The position numbers and the translations under genes were made by a program. This document shows, one piece after another, positions 1-64,000 of a stretch of 64,000 bases of DNA. Positions within the stretch are counted from its first letter, which is position 1. Every line of letters begins with the position of its first letter. The notes beneath the pieces were generated by a model, which was not told the origin of the DNA, did no database searches, and saw only the letters and a list, made by a program, of their open reading frames with translations. The DNA is taken from contig BTRG01000002.1 of assembly GCA_036986275.1 (NCBI GenBank), forward strand, positions 9,387-73,386, read 5' to 3'. Source of the DNA: Gammaproteobacteria bacterium (GTDB lineage: Bacteria > Pseudomonadota > Gammaproteobacteria > Acidiferrobacterales > SZUA-150).

Positions 1-615
1 ACCCAGTTAGGGAATACACAGGTTAAGATTGAAATATCACCGGTTATGCGTGGTGTTGTGGATGAACCCGTTCAGTTGGAAACATCGGTGCAAACACAGG
101 ATGTCTTTGGTTATGCCAGTGTGCTTGTTGTCTCTTTTAACGACTTATATGCAGGGAAATTATGCGCGGCATTAAATCGGCAACACCCCCGGGATTTGTT
201 TGATGTATCGATGCTTTTGCGTAACGAAGGCATATCGGAGGAATTGTTGCCCGTCTTTTTGGTTTATCTTGTTTGTGGTAATCGCCCAATTGTGGAATTA
301 CTCGCACCTATTGAACAAAGTATAGATCAGACATCTTTTCACGAATTTCAGGGCATGACGACCGAATCAGTGTCAATGGATGAATTACAAAGATCACGCT
401 CATTAATGGTGAAGCAGATAAACGAAATGCTTACGGATAAGCACAAACAATTTCTGCTGACGTTTAAGCGGGGAAAGCCGGATTGGAATTTGTTGAATAT
501 GTCTGGGATTGAACAATTTCCGGCTATTCAATGGAAATTGCATAATATAAACAAGATGCCAAAGCAAAAACATAAAGTAGCATTGGAGAAACTGGAAAAA
601 GTTCTATACGGTTAA
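1..615 (+). CDS. AbiEii/AbiGii-family nucleotidyltransferase toxin, C-terminal part (5-prime end lies outside the window)
   Basis: Frame 1 is open from base 1 (TQLGNTQVKIEISPVMRGVV...), so the ORF-track ATG at 46 is internal. The motifs VKIEISPV.RG and LYAGKLCAAL.R..PRDLFDV resemble DUF1814/AbiEii proteins as I recall them. Confidence 0.55.
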   Translation, partial: TQLGNTQVKIEISPVMRGVVDEPVQLETSVQTQDVFGYASVLVVSFNDLYAGKLCAALNRQHPRDLFDVSMLLRNEGISEELLPVFLVYLVCGNRPIVELLAPIEQSIDQTSFHEFQGMTTESVSMDELQRSRSLMVKQINEMLTDKHKQFLLTFKRGKPDWNLLNMSGIEQFPAIQWKLHNINKMPKQKHKVALEKLEKVLYG

Positions 616-704
616 TGTCTGTTTGAATATCATTTTATTAAAGAAATTAAATAGGCAATATATTTTTACCTTATCGAAGTTACTCGTTAGTCTGAGATTT
701 CATC

Positions 705-1121
705 TTATTTTGTTGTGTATGTACTGCCGACCTCACGTACGCCAATAACCATTTCTTTTCCAAGAATCTGTAGTGCTTTACTTACACGTGGTAATTTTGT
801 AGCGTGGTATGGGTTAAGCATACGGCGAACTATTTTTTTTCGTTTATATCCAGTTGCACTAGTGTCTGGTTAAATCATATATGCATCTTGATAGACGTTT
901 ATGAAACAACAAGTTACAACGAATACAGGGTGTCCTCGACTTGAACGTAGAGCATAAATCGTGTCCCTTATAGAACAATAAGTTACAATCGAAAAATCAC
1001 CCATTTCTTAGTTAACCGGACACTAGTGATCCAGTTGTTTTGCTAACCAGATGTTGGTATGTTTTTGTTCGCGTAATGATGAATAGAGGAAAAGGGGAAA
1101 AGCTGACAGATTTATTTTTTG
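705..1121 (-). pseudogene. Remnant of an XRE/HicB-type HTH antitoxin gene, interrupted by the MITE and out of frame at an A8 run
   Basis: Minus-strand translation of 705-847 gives ..IVRRMLNPYHATKLPRVSKALQILGKEMVIGVREVGSTYTTK*, a typical antitoxin C-terminus. Minus-strand translation of 1038-1121 gives ..LYSSLREQKHTNIWLAKQLD, an HTH-like segment. After removing the MITE and one TSD copy, the two parts join as LAKQLD-INEKK-IVRRML only if the A8 run (833-840) is corrected by one base. No start codon was found. Confidence 0.3.
848..1037. mobile_element. MITE-like non-autonomous element (172 bp, 857-1028) with its 9-bp target-site duplication
   Basis: Terminal inverted repeats are CACTAGTGTCTGGTTAA (857-873) and TTAACCGGACACTAGTG (1012-1028), matching at 16 of 17 positions. 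They are flanked by the identical direct repeat ATCCAGTTG at 848-856 and 1029-1037. Internal sub-repeats are present (acaagttacaacgaa / ataagttacaatcgaa). There is no coding capacity. Confidence 0.7.
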
Positions 1122-1150
1122 TCAGTGATGCATAGTGAGGGGTATTTGCA

Positions 1151-1352
1151 ATGGAAATGATCCAGGTCAGATCAAGTGCTAACCGTGCCGCCGGCTACGA
1201 TCAGTCAACGCGACGAATGCGGATTACTTTTGAGCAAGGGGACAGTTATGACTTCTGCGGTGTACCGCTCCATGTATACGATGGACTGATGAGCGCGTCA
1301 TCCAAGGGCGCTTCACAATAACCACATCAGGGATAGGTACCAGTGTTCCTGA
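1151..1352 (+). pseudogene. KTSC-domain protein gene with an apparent frameshift near its 3-prime end
   Basis: MEMIQVRSSANRAAGYDQSTRRMRITFEQGDSYDFCGVPLHVYDGLMSASSKG matches the KTSC domain pattern and then stops at TAA 1319-1321. The expected continuation (..LHNNHIRDRYQCS*) lies in the +1 frame at 1305-1352. Confidence 0.5.
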
Positions 1353-1404
1353 ATATTATGCTGGTGTCTGTAAGCACTGTATGAGCTGAGTGGGTCTGAA
1401 GCTT

Positions 1405-2874
1405 ATGACTACGACTCTTTGCTGGCACGACTACGAGACCTTCGGTGTCGATCCCAGGCGTGATCGACCAGCGCAATTTGCTGGGTTACGCACCGACGAG
1501 GCGCTCAATGAGGTGGGAGAGCCACTGGTTATCTACTGTAAACCGGCCCGGGATGTGTTGCCACACCCAGAGGCTTGCCTGCTTACGGGGATTACTCCAC
1601 AGCTGGCGGATGCAAAGGGCGTGCTGGAGCCAGAGTTCATTGCCCGCATTCACACTGAGTTGGCACAACCGGGTACCTGCGGTGTGGGTTACAACACCTT
1701 GCGATTTGACGATGAGGTGACCCGCCATACCCTCTATCGAAATTTCTACGAACCCTACGCCCGCGAATGGCAGCATGGCAATTCACGTTGGGACCTTATC
1801 GATCTGGTGCGCATGACCCATGCCTTGCGCCCAGAAGGAATTGAATGGCCTCTGCATGACGATGGCAGGCCCAGCTTTCGGCTCGAAGATCTGGCGGCAG
1901 CCAACGGTATCGGCCACGAGTCTGCCCATGATGCACTATCCGACGTGCGTGCCACCATTGGTTTGGCACGCCTGATACGTGACCGGCAACCACGCCTCTA
2001 TGATTGGCTCTTTCAGCTTCGCAATAAACATAGGGCGGCTAAACAGTTGGACTTGGTTGGGTACGAGCCCGTTTTACACACCTCGCGCATGTACCCATCA
2101 GAGACTGGTTGCACAACCCTGGTTATGCCGTTGGTCGCTGAGCCCGGCAACAACAACAGTGTGCTGGTCTACGATCTGCGTCATGATCCTCGTCCCTTCA
2201 TGGATTTGGACAAGGAGGGTCTGCGTGATCGTCTGTTTACCCGGTCCGAGGATTTGCCCGAGGGTGTGGAACGGCTACCGGTCAAATCCGTGAAGATCAA
2301 CAAGTGTCCGGCCCTAGCACCTCGGAAGACTCTTGATGAATCGGCTATCGAGCGCATCGCAATCGATCTGGATGCCTGTGACCGGCATTGGGAACGATTG
2401 AGTTCGAATATGGGCTTCATGCAGCGAGTTGCACAAGCCTACAGCAGTAGGGAATTCAGCCCCACCGGAGATGTCGATCTGGCGCTGTACGATGGTTTCC
2501 TCAATGATTCGGATCGTCCACTACTTGCCAGGGTGCGTGATGCCTCGAAGCAAGAGCTGGCGCAAACACGTTTCGACTTTCACGATAAGCGGTTGCCAGA
2601 ACTTCTGTTCCGCTACCGTGCCCGAAATTGGCCAGAGACTTTGTCCGCGGAGGAGGCACAACGGTGGGAACAATTTTGTCGTCATCGACTCCAGGATGCA
2701 GATGGGGGTGGCAGTATTACCCTGAGTGATTATTACGATCAGATCGCACTGTTACGGGATGAGCGTGAAGGCGATGCGGATGCGCAGCGGATACTGGATG
2801 CACTGGATGAATGGGGGAGGGTTTGTATAGGAGGCGATCTAAAAACAGGCACTGTGATTAGAAATAACCTATGA
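1405..2874 (+). CDS. sbcB: Exodeoxyribonuclease I
   Basis: MTTTLCWHDYETFGVDPRRDRPAQFAGLRTDE... shows the DEDDh exonuclease motifs of SbcB, and the length is about 489 aa. The ORF track starts at GTG 1390; ATG 1405 aligns better with the E. coli N-terminus. Confidence 0.9.
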   Translation: MTTTLCWHDYETFGVDPRRDRPAQFAGLRTDEALNEVGEPLVIYCKPARDVLPHPEACLLTGITPQLADAKGVLEPEFIARIHTELAQPGTCGVGYNTLRFDDEVTRHTLYRNFYEPYAREWQHGNSRWDLIDLVRMTHALRPEGIEWPLHDDGRPSFRLEDLAAANGIGHESAHDALSDVRATIGLARLIRDRQPRLYDWLFQLRNKHRAAKQLDLVGYEPVLHTSRMYPSETGCTTLVMPLVAEPGNNNSVLVYDLRHDPRPFMDLDKEGLRDRLFTRSEDLPEGVERLPVKSVKINKCPALAPRKTLDESAIERIAIDLDACDRHWERLSSNMGFMQRVAQAYSSREFSPTGDVDLALYDGFLNDSDRPLLARVRDASKQELAQTRFDFHDKRLPELLFRYRARNWPETLSAEEAQRWEQFCRHRLQDADGGGSITLSDYYDQIALLRDEREGDADAQRILDALDEWGRVCIGGDLKTGTVIRNNL

Positions 2875-3219
2875 CCCTTGGCTAAGAAATACGGGAAATT
2901 AGAATTCAAACGGGGAAAAGCGCTAACTCTGATGGATGAGTTCGTGTTGCATAGTTTTACCTGTTATTGATCGTTTATTGCGAAGTGAAGAAACACCTTG
3001 ATAGATGAAGTGTAAGTCTTATTTTTGGTTTGAACATTGAAATTCCGGATTGATGCCAATATGCGAAAATGCATTTCCTCTGTGCCTGACCGGATGGTGA
3101 ACTTCCTCCGTTTTAGTAGACACGCGATGGGCCCCAGCCCAGTTAACACCTAAGACCGGTATGAGGCTTGCTCAAATGCCACTGAGCTGACATTTCATCC
3201 AAGGGCTCCCCAGTCCGGC

Positions 3220-3798
3220 TCAGGCGCTTAGATTGCTCGTGATGATTTCTGTGCCCGCTTTCAACTTGTAGAGGTAATCCGCCCACACCTGCATCATTTT
3301 TCTGCGTTCAAGTAGGTGGGCTGTGCGATTATAAGCGCGCCCGTTGGGATCGCGCACTGCATGAGCAAGTTGATGCTCGATGTAATCCGGGCGGAAACCC
3401 AGCACTTCATCGAGGATGGTTCTCGCCATCGCACGGAATCCGTGGCCGCTCATTTCTTCCTTACTGATACCCATGCGTCGCATGGCGGCAAGGATCGCGT
3501 TATCACTCATCGGTCGTAACGTGCTGCGTGCACCTGGGAAGACATAGCATCCTCGACCAGTAACAGAGTGAAGTTCGTGCAGTATGTCTATGGCCTGCCG
3601 GGTTAGGGGAACAATGTGTTGGGTGTTGGTCTTGGTGACGGTGTAGCGCCATTCTGCTTTATCAAGGTTTATATCCGCCCATTCAGCATGTCGTAGTTCG
3701 CCTGGACGCACGAAGACCAATGGAGCGAGGCGGAGAGCGCAGCGGACGGTGAGGGTGCCTACGTAGCCATCTAAATACTCTGAGTATTTCAATTTCAA
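3220..3798 (-). pseudogene. P4-type tyrosine integrase, C-terminal catalytic domain only (N-terminal ~200 aa missing)
   Basis: The 192-aa product carries the R (VRPGELR), HxxR (HGFRAMAR) and Y (RAYNRTAH) catalytic signature of tyrosine recombinases. Full-length P4-like integrases are about 400 aa. Its first codon overlaps the higA stop. Confidence 0.75.
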
Positions 3799-4163
3799 GC
3801 GTGTACGTGAGGCTGCTTTATTAGCGATTCGGCAGGTATGCCCAGCCCTTCGTGGAGCCTCCAGATCATTTTGAGTGTCAATGAGCGTTTGTAATTGAGG
3901 ATCTCATACACGCGATTACTTTTGCCAATCATAGGCTCCAGGTCTTTTACGGTCAGGCCTGATCTTTCCATCTCAAATTTGATGGCCTCAACAGGGTCTG
4001 GAAGGTCAAGCGGGTAGTGCTTCGCTTCATAGGCCTCTATGAGTGTTACCAACACATCCAGCTTTTCACCTTCGGGTGAATCTGGCTCTGCCATCATGAG
4101 CGTTTCTACTTCTTTCAGTGCCGCGCGGTAGTCGGCATTAGTTTTAATCGGTTTGATATCCAT
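3795..4163 (-). CDS. higA: HigA-type HTH (XRE) antitoxin
   Basis: 122 aa, with the C-terminal HTH LTVKDLEPMIGKSNRVYEILNYKRSLTLKMIWRLHEGLGIPAESL. It lies directly downstream of a HigB-family toxin gene, which is the reversed toxin-first order typical of higBA. Confidence 0.75.
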   Translation of the reverse strand: MDIKPIKTNADYRAALKEVETLMMAEPDSPEGEKLDVLVTLIEAYEAKHYPLDLPDPVEAIKFEMERSGLTVKDLEPMIGKSNRVYEILNYKRSLTLKMIWRLHEGLGIPAESLIKQPHVHA

Positions 4164-4180
4164 GACTTTTACCTCTGGCG

Positions 4181-4531
4181 TTAAATTGTTTGTACATCTA
4201 TTTTGTCGTATTGAGCATGAGTTCCTATGAAGCGGATATAAACCACCCTATAGGCATAATTAATCCATACCACCAGCCGATATTTGTTACCGGCTATATT
4301 GAATACCGCTCTCGGCTCTGGCTTCCTGCTTCGCTCTACCTCCTGCATCCATGCAGTCGTGCCATCTTTGAGGATGCTCGCATTCCTGAAATCTTGCTTC
4401 ACATCCGTAGGTGTTGCCCAGTCTGCTTTCAATGTATGTCGATACCAGGCCAGGGTCTGAGCGGCGGCGTCCGAGTATTCTGGGTTCTTTTCCCAGAATG
4501 CCTTTAGTGTTGATAAGGCGATAATTCTCAT
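4181..4531 (-). CDS. higB: HigB-family (RelE-fold) toxin with an extra internal segment
   Basis: MRIIALSTLKAFWEKNPEYSDAAAQTLAWYRHTLKADWATPTDVKQDFRNASIL...VFNIAGNKYRLVVWINYAYRVVYIRFIGTHAQYDKIDVQTI matches the HigB_toxin family pattern. It is 116 aa versus roughly 95-100 aa as I recall. Confidence 0.75.
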   Translation of the reverse strand: MRIIALSTLKAFWEKNPEYSDAAAQTLAWYRHTLKADWATPTDVKQDFRNASILKDGTTAWMQEVERSRKPEPRAVFNIAGNKYRLVVWINYAYRVVYIRFIGTHAQYDKIDVQTI

Positions 4532-4542
4532 ATCCTGAATAA

Positions 4543-4561
4543 TAGTCCCAAAACGGGACTA
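4543..4561. promoter_or_regulatory. Candidate HigA operator (7-bp inverted repeat) in the higB/xis divergent promoter region
   Basis: TAGTCCC-aaaac-GGGACTA is a perfect inverted repeat 12 nt upstream of the higB start codon. A second small IR, TATCC-ag-GGATA, lies near 4577-4588. Confidence 0.35.
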
Positions 4562-4646
4562 CTTCAACTTGTCTAATATCCAGGGATATGGAAGGTGTGC
4601 CGCGGGCGTATGGATGCATGGGAGTGGCGATTCTGGAGGCGTGTAT

Positions 4647-4850
4647 ATGAATAATCAACGGCTTATGACCCAAAGAGAACTATGCAATCGCTGGCAATTA
4701 AGCGAAGCCACACTTGAGCGTTGGCGAGCAGATGGAGTTGGTCCAATTTGCATCAAGCTAGGCGGGCAGGTCAGATACCGGCGAGAAGGTATTGAGATCT
4801 ATGAGGAGAATTGCTTACGGGTTAGTACGTTAGAGGCGTATATCGTGTAA
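4647..4850 (+). CDS. Excisionase/MerR-like helix-turn-helix DNA-binding protein (HTH_17 type)
   Basis: MNNQRLMTQRELCNRWQLSEATLERWRADGVGPICIKLGGQVRYRREGIEIYEE. GGAGG at 4635-4639 precedes ATG 4647. The longer ORF-track start at 4569 has no such support. Confidence 0.6.
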   Translation: MNNQRLMTQRELCNRWQLSEATLERWRADGVGPICIKLGGQVRYRREGIEIYEENCLRVSTLEAYIV

Positions 4851-4939
4851 GTAACAGAATAGCCCCTCAATAACCTGAAAACTTGAAAGAAAAATGAGGG
4901 TTAATAAAAGCCCCTGACCGAAATCGGTCAGGGGTGTGT

Positions 4940-5303
4940 TGGTGGAGGCGGCGGGAATCGAACCCGCGTCCGCAAATCCTCCGCCTTCGGTTCTACATGC
5001 TTAGCCGCGTCTTTAAGTTTAACTGTAAGCTACCCGACGGGCAGGGAAGACTTACAGCGATTCCGGTAAAAGTTTAATGAATCTGCCCCGAACGTGCTTC
5101 ATCACGATCTTGTGAGATATGACGCCTGAAATCTGAACGCACAAGCACGGCTTCAGTCAGACGGCACCCTACTGGTGTTTAGGCAGCGAGTGCGTAGTTG
5201 TCGTCGTTGGCAACTATAGAGTTTGCAGTTGTGTTTACGAGGTAATCTGCGCCTCGGCATGCCCCTCAGGTTTTGTGACCCACGTCGAAGCCAGGTCGCC
5301 CCC
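4940..5303 (-). ncRNA. ssrA: tmRNA (SsrA), tag peptide ANDDNYALAA
   Basis: The reverse complement begins GGGGGCGACCUGGCUUCGACGUGGG and ends GGGUUCGAUUCCCGCCGCCUCCACCA. The 5-prime GGGGGCG pairs with CGCCUCC at the 3-prime end. The internal frame gcc aac gac gac aac tac gca ctc gct gcc taa (5211 down to 5179) follows the conserved GCAUGCCGAGG..CCUCGUAAA region. Confidence 0.95.
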
Positions 5304-5435
5304 AAAAGAGAAGTGGCGAGTAGCGAGGGTCTAGTAGCGAGGAACTTCGTTACCGCCCAGGCCACAGGCCGGAGACTCAATTCTAATGAGTCATCAAGAG
5401 TATAACCCCTGATGTATAAAATGGGGAGGTTTCAG

Positions 5436-5494
5436 CCCTTTTTCAAGGCGCGTTCGGTTTCACGCTTTTTAATGCTGGCGCGTTTGTCGTGCGC
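5436..5494 (-). repeat. Degenerate duplicate of the smpB 3-prime end (att-like direct repeat, copy A)
   Basis: The sequence ccctttttcaaggcgcg/ttcggtttcacg/..atgctggcgcgtttgtcgtgcg matches 6909-6979 apart from a 12-nt deletion and 3 mismatches. On the minus strand it still reads [19 protein letters not shown]. Confidence 0.85.
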
Positions 5495-5548
5495 TGGGCG
5501 TTGAGTGAAAGGGCTTATGGGTTCCAGTAAATGTCCACTAAAAATGGC

Positions 5549-5649
5549 TGTACATTATTAATGTACATGATATATTAGTGAACATGCTACTCAAGAAGTG
5601 GAGTGAACACCCCCTCTTGTTCACTAAAGGAGGATGTACATTAATAATG
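5549..5649. promoter_or_regulatory. Cluster of operator-like repeats upstream of the AbiEi-like gene
   Basis: The 19-bp palindrome TGTACATTAtTAATGTACA lies at 5549-5567, and TGTACATTAATAATG recurs at 5635-5649. AGTGAACA occurs at 5577-5584 and 5602-5609, with the inverted TGTTCACT at 5618-5625. Confidence 0.45.
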
Positions 5650-5663
5650 AATTTGGCTGATTT

Positions 5664-6749
5664 TTGAACATCATGAACCGGGAAACAGGCATCGAGCAGG
5701 AAATCCTTGATCGCGCTATCCAGGCTGTGGAGCGCGAGACGGGACTGCATCTGCATATTGAACAATTGCAAGCCTATGTAGGTGACTACAGAGTTGATGC
5801 CATTGTGCGGCTTGAGCCTGGTGATCAAGCGCTAGCGGTCGAGATAAAGAAGTGGGCGCAACACGCCAACCTCGGCGCCCTGATCAACCAGGTCAAGCAA
5901 CTGCCAGAGGAGGGGCTGCTGGTGGCCGATTACGTCAATCCCAGAATGGCGGACAAGCTGCGCAAGCAGCAGGTACAGTTTATCGATGTGGCAGGCAATG
6001 CTTACATCAATCAGCCACCCGTTTATGTCTATGTCACAGGCAACCGGCAGGAGGAGCACGGTTTTATGCCAGATAAGGGTGGCGTGAAACGGGCATTTGA
6101 ACCCAAGGGTTTGATGGTTATTTACGCCTTCCTTCGTCATCCGCAACTCGTCAATGCGCCTTATCGCGAGATAGCGGAGAGGGCTGGGGTGGCGGTCGGC
6201 ACTGTAGGTTGGGTTTTGAACGGTCTCAAGGCCGCGGAATTCATTCGTGATAAAGGCGGCAAGAAAAAGCGTCGCCTTGTCCGCTACCGTAAGCTGTTAG
6301 ACCGCTGGGTGGAGGCCTGGCCCGAGAAACTCAAGCCGAAGCTACTTGTGGGTGAGTTCATCGCGGATGATCCGTACTGGTGGAAAGACGTCGACATTAC
6401 TGCATACGATGGTCATTGGGGCGGAGAAACCGCGGCAGCCAAATATACAAATTACCTCAAGCCAACGGTGGCGACGGTTTACCTGCCTGAACATGCCCGC
6501 ACCCGACTGCTTCGCGATGCCCGACTTCGAAAAGCGATTGAATGGACCGGAGATGATGCGGGTACAGTGCTTATTTATCGACCATTTTGGCAGGTGCAAC
6601 TTGATGAACTCGATACCGAATTGAGGAAAGGATTGGTCCACCCAATTTTGGTTTATGCCGATCTGGTGGCAACGGGTGACCCTAGAAATTTAGAAGTGGC
6701 ACGGAGAATCTATGACGAGCACATTGCTCAATATTGCAGGGAAGATTAA
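5664..6749 (+). CDS. AbiEi_2-like (type IV TA antitoxin-like) wHTH protein with an extra N-terminal PD-(D/E)xK-like region
   Basis: The central HTH is YREIAERAGVAVGTVGWVLNGLKAAEFI. The C-terminal part (LLDRWVEAWPEKLKPKLLVGEF...WGGETAAAKYTNYLKPTVATVYLP) resembles the AbiEi_2/DUF2186 family as I recall it. The N-terminus has VDAIVRLE...LAVEIKK, a D..E.K pattern. The start is uncertain (TTG 5664 or ATG 5673). Confidence 0.5.
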   Translation: MNIMNRETGIEQEILDRAIQAVERETGLHLHIEQLQAYVGDYRVDAIVRLEPGDQALAVEIKKWAQHANLGALINQVKQLPEEGLLVADYVNPRMADKLRKQQVQFIDVAGNAYINQPPVYVYVTGNRQEEHGFMPDKGGVKRAFEPKGLMVIYAFLRHPQLVNAPYREIAERAGVAVGTVGWVLNGLKAAEFIRDKGGKKKRRLVRYRKLLDRWVEAWPEKLKPKLLVGEFIADDPYWWKDVDITAYDGHWGGETAAAKYTNYLKPTVATVYLPEHARTRLLRDARLRKAIEWTGDDAGTVLIYRPFWQVQLDELDTELRKGLVHPILVYADLVATGDPRNLEVARRIYDEHIAQYCRED

Positions 6750-6864
6750 TCCGCAAACTGTCGCACTATTCGAAACAGTCAGCCGTGCAATTGCTGATAT
6801 GGATATGCCCTATTCAGTACGACAGGAATCAACAGTTACTAACTGCCTTCATGGCCGGTTTTAA
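6712..6864 (+). pseudogene. Truncated nucleotidyltransferase-like partner gene (only ~34 N-terminal codons recognisable)
   Basis: This 50-codon ORF overlaps the end of the upstream gene by 38 nt (MTSTLLNIAGKINPQTVALFETVSRAIADMDMPY...). The N-terminus resembles those of toxin-type nucleotidyltransferases found downstream of AbiEi genes. It then diverges and terminates just before smpB. Confidence 0.3.
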
Positions 6865-6904
6865 CCAACAATAAGGTAAAGCGTTTTATATATGCGGGCA
6901 GTTG

Positions 6905-7378
6905 TTATCCCTTTTTCAAGGCGCGGGCGATCTCGCGTTCGGTTTCACGTTTCTTGATGCTGGCGCGTTTGTCGTGCGACTGCTTGCCGCGGGCCAGACC
7001 AATCTCCAGTTTGGCGCGGCCATGTTTCCAGTACATCGACAACGGCGCCAGTGTGTAGCCCTTGCGGTCAACAGCGCCTATGAGTTTGTCGATTTCGCGC
7101 GCATGCAATAAAAGTTTGCGCGGTCGATCCGGGTGGGGATGGATGTGAGTGGAGGCCGTTGCCAGCGGTGCAATGTGCACACCCAGCAGCCAGGCCTCGC
7201 CTTTTTCCACGCGCACATAGCCCTCCGTCAGTTGCACCCGCCCGGCCCGCAGGCTCTTGACCTCCCAGCCTTCCAGCGCCAGGCCGGCCTCGAAGCGATC
7301 TTCGATGAAATAGTCGTGCCGGGCCTTTTTGTTCTGGGCTATGGTGTTACTAGGCGCCTTGGGTTTTTTCTTACTCAT
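6905..7378 (-). CDS. smpB: SsrA-binding protein SmpB
   Basis: [46 protein letters not shown]... is the canonical SmpB sequence, 157 aa. Confidence 0.95.
6909..6979 (-). repeat. smpB 3-prime end, copy B of the att-like direct repeat
   Basis: This is the functional end of smpB and is duplicated at 5436-5494. Confidence 0.85.
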
Positions 7379-7474
7379 TTTCTGATGGACGGTTCGTGCC
7401 CATAATTCGGAACCCGTTAGAATGCGCGCATTATAGGGTATTCGTGACAGAAAGTTTTAAGGGATTTTGACGGC

Positions 7475-8863
7475 ATGGCGGCAAATAAAAAAACACGAAA
7501 AAAACCGGCGCCGGAGCGATGGTCTTCTGAATGGATATTTGTGCTCGCCGCAAGCGGTGTGGCCATAGGCCTGCATAATGTCTGGCAGTTTGCCTTCACC
7601 GTAGGCGAATTTGGTGGTGGTGCCTTCCTGTTGGTGTATGTGGGCTTTTTGTTGTTGCTTGGTTTGCCCTTATTGATGTCAGAAATCATGGTTGGACGCC
7701 TGGGTCGGGGCTCGCCTATCCACAGCATCAAGGCCCTGGTGGACAGGACGGACAGTGACCCGAACTGGCATTTATTGGGCTCCCTCAAGACCTTTACCGG
7801 TCTACTTGTGTTGTCATACTTGAGTGTGATCGCCGGCTGGACGTTGGCCTATGTGTTGCGCGCCGCGTCGGGGATGTTTGGCGGCTTAACGGCTGATGGT
7901 GTCAACGGATTGTTTGCGGCTTTTGCCAGTGATCCCGAGAAACAAATTTTCTGGCACAGCCTGTTCATGATGATGACCATGGTGGTGGTGGCGCGAGGCG
8001 TCCGACGTGGATTTGAGCCCGTGGTGCGCAAACTGGTACCGGTGCTGTTTGTCCTGTTGTCGATCCTGTTGCTGTATGCCTCAACCACGGCAGGGATAGG
8101 CAGGGCCTTGAGTCAGGTGTTTGCTATAGATTTTAGCAGTTTGGGGTTCAAGGGTATCTTGAGCGCCATGGCCCATGCCTTTTTTACCCTGGGCCTGGGG
8201 TTTGGCGCCATGATGATGTATGGCGCTTATTTGCCAGAAGAGGCCTCAATTACTCGCGCGTCCCTGGCGATTATTGCCCTCGATACCCTGGCCGGCTTAA
8301 TGGCCGCCATCGTGGTGACGGCGATTCTGATTTCGGGGGATCAGCTTGCTGTCTCGGGTCCAATATTGGTGTTCCAGGCCTTACCGCTGGCGCTGGATGT
8401 CTTGCCACATAGCGAGCTGGTGGCCACTTTACTCTTTTTATTCCTCGGTATCGCCGCCTGGCTGACGGCCATTGCCCTGGTGGAGCCGGCCATGGCCTGG
8501 TTAACGGTGGCGCATAAAATGACACGCTTCCAGGCATCCATCTGGTGCGGCTTATCCGCCTGGGCCCTGGGTATCGTGACCATCTTGTCCTTTAACTACT
8601 GGGCCTTTGATTTTGAATTCTTTGGTATCAAGAAACATCTGGGTTTCTTTGATATGCTGCAGATCGTCACCTCAAACTTTCTGCTGCCTTTGGCGGGATT
8701 GCTGGTGGCATTGTTTGCCGGCTGGTCGCTGGAACGCGGCATTACAGGCGAGACTCTTAACATCAAATCACCCTATCTTTATAATACCTGGTTGTGGTTG
8801 GTACGAATTATTGTGCCGGCGTTGTTGGTAATTATTGCGATCAGTGTTTCCCGTTTATTTTAA
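7475..8863 (+). CDS. Sodium-dependent transporter, neurotransmitter:sodium symporter (SNF/NSS) family
   Basis: WSSEWIFVLAASGVAIGLHNVWQFAFTVGEFGGGAFLLVYVGFLLLLGLPLLMSEIMVGR is the NSS signature region. The product is a 462-aa polytopic protein. Confidence 0.85.
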   Translation: MAANKKTRKKPAPERWSSEWIFVLAASGVAIGLHNVWQFAFTVGEFGGGAFLLVYVGFLLLLGLPLLMSEIMVGRLGRGSPIHSIKALVDRTDSDPNWHLLGSLKTFTGLLVLSYLSVIAGWTLAYVLRAASGMFGGLTADGVNGLFAAFASDPEKQIFWHSLFMMMTMVVVARGVRRGFEPVVRKLVPVLFVLLSILLLYASTTAGIGRALSQVFAIDFSSLGFKGILSAMAHAFFTLGLGFGAMMMYGAYLPEEASITRASLAIIALDTLAGLMAAIVVTAILISGDQLAVSGPILVFQALPLALDVLPHSELVATLLFLFLGIAAWLTAIALVEPAMAWLTVAHKMTRFQASIWCGLSAWALGIVTILSFNYWAFDFEFFGIKKHLGFFDMLQIVTSNFLLPLAGLLVALFAGWSLERGITGETLNIKSPYLYNTWLWLVRIIVPALLVIIAISVSRLF

Positions 8864-9294
8864 TGACAACTGTTCATAAGTCTGCATTAGTGCCTTACAG
8901 TGCGGAGAAAATGTATGCCCTGGTATCGGATATCGATGCCTACCCGGAGTTTCTGTCCTGGTGCGGGGGTACACGCATTCATACCCATGAGGATAATGTT
9001 GTTGTCGCTTCCATTGATATCGCTTACAGCGGTATACACAAATCGTTTACCACGCGGAACGAACTGGACCCCGGCAAGGCCATGGTCATGCATCTGCGGA
9101 ATGGACCCTTCAAGCGTCTCGAAGGCGTGTGGCGTTTTGATGCCCTCGACGAAAATGCCTGCAAGGTGTCGTTGCACCTGGAGTTTGAATTTTCCAATGC
9201 CCTGTTGCGCCTGACTCTGGGCCCGGTATTTGAGTCCATCGCCAATCATTTGATTGATCAGTTTCAGCAACGCGCCGAAGCGTTATATGGTTAA
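8863..9294 (+). CDS. ratA: RatA/PasT-family SRPBCC protein (ribosome association toxin / CoQ-binding family)
   Basis: MTTVHKSALVPYSAEKMYALVSDIDAYPEFLSWCGG... aligns with E. coli RatA (YfjG). ATG 8863 overlaps the upstream stop (TAATG). Confidence 0.85.
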   Translation: MTTVHKSALVPYSAEKMYALVSDIDAYPEFLSWCGGTRIHTHEDNVVVASIDIAYSGIHKSFTTRNELDPGKAMVMHLRNGPFKRLEGVWRFDALDENACKVSLHLEFEFSNALLRLTLGPVFESIANHLIDQFQQRAEALYG

Positions 9295-9303
9295 GTGGTA
9301 AGC

Positions 9304-9579
9304 ATGAACGTAGAAGTTGTGTTTGCCAGTGAGCACGATCAGGCGATTGTGCCTGTCTCGCTGGCCAAGGGCAGTACCCTGGAAGATGCCATTCGGCATT
9401 CAGGTATACTGCGGCAATTTCCGGAGATTGATCTTAAAAAGTGTGCTGTAGGGATATTCAGCAAACGCGCCGCCCTGACAGATGTTGTCAGGGAGGGGGA
9501 CCGTATTGAGATATACCGTCGCCTGCGGATTGACCCCAAAGAGGCGCGACGTCATCGCGCCAGGCTGAAGTCTTCTTAA
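9304..9579 (+). CDS. rnfH: RnfH-family ubiquitin-like protein (RatB/YfjF)
   Basis: MNVEVVFASEHDQAIVPVSLAKGSTLEDAIRHSGILRQFPEIDL..GIFSKRAALTDVVREGDRIEIYRRLRIDPKEARR, in the conserved position after ratA. Confidence 0.8.
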   Translation: MNVEVVFASEHDQAIVPVSLAKGSTLEDAIRHSGILRQFPEIDLKKCAVGIFSKRAALTDVVREGDRIEIYRRLRIDPKEARRHRARLKSS

Positions 9580-9591
9580 CCCTGTCGCGAT

Positions 9592-10017
9592 TTATTCCGG
9601 TGATGTGGCGGGGCTTCCGGGTTTGGCCTTGTTTGTGTCTGAGGCGCCACTGCGATCATAGACCCTGGGTTCGATGCGCAAGGCATTGCTATCATCTTTC
9701 TCAGGTTCAGGGTGGGTTTCCATGCGCACGAGTTTTGCTGACTCGAAGAACAACGTCAGCCTGCGCTGCTCATAGTCGCTGGCGCCGTCTTTGATCAAGG
9801 CGAAGTAATAGTCCCACCGTTGCTGATGAAACGGATCGGTGACCAGCGGTGACCCGAGCACGAAACGTACTTGTCTTGGGGTCATGCCGGGCTTGAGCTT
9901 GTCCACCATGTCCTGAGTAATGACATTGCCCTGCTGGACATCCGGGACATACAGCAACCACTGGCAACCATTCAGGAATACACTTAATAGTACAAGGGGT
10001 AAGGCGAGACGCCACAT
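9592..10017 (-). CDS. bamE: Outer membrane protein assembly factor BamE (SmpA/OmlA)
   Basis: Lipoprotein signal LLSVFLNGC followed by VPDVQQGNVITQDMVDKLKPGMTPRQVRFVLGSPLVTDPF. Confidence 0.9.
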   Translation of the reverse strand: MWRLALPLVLLSVFLNGCQWLLYVPDVQQGNVITQDMVDKLKPGMTPRQVRFVLGSPLVTDPFHQQRWDYYFALIKDGASDYEQRRLTLFFESAKLVRMETHPEPEKDDSNALRIEPRVYDRSGASDTNKAKPGSPATSPE

Positions 10018-10115
10018 TTTGCTAATCCGGGATCACCTGTTTAAACTGGGCCGGCATCATAACCCAGCCCCGGGAGGGATGGTAGCGCATCGCCGCTGCA
10101 TCAGATTCCAGGTAT

Positions 10116-10550
10116 ATGAGTGATATTGATTTAAAAAAAGCCGGCCTCAAAGCGACCCTGCCACGTCTGAAGATTCTGAATATTCTTGAATCTGCGGAAA
10201 CCGATCACATGTCCGCCGAAGATGTGTACAAGCATTTGCTGGAGGCGGGAGAAGAAGTGGGTTTGGCCACGGTTTATCGGGTGTTGACGCAGTTTGAGAA
10301 TGCAGGCCTTTTGTTGCGTCATAAGTTTGAAGGGGATCGTGCGGTCTATGAACTCAATCAGGGGGGTCACCACGATCACATGGTATGTGTAGAGTGCGGG
10401 CGTGTGTTTGAGTTTGTAGATAATGCTATTGAAGAAAGACAGCAGCAGGTGGCCAAGGCCGCGGGTTTTGTGACCGAGGATCACACTTTATATATGTATG
10501 GTGTGTGTGAAGGCATGAAAAAGGACGGCGTCTGTTCCAAGCGCGACTAG
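10116..10550 (+). CDS. fur: Ferric uptake regulator
   Basis: LKKAGLKATLPRLKILNILE...MSAEDVYKHLLEAGEEVGLATVYRVLTQFENAGLL...HHDHMVCVECGRVFEF. Confidence 0.95.
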   Translation: MSDIDLKKAGLKATLPRLKILNILESAETDHMSAEDVYKHLLEAGEEVGLATVYRVLTQFENAGLLLRHKFEGDRAVYELNQGGHHDHMVCVECGRVFEFVDNAIEERQQQVAKAAGFVTEDHTLYMYGVCEGMKKDGVCSKRD

Positions 10551-10783
10551 TACTCCGTCAAGTTAGTATTGATGGGTTCAGAGCTAGTGTATTCTCCCTG
10601 GGGAGGGTATCGTAAAAGTGGGTTGTGCGTAGGTTGGTGCTGAGGTACGAAGCCCAACATAAATGATTGACTAAACGCACATGTTGGGCTTCGTACCTCA
10701 GCACCAACCTACAAAAGACTTTTACAATACCCATAGGAAGGAGCCGATCATTACCCATCAAAGCAACCTTGTTGGAGTACTAG
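10547..10783. mobile_element. ~237-bp imperfect palindromic (MITE/REP-like) element between convergent fur and GNAT genes
   Basis: The core arms 10631-10660 and 10681-10710 form a perfect 30-bp inverted repeat. A middle pair, GGGTATCGTAAAAGT (10605-10619) and ACTTTTACAATACCC (10718-10732), matches at 14 of 15. The termini are CTAGTACTCC (10547-10556) and GGAGTACTAG (10774-10783), with further partial pairing. TA dinucleotides flank the GTACTCC termini. Confidence 0.65.
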
Positions 10784-10799
10784 CCGGTTAGTCGCGGGC

Positions 10800-11342
10800 T
10801 TAGCTACCGGTGCGACCGAGATCCCGTAGCACGGCAATTTCATCGCAGTTGTCGTATTTATAACACTTGATACAAATGCCCCAGACCTTTTCCGGCAGCG
10901 TGTCTTTAGGCACGGTTTTGAAGTCGAGCTTGTGAAAGAAGTCAGGCACATAGGTCAGAGCCATTAACTGTTTCAGGCCCAGCAGTCGAGCCTCCTCAAT
11001 AATGCCTTCGACCAGTTTGCGTCCCAGCCCCAGTTTATTGAATTGAGAGTCCACTACCAGGCTGCGTACCTCGGCCAGGGTCTCGGTAAAGATTTCCAGT
11101 GCGCCGCAGGCCACGATTTTATTCTGATGTTCAGCAACAAAGAAGTCACGTAAGTGGCGGTAGATTTCATTCATGGGGCGCGGCAACAAATTGCCCATCT
11201 CGGCATAGCCTTCAATAAGATGGTGTATCGCGGCGACATCATAAATGGTAGCCGGTCGCACAATCGCATCAATAGAAGGTTGTACGGCCGATGAGTCCTG
11301 ATGGGTGTCAGGCAGTGGCACGGCTAAGCATGTCCTCTGCAT
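10800..11342 (-). CDS. GNAT-family N-acetyltransferase (short ArgA-like, COG1246 type)
   Basis: IVRPATIYDVAAIHHLIEGYAE...ACGALEIF..LAEVRSLVVDSQFNKLGLGRKLVE...PEKVWGICIKCYKYDNCDEIA. The ORF-track start overlaps recN by 35 nt, so the true start may be GTG 11321 or GTG 11261. Confidence 0.75.
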   Translation of the reverse strand: MQRTCLAVPLPDTHQDSSAVQPSIDAIVRPATIYDVAAIHHLIEGYAEMGNLLPRPMNEIYRHLRDFFVAEHQNKIVACGALEIFTETLAEVRSLVVDSQFNKLGLGRKLVEGIIEEARLLGLKQLMALTYVPDFFHKLDFKTVPKDTLPEKVWGICIKCYKYDNCDEIAVLRDLGRTGS

Positions 11343-12981
11343 GATCCAGTGTTTGTTGACTGATTTCTATCCCACCCAACATGCGCGCCACTTCGGCAAT
11401 GCGTTGGACCTCATCCAGTTCCTTGATCTGGGTAGAGGTGTCATCGTTCTCCGTCTGTTTGCTCACTTGCAGATGTTGCTGTCCCTGGGCGGCCACCTGC
11501 GGCAGGTGCGTGATGCATAACACCTGTCGGTTAGCACCCAGGGCGCGTAATTGTTTGCCTACGACTTCGGCAATGCGACCGCCAATACCGACATCCACTT
11601 CATCGAAGATCAGGGTGGGGATGCGCCCCAGACCGGCAATGACAACCTGCAACGCCAGGCTGATACGTGAGAGTTCGCCACCGGAGGCGACCTTGCTCAG
11701 GGGTCTGCTGTCCTGCCCCGGGTTGGCGCTGACCAGGAATTCAATACGATCACGACCATATGCAGTGATCTCGTCTTTATCCAGATCCGTGCAGCCCACC
11801 TCGAAATGTCCACCTTCCATGCCCAGTTCCTGCATCCTTTCAGTGATTTCCTGGCCCAGTTTTATGGCAGCGTGTCGGCGTTTGCTGGAGATGATCGAAG
11901 CCAGCGCGCCATATACTTCCCGTGCCTGTGTCAAGGCCGATTCCAGCCCGGCAAGATTATTATCTGCATCATTAAGATCGGCCAGTTCCTGTGACAGGCG
12001 CCCAAAGACATCGGGCAGTTCCGCGGCCTTAACCTGATGTTTGCGTGACAGGTCGTGTATGAATGCCAGTCTTTCGTTCAGCCATTGCAGGCGTTGCGGG
12101 TCCAGTTCCAGACTGTTCAGGTATTGATGCAATTGGGATGCTGCTTCGTCGATTTGAATGATAGCTTCATTGAGTAGCGTGGTGCTGTCATCCAGGCGCG
12201 CATCATGCTCGCCCAGTTGTTCCAGTTGCTGCGTGGTGCGCGCCAATAATTGACTGAGCGCATGTTCGTCGTCATCGTAGAGGGTGTGCACCGCGGCTTG
12301 TACACCTTCGAGCAAGCTGGCGCCATGGCTGAGACGATGGTGCTCGTTTTCCAGTTCCGGTACCTCTTCCTTGCTTAACGACAGGGTCTCCAGTTCCCTG
12401 CATTGGTATCGCAGGACCTCAAGTCGCGCTTCCCTGTTCTGTGCCTGATTCTTGAGCTGAGCCAATCGGGTCTGCAGTTCACGAAGTTCTTTAAAGTGGT
12501 TTCCCAGTTCAGATACCTCCTTGCCAATACCGGTATAGTCATCCAGTATTTGTCGCTGGGCCGTGCGTTTAAGCAGGGACTGGTGTTCGTGTTGACCATG
12601 AACATCCACCAGTAATTGCCCCAGTTCCTTTACCGATTGCACCGGTACGGGCCGACTATTGATAAAGGCCTTGGAAGGCTTGTCACGCTGTATGACGCGT
12701 CGTAACAGACATTCGCCATCATCGAATAAGTCGTGTTTTTTCAGCCATAGTGCGGCATCGCTGTCAGGTGTCAGCTCAAAGGCGGCAATGACTTCGGCAT
12801 GGGCTGCGCCCTGCCTGATGGCGTTGCTGTCGGCGCGCTCCCCCAATGCCAGCGCCAGTGCATCTATCAATATGGATTTACCGGCACCGGTTTCACCCGT
12901 CATGACACTGAGCCCGGATGACAGTCCCAGGTCTAACTGCTGCACGATAGCAAAGTCCCTTATATAAAAATGATTCAGCAT
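11308..12981 (-). CDS. recN: DNA repair protein RecN
   Basis: MLNHFYIRDFAIVQQLDLGLSSGLSVMTGETGAGKSILIDAL contains the Walker A motif, and the C-terminal SGGELSRISLAL is the signature motif. ATG 12981 lies 2 nt after the nadK stop. Confidence 0.95.
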   Translation of the reverse strand: MLNHFYIRDFAIVQQLDLGLSSGLSVMTGETGAGKSILIDALALALGERADSNAIRQGAAHAEVIAAFELTPDSDAALWLKKHDLFDDGECLLRRVIQRDKPSKAFINSRPVPVQSVKELGQLLVDVHGQHEHQSLLKRTAQRQILDDYTGIGKEVSELGNHFKELRELQTRLAQLKNQAQNREARLEVLRYQCRELETLSLSKEEVPELENEHHRLSHGASLLEGVQAAVHTLYDDDEHALSQLLARTTQQLEQLGEHDARLDDSTTLLNEAIIQIDEAASQLHQYLNSLELDPQRLQWLNERLAFIHDLSRKHQVKAAELPDVFGRLSQELADLNDADNNLAGLESALTQAREVYGALASIISSKRRHAAIKLGQEITERMQELGMEGGHFEVGCTDLDKDEITAYGRDRIEFLVSANPGQDSRPLSKVASGGELSRISLALQVVIAGLGRIPTLIFDEVDVGIGGRIAEVVGKQLRALGANRQVLCITHLPQVAAQGQQHLQVSKQTENDDTSTQIKELDEVQRIAEVARMLGGIEISQQTLDHAEDMLSRATA

Positions 12982-12983
12982 GT

Positions 12984-13865
12984 CTAGAGTTTCTCGCCCC
13001 AATGCAGTTTGGCGCGCAACACTTCATAGTGATTTCGACGTGTGGGGTGGATTAGCTTCACTGTGTGTTCCAGTCGGCGTACAAATATGTGATCCTGATC
13101 CTGTAATGAAAAACCGGCCTGACCGTCTAACGTTAAAAAGACACGCTGGCCCACCAGTTCCATAATCACAATTTCAACGATACTGTCACTGCTGACCACC
13201 AGCGGTCTGTCACTAAAGGTATGTGGACAAATGGGCACGATGGCCATGGCCTCGAGTGTAGGGTGCAGTATGGGGCCTCCGGCAGACATGGCATAGGCCG
13301 TAGAGCCCGTCGGTGTGGCCACAATGATGCCGTCGGCACGCAAGCTGTGTACAAACTCGCCATCGAGATACATTTCAAATTCGATCAGACGCGCCAATTC
13401 GCCCTTGGTAATGACGGCATCATTGAATGCCTTGGCGCTGTGGGCGATTTTGCCGGCACGCATGACCTCGGTGCTCAGCAGGAAGCGCTCTTCAGTTTCG
13501 TAATCCCCTTCCAGGATTCTTTCGACTTCCTGCATCATGGCTTCGGGAGGGATATCGGTAAGAAAGCCCAGGCGCCCCTTGTTTACACCCACAATCAGGA
13601 CATCATGCTCGGCAAGATGGCATGAAACATTCAGCATGGTGCCGTCACCGCCCATGACGATGGCGAGATCGATGTGGCCACCGATTTTCTCGCGTGGCAA
13701 GGTGGTGACGGAGGGCAGGCCCCTCACCCCATCGGCGGCCGTGTCTTCCAGTACGACGCTGATCTGCCTGTTCAACAGATACTCCGCCAGTTGCAACAGC
13801 ATTTTGCTGGAGTCCTGGTCACCATATTTGCCGATGAGGCCTACACGTTTAATCGATTTTGCCAT
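12984..13865 (-). CDS. nadK: NAD(+) kinase
   Basis: DLAIVMGGDGTMLN and PTGSTAYAMSAGGPILHP motifs; 293 aa. Confidence 0.92.
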   Translation of the reverse strand: MAKSIKRVGLIGKYGDQDSSKMLLQLAEYLLNRQISVVLEDTAADGVRGLPSVTTLPREKIGGHIDLAIVMGGDGTMLNVSCHLAEHDVLIVGVNKGRLGFLTDIPPEAMMQEVERILEGDYETEERFLLSTEVMRAGKIAHSAKAFNDAVITKGELARLIEFEMYLDGEFVHSLRADGIIVATPTGSTAYAMSAGGPILHPTLEAMAIVPICPHTFSDRPLVVSSDSIVEIVIMELVGQRVFLTLDGQAGFSLQDQDHIFVRRLEHTVKLIHPTRRNHYEVLRAKLHWGEKL

Positions 13866-13988
13866 GCTGAGAGATTTGTTAGTTCGTGAGCTAAAGCTAA
13901 CACGGGTCTCCCCTGCGTGGTATCCCCGAGTATCGACAGGGACGTAGACAGCGTGTTCGACCTTGCATGCCAGGGGGTTGGGCCTTGG

Positions 13989-14017
13989 TTGACACTTTGT
14001 GATCGGATTGCTAGCTT
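13989..14017 (+). promoter_or_regulatory. Candidate sigma70 promoter of hrcA (TTGACA-N17-TAGCTT)
   Basis: TTGACA at 13989-13994, a 17-nt spacer, then TAGCTT at 14012-14017, immediately followed by the CIRCE element. Confidence 0.45.
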
Positions 14018-14019
14018 CA

Positions 14020-14046
14020 TTGGCACTCGTATTTTATGAGTGCCAA
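14020..14046. promoter_or_regulatory. CIRCE operator (HrcA binding site)
   Basis: TTGGCACTC-gtattttat-GAGTGCCAA is a perfect 9-bp inverted repeat with a 9-nt spacer. It differs from the consensus TTAGCACTC-N9-GAGTGCTAA at one position per arm. Confidence 0.85.
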
Positions 14047-14068
14047 GCCGCGGAGAGCCTCAATCCAC

Positions 14069-15109
14069 ATGCCCACCCTGGATCAACGATCTGAAATTCT
14101 GTTGCGTACTCTGATTGAGCGCTATATCACTGATGGCGCGCCGGTAGGGTCGCGTACCCTGGCCAGGCATTCCGGGCTGGAGGTCAGTCCCGCCACCATA
14201 CGTAATGTCATGGCCGATCTTGAGGACATGGGGCTGATTATTTCCCCTCACACATCGGCGGGACGGGTGCCTACCCAGATGGGCTATCGGGTCTTTGTTG
14301 ACTCGTTAATCCAGGTGCAACCATTGAATCAGGGCACCATGATGAAGCTTGAAGGTGAATTGGTGGAGGTCCAGAACCGCCCCCAGGCGATAGAGGCCGC
14401 CAGCGGATTATTGTCAGAGCTGACCCGGTTGGCCGCGGTAGTGTCCGTACCTGGCAGCACACCCGGCTCGGGTTTCAGGCAGATTGAGTTTGTCGGTCTG
14501 AACAATAACCGGGTGCTGGTGATTCTGGTGACGGGGGATGGCGAGGTGCAAAACCGTATCATATACACCGAGCGGGTTTATTCCGATGCTGAGCTGGTGC
14601 AGGCCGCCAATCATTTTAATGAGGCCTATACAGGTCAGAGTCTGGGCGGTGTAAAGGAAAAGTTGCTCCGGGAAATAGAGCAAGACAGTGAACGTATGCA
14701 ACAGACCATGCGTACGGCGGTGGAAATGGCGCAGAAGCTGTTTGCCGCCGGTGACGACGACAAGGAGACCCTGGTAGTGCGCGGTGAGTCCAATCTCATG
14801 GATATTCCCGATTTGGGAGATATGCATACTTTGAGAAAGCTGTTTGATGCCTTTGGCGCCAAGCGCGATTTGTTGCATTTGCTCGATGAAAGCATGCGCG
14901 GCCCAGGGGTGAAGATATTCATTGGTAATGAATCGGGCTATGAGGCCCTGGAAGAGTGCAGCGTGGTGGTGGCGCCTTACAAGGTTGACGAAGAAACGAT
15001 AGGTATGTTGGGTGTGGTGGGTCCGACACGCATGTCATACGAGCGCGTCATCCCGATTGTTGATATTACCGCCAAATTGCTGGGCAATGCCTTGACCCTG
15101 AGTGACTAA
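14069..15109 (+). CDS. hrcA: Heat-inducible transcription repressor HrcA
   Basis: MPTLDQRSEILLRTLIERYITDGAPVGSRTLARHSGLEVSPATIRNVMADLEDMGLI. The ORF-track ATG 14036 lies inside CIRCE, so ATG 14069 is preferred. Confidence 0.9.
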   Translation: MPTLDQRSEILLRTLIERYITDGAPVGSRTLARHSGLEVSPATIRNVMADLEDMGLIISPHTSAGRVPTQMGYRVFVDSLIQVQPLNQGTMMKLEGELVEVQNRPQAIEAASGLLSELTRLAAVVSVPGSTPGSGFRQIEFVGLNNNRVLVILVTGDGEVQNRIIYTERVYSDAELVQAANHFNEAYTGQSLGGVKEKLLREIEQDSERMQQTMRTAVEMAQKLFAAGDDDKETLVVRGESNLMDIPDLGDMHTLRKLFDAFGAKRDLLHLLDESMRGPGVKIFIGNESGYEALEECSVVVAPYKVDEETIGMLGVVGPTRMSYERVIPIVDITAKLLGNALTLSD

Positions 15110-15114
15110 ACACC

Positions 15115-15143
15115 CTTGAAATCCTGTATGCATGGCCCCATCT
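15115..15143 (+). promoter_or_regulatory. Sigma32 (RpoH) heat-shock promoter upstream of grpE
   Basis: CTTGAAA (15115-15121), a 14-nt spacer, then CCCCATCT (15136-15143). This matches the consensus CTTGAAA-N13/14-CCCCATNT completely. Confidence 0.75.
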
Positions 15144-15209
15144 CGGTGGCCGGGATGGCCGACAGCCAGAGACACATGAACACAAAAGACTTTCGGAGAA
15201 TTTCAGTCC

Positions 15210-15821
15210 ATGAGCAAGAAAAACCCTGACGCCTACACAGAAACCGAGACACAGGGTGCTGAAGAGGCGGAAACAAGCGTCGAATCTGAAGCATCGGTTG
15301 AATTGGAAGCCGAGAAATCCTGGCGGCAAGGCCTGCCGGCGCCGACCCTGGAGGCCTTTGAGACCGAGCTGGAAGAGGCCTATGCCGAAGCTGCTGACAA
15401 CAAGGATATGTACCTGCGCGCCATGGCCGAAACCGATAATATCCGCCGCCGTACCGAGACTGATATCGCCAACGCCCACAAATATGCCATAGACAAGTTT
15501 GCCGCCGAGATCCTGACGGTGCGTGACAGTCTGGAGCTGGCCCGGGCAGCGGAGGTACAGGCCGATAATGAGAGAGCCCTGGAGAAAATGCATGAAGGGT
15601 TGGATATGACCTTGCAACAACTGGATAGCGTGTTTGAGAAGTTCAATTTGCGGATTATCGACCCTGAGGGCGAGCAGTTTGATCCTGAGCAACACCAGGC
15701 CATCAGCATGGTGGAATCCGATGAGGTGGAGCCCAACCATATCCTGACCGTGGTGCAAAAGGGCTGTTGGTTAAACGAGCGTCTGCTGCGGCCGGCCATG
15801 GTGGTGGTGGCCAAGGCCTGA
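15210..15821 (+). CDS. grpE: Nucleotide exchange factor GrpE
   Basis: YLRAMAETDNIRRRTE...AHKYAIDKFAAEILTVRDSLE...VVQKGCWLNERLLRPAMVVVAK. Confidence 0.95.
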   Translation: MSKKNPDAYTETETQGAEEAETSVESEASVELEAEKSWRQGLPAPTLEAFETELEEAYAEAADNKDMYLRAMAETDNIRRRTETDIANAHKYAIDKFAAEILTVRDSLELARAAEVQADNERALEKMHEGLDMTLQQLDSVFEKFNLRIIDPEGEQFDPEQHQAISMVESDEVEPNHILTVVQKGCWLNERLLRPAMVVVAKA

Positions 15822-15854
15822 GACGTTATATCAATAAGTTAGCGTTCATTAACG

Positions 15855-15883
15855 CTTGATAAGTCAGGGATCAGGCCCCACAA
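15855..15883 (+). promoter_or_regulatory. Sigma32-like promoter upstream of dnaK
   Basis: CTTGATA (15855-15861), a 14-nt spacer, then CCCCACAA (15876-15883). It matches the consensus at 6 of 7 positions in the -35 element and at CCCCA in the -10 element. Confidence 0.5.
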
Positions 15884-15945
15884 AATGACATAGAGCCTGA
15901 ACAGCTATGAACAGATTTCAGAATTAGGTATTTGAGGACAAAAAA

Positions 15946-17886
15946 ATGGGAAAAATTATCGGTATTGACCTGGGTACAACCAACTCCTGTGTTGCGGTGA
16001 TGGAAGGTGGCAAGACCCGCGTAATCGAAAATAGCGAGGGTGATCGCACCACGCCCTCCGTTGTTGCCTTTACTGACGACGACGAAGTACTGGTAGGTCA
16101 GGCCGCCAAGCGTCAGGCCGTTACCAATCCGCATAACACCGTATTCGCCTCCAAGCGTCTAATAGGCAGAAAGTTTGCTGAAGACGTGGTGCAGCGCGAT
16201 GTAAAGCTGATGCCTTACAAGATTGTGAAGGCCAATAATGGTGATGCCTGGGTCGAGGTCAATGACAAACAGATGGCGCCGCCCGAAATCTCGGCCCGAG
16301 TGCTGCAGAAAATGAAGAAGACCGCGGAAGACTACCTCGGTGAGGAAGTGACCGAAGCAGTGGTTACCGTGCCGGCCTACTTTAATGATTCCCAGCGCCA
16401 GGCCACCAAGGATGCCGGCAAGATTGCCGGTCTCGACGTCAAGCGGATTATCAATGAGCCTACGGCCGCTGCCCTGGCCTTTGGCCTGGACAAGAAAGAA
16501 GGTGATCGCACGATCGCGGTCTATGACCTCGGTGGCGGTACTTTCGATGTCTCTGTGATCGAGATCGCCGAAATTGATGGCGAGCACCAGTTTGAAGTGT
16601 TGTCTACCAATGGCGATACCTTTCTTGGTGGTGAAGATTTTGACTTGCGCCTGATTGACTACCTGGCCGACGAGTTCAAGAAAGATAACAACATGGATCT
16701 GCACAACGATCCGGTGGCCTTGCAGCGCCTGAAGGAAGCCGCTGAAAAGGCCAAGATCGAACTTTCTTCCAGTCAGCAGACTGATGTCAACCTGCCTTAT
16801 GTGACAGCCGATGCCACGGGGCCCAAGCATCTGAACGTGAAGATCACCCGTGCCAAACTGGAATCACTGGTCGAAGACCTGGTCGCACGCACCATCGAGC
16901 CTTGCAAGGTGGCATTGAAAGATGCCGGTCTGGCGGCGGCTGATATCGATGATGTGATACTGGTGGGCGGTCAGTCCCGTATGCCCAAGGTGCAGACAGC
17001 GGTAAAGGATTTCTTTGGCAAAGAGCCACGCAAAGACGTGAATCCCGATGAAGCCGTTGCTGTTGGCGCTGCTGTGCAGGCCGGTGTGCTGGGCGGGGAT
17101 GTTAAAGACGTACTGCTGTTAGACGTGACGCCCCTGTCTCTGGGTATAGAAACCCTGGGTGGCGTCATGACCAAGTTGATACCGAAGAACACAACGATCC
17201 CGACCAAGGCATCGCAGGTATTTTCGACGGCCGAAGACAACCAGACCGCGGTGACCGTGCATGTCTTGCAGGGTGAGCGCGAGATGTCAGCAGGCAATAA
17301 GTCCCTGGGCCGTTTTGACCTGTCTGATATTCCACCGGCACCACGCGGCATGCCACAGGTTGAAGTAACGTTTGACATAGATGCCAACGGCATCATGCAT
17401 GTGTCGGCCAAAGACAAGGCGACAGGTAAAGAGAACAAGATTGTGATCAAGTCCAGTTCCGGTCTGTCTGAGGAAGAAATCGAACGCATGGTGAGCGATG
17501 CCGAGGCCCATGCCGAGGAAGATCGCAAGGCGCGTGAGTTGATTGATGTGCGCAACCAGGCCGACAGCATGTTGCACAGCGTCAAGAAATCCGTGGAAGA
17601 GCTGGGCGACAAGCTGGATGCCGCCGAGAAGGAAAAAATCGAGACGGCAAGCAAGGAGCTTGAAACGGCAATGGAAGGTGACGATAAAGACGACATCGAA
17701 GCCAAGACCAAGACGCTCGCCGAGGCCAGCGCCAAGCTCGCCGAGCAAATGTATGCTCAGTCTGGTGAAGCTGCTTCCGCTGCCGCGGGCGCCCAGGCTG
17801 GCGCTGATGCCGATGCCGATGCCCCCAAGGACGACAATGTTGTGGATGCCGAGTTCGAGGAAGTCAAAGACGACAAGAACACATAA
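15946..17886 (+). CDS. dnaK: Molecular chaperone DnaK (Hsp70)
   Basis: [22 protein letters not shown]... is the canonical sequence, 646 aa. Confidence 0.98.
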
Positions 17887-17924
17887 AACGGCAGCGATTG
17901 ATTGTATAATCTAATCGCAATACC

Positions 17925-17972
17925 GGGCGCAGCGAAGGGATGATGAATATCTGTCGCTGTGCCCTTGTTTTA
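17925..17972 (+). terminator. Hairpin plus T-rich tract between dnaK and dnaJ (partial terminator/attenuator)
   Basis: GGGCGCAGCGA (17925-17935) pairs with TCGCTGTGCCC (17954-17964) over 11 bp including one G-U, followed by TTGTTTTAT. Confidence 0.5.
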
Positions 17973-18019
17973 TTACAGATACTTTGACCATGTAAATCTG
18001 ATACGAGTTACAGATAGCC

Positions 18020-19150
18020 ATGCCCAAGAAAGATTATTATGACGTTCTCGGTGTAGAGAAAAATGTCTCGGAGGCCGAACTGAAAAAGGCCTATAGACGT
18101 TTGGCGATGAAATTTCACCCTGATCGTAATGAGGGCGATGCCAATGCCGAGAAGCGCTTCAAGGAAGCCAAGGAGGCCTATGAGATTCTGAATGATCCTC
18201 AGAAGCGCGCGGCCTATGATCAGTTTGGCCATGCGGGAGTAGACCCCGGCATGAGAGCTGGAGCCGGGGCCGGCGATTTTCACGGCGGCGCCGGTGGTTT
18301 TGGCGATATCTTTGGTGATGTTTTTGGCGATATCTTTGGTGGTGGACGGGGCGGAGGTTCGCGCGCCTATCGTGGCGCCGATCTACGTTACAGCTTGGAG
18401 CTGAGCCTGGAAAATGCTGTCAAGGGCGCGGAGGTCAAGATACGTGTCCCGACCCAGGTCAACTGTGAAACCTGCAAGGGGTCAGGCGCCAAGCCCGGAT
18501 CCTCACCGACAACGTGTCAGACCTGCGGAGGCCATGGTCAGGTGCGCATGCAGCAGGGGTTTTTTTCCGTCCAGCAAACCTGTCCCAATTGTCAGGGTAG
18601 TGGCAAGACGATTACCGATCCCTGTAGTGCATGTCATGGTCAGGGCCGTGTAAAACATACCAAGACCTTGTCTGTAAAAGTTCCGGCTGGAGTGGATGAA
18701 GGCGATCAAATCCGTCTGGGTAATGAAGGCGAGGCCGGGGAGAATGGTGGTCCCGCGGGGGATTTATATGTGCAAATCCGTTTAAAACCACATGCAATCT
18801 TTCAGCGCGACGGGGATGACCTCTATTGTGATATGCCGGTCAGCTTTGCGACGGCAACACTGGGCGGTGAGTTGGAAATTCCGACGCTGGACAGTCGCGC
18901 CAATTTAAAGATACCCGCAGGTACCCAGAGCGAGAAGCTCTTTCGTTTGCGTGGCAAAGGTGTACGCAATGTACGCAGCGGTCATGTAGGTGATTTGTAT
19001 TGCAAGCTCAGCGTAGAAACCCCCGTGAATCTGACCGCTAAACAAAAGGAATTACTAAGAGAGTTGGATGAGCTTACGCGTGAAGGTGGTGCCAGGCACC
19101 ATCCACGCGAGCAATCCTGGACCGATAAACTAAAAGGATTCTTTGGTTAG
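18020..19150 (+). CDS. dnaJ: Molecular chaperone DnaJ
   Basis: J domain (DYYDVLGV...[16 protein letters not shown]), a G/F-rich region, and four CxxCxGxG zinc-finger repeats. Confidence 0.97.
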
Positions 19151-19166
19151 TTTTCCATTTTAATGG

Positions 19167-19859
19167 CTAGTCTCCAGCTGGGGTAACGCTGAATTCCAGT
19201 ACACGTTCCAGTGTTGTCAGTGATTCCGCCAGCTTCTGATAATTATTCTTGTCTCGCGTTCGTATAGACATGCGGTGTTCAAAGTACTTTCCTTCCTCTC
19301 CCAGATTATAGCTGGGGTTGGCGACCGTAAAGTCGTGGCTATGTATGATGTCACACAGCTCATCTTGTGAGAGCACATCCTTACGTAGACTACGCACTGT
19401 CAGTCGACCATAGTGCAGGGTTGGCATCCATGTCTCAACCCAGCGGAACAGGGATAAGGTGCCCAGGGTCAGCAACGTGGCCACGGTGGCCGCAAAGTAG
19501 AATCCCACACCTATGAGTATTCCGATTGAAGCCGTGATCCAGATAGAGGCCGCCGTGGTCAACCCGCGTACGGTCAGGCCTTCTTTCATAATGACGCCGG
19601 CTCCCAGAAAGCCGATGCCGGTCATAATGCCCTGGCCCATGCGTGTCGGGTCTATGCGCATTGTTTCTATCGGGATGTTGGGCAGTAGCTGGATTTGGTA
19701 AACCGTTAGCAGCATCAGCAGTGCCGAAGAAATGCAGACCAGTGTGTGTGTACGAAAGCCGGCGGGGCGGCCGTTATACGTGCGTTCCAGACCTATCAGT
19801 CCACCTGCCAGCAAGGCAGAGAAGAGGTGGGTCAGGACATTGGGGTAGATGGTTTCCAT
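19167..19859 (-). CDS. MgtC/SapB-family membrane protein
   Basis: LLAGGLIGLERTYNGRPAGFRTHTLVCISSALLML is the MgtC family signature, followed by a soluble C-terminal domain. Confidence 0.8.
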   Translation of the reverse strand: METIYPNVLTHLFSALLAGGLIGLERTYNGRPAGFRTHTLVCISSALLMLLTVYQIQLLPNIPIETMRIDPTRMGQGIMTGIGFLGAGVIMKEGLTVRGLTTAASIWITASIGILIGVGFYFAATVATLLTLGTLSLFRWVETWMPTLHYGRLTVRSLRKDVLSQDELCDIIHSHDFTVANPSYNLGEEGKYFEHRMSIRTRDKNNYQKLAESLTTLERVLEFSVTPAGD

Positions 19860-20068
19860 TGATTCGGAGCAGCATCCTTAATTCTCGGAAATTTATTATA
19901 ACGGGTTGGGATTGATCTGGCTTGTGGGTGCATGAATTATTCTATTTAATGAAGCGGTATATAAATTTTATCGGACCGTAGCACCCAACCGGGAAATCCA
20001 TTATCGTTATATGTTGATGATGGTCAACAAGCATCAAGAAACGATAGCAATACAAATTGTATCCATAG

Positions 20069-20878
<810 letters not shown>

Positions 20879-20957
20879 TTTTGACTCACCCCTGACGTAA
20901 CATTCCGTCCAGTCGATCAGGTGCTCAGGCACCGTTTCAGACTCCAGAATTTCTTGT

Positions 20958-20995
20958 AAAACGGGAGAAGCCGAGGCCGCCTCTCCCGTTTTTGT
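20958..20995 (+). terminator. Intrinsic terminator after dapB
   Basis: ACGGGAGA (20961-20968) pairs with TCTCCCGT (20982-20989), followed by TTTTTGTGTG. Confidence 0.65.
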
Positions 20996-21026
20996 GTGTC
21001 GTTTATTTTCCTGGACAGGAGACCGC

Positions 21027-22163
21027 GTGCCCCAACCTGCCTTGCTCGCTCTGGAAGATGGATCAGTATTCCAGGGTATTTCTATTGGCAGGGCAGGACA
21101 GAGCGTAGGCGAGGTGGTGTTCAACACGGCCATGACGGGTTACCAGGAAATCCTCAGCGATCCTTCCTATGCCCGCCAGATTATCACCCTCACTTACCCT
21201 CATATTGGTAATACCGGTACCAATGCCGAAGACATGGAGTCGGGCAAGGTCCATGCCGCCGGTCTGGTTATCCGTGATCTGCCACGGGTGACGAGTAACT
21301 TCCGCTGCCAGCAATCATTGCAAGAATTTTTAGTAAAACACGGGGTGGTTGCCATCGCTGAGATTGATACCCGCCGGTTGACACGGGTGTTGCGTGAGAA
21401 GGGTTCGCAGCGGGGTTGCCTGCTGGCCGCCGCCAAGGGGGAGCGTCTCAATAAGAAAGAGGCTATAGCGGCGGCCAGGGGTTTTGCCGGGTTAGAGGGC
21501 ATGGACTTGGCAAAATCAGTGACCACCAAAAAGACCTATGAGTGGAATCTGGGTGAGTGGGCCCTGGGGCGGGGTTACATAGAGGCGGGGGAAGCGCATT
21601 TCCATATTGCGGCTTACGATTTCGGTGTCAAGCACAACATTCTGCGCATGCTGGCGCAACGGGGTTGTCGTGTCACCGTAGTGCCGGCCAAAACACCGGC
21701 GGAAGATATACTTAATATGAAGGTCGATGGCGTCTTCCTGTCCAATGGTCCCGGTGATCCCGAACCGTGTGACTATGCCATAGAGGCCATACGTATATTG
21801 GTAGACAAAGGCCTGCCAACATTTGGCATATGTTTGGGTCATCAGCTATTGGCGCTGGCTTCCGGCGCCAGTACATCGAAGATGAAATTTGGTCATCACG
21901 GCGCCAATCATCCGGTAAAAGATTTAAGGACCGGGCAGGTTATGATTACCAGTCAGAACCATGGTTTTGCGGTGGCGGAAGAGGCGCTGTCCTCATCGCT
22001 GGAAGTGACGCATCGCTCCCTGTTTGATCAGAGCATACAGGGCATACGTCGCACCGACAGGCCGGCCTTTTCATTTCAGGGTCATCCCGAGGCCAGTCCG
22101 GGACCGCACGATGTGGCGTCGCTGTTTGATCACTTCGTTGATCTAATGGCAGACAATGCCTAA
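21027..22163 (+). CDS. carA: Carbamoyl-phosphate synthase small subunit
   Basis: [58 protein letters not shown] aligns with the E. coli CarA N-terminus. GTG 21027 is preceded by AGGAGA. Confidence 0.95.
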
Positions 22164-22177
22164 CGAGTATCGGCATC

Positions 22178-25100
22178 ATGCCAAAACGCACTGACCTTGA
22201 AAGTATATTAATCATAGGCGCCGGCCCTATTGTGATTGGTCAGGCCTGTGAGTTTGATTATTCAGGCGCCCAGGCCTGCAAGGCGTTGCGTGAAGAGGGT
22301 TACCGCGTTGTCCTGGTGAATTCCAATCCGGCCACGATTATGACGGATCCGGATTCTGCCGATGCAACCTATATCGAACCCATACACTGGCGGAATGTTG
22401 CCAGGATTATCGAAAAGGAAAGGCCCAACGCCATCTTGCCAACCATGGGCGGGCAAACGGCCCTGAATTGCACGCTGGACCTGGAACGCGAAGGCATATT
22501 GAAAAAATTTACGGTGCAAATGATAGGCGCCACCAAGGAGGCGATCGACAAGGCCGAAGATAGAGAGCAGTTTCGTGTCGCCATGGATGCCATTGGCCTG
22601 GAGACGGCCCGCGGTGCGATAGCGCATAGCCTTGAAGAGGCGCACCAGGTACAGGCCGCCATAGGCTTCCCTGTCATTATACGGCCCTCGTTTACCATGG
22701 GTGGCAGTGGTGGTGGTGTGGCCTATAACCGGGAGGAGTTCATAGATATATGTGAGCGCGGTCTTGATGCCTCACCTACGCGCGAATTGCTGATCGAAGA
22801 ATCCATACTCGGTTGGAAAGAGTACGAAATGGAAGTGGTGAGGGATAGGGCGGATAATTGCATCATTATTTGTTCCATTGAGAATCTTGATCCCATGGGC
22901 GTACATACCGGTGATTCGATTACCGTAGCGCCCGCACAAACACTAACAGATAAAGAATACCAGATTATGCGTAATGCCAGCCTGGCGGTCTTGCGCGAGA
23001 TCGGCGTGGATACCGGTGGCTCCAATGTGCAGTTTGCCATCAACCCTGAAGATGGGCGCATGATTATTATCGAGATGAACCCGCGCGTCTCCCGTTCGTC
23101 TGCGCTGGCGTCCAAGGCCACTGGTTTTCCCATCGCCAAGGTTGCCGCCAAGTTGGCCGTGGGCTATACGTTGGACGAACTGCAAAATGATATTACCGGT
23201 GGTGTAACGCCGGCATCCTTCGAGCCGTCGATTGACTACGTTGTAACAAAGGTACCGCGTTTTACGTTTGAGAAATTTCCAAATGCCGACGCCACACTGA
23301 CCACGCAAATGAAATCGGTGGGCGAGGCCATGGCTATAGGCCGTACGTTTCAGGAATCCCTGCAGAAGGCATTACGCAGTCTGGAGATCGGTGTTTATGG
23401 ACTGGAGCCCAAGCTGGGTGACGATCTGGGCAAGGCTGAAGCAAGGGAGAAACTCAAGAACAAGTTGATTACCCCAACCGCCGATCGTCTATGGTATGTC
23501 GGCGATGCCTTTCGTTATGGCATGAAGGTGGATGAAGTCTTTGCGCTAACAGCAATCGATCCCTGGTTTCTTGATCAAATACAGGAGTTGATCAAGATGG
23601 AAAAGAGTATTGCCCGTTATCACGGTAAAAAACCGGGCGAGAAAAAAGTATGGCAATGGAAACGAGCCGGGTTCTCCGATCGTCGCATCGCCGACTTGAT
23701 GGGTCTTAAGGAAGATCGTTTCAGAAAACTGCGCCATCAGCTGAATGTAAGGCCGGTTTATAAACGAGTCGACTCCTGTGCCGCCGAATTTGCTTCCAGC
23801 ACGGCCTATATGTATTCGACTTACGAAGAAGAATGTGAGGCGCAACCCGAGGCGCGTGACAAGATTATGGTATTGGGCGGTGGGCCCAATCGTATTGGCC
23901 AGGGTATAGAGTTTGACTATTGCTGCGTGCATGCGGCCTTTGCCCTGCGCGAGGATGGCTATCAAACCATCATGGTCAACTGTAATCCGGAAACAGTATC
24001 TACTGACTACGACACCTCCGATCGTTTGTATTTTGAGCCGCTAACACTGGAAGACGTACTGGAGATTGTGCATGTTGAGCAACCCAAGGGCGTGATTGTC
24101 CAGTACGGCGGGCAGACACCATTGAAGCTCTCTCGTGGGCTTGAAGCGGCAGGAGCACCCATCATCGGTACTTCTCCCGATTCGATTGATCTGGCCGAAG
24201 ACCGTGAGCGTTTTCAGCGGTTATTGAAGCGTTTGAAATTAAGACAACCGCCCAATGCTACGGCGAAGGACCAGAAGTCAGCCATACGCAAGGCCAAGAA
24301 AATCGGTTATCCGCTGGTAGTGCGACCTTCCTACGTGCTGGGTGGGCGCGCGATGGAGATCGTACATAGCGTGGATGATCTGGATACCTATATGCGTATC
24401 GCGGTGCAGGTCTCTGAAGACTCGCCGGTCTTGTTGGACAAGTTCCTGAACGATGCGATAGAAGTGGATGTGGATGCAATCAGTGATGGCAAGGATGTGG
24501 TCATAGGCGGTATCATGCAACATATCGAAGAGGCTGGTGTGCATTCCGGTGACTCTGCCTGTTCCTTGCCGCCGTTCAGTCTTACACAGAAAATTCAGAA
24601 TAATCTTAGAGAACAGACCCGGCAACTGGCCAAGGGGCTCAAAGTGGTAGGATTGATGAATATCCAGTTTGCCATCAAGGGTAACGATATCTATGTGCTC
24701 GAGGTTAATCCGCGCGCATCCCGCACCGTGCCTTTTGTTTCCAAGGCTACGGGCAGGGCCCTGGCCAAGGTGGCCGCACGTTGCATGGCAGGGCAAACGC
24801 TGGCAGATCAGGGAATAACTAAAGAAGTGATACCCGGATACTATTCTGTAAAAGAAGCTGTTTTTCCCTTTATCAAGTTCCCGGGTGTGGATACCATGTT
24901 AGGACCGGAAATGAAGTCTACCGGCGAGGTAATGGGTATAGGCAAGACCTTTGGCGAGGCCTTCTTTAAGTCCCAGCTTGCTGCCGGTGCGTCGATTCCT
25001 CGCAAGGGTAAACTCTTTATTACCTTACGTGATGCGGATCAGAGTGCTGCCGTGGAGGTGGCGCGTGATTTTTCCGACCATGGTTATGAGTTGCTCGCGA

Positions 25101-25408
25101 CGCGGGGCACGGCAGCTATACTGGAGGCAGCAGGCCTGGAAGTGCGTGCGGTAAACAAGGTCTCTCAAGGACGTCCCCATGTTGTAGATATGGTGATGAA
25201 TAATGAGATTGATATTATCTTGAATACGGTCTCGGACAAGCAGAGCCTGGAAGATGCCTCCATGATACGCCGTGTCGGCCTATTACATAAGGTTACATAT
25301 TACACCACGCTGGCTGCCGCACGCGCGGCCAGTGAGGCCTTGCTTCAGCAACAGGAACAAGTCAGCAGTGTCAGTTGTCTGCAAACCTTGCACGAGGAGA
25401 TAAGCTGA
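22178..25408 (+). CDS. carB: Carbamoyl-phosphate synthase large subunit
   Basis: [42 protein letters not shown]...; 1076 aa. Confidence 0.98.
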
Positions 25409-25884
25409 TGGACAAAGTACCCATGACAGTCAAAGGCGAAGTCGCCTTGAAGGAAGAGCTGTATAAGCTGAAGATGGTCGAGCGCCCACGAATTATTCAG
25501 GCCATTGCCGAAGCCCGTGCCCATGGCGATTTGTCCGAAAATGCAGAATACCATGCTGCCCGCGAACAACAGAGTTTTGCCGAAGGCCGTATTGCCGAGA
25601 TCGAGAGCAAGCTCTCTATGGCACAGGTCATTGACCCCACCAGGGTAAATGCCGAAGGCAGAATCGTATTTGGCGCGACACTGAACTTGTTGAATATTGA
25701 TACCGATGATGAAGTCACCTATCAGATTGTCGGCGATGATGAGGCCGATATTCAGGCCGGCAAGATTTCAGTCAATTCACCCATTGCCCGCGCCCTGATT
25801 GGTAAAGAGGAAGGCGAGGAAGTCGACATCCAGGTTCCGGAAGGCATCAAGCATTACGAGGTCCTGGAGGTTCGTTATGTGTGA
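25408..25884 (+). CDS. greA: Transcription elongation factor GreA
   Basis: [57 protein letters not shown]. The ATG overlaps the carB stop (TGATG). Confidence 0.95.
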
Positions 25885-25922
25885 CTCGTACCGATCTGCA
25901 TCCCAACGATTGCTGTAACCCC

Positions 25923-26368
25923 ATGTCTATCTGGCTCTTTCTGGAACGCAGTGTCCTGGCCCTGTGGGGTGTCCGGCTATATCGTGGCGCCGTTATTATT
26001 CCACATGCTGGACGATCGCATGTTGGCTGGACAGATTGCGGGTCAGGTCTTTAGCTGGATAAGTCGATTGGGGTTAGTGTGTGGCGCCATATTGCTCGGT
26101 CTGTTTTATATGCGTACCCAGGCAGACATGTTGCGTTCCTGGCGGTTGTAGGTGTTGCTGTCCATGTTGGCGATAGTCCTGGTTGGCCAGTATGGCCTTG
26201 CGCCTGCGATGAGAGAGCTCAAACAAGCCGCTGGCGGCGCATTGGTGGAAGGCATGGCGGAGTCGCCGTTTCGCGCAACTGCATGGGATTTCCAGCGTAC
26301 TTTTCCTGATAAATAGTCTATCGGGTTTGTTGTTGGTGGCATATGGCGTTGTCGTGCGCCAAAGTTAA
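25923..26368 (+). pseudogene. DUF4149-like membrane protein gene, apparently disrupted (two frameshifts plus an in-frame TAG)
   Basis: Family-like segments lie in three successive frames: MSIWLFLERSVLALWG (from 25923), VSGYIVAPLLFHMLDDRMLAGQIAGQVF...RSWRL-TAG(26149)-VLLSMLAIVLVGQYGLAPAMRELK, then RFAQLHGISSVLFLINSLSGLLLVAYGVVVRQS* (26261-26368). Confidence 0.5.
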
Positions 26369-26391
26369 ACAGTCCTGACACGCAGCCATCA

Positions 26392-26700
26392 TTATTTCTT
26401 TCCATCGGGTAACCGCGGCATAATCCTGGAGGTTTCGTTGGCTCGAAAAAAAACCATGACTCGACCTATGGTTTGCACCCACTCCGCCGAGGTGGCACTG
26501 TGGATAGCATCATGTAACAGCTGTTTTTCTTCGCTGGAACTTGCCGGGATGCGAATCTTGATGAGTTCATGGACAGCTAGCGTCTGCTCGAGCTCGGCCA
26601 CCACGCGCTCCGTCAGGCCGGCACTGCCTATCATAACCACGGGTTGTTTGTGATGCGCCAATCCGCGCAGAAATTGTCGTTGTTTGCTGGTCAGGGCCAT
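26392..26700 (-). CDS. yhbY: RNA-binding protein YhbY (CRM domain)
   Basis: MALTSKQRQFLRGLAHHKQPVVMIGSAGLTERVVAELEQTLAVHELIKIRI. The ORF-track start at 26871 is an unsupported N-terminal extension. Confidence 0.85.
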   Translation of the reverse strand: MALTSKQRQFLRGLAHHKQPVVMIGSAGLTERVVAELEQTLAVHELIKIRIPASSSEEKQLLHDAIHSATSAEWVQTIGRVMVFFRANETSRIMPRLPDGKK

Positions 26701-26771
26701 GCCTGTGCTCGTTCGAATAGGAGGGGCGATCATGCCGCGTCTGCCTCCGCCAATGCAAGGCGAACTCCGGC

Positions 26772-27410
26772 ATGACTTCCCTGAATCGGCGAAAAAAGAC
26801 CCGTGCCTGGATGAAGCAGCATGTGAATGACGAATATGTTCAACGGGCCCAGAAGGAGGGATATCGTTCACGTGCGGTATACAAACTCAAGGAAATCAAC
26901 GAGAAGGATAAATTAATCCGACCGGGATTGCGGGTAGTGGATTTGGGGGCTGCACCTGGGGGCTGGTCACAATACGTTCGTCAGCGCATGGGCAGCAGCA
27001 AAGGGGCGGTGCTGGCGCTGGATATTCTGTTTATGGAACCGCTGCAGGGTGTGGAGTTTATGCAGGGGGATTTCACCGAGCAGGCGGTGCTGGACAGGGC
27101 CCTGGAATCCCTGGGCGGCGCACCGGTGGATCTTGTAATCTCGGACATGGCCCCCAATATCAGTGGTATCGCGGTGTCTGATCAAGCGCGGGCAGTCTAT
27201 CTGGCGGAACTGGCCCTGGAGTTTGCCAGGCAGGTGTTGAAGCCAGGCGGCCATTTATTATTGAAAACCTTTCAGGGCGAGGGGTTTCCAGAGCTCAGAA
27301 AAGCCATGCAGGGTCGATTCAAAAGCCTGATCAGTCGTAAACCCAAGGCGTCGCGTGCCCGCAGCAGGGAGATTTACCTGCTCGGAAAGGTGTTTTTATC
27401 GGATCAATGA
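26772..27410 (+). CDS. rlmE: 23S rRNA (uridine2552-2-prime-O)-methyltransferase RlmE (FtsJ)
   Basis: SRAVYKLKEINEKDKLIRPGLRVVDLGAAPGGWSQY...VISDMAPNISG. Confidence 0.95.
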   Translation: MTSLNRRKKTRAWMKQHVNDEYVQRAQKEGYRSRAVYKLKEINEKDKLIRPGLRVVDLGAAPGGWSQYVRQRMGSSKGAVLALDILFMEPLQGVEFMQGDFTEQAVLDRALESLGGAPVDLVISDMAPNISGIAVSDQARAVYLAELALEFARQVLKPGGHLLLKTFQGEGFPELRKAMQGRFKSLISRKPKASRARSREIYLLGKVFLSDQ

Positions 27411-27512
27411 AATCAAGCCGAACAGGACTTGTGCCGCTATACTTGATCATAGGACAATTCACTGCCAGCGCTGAATGCTGGTGTAACGGAACGCAGCTTG
27501 AGGTAACGCCCG

Positions 27513-29426
27513 TTGAATAATCTGACTAAGAATTTACTGTTGTGGCTGGTTATTGCCGTTGTCTTGATGTCGGTCTTTAATAACTTCGGGGCGCGCCGGC
27601 AACCCGCGAATATTATTGATTATTCGCAATTCATATCCCAGGTAAGGCAGGGCAAGGTCGATAAGGTCACCATACAGGGTAATAATATATACGGTGTTAG
27701 CAACAATAACGAAGAGTTCCGCACCTACAGTCCCGAGAGCGATAACCGCTCCCTGGTGGGCGAGTTGCTGGAAAATGGTGTTTCTATAGATGCCAAGCCA
27801 TTGGAAGAACAATCGCTGTTATTGACTATCTTTATCAACTGGTTCCCATTGTTGCTGTTGATCGGTGTCTGGGTTTTCTTTATGCGCCAGATGCAAGGTG
27901 GGGCCGGGGGTCGCGGGGCCATGAGTTTTGGCAAGTCCAAGGCGCGCATGCTGTCCGAGGATCAAAACAAGATCACCTTTGAAGATGTGGCCGGCGTGGA
28001 AGAGGCCAAGGAAGAGGTGGGTGAGCTCGTTGAATTCCTGAGCGATCCTTCCAAGTTCCAGAAGCTGGGTGGCCGTATCCCCAAGGGCGTGATGTTGACC
28101 GGTAAACCGGGCACCGGCAAGACGCTGTTGGCCAGGGCCATCGCCGGTGAAGCCAAAGTACCGTTCTTTTCTATCTCCGGCTCTGATTTTGTAGAGATGT
28201 TTGTGGGTGTCGGCGCCTCTCGAGTACGCGACATGTTCGATCAGGCCAAGAAGCACGCGCCCTGCATTATCTTCATTGACGAAATCGATGCCGTAGGTCG
28301 TCAGCGTGGCGCCGGGCTGGGTGGCGGCCATGACGAGCGTGAACAGACCTTGAACCAGTTGCTGGTAGAGATGGATGGTTTTGAAGGCACAGAGGGTGTC
28401 ATCGTAATGGCCGCGACCAACCGTCCAGATGTACTGGACCCTGCCTTGTTGCGCCCGGGTCGCTTTGATCGCCAGGTCTATGTCCCACTGCCGGATATTC
28501 GCGGCCGTGAACAGATTCTTAAAGTGCATATGCGCAAGGTACCGATATCGGATGATGTGAAGACCAGCATCCTGGCCCGCGGTACACCGGGTTTCTCCGG
28601 CGCCGATCTTGCCAACCTCGTGAACGAGGCGGCCTTGTTTGCCGCTCGCGCCAATAAACGCATGGTGGATATGGATGACTTCGAAAAGGCCAAGGACAAG
28701 GTGGTCATGGGCGCCGAGCGTCGTTCTATCGTCATGCCTGAAAAGGAGCGCATGAACACGGCCTATCATGAATCGGGCCATGCCGTGGTGGCCAAGTCCC
28801 TGCCGAATACGGATCCGGTACATAAGGTGACAATCATTCCGCGTGGCAGTGCCTTGGGTGTGACCATGCAGCTGCCAGAAGAAGATCGTTATAGCCATGA
28901 CAAGGAATCGCTGCTGTCGACGATTGCCGTGTTGATGGGCGGACGTATCGCCGAAGAGGTGTTCATGGACCAGATGACCACGGGCGCTTCCAATGACTTT
29001 GAGCGTGCTACCGACCTGGCACGCAACATGGTCGTGCGTTGGGGTATGAGTGAGGCCCTCGGTACACGGGTATATGGTGAGAATGAGAGTGAGGTCTTCC
29101 TCGGTCGGGATGTCACCACGCACAAGAATCTCAGTGACTCTACGGCCGAGCTGGTGGACACGGAGATTCGTCGTATTATCGATGAGCAATATGAACGTGC
29201 GCGCAAGATTATTGAAGGCAAGCGTGACAAGGTCGAGAACATGACCAAAGCGCTGCTGGAATGGGAGACGATAGACTCGGATCAACTCGATGACATCATG
29301 GCCGGCAAGACGCCGCGCCCCCCGGAAGATACCAATGGTGGTTCAGGTTCGGGAAAGCCAGCACCCAAGGCAAAGCCGAAAAAGGATGTAAAGCCCAATC
29401 TGGATACGCCGGCCGGAGAGCATTAA
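27513..29426 (+). CDS. ftsH: ATP-dependent zinc metalloprotease FtsH
   Basis: Walker [14 protein letters not shown], the second region of homology, and the HESGHA zinc site; TTG start. Confidence 0.97.
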
Positions 29427-29432
29427 CGCCCT

Positions 29433-30269
29433 ATGACAGTGCTGGATTGTGGTGGACGACCACTGGAACTGGGTCGTACCGCCATCATGGGCGTACTGAA
29501 TATCACCCCCGATTCCTTCTCGGACGGGGGTCTTTTTTTTACGGCCGATCAGGCCGTGGCCCAGGCCAGAAAAATGGTCACGGAAGGTGCTGATATCATT
29601 GATATTGGCGGCGAGTCCACGCGGCCGGGGGCCTGGGCCATCTCGGTGCAACAAGAACTGGACAGGGTGATACCGGTTATTGAGGCCCTGAGAGCCGAGA
29701 GTGATATCCCTGTATCCATCGATACTTCCAAGGCCGAGGTCATGGCGGCGGCGGTATCGGCCGGGGCCGGCCTGATCAATGATGTCTGTGCATTACAAGG
29801 GGCAGGCGCGCTGGAGGCCGCGGTCAACGCCGGGGTGCCTGTCTGTCTCATGCATATGCAGGGTGAACCCCGCACCATGCAGGCCGACCCCCAGTATGAA
29901 GATATCGTGGCCGCAGTGAGTGACTTTCTACAGCAGCGCCGCCAGGCCTGCATCGGGGCCGGCATCCCGGCTGATCATATTCTACTGGATCCGGGATTCG
30001 GTTTTGGCAAGGCGGCAGAACATAATCTAGAATTACTGAGCCGGCTCAATAAACTCGTTGTATTGGGCAGTCCGGTGCTGGTAGGGCTGTCTCGCAAGTC
30101 CATGATAGGCAGCCTGCTTGAATTGCCCGTAGAGCAGCGACTGTATGCTAGTGTTGCCCTGGCCTTATTTGCTGTCAGCCAGGGTGCGCGCATAGTGCGT
30201 GTCCATGATGTGGCCGCAACACATCAGGCGGTACGTATGTGGGAAAGCATACAAACCCATGAGGCATGA
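29433..30269 (+). CDS. folP: Dihydropteroate synthase
   Basis: IMGVLNITPDSFSDGG...GADIIDIGGESTRPGA. Confidence 0.95.
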   Translation: MTVLDCGGRPLELGRTAIMGVLNITPDSFSDGGLFFTADQAVAQARKMVTEGADIIDIGGESTRPGAWAISVQQELDRVIPVIEALRAESDIPVSIDTSKAEVMAAAVSAGAGLINDVCALQGAGALEAAVNAGVPVCLMHMQGEPRTMQADPQYEDIVAAVSDFLQQRRQACIGAGIPADHILLDPGFGFGKAAEHNLELLSRLNKLVVLGSPVLVGLSRKSMIGSLLELPVEQRLYASVALALFAVSQGARIVRVHDVAATHQAVRMWESIQTHEA

Positions 30270-30284
30270 ATAAATGGTGAAAAA

Positions 30285-31655
30285 ATGAGCAGAAAATTTT
30301 TTGGCACTGACGGTGTGCGGGGTCGTGTAGGTGAAGACCCTATTACACCGGAACGCATGCTAAAGCTGGGATGGGCAGCGGGTCGGATTCTGGCTCAGGA
30401 TGGTGATGGTGGCGGCAAGGTCCTGATCGGAAAGGACACGCGTATTTCCGGTTACTTGCTGGAGTCGGCACTGGAGTCCGGGTTATCGGCCGCCGGCGTG
30501 GATGTGCGTCTGTTAGGCCCTATGCCGACGCCAGGTATTGCTTACCTGGCGCGTACTGCGCGTGCACGAGCTGGTATCGTCATTAGTGCTTCGCACAATC
30601 CTTACGAAGATAATGGCATCAAATTCTTTTCCTCGCAGGGCACCAAGCTGGCGGACGAAGTTGAGCAGGCCATTGAAGCGATCATGGAAGAACCCATGGT
30701 GACGGTTCCTTCGGCCAGGCTGGGCAATGCCAAGCGCTATCCCGATGCCGCCGGCCGTTATGTTGAATTTTGCAAAGGCACACTGCCGAACCGTATGGGT
30801 CTGGAGGGGCTGAAGATAGCCGTCGACTGTGCCAATGGTGCGGCATATCTGGTGGGCTATCATGTTTTCCATGAGTTGGGTGCTGACGTGATTGCGGTGG
30901 CGAACGAACCGGATGGTTTTAATATCAATAAGGAATGTGGTTCGACCCATCCCGCATTGCTGCAACAAGTCGTGAAAAGTACGGGCGCCGATGTGGGTGT
31001 GGCTCTGGATGGGGACGGCGATCGCCTCATCATGGTTGATGCCGCTGGTGACATCGTCGATGGCGATCAATTGTTATACATTATGAGTCAGGCACGCAAA
31101 CAGAGTGGCACGCTTAATGGTGGCCTGGTGGGTACGTTGATGACCAATCTGGGCCTGGAGCAGGCCTGTTGCGCCGCCGGCATACCCTTTGCCCGTGCGG
31201 ACGTAGGTGATCGTTATGTCATGAATATACTCAAACAGCAGGCGTGGGAGCTGGGTGGCGAATCCTCAGGTCATATCATTTGCCTCGATAAGCATACTAC
31301 GGGCGACGGGATTATTGCCGCCCTGGAAATCCTGGCAGTCATGCTGCGTAGCGGGAAATCCCTGGCTGAGCTCAAGGCCGGTATGGAAGTGTTACCACAG
31401 AACATGGTCAACGTGAGTATCCCGCGTGAGGTGCATACGGCCAGGCTGTTTAATGTCAATGACTCAGTCGCTGTAAAAGAAGCTGTCCAGGCGGTTGAAA
31501 GTGAGTTGGCGGAAAATGGCCGTGTACTGCTACGCGCTTCCGGTACAGAGCCCGTTATCCGGGTGATGGTGGAGGGCAACAATATGGATCAGATCGAGCG
31601 CCTGAGCCAGGATCTTGCCAAGGTGGTAGAGCAGGCCGCCGCTGAAGTGGCCTAG
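30285..31655 (+). CDS. glmM: Phosphoglucosamine mutase
   Basis: FFGTDGVRGRVGE...VISASHNPYEDNGIKFF (active-site Ser). Confidence 0.96.
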   Translation: MSRKFFGTDGVRGRVGEDPITPERMLKLGWAAGRILAQDGDGGGKVLIGKDTRISGYLLESALESGLSAAGVDVRLLGPMPTPGIAYLARTARARAGIVISASHNPYEDNGIKFFSSQGTKLADEVEQAIEAIMEEPMVTVPSARLGNAKRYPDAAGRYVEFCKGTLPNRMGLEGLKIAVDCANGAAYLVGYHVFHELGADVIAVANEPDGFNINKECGSTHPALLQQVVKSTGADVGVALDGDGDRLIMVDAAGDIVDGDQLLYIMSQARKQSGTLNGGLVGTLMTNLGLEQACCAAGIPFARADVGDRYVMNILKQQAWELGGESSGHIICLDKHTTGDGIIAALEILAVMLRSGKSLAELKAGMEVLPQNMVNVSIPREVHTARLFNVNDSVAVKEAVQAVESELAENGRVLLRASGTEPVIRVMVEGNNMDQIERLSQDLAKVVEQAAAEVA

Positions 31656-31794
31656 GTCAATAGTGATGACAGGCGAGAATAAATGATACTGAAGATATCG
31701 AAATGCTGAGTGCCGGACGGTATTGGGACAAGTCAATATGTGGAATTCATACAGCGGTAGAACCTCTACTGGTATTACGACCGGTAGCTTGACT

Positions 31795-32868
31795 ATGTCT
31801 GGCAAGAATTTTGTGAATAAAGTGATGTTGGCAGTGTGCCTGACAGCGCCCTTGTTTGTATTGCCTGATATTGTAAAGGCAACGCAGGGTGAGCGCGGCA
31901 AGGAGCTGTTCAGACAGCATTGCGCCGCCTGTCACGGCTCCAATGGCGGTGGTGGGGTCGGTGTTCCGTTATCACTTCCCTCCTTTATTGACACTGTAGA
32001 TGATGATTACCTGGTCAAGACCATACGCCATGGCAGGCCAGGCCGTGTCATGCCTGCTTTTCATCATCTTGATGAACGCGAGCTGAAGGCACTGATAGCT
32101 TTTATTAGGCAGTGGACGGGCGTGCAACCGGAGCCCTACAGCCAAGAGCGGATCAGTGGAGATCCGATTAAAGGGAAGAAGATCTTTCAACGCCAATGCG
32201 CGGTATGTCATGGAGAAAATGGTGAGGGCGGCAAGGGAACTGGCGTCACATTTTCACGGCCACGGCATTTACCGATCCTTGCGTCTGCCCTGAACAACGC
32301 AGGTTTTCTTGCCTCGGCATCAGATCATTTGATACATACTACGATAACGAAGGGTCGCAAGAGCACACCCATGCCTTCAGCCGAGACACTTAACCTGAGT
32401 GAGCAGAATGTAAATGATTTGGTGGCTTATATACGCAGCTGGGAGATGCAGTTAAAGCCAGTCAGGACAAAAACCAGTAAAGAGCCAGCTTACCTTATTA
32501 AAGACTCCCCCTACGATCTCCAGACCACGATCGAAAACGTGAAGAATGCGGTTGCGGGCGCCAACCTCAAGTTAATTCGTGTCCAGGAACTGGATAAAGG
32601 CCTGGTACCGAAAGGACAGGAAAACAAGAAACAAATTATTATTTATTCCTGTGGCTTCAGTTTTTTGTATGAGGCGCTAAAAGTTGATCCGCGGGTCGGA
32701 CTCTTTTTGCCATGCCGTATCACGGTAGTCGAACATAAAGGCAAGGTAAAGATCATGGCGATCAACACCAAGCATCTGGCTACACGATTCAATAACGAGG
32801 AACTGGATCGATTATGTGCCCAGATGTATGAGAGCTATGTGGATATCCTCGACGAGGCCACGCTATGA
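31795..32868 (+). CDS. Dihaem c-type cytochrome fused to a C-terminal DUF302 domain
   Basis: Signal peptide MSGKNFVNKVMLAVCLTAPLFVLPDIVKA and two CxxCH motifs (CAACHG, CAVCHG). The C-terminus (YDLQTTIENVKNAVAGANLKLIRVQEL...LPCRITVVEHKGKVKI) resembles DUF302. The ORF-track start at 31723 is probably too early. Confidence 0.7.
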   Translation: MSGKNFVNKVMLAVCLTAPLFVLPDIVKATQGERGKELFRQHCAACHGSNGGGGVGVPLSLPSFIDTVDDDYLVKTIRHGRPGRVMPAFHHLDERELKALIAFIRQWTGVQPEPYSQERISGDPIKGKKIFQRQCAVCHGENGEGGKGTGVTFSRPRHLPILASALNNAGFLASASDHLIHTTITKGRKSTPMPSAETLNLSEQNVNDLVAYIRSWEMQLKPVRTKTSKEPAYLIKDSPYDLQTTIENVKNAVAGANLKLIRVQELDKGLVPKGQENKKQIIIYSCGFSFLYEALKVDPRVGLFLPCRITVVEHKGKVKIMAINTKHLATRFNNEELDRLCAQMYESYVDILDEATL

Positions 32869-33335
32869 GAATTTTGTTCTTCATGCGCCGCCTGGGTTTG
32901 TTATTGCTCATACTGTCGGCTGTCCAGCCTGTACTTGCGGACCATCTGCTGATGGTACGAATCGAAAAAGAATTTCCCGAAACTATGAATCTGTTGCAAG
33001 ACAGTATTATCGACCATGGTTATACGGTCTCGCGAGTACAACGTGTTGATATTGGCCTGAGTAAGACCGGGCACCGGACGGCCGAATATCGACTGGTATT
33101 CTTTGGCAAGGCCGGGGAGATAACCAGGCTTTCCCGGTCGACGCCTGAGCTTATTCCCTTCCTGCCGCTGAAAATAGTGATCTTTGCCGAGGGCGAGGAA
33201 ACCCTGTTATTGGCCAACGACCCGTTGACATTAAAGACCTCATACCCGGACACGTCTTTACATCAATACTTTAAAGCCTGGCGAGACGATATCCACAGCA
33301 TTATGGAGTCGGTTTATCAACAGGCCCTGGATTGA
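32865..33335 (+). CDS. Secreted DUF302-domain protein
   Basis: Signal peptide MRILFFMRRLGLLLLILSAVQPVLA, then FPETMNLLQDSIIDHGYTVSRVQRVDIG...LPLKIVIFAEGEETLL. The start overlaps the upstream stop (ATGA). Confidence 0.6.
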   Translation: MRILFFMRRLGLLLLILSAVQPVLADHLLMVRIEKEFPETMNLLQDSIIDHGYTVSRVQRVDIGLSKTGHRTAEYRLVFFGKAGEITRLSRSTPELIPFLPLKIVIFAEGEETLLLANDPLTLKTSYPDTSLHQYFKAWRDDIHSIMESVYQQALD

Positions 33336-33524
33336 CCGGCTTCAGGCAGACCCTGCGGGCAAGTGCCTGATAACCGCGTGAGTTCGTAAATTCAAAGTAT
33401 AAGTCATTGTTTAGAATAGAAAACTGCCAGACTTAAACCCCTGCTGCTATTTGCTTTATCGCGCCGCGCTCGGTAAGATGCCGCCCGTTTTTCTATTGCA
33501 TAACAAGATCTTGGGAGACCCCTC

Positions 33525-34277
33525 ATGCGCCGACCGTTGGTGGCAGGTAACTGGAAAATGAATGGCAGCCAGGCTGATTCAGCCGCACTGCTGGATGGTA
33601 TCCTTGCAGGAATTGGGGAGGTGTCCAATGCCGAAGTGGCGGTATGTCCACCATTTATTTTGATCCCTACTGTCGCTGATAAGCTGGCGGGGACGCCGGT
33701 CGCCTTGGGAGGACAAAACCTCCACTACCATGTTTCAGGCGCTTACACGGGCGAGGTTTCGGCTCCGATGCTGCGAGATTTTGGTTGCACCTACGTTATT
33801 GTCGGTCATTCCGAACGTCGCACCTATTTTCAGGAAGCCGACGAGATTGTCGCCCGCAAGTTTGGGGCCGCTCTGGAATTTGGACTCATTCCTATTCTTT
33901 GTGTCGGTGAGACGCTGGAGGAGCGCGAAGAGGGGAAGACCGAGGATGTGGTGGAAGCACAATTGGATGAAGTCCTGGATAGCCATGGTGTGGGTTCATT
34001 TAAAAGTGCGGTGATTGCCTACGAGCCTATATGGGCCATCGGCACCGGCAAAACGGCCAGCCCCGAGCAGGCCCAGGAAGTACACGCCTTTATTCGTGGC
34101 AAGCTGGCCGGTCTGGACGCTGGGGTTGCCGCCCAGGTGCGTATTCTTTATGGCGGCAGCATGAAACCGGATAACGCCCAGGTGCTTATTTCCCAGGCGG
34201 ATATCGATGGTGGTCTGATTGGTGGCGCCTCCTTGAAGGCGGAAGACTTTCTGGCCATTGCCAAGGCAGCGAACTAG
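33525..34277 (+). CDS. tpiA: Triosephosphate isomerase
   Basis: MRRPLVAGNWKMNGS...VIVGHSERR...AYEPIWAIGTG. Confidence 0.96.
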   Translation: MRRPLVAGNWKMNGSQADSAALLDGILAGIGEVSNAEVAVCPPFILIPTVADKLAGTPVALGGQNLHYHVSGAYTGEVSAPMLRDFGCTYVIVGHSERRTYFQEADEIVARKFGAALEFGLIPILCVGETLEEREEGKTEDVVEAQLDEVLDSHGVGSFKSAVIAYEPIWAIGTGKTASPEQAQEVHAFIRGKLAGLDAGVAAQVRILYGGSMKPDNAQVLISQADIDGGLIGGASLKAEDFLAIAKAAN

Positions 34278-34286
34278 GCGTTTATT

Positions 34287-34661
34287 ATGAAAGAAACAAT
34301 ATTGATTGTTCATGTTCTGACCGCCGTTGCCCTGGTGGCACTGGTGCTGCTACAGCATGGCAAGGGCGCGGATGCCGGTGCGGCCTTTGGTGGTGGCGGT
34401 TCCCAATCGGTGTTTGGCAGCAGTGGTTCGGGCAGTTTTCTGACCCGATTGACAGCCGCGCTGGCGACCATTTTCTTTGCCACCAGCCTTTCCCTGGCCT
34501 ATTTCCTGTCACCCAAGGTGTTGACGAGCAGCGTCGTCGATAGGCCTGCCGCTGAGGCCGAGAAAGAGGTGCCTGCCAAGGCTGAAAAGGCGGGAGCACC
34601 TAAACCACCGGCGGTAGACAGCAAGCCTGCCGAACCGGATGTTCCCGAGGTGCCGAACTAG
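34287..34661 (+). CDS. secG: Preprotein translocase subunit SecG
   Basis: [49 protein letters not shown]. Confidence 0.93.
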
Positions 34662-34723
34662 GTTCAGACAGGCTGTAACAGATTCCGCGGGCCGGCATTC
34701 GCTGGCCCGTTGCGCATAGACAA

Positions 34724-34808
34724 GCCGAAGTGGTGGAACTGGTAGACACGCCATCTTGAGGGGGTGGTGGTGAAAGCCGTGCGGGTTCGAGTCCCGCCTT
34801 CGGCACCA
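34724..34808 (+). tRNA. leuU: tRNA-Leu (anticodon GAG)
   Basis: GCCGAAGUGGUGGAACUGGUAGACACGCCAUCUUGAGGGGGUGG...GGGUUCGAGUCCCGCCUUCGGCACCA has a long variable arm and the anticodon loop UUGAGGG. It sits after secG, as in E. coli. Confidence 0.9.
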
Positions 34809-34891
34809 AACTGATGGATAGGGGTTTTTTATACCCTCAATAATCCATTGTAAGTTACTGAAAATATTGAGTTTACAAGAATAAAGCGAAC

Positions 34892-34920
34892 TTGACGGCC
34901 TCAGGGGGAGCGCCTAGACT
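34892..34920 (+). promoter_or_regulatory. Candidate sigma70 promoter of the nuo operon (TTGACG-N17-TAGACT)
   Basis: TTGACG at 34892-34897 and TAGACT at 34915-34920. Confidence 0.35.
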
Positions 34921-34977
34921 GGCCGGGCTTCGAGTGCCGGGCAACCGGTCGCCATGACACGGGGACTATTAATAAGA

Positions 34978-35334
34978 ATGCTGGAAAACTATCTACCCGT
35001 ATTAATTTTCATCACTGTAGGCATTCTGGTGGGCATCATACCCATGATAATGGGCTGGGCCATGGGCCCAAGACGGCCAGACAGTGAGAAGAATTCACCC
35101 TACGAATGCGGTTTTGAGGCCTTCGAAGACTCCCGTACGAAATTCGATGTGCGCTATTATCTTGTCGCCATTCTGTTCATTATTTTTGACCTTGAAATCG
35201 CGTTTCTCTTTCCCTGGGCTGTGGTGCTGGAGGAGATAGGCATGTTTGGTTTTCTGGCCATGATGCTATTCCTTGGCATTCTTGTGATTGGTTTTATTTA
35301 TGAATGGAAAAAGGGCGCCCTGGAATGGGAATAG
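34978..35334 (+). CDS. nuoA: NADH-quinone oxidoreductase subunit A
   Basis: [12 protein letters not shown]...[41 protein letters not shown]. Confidence 0.93.
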
Positions 35335-35801
35335 AAGGCATTCTGGAAAAAGGCGTCATCACAACGACTGTTGATAAGGCCATCAATGCCGTGCGCACCG
35401 GTTCCATGTGGCCCATGACCTTTGGTCTGGCCTGTTGTGCGGTAGAAATGATGCACGCGGGGGCATCCCGTTATGACATTGATCGCTTTGGTATGCTATT
35501 CCGCCCCAGCCCACGGCAATCAGACTTGATGATTGTTGCCGGTACCCTGATCAATAAAATGGCCCCGGCCCTGCGCAAGGTCTATGACCAGATGGCGGAG
35601 CCCCGTTGGGTGATTTCCATGGGTTCCTGCGCCAATGGTGGCGGCTATTATCACTACTCCTATTCGGTCGTGCGTGGCTGCGACCGCATTGTACCCGTGG
35701 ATGTTTACGTCCCCGGCTGCCCACCGACTGCTGAAGCCTTGCTCTATGGCATCTTGCAGTTGCATAGCAAAATCAAACGCACCAACACCATTGCCAGGTA
35801 A
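35325..35801 (+). CDS. nuoB: NADH-quinone oxidoreductase subunit B
   Basis: [17 protein letters not shown]...[36 protein letters not shown]. Confidence 0.95.
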
Positions 35802-35810
35802 TCTGTTCTT

Positions 35811-36413
35811 ATGAGTTCAAGCATACAGGCTATGGCAGAGTACGCTCAGGAGAAACTGGGCAGTAGTATAGTCGCCGCTGATAGCGGCGGCGATATGCTC
35901 TTGCTTGAAATCAAACGTGAGGATTTTCTCAAGGCTTGTACGACTCTGAGAGATGACGAGCGTTTTATTTTTGATCAGCTGACTGACTTGTGCGGTGTGG
36001 ATTACCTGACTTACGGCCAGGAATCCGAGGCCGGTGCGCGTCAGGGTCCACGTTATGCCGTGGTCTATCATCTATTGTCTATCAAGCATAACCGTCGCAT
36101 TCGTCTGCGTGTATACTTGGAGGACGATTTCCCGCGCGTGGATTCCGTTACCGAACTCTGGGCCTCGGCCAATTGGTATGAGCGTGAGGCCTTCGATATG
36201 TTTGGTATTGCCTTTGATGGCCACCCTGATTTGCGTCGCATTCTCACGGATTACGGCTTTATCGGCCACCCCTTTCGTAAAGACTTTCCTGTCGTGGGTC
36301 ATGTGGAAATGCGTTACGACCCGGAGAAACAGCGCGTGGTGTATGAGCCTGTTTCGATTGAGCCACGAGAAGTGGTCCCGCGTGTAATACGTGAGGAGGG
36401 CTACGGTGGCTGA
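35811..36413 (+). CDS. nuoC: NADH-quinone oxidoreductase subunit C
   Basis: [44 protein letters not shown]. It is separate from nuoD, not fused. Confidence 0.95.
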
Positions 36414-37659
36414 GATTCGTAACTACACCATGAACTTTGGCCCGCAACATCCCGCGGCTCATGGTGTGCTGCGTCTGGTATTGGAAATGGATGGCGAGGT
36501 CATTGAACGCGCTGATCCACATATCGGCCTGCTGCATCGTGGTACCGAGAAGCTGGCTGAGCAGAGGATGTTTAATCAAAATATAGGCTATATGGACAGG
36601 CTGGACTATGTCTCCATGATGTCCAATGAGCATGCCTATGTCATGGCCTTGGAGAATCTTCTGGGCATAGATATACCGATACGGGCACAGTATATCCGCG
36701 TCCTGTTTGACGAGATTACCCGCGTTCTGAATCACCTGATGTGGTTGGGCACTCATGGCCTGGACATCGGAGCCATGACCATGTTCCTGTATTGTTTCCG
36801 CGAACGAGAAGACCTGTTTGATTGCTATGAAGCGGTCTCCGGCGCTCGTATGCATGCATCCTATTATCGTGTGGGTGGAGTTTATCGTGACCTGCCTGAC
36901 AGTATGCCACAACATAAAACCTCCAAGTGGCATAACAAGAAAGATGTGGAGCGCCTGAACAGCAATCGCCAGGGTTCCTTGCTGGATTTCATCTGGGACT
37001 TTAGCGAGCGCTTCCCTGGGCATGTCGATGAATATGAAACTCTGCTTACTGACAACCGCATCTGGAAACAGCGTACCGTGGGAATTGGTGTGGTATCGGC
37101 AGAGCGCGCCAGGCAGCTTGGCTTCAGTGGCGCCATGTTGCGTGGTTCAGGTATAGCCTGGGATCTGCGAAAGAAGCAACCTTATGAAGTCTATGATCAC
37201 CTGGATTTTGATATTCCCATTGGCACCAATGGCGATTGTTATGACCGTTACCTGGTGCGCGTGGAAGAGATGCGTCAGTCCAACCGCATTATTCGCCAGT
37301 GTGTGAAGTGGCTGCGTGACAACCCAGGTCCTGTGATTGCCGGCAACCATAAGGTGACAGCACCCAGCCGTGAAGCCATGAAGAGCGATATGGAATCTTT
37401 GATACACCACTTCAAGTTATGTACAGAAGGCTATTGTGTACCAGAGGGTGAGGCCTATGCCGCGGTCGAGCACCCCAAGGGTGAGTTTGGTGTCTATGTC
37501 ATTTCGGATGGCGCCAATAAACCGTATCGGATGAAGCTGCGCGCTCCGGGTTTTGCGCACCTGTCCGCTATGGACGAGATGACGCGCGGGCATATGCTGG
37601 CTGATGTGGTGGCGATTATTGGTTCACAAGACGTGGTGTTCGGCGAGATAGATCGATGA
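36406..37659 (+). CDS. nuoD: NADH-quinone oxidoreductase subunit D
   Basis: [31 protein letters not shown]. The GTG start overlaps the nuoC stop. Confidence 0.95.
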
Positions 37660-38162
37660 GCATGACGCAATCCAGGAGCCTTATTGATTTGATTGCCGAG
37701 ATTTCGCGTAAGGAAATCGATACCTGGATAGCCAAGTATCCGGATGATAGTAAACGCAGTGCCGTCATGGCCGCGTTGCGGATTGTGCAAGACCAGAATG
37801 GGGGCTGGCTGACGACCGAATTGATGGATGCCGTGGCCGAATACCTGGAGATGCCTCCCATTGCCGTCTATGAAGTGGGCACTTTTTATTCCATGTATGA
37901 ACACAAACCCGTGGGCAAATACAAGATCTGTGTTTGTACCAATATTTCCTGCATGTTGTCTGGTTCGGACGAAGTCGTCGGTCATTTAAAAAACAAACTG
38001 GGCATAGGCTTCGGTGACGTGACGGCCGACGGAAAATTCAGCCTTAAGGAAGTGGAGTGCCTGGGGGCCTGTGTGGGCGCACCCATGCTACAAATTGGTG
38101 AGCAGTATTACGAGCACCTGACGCCTGAAAAGATTGACCGGATACTGGACGGGCTGGAGTAG
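37656..38162 (+). CDS. nuoE: NADH-quinone oxidoreductase subunit E
   Basis: [13 protein letters not shown]...[14 protein letters not shown] (2Fe-2S ligands). Confidence 0.95.
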
Positions 38163-38166
38163 GCGC

Positions 38167-39459
38167 GTGGCGAACAAAGTTTGTTTCAACGGCATTGACC
38201 GGCCCAATTCCTGGACCCTGGACGCCTATCGCAAGCAAGGTGGCTACGAGGTCTTGACCCGGATATTCAAGAAAAAGACGCCGGCGGAAGATATCATTGA
38301 AGAACTGAAGACGTCCGTGTTGCGCGGGCGTGGCGGCGCCGGTTTTCCCACCGGTCTCAAGTGGAGCTTTATGCCGCGCCAGGCGCCGGGTCAGAAATAT
38401 ATCATTTGTAATTCCGATGAAGGCGAGCCCGGTACCTGCAAGGATAGAGATATCCTGCGATACAATCCCCATGCCCTGATCGAAGGCATGATCATCGCCG
38501 GTTACTGTATCGGCGCGACCGCAGGATATAACTATATTCGTGGTGAATTTTGGGAGCCCTATGAGCGCTTTGAAGCGGCCCTGGAAGAGGCCTATAAAGC
38601 CGGTCTACTCGGCAAGAATATTCAGGGCTCCGGCGTTGACTTCGATCTCTACACGCATCTGGGCGCTGGCGCTTATATCTGCGGTGAAGAAACTGCATTG
38701 CTGGAATCTATAGAAGGCAAGAAAGGCCAGCCCCGCTACAAGCCCCCCTTTCCGGCCAACTACGGTCTGTTTGGCCGGCCCACCACAATTAATAATACCG
38801 AAACCCTGGCCTCTGTGCCTATGATCCTCAAGAAAGGCGGGCAATGGTTTCTGCAGCTGGGCAAGCCCAATAACGGTGGTGTCAAACTGTTTTCAGTATC
38901 CGGTCATGTCAATAACCCGGGTAATTTTGAGATACCCATGGGGACGTCTTTTGCCGATTTGCTGGAGATGGCCGGGGGCGTTCGTAATGGCAATCGTCTC
39001 AAGGCTGTCATCCCCGGTGGTTCGTCTGCTCCAGTGATACCGGGCATACAAATGATGGACCTGACCATGGATTATGATTCCATTGCCGGTGCCGGCTCCA
39101 TGCTGGGTTCGGGTGCCGTGGTGGTCATGGATGAGAGCGTATGCATGGTCAATATACTTACACGCATCAGCCATTTTTATTATGAAGAGTCCTGTGGTCA
39201 GTGCACGCCTTGTCGCGAAGGGACAGGCTGGATGGCGCGCATCATACATCGAATTGAGCATGGAAGGGGACGGCCGCAAGACCTGGATCTGCTCGATGAT
39301 GTGGCTGCCAAGATACAGGGTCGTACGATTTGCGCGCTGGGCGATGCCGCGGCCATGCCGGTTGCGGGCTTTCTAAAGCATTACCGCAGTGAATTTGAAT
39401 ACCATATTGAACATGGCAATTGTATGCCTGGAACCTCCAGTCATAGAACAAATGTATAG
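38167..39459 (+). CDS. nuoF: NADH-quinone oxidoreductase subunit F
   Basis: [17 protein letters not shown]...[15 protein letters not shown] 38167 follows the nuoE stop. Confidence 0.95.
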
Positions 39460-39471
39460 CGAGTGCAGTGA

Positions 39472-41865
39472 ATGAGTGCTAAACCGGAAACCGGCCCAGA
39501 AATGGTGACGATAGAGATCGACGGCCAGTCGATTGAAGCGCCTGTGGGTTCCATGTTGATACAAGCGGCCGACGCAGCCGGTATCACCATTCCCCGGTTT
39601 TGTTATCATAAGAAGTTATCCATCGCCGCCAGTTGTCGTATGTGCCTGGTGGACATTGAAAAGGCGCCCAAGCCCATGCCTGCCTGCGCCACACCTGTTA
39701 CCGATGGCATGAAAGTGCACACGCAATCGGCGGCTACCAAGCTGGCGCAAAAGAGTGTGATGGAGTTTTTACTGATTAACCATCCGTTGGATTGTCCTAT
39801 TTGTGATCAGGGGGGTGAATGCAGGCTGCAAGACCAGGCTGTGGGTTATGGCAGTGATGTCTCGCGCTATTCGGAAGCCAAGCGCATCGTAAAAGACAAG
39901 AACCTGGGTCCTTTGATTTCAACAGATATGACGCGCTGCATACATTGCACTCGTTGTGTACGTTTCGGTCAGGAAGTCGCAGGCGTGATGGAATTGGGGG
40001 CAACCGGTCGTGGCGAGCACATGAGCATAGGCACGCTGATAGAGAAGAGTATAGATTCCGAACTCTCCGGTAACGTGATCGACCTGTGCCCGGTGGGTGC
40101 ATTGACTTCCAAGCCCTTTCGTTACTCGGCGCGTCCCTGGGAGCTATCCAAACACGACGGCATCAGTCCGCATGATTCCGTGGCATCCAGCCTTACAGTG
40201 CATACTCGCGGTGGACGTGTGATGCGTGTAGTGCCCAAAGAGAACGAAGCCGTTAACGAGACCTGGATATCGGACAGAGACCGTTTTAGTTATGAAGGGC
40301 TTTATGTTGAAGATCGCCTGCAGACGCCTTTGATTAAAATCAATGGTGATTGGCAGGAGACTGACTGGAACGGCGCCTTACAGTTTGCGGCGAGGGGCTT
40401 GCGCAAAGTTATAGACAAACATGGAGCCGGGCAAGTAGGCGCCCTGGCTGCTCCAGGCTCAACACTGGAAGAATTTTACCTGTTACAAAAGCTGATGCGT
40501 GCCGCCGGTTCAAATAATGTTGATCACCGTGTACGCCAGATCGATTTCACGGATGACCATGCCATGCCCCTGTATCCGGGCCTGGGTCAACGACTCAGTC
40601 ATCTGCAATCATTGAATACCGTATTGTTGATTGGTTCCAATGTGCGCAAGGACCAGCCTTTGCTCGGTTTGCGTTTGCGCAAAATGCAACAGGCCGGCGG
40701 CCAGCTCATGGTTATTAATCCCGTGGATTACGTTTTTACCCATGCGCTGGCGAACAAGACTATCGCTTCACCTCAAGGCATGTTGCAAGCCCTGGCTGGT
40801 GTCGTAAAGGCCCTGGTAAAGACCAAGAGGGCGTCGCTTGCGAAAGAGGTCAAGACACTGCTATCTAGTATTGTTGCCCCGAGCAGTACGGACAGCGCCA
40901 TGGCAAAGGCCTTATTGACCGCCAGCAAGGCCAGTGTATTACTGGGCGATTATTCATTTGCTCATCCTCAATCAGCTCAATTACGGTTATTGGCACAGAT
41001 TACCGCCGACTTAAGTGGTGCCAGCCTGGGTTTCTTGCCGGCAGCCAACAGTGCCGCCGCCTGGGTGGCCGGATGTCTGCCGCACAGAACCGCAAAAGAC
41101 GGGGCTGTGGCGCAGGCCGGGCGCGATGCCTTTGCCATGATCAAGGAACCACTTAAGGCCTACATTACGATGGGCCTGGAACCCGATCTGGATTGTCTGG
41201 ACGGTGGTCGCACCCATACCGCCATGGCCTTATCCGAGTTTGTGATCATGATGACGGCCTATAAGCCACGCCTGGGCCAGGACCATGCCGATGTCCTGTT
41301 GCCTATGTCTGCCTTTACCGAGACGGCCGGCACCATGGTCAACTGTGAAGGCCGGCCACAGGTATTCCAGGGTGCGGTTGCCCCTTATGGCGATGCCCGG
41401 CCGGCCTGGAAGATACTGCGTGTACTCGGCAATATGATGGAACTGGAGGGTTTTGACTACGACTCTATTGAAGATGTGCGTAATGAGTTGGCGCTGGATG
41501 CCTTGCCCGTGGAAATCAAGCTCAAAGAGATGGTCCATCCGCCACAACTGGGTGCCAAGGCACTTGATCTAGTGCGCATAACCGAGACGCCTATTTATGC
41601 CGTTGATGCCCTGGTGCGTCGTGCTGTTAGCTTGCAGGCTACAGCCGATAATCCTGGTGCAGCGGCTCGTATTAACGAAAAGCAGGCTACAACACTGGGT
41701 GTGACTGAGGGCGATAAGGTGCGCTTGCGCATGCTGGAAGGGGATGCCGAGGTCCAGGTGGTGATTGATGAACGTGTGCCGGATGGTTGCGTGTTATCAC
41801 ACGCGGGATTTGTAGAGACCGCGGCACTGGGCGCCAGTGGCCAGGTGACGGTGACGAAGGTCTGA
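39472..41865 (+). CDS. nuoG: NADH-quinone oxidoreductase subunit G
   Basis: N-terminal 2Fe-2S and 4Fe-4S cysteine clusters ([41 protein letters not shown]); 797 aa. Confidence 0.95.
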
Positions 41866-41867
41866 TT

Positions 41868-42920
41868 ATGTTTGAATTGCTACAGCCTTATTTAACCTTT
41901 CTGCCTGTCTGGGGACAGAGCGTGCTGGTTAATTTCATATTGGTGGTGCTGATATTAGTGCCATTGATGGTTTGTGTGGCCTATCTGACTTTCGCTGAAC
42001 GTAAATTGATTGGCTATATGCAGGCACGAGTTGGCCCCAACCGTGTGGGTCCTCGCGGCTGGTTGCAGCCTATAGTGGATGGCATCAAGCTGATGTTGAA
42101 AGAAATCATCATCCCTGCACGTGCCAACAAGTATCTGTTTGTTATCGCGCCGATTTTGTCTATCGCTCCGGCCCTGGCGGCCTGGGCCGTGATTCCGTTT
42201 AATGACACCTGGATTTTATCTGAGTTAAATGCCGGCCTGCTGTATGTGCTGGCCCTGACATCTGTTGGTGTCTACGGTGTGATCGTCGCCGGCTGGGCTT
42301 CTAACTCTAAATATGCCTTTCTGGGCTCCATGCGTTCAGCGGCTCAAATCGTGTCCTATGAAATAGCCATGGGTTTTGCCTTGGTAACAGTATTAATGGC
42401 TGCCGGCAGTCTGAACCTGCAAGAGATCGTGCTGGCGCAGTCGGGTGATTTTCGTGATTGGTATATCTGGCCGTTGCTACCGATGTTTATGGTCTACTTT
42501 ATCTCCGGTGTGGCCGAGACCAATCGCGCACCCTTTGATGTGGCTGAAGGTGAATCTGAAATTGTTGCCGGCTTCCATGTCGAATATTCAGGCATGGCCT
42601 TCGCGGTTTTCTTTCTGGCTGAATACGCCAATATGATTCTGATTGCTTCATTGACAGCCGTTATGTTTCTCGGTGGCTGGCAGGCGCCGTTTGATGTGAA
42701 GCTCTTCGACTGGATGCCTGATCTTGGCCTGATGTGGCTGTTTATCAAAGTAGCGTTTCTGTTGTTTTTCTTCCTTTGGTTCAGGGCCACATTCCCGCGT
42801 TATCGCTATGACCAGATCATGCGTCTGGGCTGGAAGGTCTTTCTACCGATTACCATCGCCTGGATCGTGGTCATGGGCGCGGCCATGTTCTTTACTCCAT
42901 TCGGATATCTCTTTCACTAG
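41868..42920 (+). CDS. nuoH: NADH-quinone oxidoreductase subunit H
   Basis: [29 protein letters not shown]...[29 protein letters not shown]. Confidence 0.95.
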
Positions 42921-42931
42921 GGCGGCGGACT

Positions 42932-43420
42932 ATGGAAGCGATTAAACGATATCTGAATACCTTCCTGCTGTGGGAACTATGCAAGGGTCTGGCCGTCACC
43001 GGCCGGCATCTTTTTGCCAGGAAGGCGACCATACAGTATCCGGATGAACGCGCACCACAGTCCCCGCGTTTTCGTGGCCTGCATGCCTTACGTCGTTATG
43101 CCAATGGTGAGGAGCGCTGCATTGCCTGCAAGTTATGCGAAGCTGTGTGTCCGGCCATGGCCATCACAATTGAATCGGAACAACGTGAAGACGGTAGCCG
43201 TAGAACCACACGCTACGATATCGATATGACCAAGTGTATTTTTTGCGGCTTTTGTGAAGAGGCCTGCCCGGTGGATTCCATAGTTGAGACCCGTGTGTTT
43301 GAGTACCACGGTGAGCAACGCAGTGATTTGTACTACACCAAGGAGATGTTGCTGGCGGTGGGTGACAAGCACGAGAAACAGATTGCGGCCGACAGAGCGG
43401 TCGACGCGAAGTATCGCTAG
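42932..43420 (+). CDS. nuoI: NADH-quinone oxidoreductase subunit I
   Basis: Two 4Fe-4S ferredoxin motifs ([24 protein letters not shown]). Confidence 0.95.
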
Positions 43421-43440
43421 AACAGTCGGGAATAACGCAC

Positions 43441-44070
43441 ATGAACTTTGAAGCGATCTTGTTTTACTTTTTTGCCGCCATCCTGGTGATGTCTGCATCC
43501 ATGGTCATCACCATACGTAACCCGGTGAAGGCCGCCCTGTTTCTGGTGCTGGCATTTTTTAATGCCGCTGCCTTATGGATATTGTTGGAAGCCGAATTCC
43601 TCGCCATCGTCCTGGTGCTGGTATACGTTGGCGCCGTGATGGTGTTGTTCCTGTTTGTTGTGATGATGTTGGATATCAACCTGCTCAAGCTCAAGGAAGG
43701 TTTTGGTGAGTACTTGCCCATAGGTGGACTGGTTGCAGTACTGTTGGTCATAGAGATGGCCGTCATTCTTAGCCACCCACAGTTCGGGCTCGAGAATATG
43801 CCGACGCCCGCGCCCCATGCGGCGGATTACAGCAATACCCGTGAGTTGGGTAGCGTGCTCTATACCACTTATGTCTACCCGTTTGAGATAGCCGCCTTGT
43901 TGTTATTGGTGGCGATTATTGCGGCCATTGCCTTGACCATGCGCAAGCGCAAGAACACTAAATTTATCGACCCGGCTGAACAGGTGGCGGTGCAGGCCAA
44001 AGATCGTCTACGCATCATCAAGATGCCGGCGGAAAAGAAGAGCTCAGTAGGGGATAGGGGGAAGCAATGA
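43441..44070 (+). CDS. nuoJ: NADH-quinone oxidoreductase subunit J
   Basis: Its position in the operon and [18 protein letters not shown]. Confidence 0.9.
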
Positions 44071-44372
44071 TCGCGTTAAACCACTATTTGATCCTCGGCG
44101 CCATTTTATTCGCCCTGAGTGTGGTCGGAATCTTTCTGAATAGAAAGAATGTTGTCATCTTGTTGATGGCAATTGAATTAAATTTGCTGGCCGTGAATAC
44201 CAACTTCATAGCTTTTTCCCGTTATCTTGAAGACTCGGCGGGCCAGGTGTTTGTGTTTTTTATTCTAACGGTAGCGGCTGCCGAAACGGCCATCGGCCTG
44301 GCAATCCTGATCGTATTATTCCGTAACCGTCATACCATTAATGTTGAAGAACTGGATACCTTAAAAGGCTAA
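44067..44372 (+). CDS. nuoK: NADH-quinone oxidoreductase subunit K
   Basis: [19 protein letters not shown]...[14 protein letters not shown]. Confidence 0.93.
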
Positions 44373-44377
44373 AGATT

Positions 44378-46342
44378 ATGTTCGGTCTCAGCATGAAAAC
44401 AATTTATTTATTGATACCGCTGTCCTGTCTGGCAGGGTCTATTATTGCGGGTCTGTTTGGCCGCAAGATAGGCAGGGCGGGGGCGCACATTGCCGCCATC
44501 ACCGGTGTCGGTATTGCCTTTCTGCTGTCAGCCTTTGTAGTGTATCCGGACGTAATGGCAGGCAATACCTTTAATGGCGCCGTCTATACTTGGGTCATCA
44601 GTGGCGGCATTCCTCTGGAAATCGGTTTCCTGCTGGACCCGCTGACGGTCATGATGATGGTGGTGGTGACCTTTGTCTCGCTAATGGTGCATATCTACAC
44701 AATAGGCTATATGCATGATGACCCAGGTTATCAGCGCTTTTTCAGTTATATCGCCCTGTTTACTTTTTCCATGTTGATGCTGGTGATGGCCAATAACTTC
44801 CTACAACTGTTTTTCGGTTGGGAAGCGGTGGGCCTGGTTTCATACTTATTGATCGGCTTTTGGTACACACGTGAATCCGCGATCATTGCCAATCTCAAGG
44901 CATTCCTGGTCAACCGTGTCGGTGATTTCGGTTTCCTGCTGGGTATCGCCGCTATCTATGTGCATTTCGGTACACTGGATTATGCCGCGGTATTTGCCAT
45001 TGCTCCGCAATACGCCAATCAGATGATACCGGTCGTCAGTGGCGTGGACTGGAGCCTGATTACGGTGATCACCATCCTGTTGTTTATAGGCGCCATGGGT
45101 AAGTCGGCGCAAGTGCCCTTGCATGTTTGGTTGCCCGACTCCATGGAAGGCCCCACGCCCATATCGGCACTGATCCATGCCGCGACCATGGTGACGGCAG
45201 GCATATTTATGGTGGCGCGTATGTCACCGTTGTATGAATTATCCGAGACGGCGTTGTCCGTAGTGCTGATCATTGGCGCTACCACGGCCTTGTTTATGGG
45301 TTTTCTGGGCATAGTCCAAAACGATATCAAGCGAGTGGTGGCCTATTCCACGCTATCTCAGCTGGGTTATATGATGGCTGCATTGGGTGCTTCGGCCTAT
45401 GCCGCCGGTGTGTTTCATTTAATGACCCATGCCTTTTTCAAGGCCTTGCTCTTCCTGGCTGCCGGTTCCGTCATCATAGCTATGCACCACGAGCAGGACA
45501 TGCGCAAGATGGGTGGTCTGAAGAAATATATGCCCTATACCTTTGCAACGGTATGGATAGGCGTATTGGCATTAGTCGGTTTCCCTGGCCTGGCCGGTTA
45601 CTTTTCCAAGGACAGCATCCTGTTGGCCGTGGAGCACTCAAATATCTATGGCAGCGGCTATGCCGCTTTTGCATTGATGGCCGGCGTCTTTGTGACCGCG
45701 TTTTATTCCTTCCGATTGCTGTTCATGACCTTTTATGGCGAACCGCGCATGGACGAGCATACCCGGCAGCATTTGAAGGAATCACCCCTGGTGGTCACCA
45801 TACCCTTGTTCTTGCTGGCGGTACCTTCGGCTGCTATTGGCTGGTTTGCCATGGAACCGATGATTATTAATGATTACTTCAAGGGCGCCATCTCTGTATC
45901 GGCTTCCCATGATGTATTGGCATTAATTGCAAAAGAATGGCATGGCCTGGGCAATTTCTTTGCCCATGGTTTTTCAGCCTTGCCCTTCTTCCTGGTAGTG
46001 GGTGGTTTTATCACAGCCTGGTTATTGTATATCAGGTATACAGATTTACCCGCCAAGATCCGCGGCCGTGTAGAGCCACTCTACAACCTGCTGGACAATA
46101 AGTATTATTTCGACAAAATCTATAATGCCGTGTTTGCCAGCGGCGCGCGCTTGGTGGGCGGCCTGTTGTGGAAGATCGGTGACGTGAAACTTATCGATGG
46201 CCTGGCGGTGAATGGCACGGCACGCGTCATTGGCTGGGTCTCATCTGTCGTACGTTATGTACAGACCGGGTATGTCTATCACTATGCCTTTGCCATGATC
46301 ATAGGCCTGTTTTTAATGATTACTTTTTTCTTGCACGGCTAG
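44378..46342 (+). CDS. nuoL: NADH-quinone oxidoreductase subunit L
   Basis: FFGWEAVGLVSYLLIGFWY...PTPISALIHAATMVTAG. Confidence 0.95.
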   Translation: MFGLSMKTIYLLIPLSCLAGSIIAGLFGRKIGRAGAHIAAITGVGIAFLLSAFVVYPDVMAGNTFNGAVYTWVISGGIPLEIGFLLDPLTVMMMVVVTFVSLMVHIYTIGYMHDDPGYQRFFSYIALFTFSMLMLVMANNFLQLFFGWEAVGLVSYLLIGFWYTRESAIIANLKAFLVNRVGDFGFLLGIAAIYVHFGTLDYAAVFAIAPQYANQMIPVVSGVDWSLITVITILLFIGAMGKSAQVPLHVWLPDSMEGPTPISALIHAATMVTAGIFMVARMSPLYELSETALSVVLIIGATTALFMGFLGIVQNDIKRVVAYSTLSQLGYMMAALGASAYAAGVFHLMTHAFFKALLFLAAGSVIIAMHHEQDMRKMGGLKKYMPYTFATVWIGVLALVGFPGLAGYFSKDSILLAVEHSNIYGSGYAAFALMAGVFVTAFYSFRLLFMTFYGEPRMDEHTRQHLKESPLVVTIPLFLLAVPSAAIGWFAMEPMIINDYFKGAISVSASHDVLALIAKEWHGLGNFFAHGFSALPFFLVVGGFITAWLLYIRYTDLPAKIRGRVEPLYNLLDNKYYFDKIYNAVFASGARLVGGLLWKIGDVKLIDGLAVNGTARVIGWVSSVVRYVQTGYVYHYAFAMIIGLFLMITFFLHG

Positions 46343-46357
46343 GTCAGGGGAAGCACG

Positions 46358-47848
46358 ATGTCGTTTGAATATGCATTAAGTCTGGTGATCTGGTTGCCCA
46401 TAATCGGCGGGCTACTGGTGTTGGCCACCGGTGACGACAGCAATGCGCCCTTTGCCCGCAAGCTGAGTTTGATTATTGCTCTGGCGACCTTTGCTGCCAG
46501 CATTCCTTTATTTACGAATTTCGATAATGCCACTGCGGCCATGCAATTCGTCGAGCAGCGGCCGTGGATAGCCGCCTTCAACATCAATTATCACCTGGGT
46601 ATAGATGGCATCTCGCTGCTGCTGGTGTTGTTGACCACATTTACCAGCATACTCGTCGTGATAGCGGGCTGGAAGGTGATACAGAGGCGTGTCGCCCAGT
46701 ACATGGGTATGTTCCTGATCATGGAAGGTTTGATGGTGGGTGTATTCACCTCACTGGATGCCATGCTGTTCTATGTCTTTTGGGAGGCCACGCTGATACC
46801 CATGTACCTCATTATTGGTGTATGGGGTGGACCCAACCGTGTCTACGCTGCCGTGAAGTTCTTTCTTTATACCTTCCTGGGCTCGGTGCTCATGCTGGTG
46901 GCCTTTATCTATCTGTACTTCAAGTCAGGGCAGAGCTTTAGTCTGGCGGACATGTATGCTGTCAAGTTATCGATGACGGAGCAGACGTTGATCTTCCTGG
47001 CTTTCTTCGTCGCCTTTGCCGTCAAGGTACCGATGTGGCCGGTGCATACCTGGTTACCCGATGCGCATGTGGAAGCCCCTACCGGGGGCTCTGTAGTGCT
47101 GGCAGCCATCCTGCTGAAACTGGGTGCCTACGGTTTTCTACGTTTTAGCCTGCCCATCACTCCTGATGCCAGCCATGAACTTGCCTGGTTGATGATAGGT
47201 CTATCGTTGATTGCGGTGGTATATATTGCTCTGGTGGCGCTGGTGCAGGAAGACATGAAGAAGCTGATCGCCTATTCGTCTATTTCGCATATGGGTTTTG
47301 TGACCCTGGGAATCTTTATTTTCAATGCCCAGGGCATAGAAGGCGGCATCGCACAAATGGTGTCGCACGGTTTTATATCCGGCGCCATGTTCCTATGTGT
47401 TGGTATGATGTATGACCGTTTGCATAGTCGTATGATCAAGGATTGTGGTGGCCTGGCCAGTCGTATGCCGGTGTTCGCGGCATTTATGATGCTATTTGCC
47501 ATGGCCAATACCGGTCTTCCCGGTACTTCCGGATTTGTCGGTGAGTTCCTGGTGATACTCGGTGCTTTCCAGGTAAATATCTGGTATGCCGTGGTGGCGG
47601 CAACGACGCTGATTTTTGGTGCCGCCTACACCTTGTGGATGTACAAGCGCGTTATCTTTGGCAAGGTGGTCAGCGAAAAAGTTGAGGCATTGGAAGATAT
47701 CACGTCAAGAGAAATTCTGGTGCTGAGTGCGTTGGCGATAGCGGTTCTGGTCATGGGTCTGTGGCCTTATCCCTTCCTTGAGACCATGCATACCTCGGTA
47801 GATCATTTGCTGCAACAGGTAGCAGTATCCAAGCTGCCGCTATATTGA
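46358..47848 (+). CDS. nuoM: NADH-quinone oxidoreductase subunit M
   Basis: FYVFWEATLIPMYLIIGVWGG...VHTWLPDAHVEAPT. Confidence 0.95.
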   Translation: MSFEYALSLVIWLPIIGGLLVLATGDDSNAPFARKLSLIIALATFAASIPLFTNFDNATAAMQFVEQRPWIAAFNINYHLGIDGISLLLVLLTTFTSILVVIAGWKVIQRRVAQYMGMFLIMEGLMVGVFTSLDAMLFYVFWEATLIPMYLIIGVWGGPNRVYAAVKFFLYTFLGSVLMLVAFIYLYFKSGQSFSLADMYAVKLSMTEQTLIFLAFFVAFAVKVPMWPVHTWLPDAHVEAPTGGSVVLAAILLKLGAYGFLRFSLPITPDASHELAWLMIGLSLIAVVYIALVALVQEDMKKLIAYSSISHMGFVTLGIFIFNAQGIEGGIAQMVSHGFISGAMFLCVGMMYDRLHSRMIKDCGGLASRMPVFAAFMMLFAMANTGLPGTSGFVGEFLVILGAFQVNIWYAVVAATTLIFGAAYTLWMYKRVIFGKVVSEKVEALEDITSREILVLSALAIAVLVMGLWPYPFLETMHTSVDHLLQQVAVSKLPLY

Positions 47849-47869
47849 TGAAAAGAAAGTGGTGACAAG

Positions 47870-49315
47870 ATGACAATGGCCTGGATAGATATAGCCCCTG
47901 CATTACCGGAGATCTTTATGTTCTCCATGGCTTGCGTGATCTTGATTGCCGATCTTTATGTAAACGATAAGAATCGCATTGTCACCTATGGCCTGACTCA
48001 GGGCACGCTCATTGTTGCGGCATTTATGATCTTCACGGATATCCCGCAAACGAAAAGCCTGTTGTTTAATAATATGTTTGTGCACGACACGCTGTCGGCA
48101 ACCCTCAAGGGGGTTATCTTGCTGATTATCGTCGTCGTGTTTGTCTATTCGCGTGACTACCTGCGTGATCGTAATATGTTTCGTGGTGAATACTTCGTAC
48201 TCGGTCTGTTTGCTGTCGTAGGAATGATGGTCATGGTATCGGCCAGCCATTTCCTGACGCTCTATCTTGGACTCGAGCTTTTGTCACTCTGTTTATATGC
48301 CATGATTGCCTTTCGACGTGATTCATCCACGGCAACCGAAGCGGCGATGAAGTATTTTGTTCTCGGCGCATTGGCATCAGGCATGTTGCTCTATGGCATG
48401 TCTATGCTCTACGGTGTGACCGGCAGTCTGGAAATCGCCAAGGTACAGCAGGCCATCGGCAGTTATGATCCAGGTAATATGCCCCTGACCTTCGGGCTCG
48501 TGTTCGTGGTTGTGGCGCTGGCGTTTAAACTGGGTGCCGTACCTTTTCATATGTGGGTGCCGGATGTGTATCAGGGTGCGCCGACCTCCGTGACATTGTT
48601 TATTGGTACCGCTCCCAAGATAGCCGGCTTTGCCATAGTTATGCGTTTATTGATTGGCGGCCTCGATGGCCTGTCCGCCAGTTGGCAGGGCATGCTGATT
48701 ATTCTTGCAATCTTGTCCATGGCCGGCGGCAACCTGATGGCCATAGCCCAAACCAATATCAAGCGCATGTTGGCCTATTCGACAATCTCGCACATGGGTT
48801 TCTTTTTGCTCGGGATTCTCAGCGCTACGGCGAATGGTTACAGCTCGTCCATGTTCTATATAATGGTGTATGCGGCCATGAGCCTGGGCGCTTTCGGTAT
48901 GGTAATCCTTCTGTCTCGCGCCGGTTTTGAGGCGGAGAAAATTGATGACTTCAAAGGCCTGAATCAACGTAGTCCATGGTACGCATTTTTAATGTTGTTG
49001 TTGATGTTCTCCATGGCCGGTGTACCGCCTACCTTGGGTTTCTATTCCAAATTGCTGGTTATACAAAGTATCATCCAAGCCGATATGTTATGGCTTGCCA
49101 TTGTTTCTGTACTGTTGGCTGTTATAGGGGCCTTCTATTACCTGCGCATCGTTAAGGTCATGTATTTTGATGAGCCGGAAGCAGATACCCATGTCATTCC
49201 CGCGGCAGTTGATGCCAGGATACTTCTGGGTATTAATGCCCTGGCATTAATTGTCATTTTGCCCTGGGTGGGTGACATCATAGAACTTTGCCGCCGCGCC
49301 ATCGCCGGTCTCTAG
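47870..49315 (+). CDS. nuoN: NADH-quinone oxidoreductase subunit N
   Basis: [17 protein letters not shown]...[15 protein letters not shown]. Confidence 0.95.
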
Positions 49316-49455
49316 TTTTCCTAATATCTTAGCGCCTTAACGGTGTTTCGCATCCCGTATTGTTTGCGCCTGTTGTATCGTTAAACCTTTCCAGCAGACT
49401 GTCGATACTGTAGTAGGCAGGGGATTACCCCATATTCCACAATAAATTCAATAGT

Positions 49456-50097
49456 TTGGAGCTTCATCCTCGGGCGAAGACGCGGTTTATGGTGACATTG
49501 GCGGGCAAGGGTGTGTTTCGCACCAACTTTGATGAGTTGTTTGGTGCGTTTGTATTGATCATGGTGATGTTTGGTGTGATTGCATTCAGTACGTTGATGC
49601 TAATCTCCAAATACCCTGACGAGACACTATCCTATTTGTTGCTTGGTCTGGCATTGGCTGTGATAGCCGGCATCGTGACTTATCTATGGAAGGCGCGTGG
49701 GGAGTTGCAAATGACACGGTCCTATGTGGCATTTATATCCGCGGCCGGCAAGCGCTATTCTGCCAAGTGGAGCCGGATTGCGCGTATACATCCAGCCCCG
49801 GGCTGGTTGCGCATCTATGATACTGAAGGTCAGAAGCTGTGCAGCCTGACGTATGCACCCGGAGAGCAAGCCGCCTTGATGCAGATGCTCAGGCATTATA
49901 CAGACAGTTTTCAACGTCTGCATCAAGGTTTGCACGTGGCTGTTTCGTCTCAGGATCAGGAAGCGGTTGCAGTCAGGAGCAGGATAAAACGGGCGCGGGT
50001 TACGGCAACGAAGGTGTCCAAGAAGAAGGTGTCCAAGAAGAAGGTGGCCAAGAAGAAGGTGGCCAAGAAGAAGGTAGTGAAAAAACGTCGAGCATAA
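49456..50097 (+). CDS. Hypothetical membrane protein with two predicted TM helices and a tandem-repeat lysine-rich C-terminal tail
   Basis: The hydrophobic segments are FGAFVLIMVMFGVIAFSTLMLI and LLLGLALAVIAGIVTYLW. The C-terminus is KVSKKKVSKKKVAKKKVAKKKVVKKRRA. I recognised no family. The start is uncertain (TTG 49456 or ATG 49489). Confidence 0.45.
   Translation: MELHPRAKTRFMVTLAGKGVFRTNFDELFGAFVLIMVMFGVIAFSTLMLISKYPDETLSYLLLGLALAVIAGIVTYLWKARGELQMTRSYVAFISAAGKRYSAKWSRIARIHPAPGWLRIYDTEGQKLCSLTYAPGEQAALMQMLRHYTDSFQRLHQGLHVAVSSQDQEAVAVRSRIKRARVTATKVSKKKVSKKKVAKKKVAKKKVVKKRRA
50011..50085 (+). repeat. 5 x 15-nt in-frame tandem repeat encoding (KVxKK)n
   Basis: aaggtgtccaagaag x2, aaggtggccaagaag x2, aaggtagtgaaaaaa x1, all contiguous. 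Confidence 0.9.
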
Positions 50098-50168
50098 GTT
50101 GGCGCTGCGGTATGATGTTCCTATATGATATCGAGTGCCCGTCCAGGATAAGGGCAAAGGGAGGTGTC

Positions 50169-50852
50169 ATGTATGCATATAAAATAACAGCTATTTTTTT
50201 ATCATTGGCCATTGCAGGTCCGGTCTATGCGGAATTACAGGAACTGACTCGAGAGACCAGGACGCGTGGCACTGTAACACTAAAATTTGATGACCAGCGT
50301 ATTGCCCGTGATGTACTTGAGAAATACCTGCTGATACACCCACGCGTGTATGCACGACGATTCGCAAAGACATATATTGCACGTTGTACCGATGCAGTAA
50401 TTTATTACCCTTGTGGCACACGCAATCTCGATGATTACAACTATTTAGATAATGCACAGGTCAATGTTCGCAGGGCCGAGAAGCGCATTCAGTATCTCAA
50501 AGGTTTAAATGAAGTACCGGAATTGCAACCGCTGACCAGTTATTTTGAGAAATTATTGTCGTTCAGCCTGGAGCTGGACAAGCGAGTGCTGCGTTATTTC
50601 CAGAATGGAAACGTCAGTGTATTGAAGGAGTCGGTGGAAGGTCTGGAACCCATACATATTGTGCCGGGCGTGTTACGAAAACTGGCCACCGTGGAGAGCA
50701 AACACGGTATGTATTGGTTGGCCCGTTTTCAATGGCGGGGCGCCATGTTTGCCCATTACAAAGAGGCCTTGGGCGCGATACCGGAGGGAAGCTGGGATGC
50801 TTTCCTTGAGGCCTATGATATCAAGGAAAGCTATGTGCCCAGTGCCCGCTAG
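50169..50852 (+). CDS. Hypothetical secreted protein
   Basis: ATG 50169 is preceded by GGAGG, and the signal peptide is MYAYKITAIFLSLAIAGPVYA. The upstream part of the 337-aa ORF-track entry overlaps the previous gene in another frame and is repeat-derived. I recognised no family. Confidence 0.5.
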   Translation: MYAYKITAIFLSLAIAGPVYAELQELTRETRTRGTVTLKFDDQRIARDVLEKYLLIHPRVYARRFAKTYIARCTDAVIYYPCGTRNLDDYNYLDNAQVNVRRAEKRIQYLKGLNEVPELQPLTSYFEKLLSFSLELDKRVLRYFQNGNVSVLKESVEGLEPIHIVPGVLRKLATVESKHGMYWLARFQWRGAMFAHYKEALGAIPEGSWDAFLEAYDIKESYVPSAR

Positions 50853-50858
50853 CGCCTC

Positions 50859-51149
50859 CTAACAGGCAAAAAAGGATCTGAACGACCCCAGATTGTGCAC
50901 GGCTGTAAACCCTATTTCACGCAATCGAGCCTGAGCCATGCCACTACGCCGGCCCGTAACGCAGTACACGATCACAGGCCTTTCTTTATCTATGGTGGTG
51001 GCTTGCTGGTCGATAGCTTCCAGGGGCAGTGATATCGCGTCAGGCAAGGCGCCCTGGAAAAATTCACTTTGTGAGCGCACATCCACCAATTGTGCGCCCT
51101 GTTGAATCATGGTTTTGGCTTCAGCGCATGAAATATCCTGTAAGCTCAT
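50859..51149 (-). CDS. Single-domain rhodanese-like sulfurtransferase
   Basis: LVDVRSQSEFFQGALPDAISLP and the active-site loop VYCVTGRRS. Confidence 0.8.
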   Translation of the reverse strand: MSLQDISCAEAKTMIQQGAQLVDVRSQSEFFQGALPDAISLPLEAIDQQATTIDKERPVIVYCVTGRRSGMAQARLREIGFTAVHNLGSFRSFFAC

Positions 51150-51225
51150 TGTTTTGTTTCCTGATGTTGAATCTGGATCACTAGATAAGGGTGTGGGAAT
51201 GATATTGCAAGCCCACCGAAGTATT

Positions 51226-51270
51226 ATTTTGTACGGCGGCTCATTTTGTACGGCGGCTCATTTTGTGGGG
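51226..51270. repeat. 17-nt tandem repeat, about 2.6 copies
   Basis: attttgtacggcggctc at 51226-51242 and 51243-51259, then attttgtggggg. Confidence 0.85.
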
Positions 51271-51538
51271 GTGGGTCACTTTGGTATTGTAAGCCCCTGC
51301 TGTAAATGCGGATTAAACATTAGAATCGGTGTCTCACCGGGCCCAAGGGTACGGATCGGGATGCCCTGTCAAAAAGGTGAGTAAGTGTCCTGGAATAAGA
51401 TATACAAGATTGTGATTTCAATCATCATCGCAGGTATTATGATTTCCTGGTTTTTTTCAGCGTTGTTTATCCCTGAAAGCTAGACAGGATTGTTTTGCTA
51501 TAAAGGAATTTGTCTTCACATTTGGCTGATAAATAAAT

Positions 51539-53017
51539 ATGAATGATGCGCATGATATCGAAGTGTTGCTGCGTTCACGCATCCCTGTGATTGTGATCGA
51601 GACACATGAAGAAAAGCGTGCTGTGGAGATGTTTATTCCTTTAGCACTGCGTATGGCGAAGCCGGTCTTTGTCTGGTCAATCACGCAGGGCCTGAAGCGT
51701 GTTGATATTGATATGCCACCGCAGAAACATAACATCGATCCAGATATCGTTATTGGTCATATCAAGTCATCTTCCGTACCCGCTATTTACCTACTGCTTG
51801 ATTTTCACCCTTATCTAAATGATCCTAAACTCGTGCGTCAGTTGCGTGAGGTGGCCCAGGCCCGTGAGGAATCCGGGGATACGGTGGTTCTGATCAGCCA
51901 CGACATAGATATTCCGCCAGAGTTGCAGAAGTATTGCGCATATTTTTCCCTGTCCATGCCGGATGAGAAGGTCTTGAGGAAGCTGGTAGTTGAAGAGGCG
52001 CGTGCCTGGTCCGCCAAGAATCATGGGCGCAAGGTACGTACCGATGAGGAATCCATGGAAATGTTGGTGCGCAACCTGGCGGGGCTGACACTGGTCGATG
52101 CCAGGCGCCTGGCGCGGAGTGCGATCTGTAATGATGGCGCCATCTCAAAAAACGATATCGCTGAAGTGATGCAGGCCAAGTACAAGTTGTTCGACAGGGA
52201 TGGCGTGCTGTCGTTTGAATATGATGTGGCACACTTTGCCAATGTGGGAGGACTGCGAAAACTCAGGCATTGGCTGGAACAGCGTAAATCTGTTTTTACT
52301 TCTGCACGAAATATCAGTGGCCTTGAGAGACCCAAGGGTATCATGTTGCTGGGTGTTCAGGGTTGCGGTAAATCGCTGGCTGCCCGTGCCGTGGCAGGCA
52401 TGTGGGGTATACCCTTATTAAGACTGGACTTCGGTAGCTTGTATAACAAATATATTGGTGAGACCGAAAAGAATCTCAGACAGTCCCTTAAAACTGCTCG
52501 CGTGATGGCGCCCTGCGTATTGTGGATAGACGAAATCGAAAAAGGTCTTTCCAGTGAGGAGGGTGACAGCGGCACCTCTCGGCGTATTCTCGGTACATTG
52601 CTGACCTGGATGTCAGAAGAAAATGAAGGTGTGTTTATTGTCGCAACAGCCAATGATATTGAATCACTGCCACCGGAACTGATACGAAAGGGCAGACTGG
52701 ATGAGATCTTTTTTGTCGATCTTCCTGATGCCGGCACCCGGGCAACGGTGTTTGCCGTACATCTTAAAAAACGTAATCAGGATGTGGAAAAATTCGAACT
52801 TGATAAACTGGCGCAACAGGCTGACAAGTTCTCAGGTTCAGAAATCGAACAGGCCGTGGTATCGGCCATGTATGCCGCCCATGCCGCCAAGGCTGCATTG
52901 AACACCCAGCACATTCTCGATGAGCTGGGAAACACGCGCCCTCTGGCAGTAGTGATGGCAGAGAAGATACAGCAGCTGCGCGAGTGGGCAGCAGGCAGGA
53001 CTGTGTCGGCAGATTAG
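51539..53017 (+). CDS. Ycf46-like AAA+ ATPase
   Basis: Walker A GVQGCGKSLAARA, Walker B VLWIDEIEK, and ATANDIESLPPELIRKGRLDEIFFVDLP. The length (~490 aa) and the N-terminal non-ATPase domain resemble the cyanobacterial/plastid Ycf46 family as I recall it. Confidence 0.7.
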   Translation: MNDAHDIEVLLRSRIPVIVIETHEEKRAVEMFIPLALRMAKPVFVWSITQGLKRVDIDMPPQKHNIDPDIVIGHIKSSSVPAIYLLLDFHPYLNDPKLVRQLREVAQAREESGDTVVLISHDIDIPPELQKYCAYFSLSMPDEKVLRKLVVEEARAWSAKNHGRKVRTDEESMEMLVRNLAGLTLVDARRLARSAICNDGAISKNDIAEVMQAKYKLFDRDGVLSFEYDVAHFANVGGLRKLRHWLEQRKSVFTSARNISGLERPKGIMLLGVQGCGKSLAARAVAGMWGIPLLRLDFGSLYNKYIGETEKNLRQSLKTARVMAPCVLWIDEIEKGLSSEEGDSGTSRRILGTLLTWMSEENEGVFIVATANDIESLPPELIRKGRLDEIFFVDLPDAGTRATVFAVHLKKRNQDVEKFELDKLAQQADKFSGSEIEQAVVSAMYAAHAAKAALNTQHILDELGNTRPLAVVMAEKIQQLREWAAGRTVSAD

Positions 53018-53057
53018 CCTTGGCAGGAACGACAGACAACCTGCAAGAACAGCCTTG

Positions 53058-53300
53058 CTATATCCCGGTTATTTTTAACTTGCTTAACAATGCCGGTTTG
53101 TTCTGTTGCGATACAGCAGCGTTGATATTTTCCTGTTTATCAAGGTCGGTCGTGATGCCGCGTAAGGGCTGGGTATCACCTGCCGGTTTATGCAGCGGGT
53201 CTGTTGTCGCCGGGGTTTCGTCCTGTTGGCTGCTGGCAGCCCATGCAGCAGGTGTCGCCAGCATCATAGTTGTAACAATATAAACAAGCTTCTTAACCAT
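53058..53300 (-). CDS. Small secreted hypothetical protein
   Basis: Signal peptide MVKKLVYIVTTMMLATPAAWA, followed by a low-complexity polar sequence; 80 aa. Confidence 0.4.
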   Translation of the reverse strand: MVKKLVYIVTTMMLATPAAWAASSQQDETPATTDPLHKPAGDTQPLRGITTDLDKQENINAAVSQQNKPALLSKLKITGI

Positions 53301-53444
53301 TCTCCACCTTCCTCGTTCTAAACTTTTTATATTCTTTTTTATTGGCGCTCTTTGTCAGCAATAAGCTTGCTATTGGTTTATATGGCCACTCATGGTCACC
53401 AGCGTTCGACTGTTTCCACCAGCCGGTCAGCCACTATGCGCCTT

Positions 53445-54356
53445 TTACGGCGGGTCGTCCAATGTCGTTAGCTCCTGGTCATTGCGCCTGCTGGATCTGT
53501 ATCCAGACCACTGATGCAGCACTAATCCAGAGGCGATGGCCAGGGTGCCCAGCCAGACCTCATTGTTAATAACTTCGTTGTTAAATGATTCACCTGCAAT
53601 CAGGGCTGCTATCGGTGTAACCAAAGTCACCAGGGCGATGGTGCTGACTCGCAGGTGTTTCAGAATGTAAAAATACAATACAAAGCCAAGCACTGAACCG
53701 AATATTCCCAGGTAGAAGATGGCTGCACCGGCGCGAAACTCCACTGTCTCGGGCAGGGTGCCGTCAAATATCCACCATGTTGCAAAATATAGAGGTAATA
53801 CCGCAATGAGCCCGCCGCCCACCACCGTCAGCGCGGGGAGTCTGCTGTCGATATGTTTTATCCAGATAGCGCTGCCAGCCTGCATGATCACGGCTGCCAG
53901 GATGGCGGCAACACCCCAGAGGGCATTTTCGCCAAATTGCAGGCTGGAGCGGAAGATAAATGCCAGCCCAAGCAAGCCCAGCAGCAAACCTGATAACTTC
54001 TGTATTGTCAGCCTGCCCTCATCCAGAAAGTATGCCGCCAGTACGCTGGTGACGATGGGCGATAAGCCAAACAAGACGGCAATAAATCCTGAAGGGATAT
54101 ATTGTGCACCCCAATAAATAGTTAGCATGGCGCCATAGATACCCAGGCTGGCCGCCAGGTAAGTCTGGCGGGCGCTCTTATGCCAATGTATACGCATACC
54201 CAGGACCTTGGCCAGGAGCACACATAGCAGCGCACCAATGATCATGCGGCTGGTGGCCGCGAATAGAAAACCAGGCCCCTCACTGCTCCATTTAATGGCC
54301 AGGGGTGTGGTGCTCCAAATCAATATAACGCCAAGATAGGCTGTGGGTACGGACAT
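53445..54356 (-). CDS. DMT-superfamily (EamA-type) transporter
   Basis: About 10 predicted TM segments and two EamA-like halves (IWSTTPLAIKW..., AIWIKHIDSRLP...). Confidence 0.8.
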   Translation of the reverse strand: MSVPTAYLGVILIWSTTPLAIKWSSEGPGFLFAATSRMIIGALLCVLLAKVLGMRIHWHKSARQTYLAASLGIYGAMLTIYWGAQYIPSGFIAVLFGLSPIVTSVLAAYFLDEGRLTIQKLSGLLLGLLGLAFIFRSSLQFGENALWGVAAILAAVIMQAGSAIWIKHIDSRLPALTVVGGGLIAVLPLYFATWWIFDGTLPETVEFRAGAAIFYLGIFGSVLGFVLYFYILKHLRVSTIALVTLVTPIAALIAGESFNNEVINNEVWLGTLAIASGLVLHQWSGYRSSRRNDQELTTLDDPP

Positions 54357-54375
54357 AATATTCCTTGTCTCATGG

Positions 54376-54413
54376 CTAAACGCAAAAGGCCGCGGCGGAA
54401 TGCCTGCGGCCTT
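54376..54413 (-). terminator. Terminator-like hairpin inside the eamA 5-prime leader (candidate attenuator / riboswitch expression platform)
   Basis: The minus strand reads AAGGCCGC-aggcattccgcc-GCGGCCTT followed by TTGCGTTT. The stem ends 30 nt upstream of the ATG at 54356. Confidence 0.5.
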
Positions 54414-54640
54414 AAAGAGAAATCAGTATGGTTTAACGTTTATCTGAAGCGATTCTCCCGGCCACTGGGGCATACATGTGCGACACGACGGAAAACGACG
54501 CATGGACACATGGGTTTGCAAATGGTTTTGGGCCAGGAAATCATGCTGCCAGTGTCGCGCTACAATTTCGGCCTGTCAAGTGTTTTCATGACGCAACAAG
54601 CATGGAATAATTCACGTGATTAATATCCTTACGATGAGCC

Positions 54641-54925
54641 GTGATGAATCAAATTCTAATAGAACACAACCCGGCACCGGCCAAACTTGAGGTCATGGGT
54701 GTTTTTGATTGGCCAATTTGGGAAAAGGAAGTATCAGCCTTCCTCTGGAGTTATGACACACAGGAAACCTGTTATATTCTCGAGGGCGCAGTCGTGGTGA
54801 CGCCTGATGGTGGCGAAGCGGTAACGATAGGGGCGGGGGATCTGGTAATTTTTCCGGCAGGCATGTCCTGCACATGGGAGATTCGAGAGCCTGTACGCAA
54901 ACACTATAATTTTGCATCGCAATAA
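54641..54925 (+). CDS. Cupin-domain protein (DUF861/cupin_3 type)
   Basis: WPIWEKEVSAFLWSYDTQETCYILEGAVVVTPDGGEAVTIGAGDLVIFPAGMSCTWEIREPVRKHY. Confidence 0.75.
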   Translation: MMNQILIEHNPAPAKLEVMGVFDWPIWEKEVSAFLWSYDTQETCYILEGAVVVTPDGGEAVTIGAGDLVIFPAGMSCTWEIREPVRKHYNFASQ

Positions 54926-54937
54926 CCAGATTAAAGA

Positions 54938-55693
54938 GTGTCTATGATTTCTGATTTTATTTCCGGCGCCCGCTTTTTCTTACGCGGACTGGCGCTGATC
55001 TTCACGCCTGGCATGCGTCGCTATGTCATGTTGCCCGCGCTCATCAACCTGGTGTTATTTTCGGTTTTAATCTACTTCGGTATTTCCTGGTTCGACGTGC
55101 TGATCAACAAACTGGTGCCATCAGGAGATAGCTGGTGGACGGGCCTGGCACGGATAATATTATTCATGTTGTTCGGCGCCGCCATACTCATGGCCATGTT
55201 TTTCAGCTTTACGTTGATTACCAATTTGGTCGGGGCACCGTTTAACGGGCTGTTGGCACAGCGCATCGAGGAGAAATTGACGGGCCAGGCGTTGGTTAAC
55301 TCTAGTTCATTGGTGCAAGTGGTTAAGGATTTTGGTCCAGCGGTACTGGGCGAGCTACAGAAGTATGTGTATTTTTTATTCATTGCTTTTCTGTTGATGA
55401 TTGTTTTCTTTATCCCCGGGCCTAACTTGATACTGGGTCCATTGGGCTGGATCATCTTCGGGTCGTGGATGTTGACGCTGGAGTATGTGGCCTATCCCAT
55501 GGGGAACCACAACAAGGCCTTCAAGGAAGTTCGTGGGGCGCTAAGGTCATACCGTATGATGGGCTTGGGCTTTGGCCTGGCCACTATGGCGGCGACCATG
55601 GTGCCCATCGTTAATTTTATTGTCATGCCAGCCGCGGTAGCCGGGGCCACGGCTATGTGGGTGGAGCATTGGCGGGCCAGGCATTCGTCCTGA
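54938..55693 (+). CDS. cysZ: Sulfate transporter CysZ
   Basis: APFNGLLAQRIEEKLTG and YVAYPMGNHNKAFKEVRGAL...IVMPAAVAGATAMWVEHWR align with E. coli CysZ. Confidence 0.88.
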   Translation: MSMISDFISGARFFLRGLALIFTPGMRRYVMLPALINLVLFSVLIYFGISWFDVLINKLVPSGDSWWTGLARIILFMLFGAAILMAMFFSFTLITNLVGAPFNGLLAQRIEEKLTGQALVNSSSLVQVVKDFGPAVLGELQKYVYFLFIAFLLMIVFFIPGPNLILGPLGWIIFGSWMLTLEYVAYPMGNHNKAFKEVRGALRSYRMMGLGFGLATMAATMVPIVNFIVMPAAVAGATAMWVEHWRARHSS

Positions 55694-55733
55694 CCGGGTC
55701 ACCGCTTCATTAAATTATCCATAGGTTCTGTGC

Positions 55734-56477
55734 ATGTCAGAAAATACCCACCGTCTCCGCGCCATCATCCGTGTCTGTGTCAGCCCCAGTATCTGGCTGC
55801 TGGCGGTGTTGTCTCAGGTGCCGGTAGTGCTGGTGTATTTAAAGGTATTTGCTGGTGATGACGGCCAGCAAAGCATACCGGGGATATTCTTTCTGGCATG
55901 GATGATACTGATACTCTTTCTCTCTGGCGGTATCTTTAATGCGCTGGCATCGCATCGAGACCCCGTTGGCTTGAGACAAATGGTGCAGCTTGCGCAGCCG
56001 GTGTTTGGCGTATTCCTGTGGTTGATACTGCGCGCCATGTTTCTGGGCATGGTGGTGCTTATGATGTTGATATGGATGACTGCGCCTGAGTCGGGGGATA
56101 TGCAAGCGTCTGCGGTGCAGGAGTGGCTGCAAACCAGGATATCATTGATGACACTGGTGATGGCTACGGTGCATCTACTTTTTATCTATTGGTTGCCGTT
56201 GGTTTTTGTACGACGAAACTTTATGTTGATTCCGACATTGCTGGCGAGTGTGCGGGTCTTTATGTCACGCCTGCCACAATCGCCTTTCCTGATAGCGCTC
56301 CTGGGTATCCCTGCTCTGGGCCTGTTTGCCATGCCTGATAATGCTCCCTGGGTATTAGTCGTAATCATTGGCATGTCGGCCAAGCTGTTCTCTTGGATTG
56401 CCTATACCTATTGCGTCGAATACGTGGTCAGAGACAAGGATCAACTGCCACTGGCCCATGCCGGCAACCCTCAGTAA
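55734..56477 (+). CDS. Hypothetical polytopic membrane protein
   Basis: Several hydrophobic helices; I recognised no family. Confidence 0.45.
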   Translation: MSENTHRLRAIIRVCVSPSIWLLAVLSQVPVVLVYLKVFAGDDGQQSIPGIFFLAWMILILFLSGGIFNALASHRDPVGLRQMVQLAQPVFGVFLWLILRAMFLGMVVLMMLIWMTAPESGDMQASAVQEWLQTRISLMTLVMATVHLLFIYWLPLVFVRRNFMLIPTLLASVRVFMSRLPQSPFLIALLGIPALGLFAMPDNAPWVLVVIIGMSAKLFSWIAYTYCVEYVVRDKDQLPLAHAGNPQ

Positions 56478-56538
56478 TCAGCAAAAGAACATACTATCTT
56501 GAAAATGGGTCAGGCCATCTGTAGACTGCGCGCTCCGG

Positions 56539-56615
<77 letters not shown>

Positions 56616-56822
56616 ATTTCCCCCTGATTGTTTTTTCCTTCTCCCGTGGGTCAGGACCCTGGCCAGGGTCACCGAGGGCTAACTTGCGATAAAGACCGGT
56701 GATGTGGTGGCGTCGATGGTTTGGAGTCCCCACGCGCCCAGCGGCTGATATCCAGCGGGTCTGAGGCTTGCATATAGCCCGGGACGGTAATGATTTATTA
56801 CTGCCCGAGGCCCCGTCAGGCA

Positions 56823-56850
56823 TTGTGTTTTCCCGTCGAATGCTTATAAT
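56823..56850 (+). promoter_or_regulatory. Candidate internal promoter upstream of rimP (TTGTGT-N16-TATAAT)
   Basis: TATAAT at 56845-56850 and TTGTGT at 56823-56828. Confidence 0.35.
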
Positions 56851-56885
56851 TTCCGCCGCTACCAGTACAGTAGCCATTTAATAAG

Positions 56886-56916
56886 AAGTGGGCCGTGCGC
56901 CCACTTTTGCGTTTCT
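56886..56916 (+). terminator. Hairpin plus T-tract in the rimP-nusA leader (candidate NusA-responsive attenuator)
   Basis: AAGTGGGC (56886-56893) pairs with GCCCACTT (56899-56906), followed by TTGCGTTT. It lies 28 nt upstream of rimP. Confidence 0.5.
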
Positions 56917-56943
56917 GGACAGAATTAATCGGGGTCTGGCGCA

Positions 56944-57396
56944 GTGATGTTGAAACAAAAATTGCGTGAGGTTCTGGAGCCGAGTGTGACCGGGCTCGGC
57001 TTTGAGCTGGTCGATGTCGAGCTCAGCGGCAGCGGTGCGCAGACGGTATTGCGGTTGTATATAGACAGTCCGCAAGGCATTACGGTAGAGGATTGCGCCG
57101 ATGTCAGTCGCCAGGTCAGCGCGGTGCTGGACGTGGAAGACCCGCTGCCGGGCCAGTACATGCTGGAGGTGTCGTCACCGGGGCTGGACAGGCCGCTGGT
57201 GAAGCCAGCGGATTTTGAGAAGGTGGTGGGTCAGGAAGTCAGGGTCCGCATGTATGAGGCCGTGCTGGGCCGAAAGAATTTTAGCGGCCGCCTGGTTGCG
57301 GCCAGAGACGAGTATGTGCTCGTGGACGTGGATAAGGAACGGTATGAGTTGGCCTATGCGGCCATGGAAAAAGCGAGGTTGGTCCCGGACTTGTAA
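56944..57396 (+). CDS. rimP: Ribosome maturation factor RimP
   Basis: LEPSVTGLGFELVDVELSGSGAQTVLRLYIDSPQGITVEDCADVSRQVSAVLDVEDPLPGQYMLEVSSPGLDRPL. Confidence 0.93.
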   Translation: MMLKQKLREVLEPSVTGLGFELVDVELSGSGAQTVLRLYIDSPQGITVEDCADVSRQVSAVLDVEDPLPGQYMLEVSSPGLDRPLVKPADFEKVVGQEVRVRMYEAVLGRKNFSGRLVAARDEYVLVDVDKERYELAYAAMEKARLVPDL

Positions 57397-57413
57397 CCGG
57401 GAATGAGGACAGC

Positions 57414-58931
57414 ATGACAAACGAAATATTGATGATTGTAGACGCCGTATCACGCGAGAAAGCCGTGGCCAAGGAGATTATCTTCCAGGCCATTGAGGCG
57501 GCATTAGCGACGGCAACCCGCAAGCGTCATGAGGGTGATATTGATGCACGTGTGTCCATTGACCGTGAAACAGGTGAGTACGATACCTTCCGTGTCTGGG
57601 AAGTATTGCCCGATGATGTTGAGGTGGAATTTCCGGATCGCCAGATTTCGGTGAGCTCCGCGCGCAATGTTGATGAAGCGATAGAGGCGGGTCAAACCGT
57701 GGAAGATCCGCTGGAGCAGGTAGAGTTTGGCCGTATCGCTGCCCAGGCCGCCAAGCAGGTCATTATGCAGAAGGTGCGTGAGGCCGAGCGCGAACGCATC
57801 GTGGCTGATTTTGGGGATCGCATAGGTGAGATGGTTACCGGTGTAGTCAAACGTATGGAGCGAGGTGATGCCATTGTTGAGATAGGCACTACCGAAGCCT
57901 TGCTGGCACGCAACAAGATGGTACCGCGTGAGGGTTTGCGTCCCGGCGATCGTATCCGCGCTTATCTGGAAGATGTGCACCTGGCCCCCCGGGGACCACA
58001 GTTGTTTCTGAGCCGCATCGCGGCGGAATTATTATTGGAACTGTTCAAGCTGGAAGTGCCGGAAGCAGGTGAAGGCCTGATTACCATCCATAGTGCTGCG
58101 CGTGATCCTGGCCTGCGAGCCAAGATTTCCGTCAGCACCAGCGACTCTCGCATCGATCCGATCGGTGCCTGTGTGGGTATGCGCGGTTCCCGCGTGCAGA
58201 GCGTATCGAATGAGCTGGGTGGCGAGCGCGTGGACATCATCCAGTGGTCAGATGAATCTGCCCAGTTTGTCATTAATGCGCTGGCGCCTGCTGAAGTGGA
58301 TTCCATTGTGGTTGATGAAGAAAGCCATAGCATGGATGTCATCGTTGATGAGTCGCAACTGTCCCAGGCCATTGGTCGTGGTGGACAAAATGTGCGTCTG
58401 GCCTCCGAGCTGACCGGTTGGGAGCTGAACATCATGACCGATGAAGAGGCCAATGAGAAAAATGCCACCGAGACCACCGTTGCCTTTGAACACTTCAAGA
58501 CGGATCTGGGTGTGGATGAAGATGTGGCCACCATCCTGGTGCAGGAAGGCTTTAACACACTGGAAGAAGTCGCCTATGTGCCGGCACAGGAACTGGTGGC
58601 CATCGAAGAATTCGACGAGGAACTGGTGGAGGAATTGCGTAATCGTGCGCGCGACGTATTACTGACGCGGGCGATTACCTTGGAAGAAAAAATTGATATG
58701 GCCGAGCCCGAGCAGGACCTGCTGGATATGGAGGGCATGGATGAAACCACCGCCCGCCTGTTGGCAAGCAAAGGTATCAAGACTATGGAAGACCTGGCCG
58801 AGCAGGCCGCTGATGAATTGGTCGAGATGGAAATCGAGGGCATGGATGAAGAACGGGCCAAGGCCCTGATTATGACGGCGCGTGCACCCTGGTTTGAAGA
58901 ATCCGGGGAGGCCGAAGGGTCCGCGGAGTAG
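57414..58931 (+). CDS. nusA: Transcription termination/antitermination factor NusA
   Basis: MTNEILMIVDAVSREKAVAKEIIFQAIEAALATATRK..., with S1, KH and C-terminal acidic repeat regions. Confidence 0.97.
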   Translation: MTNEILMIVDAVSREKAVAKEIIFQAIEAALATATRKRHEGDIDARVSIDRETGEYDTFRVWEVLPDDVEVEFPDRQISVSSARNVDEAIEAGQTVEDPLEQVEFGRIAAQAAKQVIMQKVREAERERIVADFGDRIGEMVTGVVKRMERGDAIVEIGTTEALLARNKMVPREGLRPGDRIRAYLEDVHLAPRGPQLFLSRIAAELLLELFKLEVPEAGEGLITIHSAARDPGLRAKISVSTSDSRIDPIGACVGMRGSRVQSVSNELGGERVDIIQWSDESAQFVINALAPAEVDSIVVDEESHSMDVIVDESQLSQAIGRGGQNVRLASELTGWELNIMTDEEANEKNATETTVAFEHFKTDLGVDEDVATILVQEGFNTLEEVAYVPAQELVAIEEFDEELVEELRNRARDVLLTRAITLEEKIDMAEPEQDLLDMEGMDETTARLLASKGIKTMEDLAEQAADELVEMEIEGMDEERAKALIMTARAPWFEESGEAEGSAE

Positions 58932-58943
58932 AGGTCTCGCAAT

Positions 58944-61412
58944 ATGTCGCAAACCACAATAAAAGGCTTCGCCGAACAAATCGGCATTACACCGGATAAA
59001 CTCCTGAAGCAATTGACCGCTGCCGGCCTGGACCAGAAAGGCGCGGATGACACATTGAGTGACGATGAGAAAATGTCATTACTGAGTTATTTGCGTGGTG
59101 GTCATGGTGCTGCCGAAGATGCGGCACAGAAGAAGATTACACTCAAGCGCAAGACCACAAGCTCCGTAACCCAGAGCACCCGTGGCGGACCCTCGCGTAC
59201 GGTACAGGTAGCCGTCAAGAAAAAGCGCACCTATATAAAGCGTGGTGCATTGCAGGAAGAGGCCGAGAAGGCAGCGAAGGAAGCGGCCGAGAAAGAGGCG
59301 GCGGAAAAGGCAGCGAAGGAAGCGGCCGAGAAAGAGGCGGCGGAAAAGGCAGCGAAGGAAGCGGCTGAGAAAGAGGCGGCGGAAAAGGCAGCGAAAGAAA
59401 CGGCCGGGACAGAGGCGGCGGAAAAGATTGTGCCAGCGCCCGTGTCTGAGGTGGTGCCACCTAAAAAGGCGGCCGCACAAAAAGGCAAGAAGACTGCAAA
59501 AGCCAAAGAAACCAAAAAAGCTGATGACCAGTTTGAACGCAAGGAATTGCGTATTGCCAAGGGCAAGCGTGCTCGCCGCAGTACGCCCGCGCCCAGACAC
59601 GATAAGAAAGTGGTTACCAGCATGTCCGGGCAGCACGGTTTTGAAAAACCGACCGAACCCGTGATACGCGAAGTCGAGTTACCTGAAACCATTACCGTGG
59701 CCGAGCTGGCACAACGCATGTCCGTGAAGTCAGCCGAATTGATCAAAATTATGATGTCTATGGGTTCCATGGTGACGATAAACCAGATTATCGATCGTGA
59801 TACGGCCACGATTGTTGTCGAGGAAATGGGGCACAAGGCCAGGGAGGCCAAACCGGAAAGTCCGGAACTGGACCTGGTTTCAGGCGCTCCGGAGGCCGAA
59901 GGGGTAACGCGATCCCCCGTCGTCACCGTGATGGGCCACGTGGATCATGGCAAGACTTCCTTGCTGGATTATATTCGCAGTTCCCGAGTTGCCAGTGGTG
60001 AGGCTGGCGGTATTACCCAGCATATTGGCGCTTATCATGTAGAAACTGATCAGGGCAACATCACCTTCCTGGATACACCGGGCCATGAGGCCTTTACGGC
60101 CATGCGTGCCCGTGGCGCCAAGGCTACGGATATCGTTATCCTGGTGGTAGCAGCCGATGATGGTGTGAAGCCGCAGACAATAGAAGCCATACAGCATGCG
60201 CGTGCCGCGGCGGCGCCATTGATAGTCGCGATTAACAAGATCGATAAACCGGAAGCGGATCTGGACAGGGTTCGACAGGAACTGTCCAGTCATGAGGTGA
60301 TCTCCGAGGAGTGGGGCGGTAGCGAAATATTCATCAATGTTTCCGCCAAAACGGGCCAGGGCATAGATGAGTTGTTGGAAGCCATACTATTACAGTCTGA
60401 AGTGTTGGAATTAAAAGCCGTAATGGATGGTCCTGCTGCCGGTATAGTCGTTGAAGCCAGGCTGGATAAGGGTCGCGGTCCAGTGTCTACCGTGTTGGTA
60501 CAGCGCGGCACCTTAAAGAAAGGCGATATCATTTTGGCGGGTCAGGAATATGGTCGCGTACGCGCCATGTTCGATGAGAATGGTAAGTCCGTGAAAGAGG
60601 CCGGACCTTCTACGCCCGTTGAAATCCAGGGCCTGTCGGGTGTGCCGGCAGCCGGTGATGAAATGGTTGTGGTTGAAAGTGAGCGCAAGGCACGTGACGT
60701 GGCGCTCTACCGACAAGGGGAATACAAGGATGTGCAGTCGGCACGTCAGCAGGCCGCCAAATTGTCCAATATGTTTGATCAGATGGGTGAGGGTGAGGTT
60801 GAAACGCTTAATCTGCTAATCAAGGCCGATGTGCAGGGTTCTGTCGAGGCGCTGTCAGAATCGTTGCAAAAACTGTCTACAGATGAAGTGCGTGTGAATG
60901 TGGTGCACAGCATGGTGGGGGGCATTAACGAGTCCGATGCCAATCTGGCAGTGGCTTCCAGCGCGATCTTGATCGGATTTAATGTGCGCGCTGATGCCGG
61001 TGCGCGACGCATTATTGAAACGCATGGCGTGGATTTACATTATTACAGTGTCATTTACGATGCAGTCAATGAGGTCAAGGACGCATTGAGTGGCATGCTG
61101 CCCCCGGAAGTGAAGGAGGAAATCGTTGGTCTGGCCGAGGTCAAGGATGTCTTCCGTTCACCCAAGCTTGGGGCGATTGCCGGCTGCCAGGTTGCTGAGG
61201 GCTATGTGAAACGTAACCTGCCCATACGCGTGTTGCGCGAGAACGTGGTCATCTATGAGGGTGAGTTGGAATCCCTGCGTCGTTTCAAGGATGACGTGAA
61301 TGAGGTCAAGGCCGGCACGGAATGCGGTATCGGCGTGAAAAATTACAACGATATCAAGGTGGGCGATCAGATCGAGGTCTACGAGCGGGTCGAAGTGGCG
61401 CGTAGTCTATAG
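58944..61412 (+). CDS. infB: Translation initiation factor IF-2
   Basis: G domain [16 protein letters not shown]...DTPGHEAF...NKID; 822 aa. Confidence 0.97.
59265..59405 (+). repeat. 39-nt in-frame tandem repeat (about 3.6 copies) in the N-terminal region of infB
   Basis: The unit gaaaaggcagcgaaggaagcggccgagaaagaggcggcg encodes [13 protein letters not shown]. Copies start at 59265, 59304, 59343 and 59382 (partial) and are nearly identical. Confidence 0.9.
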
Positions 61413-61535
61413 CATTCTCTTGGAAACGCCTGTCTGGCGTTTACGGTTATTTATTTACGGATTCCTGATGTCTGGAACGTATTCCAAACAGAGTATTGTA
61501 GTGTGCCGAGAATTCAACGTGGGGGGTATTGCCTG

Positions 61536-61913
61536 ATGCACAGGGATAGTAATCGGCCACGACGAGTAGGCGAGTTATTAAAGCGCCAGTTGGTGCCGGT
61601 GATCGCCCAGGAATTGAATGATCCGGATGTCGGCGCCATTACCCTGACAGGCGTGGATACGGCACCCGACCTGAAATCCGCCAAGGTGTATTTTACCTGT
61701 CCACAAGACGGGGACGATCAAAAGCGCTCCAGGGTAATCGAGGCAGCACTGAATAGAGCGGCCGGTTATATTCGGCACTGTTTAAAAGAACGCGTGGAAT
61801 TGCGCGGCATTCCGCGCCTGCAATTCAAATACGATGATTCCATAGAACGCGGCAGTCGCATAGAACAATTATTGAGCGATGCCATGTCGGATTCACCGCG
61901 GAATAAAGATTAA
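61536..61913 (+). CDS. rbfA: Ribosome-binding factor A
   Basis: MHRDSNRPRRVGELLKRQLVPVIAQELNDPDVGAITLTGVDTAPDLKSAKVYFT aligns with the E. coli RbfA N-terminus. Confidence 0.92.
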   Translation: MHRDSNRPRRVGELLKRQLVPVIAQELNDPDVGAITLTGVDTAPDLKSAKVYFTCPQDGDDQKRSRVIEAALNRAAGYIRHCLKERVELRGIPRLQFKYDDSIERGSRIEQLLSDAMSDSPRNKD

Positions 61914-61928
61914 TTCACGGGGGTAGTC

Positions 61929-62849
61929 TTGGGTAAACGACGTCGTCACTGTGTCCATGTGGACGGTATCCTCTTACTGGATAAGGCCGAGGGCGCGACA
62001 TCCAACCAGGCGCTGCAGGAAGTGAAGCAGTTGTTTCGTGCCTGCAAGGCCGGTCACACCGGTAGCCTGGATCCCATTGCCACCGGCCTGCTGCCGTTGT
62101 GTTTTGGTGAGGCGACCAAGATTTCACAATTCCTGCTGGATGCCGATAAACGTTATCGCAGCATCTTCAGGCTGGGCCAGGAGACCACCACCTACGATAC
62201 TGAGGGCGATGTGGTGGCAGAAAGGCCGTTGACCCAGTCCCGGCGCCAGGTAGAGATGGCCATCAAGGATTTTATCGGACAGATAGACCAGATTCCGCCG
62301 ATGTATTCCGCTGTTAAGAAGAATGGTCAGGCCTTGTACAAGCTTGCCCGTCAGGGTGTGGAGGTGGATCGTGAGCCGCGTCGAGTGACAATCTTCGAGA
62401 TTGATGTGTTGGCATGGCCATCAGATGACGAGATTGAACTGGAAATCCGCTGCAGCAAGGGAACCTATGTCAGGGCCCTGGCTCATGATTTGGGACAAGC
62501 CCTGGGTTGCGGGGCACATATGGCGGCCCTGCGCCGATTGGGCGTGGGTAGCCTGAATATAACGGATGCCGTCACGCTTGAAAGCGTCCAGGAGATTGAT
62601 GATCCCAGGGGGCGTCAGGCCTTGCTGCACCCTATCGATCACGGCCTGCTGACACTGCCGGATGTCTCCCTGACCTCTATGGCGACGCACTATTTATTAC
62701 AGGGCCAGGCGGTGACGGCACGCCATCAATATGAGCCGGGCTGGGTTCGGCTCTATAGTGATCAACAGCAATTCCTGGGTATGGGCGAGGTATTGGACGA
62801 TGGCCGGGTGGCCCCCAAGCGCCTCATGCGAAGTGGCCAAAGGGCCTGA
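61929..62849 (+). CDS. truB: tRNA pseudouridine(55) synthase TruB
   Basis: DGILLLDKAEGATSNQALQEVKQLFRACKAGHTGSLDPIATGLLPLCFGEATK; TTG start. Confidence 0.95.
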   Translation: MGKRRRHCVHVDGILLLDKAEGATSNQALQEVKQLFRACKAGHTGSLDPIATGLLPLCFGEATKISQFLLDADKRYRSIFRLGQETTTYDTEGDVVAERPLTQSRRQVEMAIKDFIGQIDQIPPMYSAVKKNGQALYKLARQGVEVDREPRRVTIFEIDVLAWPSDDEIELEIRCSKGTYVRALAHDLGQALGCGAHMAALRRLGVGSLNITDAVTLESVQEIDDPRGRQALLHPIDHGLLTLPDVSLTSMATHYLLQGQAVTARHQYEPGWVRLYSDQQQFLGMGEVLDDGRVAPKRLMRSGQRA

Positions 62850-62868
62850 ATTTAAGGGAAAAATAGGC

Positions 62869-62897
62869 TTGAGACCGGGGGGATGCGCGGTTAGAAT
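62869..62897 (+). promoter_or_regulatory. Candidate rpsO promoter (TTGAGA-N17-TAGAAT)
   Basis: TTGAGA at 62869-62874 and TAGAAT at 62892-62897, 45 nt upstream of the rpsO ATG. Confidence 0.45.
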
Positions 62898-62942
62898 ACG
62901 CGCCCCTTGAATGTGAACATAGCGAAGGTAACGAGGTAAGAC

Positions 62943-63212
62943 ATGGCCCTGACGGCTGAGAATAAAGCGAGCATAGTCAGTGACTTTCAACAGCATGCGG
63001 GAGATACCGGTTCCGCGGAAGTGCAAGTCGCATTGTTGTCAGCACGTATTAATGATTTATCGGGACACTTCCAGTCCCATATCCACGACCACCACTCTCG
63101 TGTGGGCCTGTTGCGTATGGTGAACAAGCGTCGCAAGTTGCTGGATTATCTTAAAGACGAAAGCGTTGACCGTTATCGCGCACTGATCGAACGTCTCGGT
63201 CTGCGTAAATAA
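62943..63212 (+). CDS. rpsO: 30S ribosomal protein S15
   Basis: [71 protein letters not shown]. Confidence 0.97.
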
Positions 63213-63233
63213 ACAAGACCGAGGAATAGATCA

Positions 63234-64000
63234 TTGGCAAAAATTACTAAATCCTTTCAGTACGGGGAGCACACCGTCACCCTGGAAACCGGTGAGATTG
63301 CTCGCCAGGCCAGCGGCGCCGTCGTCGCCAGTATGGGCGATACCATAGTATTGGCGACAGCTGTTGTCAGCAAACAATCACGCGGCGGGGATTTCTTTCC
63401 GCTGACCGTGGACTATCAGGAAAAGACTTATGCCGCCGGCCGCATCCCCGGCGGTTTTTTTCGTCGTGAGGGCCGCCCTGCCGAAAAAGAAATTCTGACG
63501 TCACGGCTGATTGACAGGCCTGTCCGACCCTTGTTTCCGGACGGGTATACCAACGAAGTTCAGGTAGTGATTACTGTGATGTCCGTCGATCCGGACATCA
63601 ATCCCGATATTGTTTCCCTGATTGGCGCGTCCGCCGCGTTGATACTCTCCGGTGCACCATTCAACGGCCCCATCGGTGCTGCCCGCGTCGGTTACAAAGA
63701 CGGTCAATACCTGTTGAATCCGGGCAAGGAAGCGCTTAAGGATTCCGATCTTGATTTAGTGGTCGCCGGCACCGAGAGGGCCGTGTTGATGGTGGAATCC
63801 GAAGCCAAGGTCTTGTCTGAAGACGTCATGCTGGGTTCGGTGATGTACGGCCATGAACAAATGCAGACCGCCATCAAGGCTATTCGCGAACTGGCCGCCG
63901 AGGTTGGTGTACAGACCGCTGACTGGCAGGCACCGGAGAAAGACACCACGCTGATGGACAGGCTGGCTGCCGTGGCCGAGGCCGATCTGGGTAAGGCCTA
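63234..64000 (+). CDS. pnp: Polyribonucleotide nucleotidyltransferase (PNPase), N-terminal part; continues past the window end
   Basis: This gene is not in the ORF track because it has a TTG start and no stop in the window. The translation [44 protein letters not shown]...[29 protein letters not shown] is canonical PNPase. GAGGAA lies 7 nt upstream of the TTG. Confidence 0.93.

Follow-up and report, generated by a model that had tools for sequence, protein, structure and literature searches.

The two partners of trans-translation, smpB and ssrA, are separated by an insert in the metagenome-assembled genome analysed here, and the end of smpB is found on both sides of that insert. How did the end of a protein-coding gene come to stand twice, and what is the DNA between the two copies? 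We addressed these questions within one 64,000-nucleotide stretch (the window), and with the corresponding loci of other genomes. The features discussed below are collected in Table 1.

Table 1. Features at and around the insert between smpB and ssrA (positions in the window)
Feature	Position	Strand	Basis or remark
Second decayed island, 3' of ssrA	3220-4850		Pfam and NCBIfam
P4-type integrase, C-terminal half (island 3' of ssrA)	3220-3798	-	Pfam/NCBIfam
higA-like gene (island 3' of ssrA)	3795-4163	-	Pfam/NCBIfam
higB (island 3' of ssrA)	4181-4531	-	Pfam/NCBIfam
AlpA-like HTH gene (island 3' of ssrA)	4569-4850	+	Pfam/NCBIfam
ssrA (tmRNA), full length	4940-5303	-	ARAGORN; Rfam RF00023, 232 bits, model positions 1-374
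R2-ssrA spacer, 128 nt	5304-5431	-	Aligned with L082, L085, L087, L090
R2, lower copy, attR-like	5432-5494	-	Fragment of the smpB tail, displaced; has a stop codon of its own; 12 nt deleted in frame
abiEi promoter/operator region	5500-5672	+	Inverted and direct repeats; promoter-like sites overlap them
Operator palindrome TGTACATTATTAATGTACA	5549-5567		Upstream of abiEi
Operator palindrome TGTACATTAATAATG	5635-5649		Upstream of abiEi
abiEi antitoxin/transcriptional regulator, intact, 358 aa from ATG	5673-6749	+	Pfam AbiEi_2 (PF09952), 3e-35
abiEii toxin remnant	6712-6874	+	Alignment with L092
Junction between abiEii stop and smpB stop, 30 nt	6875-6904		No ORF, no homology found
R1, upper copy, attL-like	6905-6979	-	Functional smpB tail including stop codon
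smpB, intact, 157 aa	6905-7378	-	Pfam SmpB 1e-60; NCBIfam equivalog PRK05422 1e-66

Two copies of the smpB end

A first-pass annotation of this DNA had described the 3' end of smpB as duplicated around an islet. We found the last 75 nt of smpB (R1) repeated at R2, stop codons included, and a BLAST search of the whole window with positions 6880-7000 returned R2 as the only second copy (E = 6e-15 and 6e-4). By repeat search and MAFFT, the match consists of a block of 45 nt (5449-5493 and 6934-6978, 93 % identical) and one of 15 nt (5437-5451 and 6910-6924, 100 %), parted by a 12-nt gap in R2. The islet is bracketed by a direct repeat of the smpB 3' end that is 63-75 nt long and present in two copies in the window.

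The two copies are 92 % identical over aligned columns and differ by five substitutions, all of them silent, and by the one in-frame 12-nt deletion in R2. On the minus strand R2 reads 19 amino acids and a stop where smpB ends with the corresponding 23 amino acids and a stop; the copy keeps the smpB frame to its end, as the first-pass annotation had said. The three mismatches it had counted are there, and two more (GGA/GGC and TAA/TGA) are added once the last codon and the stop are included. It had also placed gcg microhomology at the deletion, and the gap does sit between two CGCG tetramers, so that slippage fits. A weak similarity that had been suspected to run about 25 nt past the stop codon is not borne out: whether the copies are compared with each other or with the spacers of relatives, 28-99 % of shuffles match the local alignment scores.

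The full-length tail as in R1 is found in all 120 closest SmpB homologues and the short tail of R2 in none, and the four-codon deletion is for that reason considered derived. The tail of smpB has the same length as in 106 of 120 homologues, and R1 is the tail typical of the clade, common to 13 close homologues. The likeness between R1 and R2 stops abruptly 5' of position 6979. No reading frame leads into R2 from upstream; what comes before it is the promoter region of abiEi.

An empty site, with smpB directly followed by ssrA, had been expected in related genomes, and it is present in four of them (L082, L085, L087 and L090; SmpB 79-83 % identical). All four are syntenic across grpE-hrcA-nadK-recN-GNAT-fur-bamE-rnfH-cyclase-SNF-smpB and carry ssrA, which is 87-90 % identical to the gene in the window, 38-64 nt after the smpB stop codon with no insert. 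The corresponding distance from the R2 stop codon to ssrA is 128 nt here, close to the 130 nt estimated earlier. This spacer presumably holds the ssrA promoter: a TATACT box at 5399-5404 matches the TATACT/TATAAT box of the relatives, and a consensus scan of the spacer strand gave no sigma-70-type promoter for ssrA. Among 80 more distant loci, obtained by an SmpB scan of genome contigs (best identity 74 %), ssrA lies within about 250 nt of smpB in about 30; a second copy of the smpB end, or an integrase gene immediately following smpB, was seen in none of the 80, and the larger smpB-ssrA gaps seen in eight contain ORFs with no integrase match.

Content of the islet

The islet (5495-6904, 1410 nt) consists of one AbiE cassette and nothing more. 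AbiE is reportedly a type IV toxin-antitoxin and abortive infection system made of an antitoxin-regulator, AbiEi, and a nucleotidyltransferase toxin, AbiEii. The islet has in common with it the AbiEi_2 protein, the inverted-repeat operators upstream and the overlapping abiEii frame; it differs in that the toxin gene is dead, and a split abiEii is also found at another locus (L119). Cassettes at other loci are 80 % identical to it in DNA. AbiEi homologues are 49-84 % identical, with abiEii always next and overlapping by 35-38 nt in the loci read, and the abiEi operator palindrome is kept even at L107, whose protein is only 49 % identical. DNA homology with one related cassette, L092, begins at position 5500.

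In abiEii, the first ~33 codons (6712 to ~6811) are joined out of frame to the last ~20 (6811-6874), with a frameshifting loss of about 0.7 kb inside the gene. The stub aligns with the first 36 amino acids of the L092 AbiEii; DNA homology with L092 breaks off at 6775 and returns at 6811-6858 (L092 11834-11881, 94 %). Intact AbiEii homologues have 278-298 amino acids, while the ORF of 50 amino acids left here has no Pfam match and an intact AbiEii nucleotidyltransferase is absent from the islet. We considered whether this ORF had been cut by the islet boundary and rejected the idea: the 3' end of abiEii is present, so that the loss is internal. Nor is the missing piece to be found in an AbiEii fragment at the window's left edge, whose sequence is unrelated. 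Judged by its reading frame, then, abiEii is dead, and AbiEi is left as a predicted orphan antitoxin/regulator.

The cassette stops 5 nt short of R2 and 30 nt short of R1, and the latter 30 nt are all that remains where an integrase module could have been. Integrase, excisionase, other recombination, conjugation or mobilisation genes were not found among the ORFs and Pfam matches of the islet. The first-pass annotation had called the islet a remnant for want of an integrase; since it holds abiEi and the abiEii remnant and no integrase, we likewise file the element as a remnant only. A repeat search of its ends gave no terminal inverted repeats and Pfam no transposase; together with a duplication 63-75 nt long, this led us to reject a transposon or insertion sequence. 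The islet is exactly one AbiE cassette with an internally deleted toxin gene and no random stump.

The joining of smpB, abiEii stub and abiEi is repeated in a separate assembly (Logan DRR500112, L001), a support that covers the R1-side junction. In the exact-protein look-ups, which gave this match, SmpB turned up on a single other short contig, arranged alike, and the AbiEi protein was not on record.

Related AbiE cassettes occur in settings that resemble this one. One lies in an island with an integrase, an AlpA-like gene and type I restriction-modification genes (L094/L095). Two integrase-less AbiE islets lie between repeats of tRNA 3' ends, those of tRNA-Lys (L107; 68 nt, 96 %) and tRNA-Met (L122; 51 nt, 92 %), and stacked tRNA-Ser 3' fragments are found at a further AbiE islet (L118). 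None of the 14 loci from an AbiEi scan of metagenome contigs is near smpB or a tmRNA gene. We also looked for conserved element ends on the cassettes and rejected them, as the loci cease to be homologous inside the promoter region at one end and short of the abiEii stop at the other.

No intact parent element of the kind envisaged in the first-pass annotation, in which an integrase adjoins an attP resembling the smpB tail, turned up in viral contigs, metagenome contigs or the 80 genome loci. A degenerate DNA pattern of the smpB tail had no match in viral contigs, and an SmpB scan of those contigs gave five proviruses, of which three sit in ssrA and the other two upstream of smpB. On the other side of ssrA lies a second decayed island (Table 1). 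The islet itself was not classed as an ssrA-targeting island: its repeat is the coding tail of smpB, and BLAST found no second copy of any ssrA segment, the 3' end included, in the 64-kb window.

Origin of the islet

The substitutions between R1 and R2 bear on how the two copies arose. Over 60 aligned coding columns all five are silent, the change from one stop codon to another among them. Such a pattern has P = 4e-4 to 2e-3 if the copy drifted neutrally and P = 0.005-0.017 for a duplication in situ with one copy constrained, the number of substitutions behind both estimates being only five. Silent-only divergence is expected if each copy, the native as well as the imported one, evolved as the end of a coding gene; it is unlikely for a copy that drifted after duplication in place.

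The same pattern is seen at the icd gene of E. coli K-12, the site of e14 and phage 21. There too the break lies close to the 3' end of a protein-coding gene, the replacement tail of the element keeps the gene whole, and the native tail is displaced to the far end as the pseudogene icdC. When we compared the icd and icdC copies, 11 of the 12 differences over the 165-nt repeat fell at third codon positions, and likeness was lost sharply upstream, as for R1 and R2. The two cases differ in that e14 keeps intE and xisE whereas the smpB islet has no recombinase, in the length of the repeat (165 nt against 63-75 nt), and in the target, which here is smpB with the displaced tail directly in front of ssrA.

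We therefore consider it probable, at roughly 70 %, that a decayed, CIME-like integrative island entered the 3' end of smpB and brought a replacement gene end with it. The first-pass annotation had proposed such an integration, and the proposal is supported by the empty sites, the silent changes, the e14/icd parallel and the island cargo. smpB would have stood directly in front of ssrA in this lineage, and the attachment site of the island would have included the terminal ~70 nt of smpB as a copy of its own. We infer that a site-specific recombinase joined this site with the chromosomal smpB 3' end. smpB would have stayed intact with a tail at least in part that of the element (R1 being, on this reading, wholly or partly element-borne), and the original tail, R2, would have moved to the far side of the insert with ssrA and its upstream region. 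As R1 completes smpB and R2 stays with ssrA, both trans-translation genes would remain functional. During decay the integrase and all else without selection would have been deleted, and the AbiE cassette, hard to lose while its toxin was active, would have remained tightly packed between the repeats. Later, the toxin gene may have been ruined by its internal deletion and R2 shortened by 12 nt through slippage. The end state would be an att-bracketed, integrase-less islet like a CIME. Against integration stand the lack of recombination genes in the islet and of a parent element in the collections searched, the origin of the sequence in a metagenome-assembled genome with independent support for the R1-side junction only, and the near-exact fit of the AbiE cassette to the interval, which calls for repeated trimming or points to another route of insertion.

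One such route is that the cassette was inserted at the smpB/ssrA boundary by illegitimate or replication-based recombination, with neither integrase nor attP, so that ~65-75 nt of target were duplicated and the copies diverged in place. Such an insertion would have survived only because it left intact both the tail of smpB and the region upstream of ssrA. We regard this as unlikely, even though the cassette alone fills the interval without a recombinase and no parent element was found. AbiE cassettes are also compact, with homology between loci reaching ~60-180 nt upstream of abiEi on one side and falling short of the abiEii stop on the other, and they are found in many unrelated contexts. 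An R2 that was non-coding from the start is nevertheless hard to reconcile with five silent substitutions out of five (P about 0.005-0.017, as above), and integrase targets, as in e14/icd, typically show a repeat of just this length and kind, with an abrupt start inside a gene and an end at its stop or close to it. The AbiE family moreover also lies between tRNA 3'-end duplicates that start in the anticodon-stem or T-arm region, recognised sublocations of integrase crossover.

A different suggestion concerns the retention of R2 and could complement either origin, namely that R2 is kept mainly as part of the upstream regulatory region of ssrA and is no passive relic. Because ssrA of the relatives begins 38-64 nt after the smpB stop, sequences upstream of its promoter would overlap the smpB tail, and a viable insertion would have had to leave the tail attached to ssrA. 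This spacing, the conserved series of tail, spacer and, 13 nt ahead of the 5' end of the mature tmRNA, TATACT/TATAAT box, and the 92 % identity of R2 with R1 speak for such a role. The -10-like box, however, lies in the spacer and not in the tail, R2 has no match to a sigma-70 -35 element, and a 12-nt deletion in R2 and ~90 extra nt in the spacer have been tolerated. Constraint on a promoter would also not yield codon-silent differences, and we find the suggestion improbable. Least credible of all is a false tandem, made in assembly by joining two strains or loci through their common smpB tail. The sequence does belong to a metagenome-assembled genome, and no second assembly showed the junction on the R2 side, yet the R1-side junction is reproduced independently, copies that differ at five sites and an indel are no collapsed repeat, and the layout is coherent, with an intact smpB, an intact ssrA and a cassette with its own operators.

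Known elements and implications

CIMEs are cis-mobilizable elements, decayed remnants of ICEs or IMEs that have kept attL and attR and lost the genes for recombination and transfer (PMC7563491). The islet, at most a putative descendant of such elements, agrees with them in lying between repeats of att type, here putative attL and attR, and in holding cargo only, with no integrase, relaxase or transfer genes; it differs in that no tandem partner element adjoins it and in the 12-nt deletion of its putative att repeat R2. Genomic islands in tRNA and tmRNA genes, including those integrated in ssrA, are covered by the Islander/TIGER framework (PMC4383910). As in those islands, the target is made whole again and the island ends are marked by a displaced fragment, and a decayed integrase-bearing island does lie directly after ssrA in the same window, but what is duplicated belongs to the end of smpB, a protein gene, and not to ssrA.

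That the smpB 3' end was unfamiliar as an att site had been remarked before, and our search found no report of its use as an integration target, the TIGER tabulation (Mageeney et al. 2020) lying outside that search. smpB has been named as the locus of tyrosine-integrase prophages: an A. baumannii prophage is labelled '52.smpB', a name in TIGER style, for its integration locus (bioRxiv 10.64898/2026.02.16.706188), and prophage Ph1-N is flanked by smpB (PMC7392541). The Acinetobacter phage vB_AbaS_qsb1 has a weak 26-nt repeat just before int and just before smpB, and an IMG/VR contig (L112) reads xis-int with smpB 50 nt further on. Unlike the islet, the smpB-labelled records examined have the integrase upstream of smpB, on its 5' side (vB_AbaS_qsb1 and L112), or the element in ssrA. 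The islet thus appears to be a known kind of element at an unreported target.

It is conceivable, if doubtful, that two broader statements hold together: that the smpB 3' end is a genuine, unrecorded att site of an integrase lineage, and that att-flanked AbiE cassettes, far from being debris, are recurrent integrase-less mini-elements (at smpB, tRNA-Lys, tRNA-Met and tRNA-Ser) that incoming islands can pick up and move in cis. If so, smpB and ssrA would in addition be uncoupled at this locus.

The locus would add smpB to the protein-coding genes whose 3' ends serve integration. Island finders that need an integrase or a tRNA/tmRNA fragment would overlook such islets. Both partners of trans-translation, smpB and ssrA, would have been hit at one locus with neither function lost. 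Here and in the tRNA islets, what survives longest between the att repeats would be a toxin-antitoxin cassette, of which the toxin is then the first part to die. This pattern agrees with the view that addiction modules persist longer than the islands stabilised by them.

Two copies of the smpB end

BLAST of the whole window reveals exactly two copies of the smpB tail sequence (E = 6e-15): R1, the tail of smpB itself, and R2, which lies near the tmRNA gene ssrA, beyond an insert that we call the islet. Repeat search and MAFFT resolved the similarity into 45 nt at 93 % and 15 nt at 100 %, with a 12-nt gap between them. The gap is flanked by two CGCG tetramers and, judged by its sequence, is a slippage signature. 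The duplication of the smpB 3′ end claimed by the first-pass annotation is thus real; the further similarity it suggested past the stop codon is unsupported, with 28–99 % of shuffles reaching the same alignment scores.

Features of the smpB–ssrA locus and its surroundings (window coordinates)
Feature	Position	Strand	Remarks
smpB	7378→6905	minus	157 aa; Pfam SmpB 1e-60, NCBIfam equivalog 1e-66
R1	6905-6979		repeat limits, last codon and stop codon included
Islet	6904→5495	read along minus	1410 nt
Operator palindromes	5549-5567, 5635-5649		upstream of abiEi
R2	5494→5432	minus	fragment ending in stop codon; limits as for R1
R2–ssrA spacer	5304-5431		128 nt
tmRNA gene (ssrA)	5303→4940	minus	ARAGORN; Rfam 232 bits, full length
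Second island	3220-4850		decayed
AlpA-like HTH gene	4569-4850	+	second island
higB	4181-4531	-	second island
higA-like gene	3795-4163	-	second island
P4-type integrase	3220-3798	-	C-terminal half (~190 aa) only; start abuts higA stop codon
Exonuclease I (sbcB-like) gene	1390-2874
34–38 % GC stretch	~450-1100		after the AbiEii-family gene
AbiEii-family nucleotidyltransferase gene	1-615		runs off left edge; Pfam 7e-17, profile positions 109-236

R1 and R2 differ by five substitutions in 60 aligned coding columns (ATC/ATT, AAG/AAA, AAA/AAG, GGA/GGC and TAA/TGA), all of them silent. The probability of a silent-only outcome is 4e-4 to 2e-3 if R2 drifts as non-coding DNA and 0.005–0.017 if R1 may also contribute changes, limited to silent ones. 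At the sequence level the two tails look like two alleles rather than a copy and its decay product. All 13 close SmpB homologues share one C-terminal ending, the clade-typical tail that R1 carries. Counted from the HDKR motif, the tail of each of the 120 best homologues runs to 23 residues or more, as does that of R1, and none has the 19 of R2; the loss of four codons in R2 is therefore derived. The signature is the same in a comparator that we tested, the e14 prophage of E. coli K-12: over the 165 nt common to the icd tail and its displaced counterpart icdC there are 12 differences, of which 11 fall at third codon positions, and upstream the similarity breaks off sharply.

The window comes from a metagenome-assembled gammaproteobacterium (NCBI) whose best SmpB match among species-representative genomes is 74 % identical. 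In about 30 of the 80 species-representative loci the distance between smpB and ssrA is no more than 250 nt, and no duplicate of the smpB end occurs in any of the 80. Closer metagenome relatives (SmpB 79–83 % identical) share full synteny (grpE-hrcA-nadK-recN-GNAT-fur-bamE-rnfH-cyclase-SNF-smpB), and in them the site is empty, with 38–64 nt from the smpB stop codon to the ssrA start. DNA identity to these relatives is 75–77 % for smpB and 87–90 % for ssrA, and both genes are consistent with native outgroup copies.

AbiE cassettes between repeats

Positions 5500–6775 show 80.5 % DNA identity to abiEi-abiEii cassettes elsewhere, and homology returns at 6811–6858, where the match to the final abiEii codons is 94 %. 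One AbiE type IV toxin–antitoxin cassette thus makes up the islet exactly: the operator palindromes, an intact abiEi (Pfam AbiEi_2 3e-35), and an abiEii that carries a frame-shifting internal deletion of about 0.7 kb. No recombinase gene was found in the islet, and because only 5 nt towards R2 and 30 nt towards the smpB stop codon lie outside the cassette, a hidden integrase remnant there is impossible.

Among the homologous loci examined, AbiE cassettes with 49–84 % identity have neither smpB nor ssrA as a neighbour, and several adjoin tRNA genes. In Ga0209831_1000001 (L107, 9755–11998) an intact abiEi-abiEii and no other gene lies between an intact tRNA-Lys(ttt) and a copy of the tRNA 3′ part (68 nt, 96 %); a macB-type ABC transporter and the tol-pal-cpoB cluster flank the whole. 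The geometry matches the window, with target gene and abiEii convergent and the fragment adjoining the abiEi promoter. At another locus (L122, 4767–9750) a 51-nt, 92 % tRNA-Met 3′-end repeat encloses abiEi-abiEii and one AEP/DEAD-box helicase gene, and integrase is absent. At a third (L118, 6976–7529) tRNA-Ser(gga) is followed by two more copies of the tRNA 3′ end and terminator, one of 57 nt at 98 % and one degenerate, beside the abiEii end. Since abiEii is also split in the sister contig L119 (ORFs of 149 aa and 133 aa), toxin gene decay is recurrent. Homology between loci stops inside the promoter region and short of the abiEii stop codon, so the cassette itself lacks element ends. The pattern fits islands decaying to what stays selected: a regenerated target gene, the neighbour's upstream region and an addictive toxin–antitoxin pair, the toxin eventually dead.

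We also observed an integrase-bearing island with an AbiE cassette, an AlpA-like gene and type I restriction-modification genes (L094 4713–6278, and L095) that begins directly after a relA/spoT-type gene, with no tRNA at the junction by ARAGORN. This gene may provide a further protein-gene 3′ end serving as an att site.

The ssrA side of the locus

The spacer upstream of ssrA is longer than the 38–64 nt of four relatives. Its extra ~90 nt contain a short direct repeat (AGTAGCGAGG twice, ~5318–5343) and occur nowhere else in the window. In relatives a TATACT/TATAAT box precedes the mature tmRNA 5′ end by 13 nt; the TATACT of the window (5399–5404) is ~95 nt from the tmRNA, about 90 nt farther out. 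This spacing implies either that the precursor has a long leader or that another promoter is used, and a consensus scan found no promoter on the ssrA strand. ARAGORN calls the tag peptide ANSIVANDDNYALAA, longer than the ANDDNYALAA of almost every relative, probably because the resume-codon call was over-extended.

The second decayed island, with higBA, lies directly downstream of ssrA, making the locus two adjacent island remnants, each with a toxin–antitoxin module. No repeated ssrA 3′ fragment was found anywhere in the window. The AbiEii-family gene at the left edge was rejected as kin of the islet abiEii, the sequences being unrelated.

Proposed integration into the smpB end

We propose that attP × attB recombination took place inside the smpB tail, driven by a tyrosine (or serine) recombinase, and that the element restored the gene end. 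With a crossover close to the 5′ limit of the repeat, R1 would be element-borne and kept under selection, and R2 would be the displaced native tail that lost 12 nt afterwards; this assignment is the most economical, though the reverse may hold. Later deletions would have removed the recombination module. The first-pass annotation had likewise described an element integrated into the smpB 3′ end and surviving as a remnant, a view we judge correct. What the data show directly is the duplication of the gene end, the unoccupied site in relatives, the divergence by silent changes, the island-type cargo, the toxin deletion and the absence of a recombinase.

An insertion that duplicated its target in situ without an integrase would agree with this absence and with the tight fit of the cassette between the repeats, but it is disfavoured by the differences all being silent and by the tRNA-bracketed AbiE parallels. 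It is plausible, as an addition to other readings, that R2 is kept because it belongs to the ssrA upstream region, although this leaves the codon-silent divergence unexplained. An assembly artefact is unlikely because the R1-side junction is reproduced in an independent assembly and the two copies differ in sequence.

Integration into protein-gene 3′ ends with replacement of the gene end is classical, an example being icd, the target of e14 and phage 21 (site: PMC12803456). The targeting of ssrA is classical too (PMC4383910), and CIMEs are known integrase-less, att-bracketed remnants (PMC7563491). smpB is a target label of Acinetobacter prophages ('52.smpB', bioRxiv 10.64898/2026.02.16.706188; Ph1-N, PMC7392541), and Tn6875-type elements '494 bp downstream of smpB' use a different, 11-bp site (PMC9058013). 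The Acinetobacter phage vB_AbaS_qsb1 (PV107591.1, L110/L111), deposited as a 'complete phage genome', carries an integrase at one end and, at the other, a flavodoxin gene together with an smpB that is full-length and of host type. A weak 26-nt repeat (88 %, E 0.012) immediately precedes both int and smpB; the record therefore resembles an integrated prophage, upstream of smpB, with flanking host DNA. In an IMG/VR provirus (L112, 8685–10444) xis-int lies 50 nt upstream of smpB. Both lie on the 5′ side of smpB; the remaining smpB-containing viral contigs are ssrA integrations. We found no literature report of the smpB 3′ end as an integration target, the TIGER tables lying outside this coverage.

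The feature in the window is real: a well-known kind of event at an apparently new target, surviving as a minimal remnant. Among the by-products of the analysis, the most interesting is the recurrence of AbiE cassettes standing alone between att repeats.
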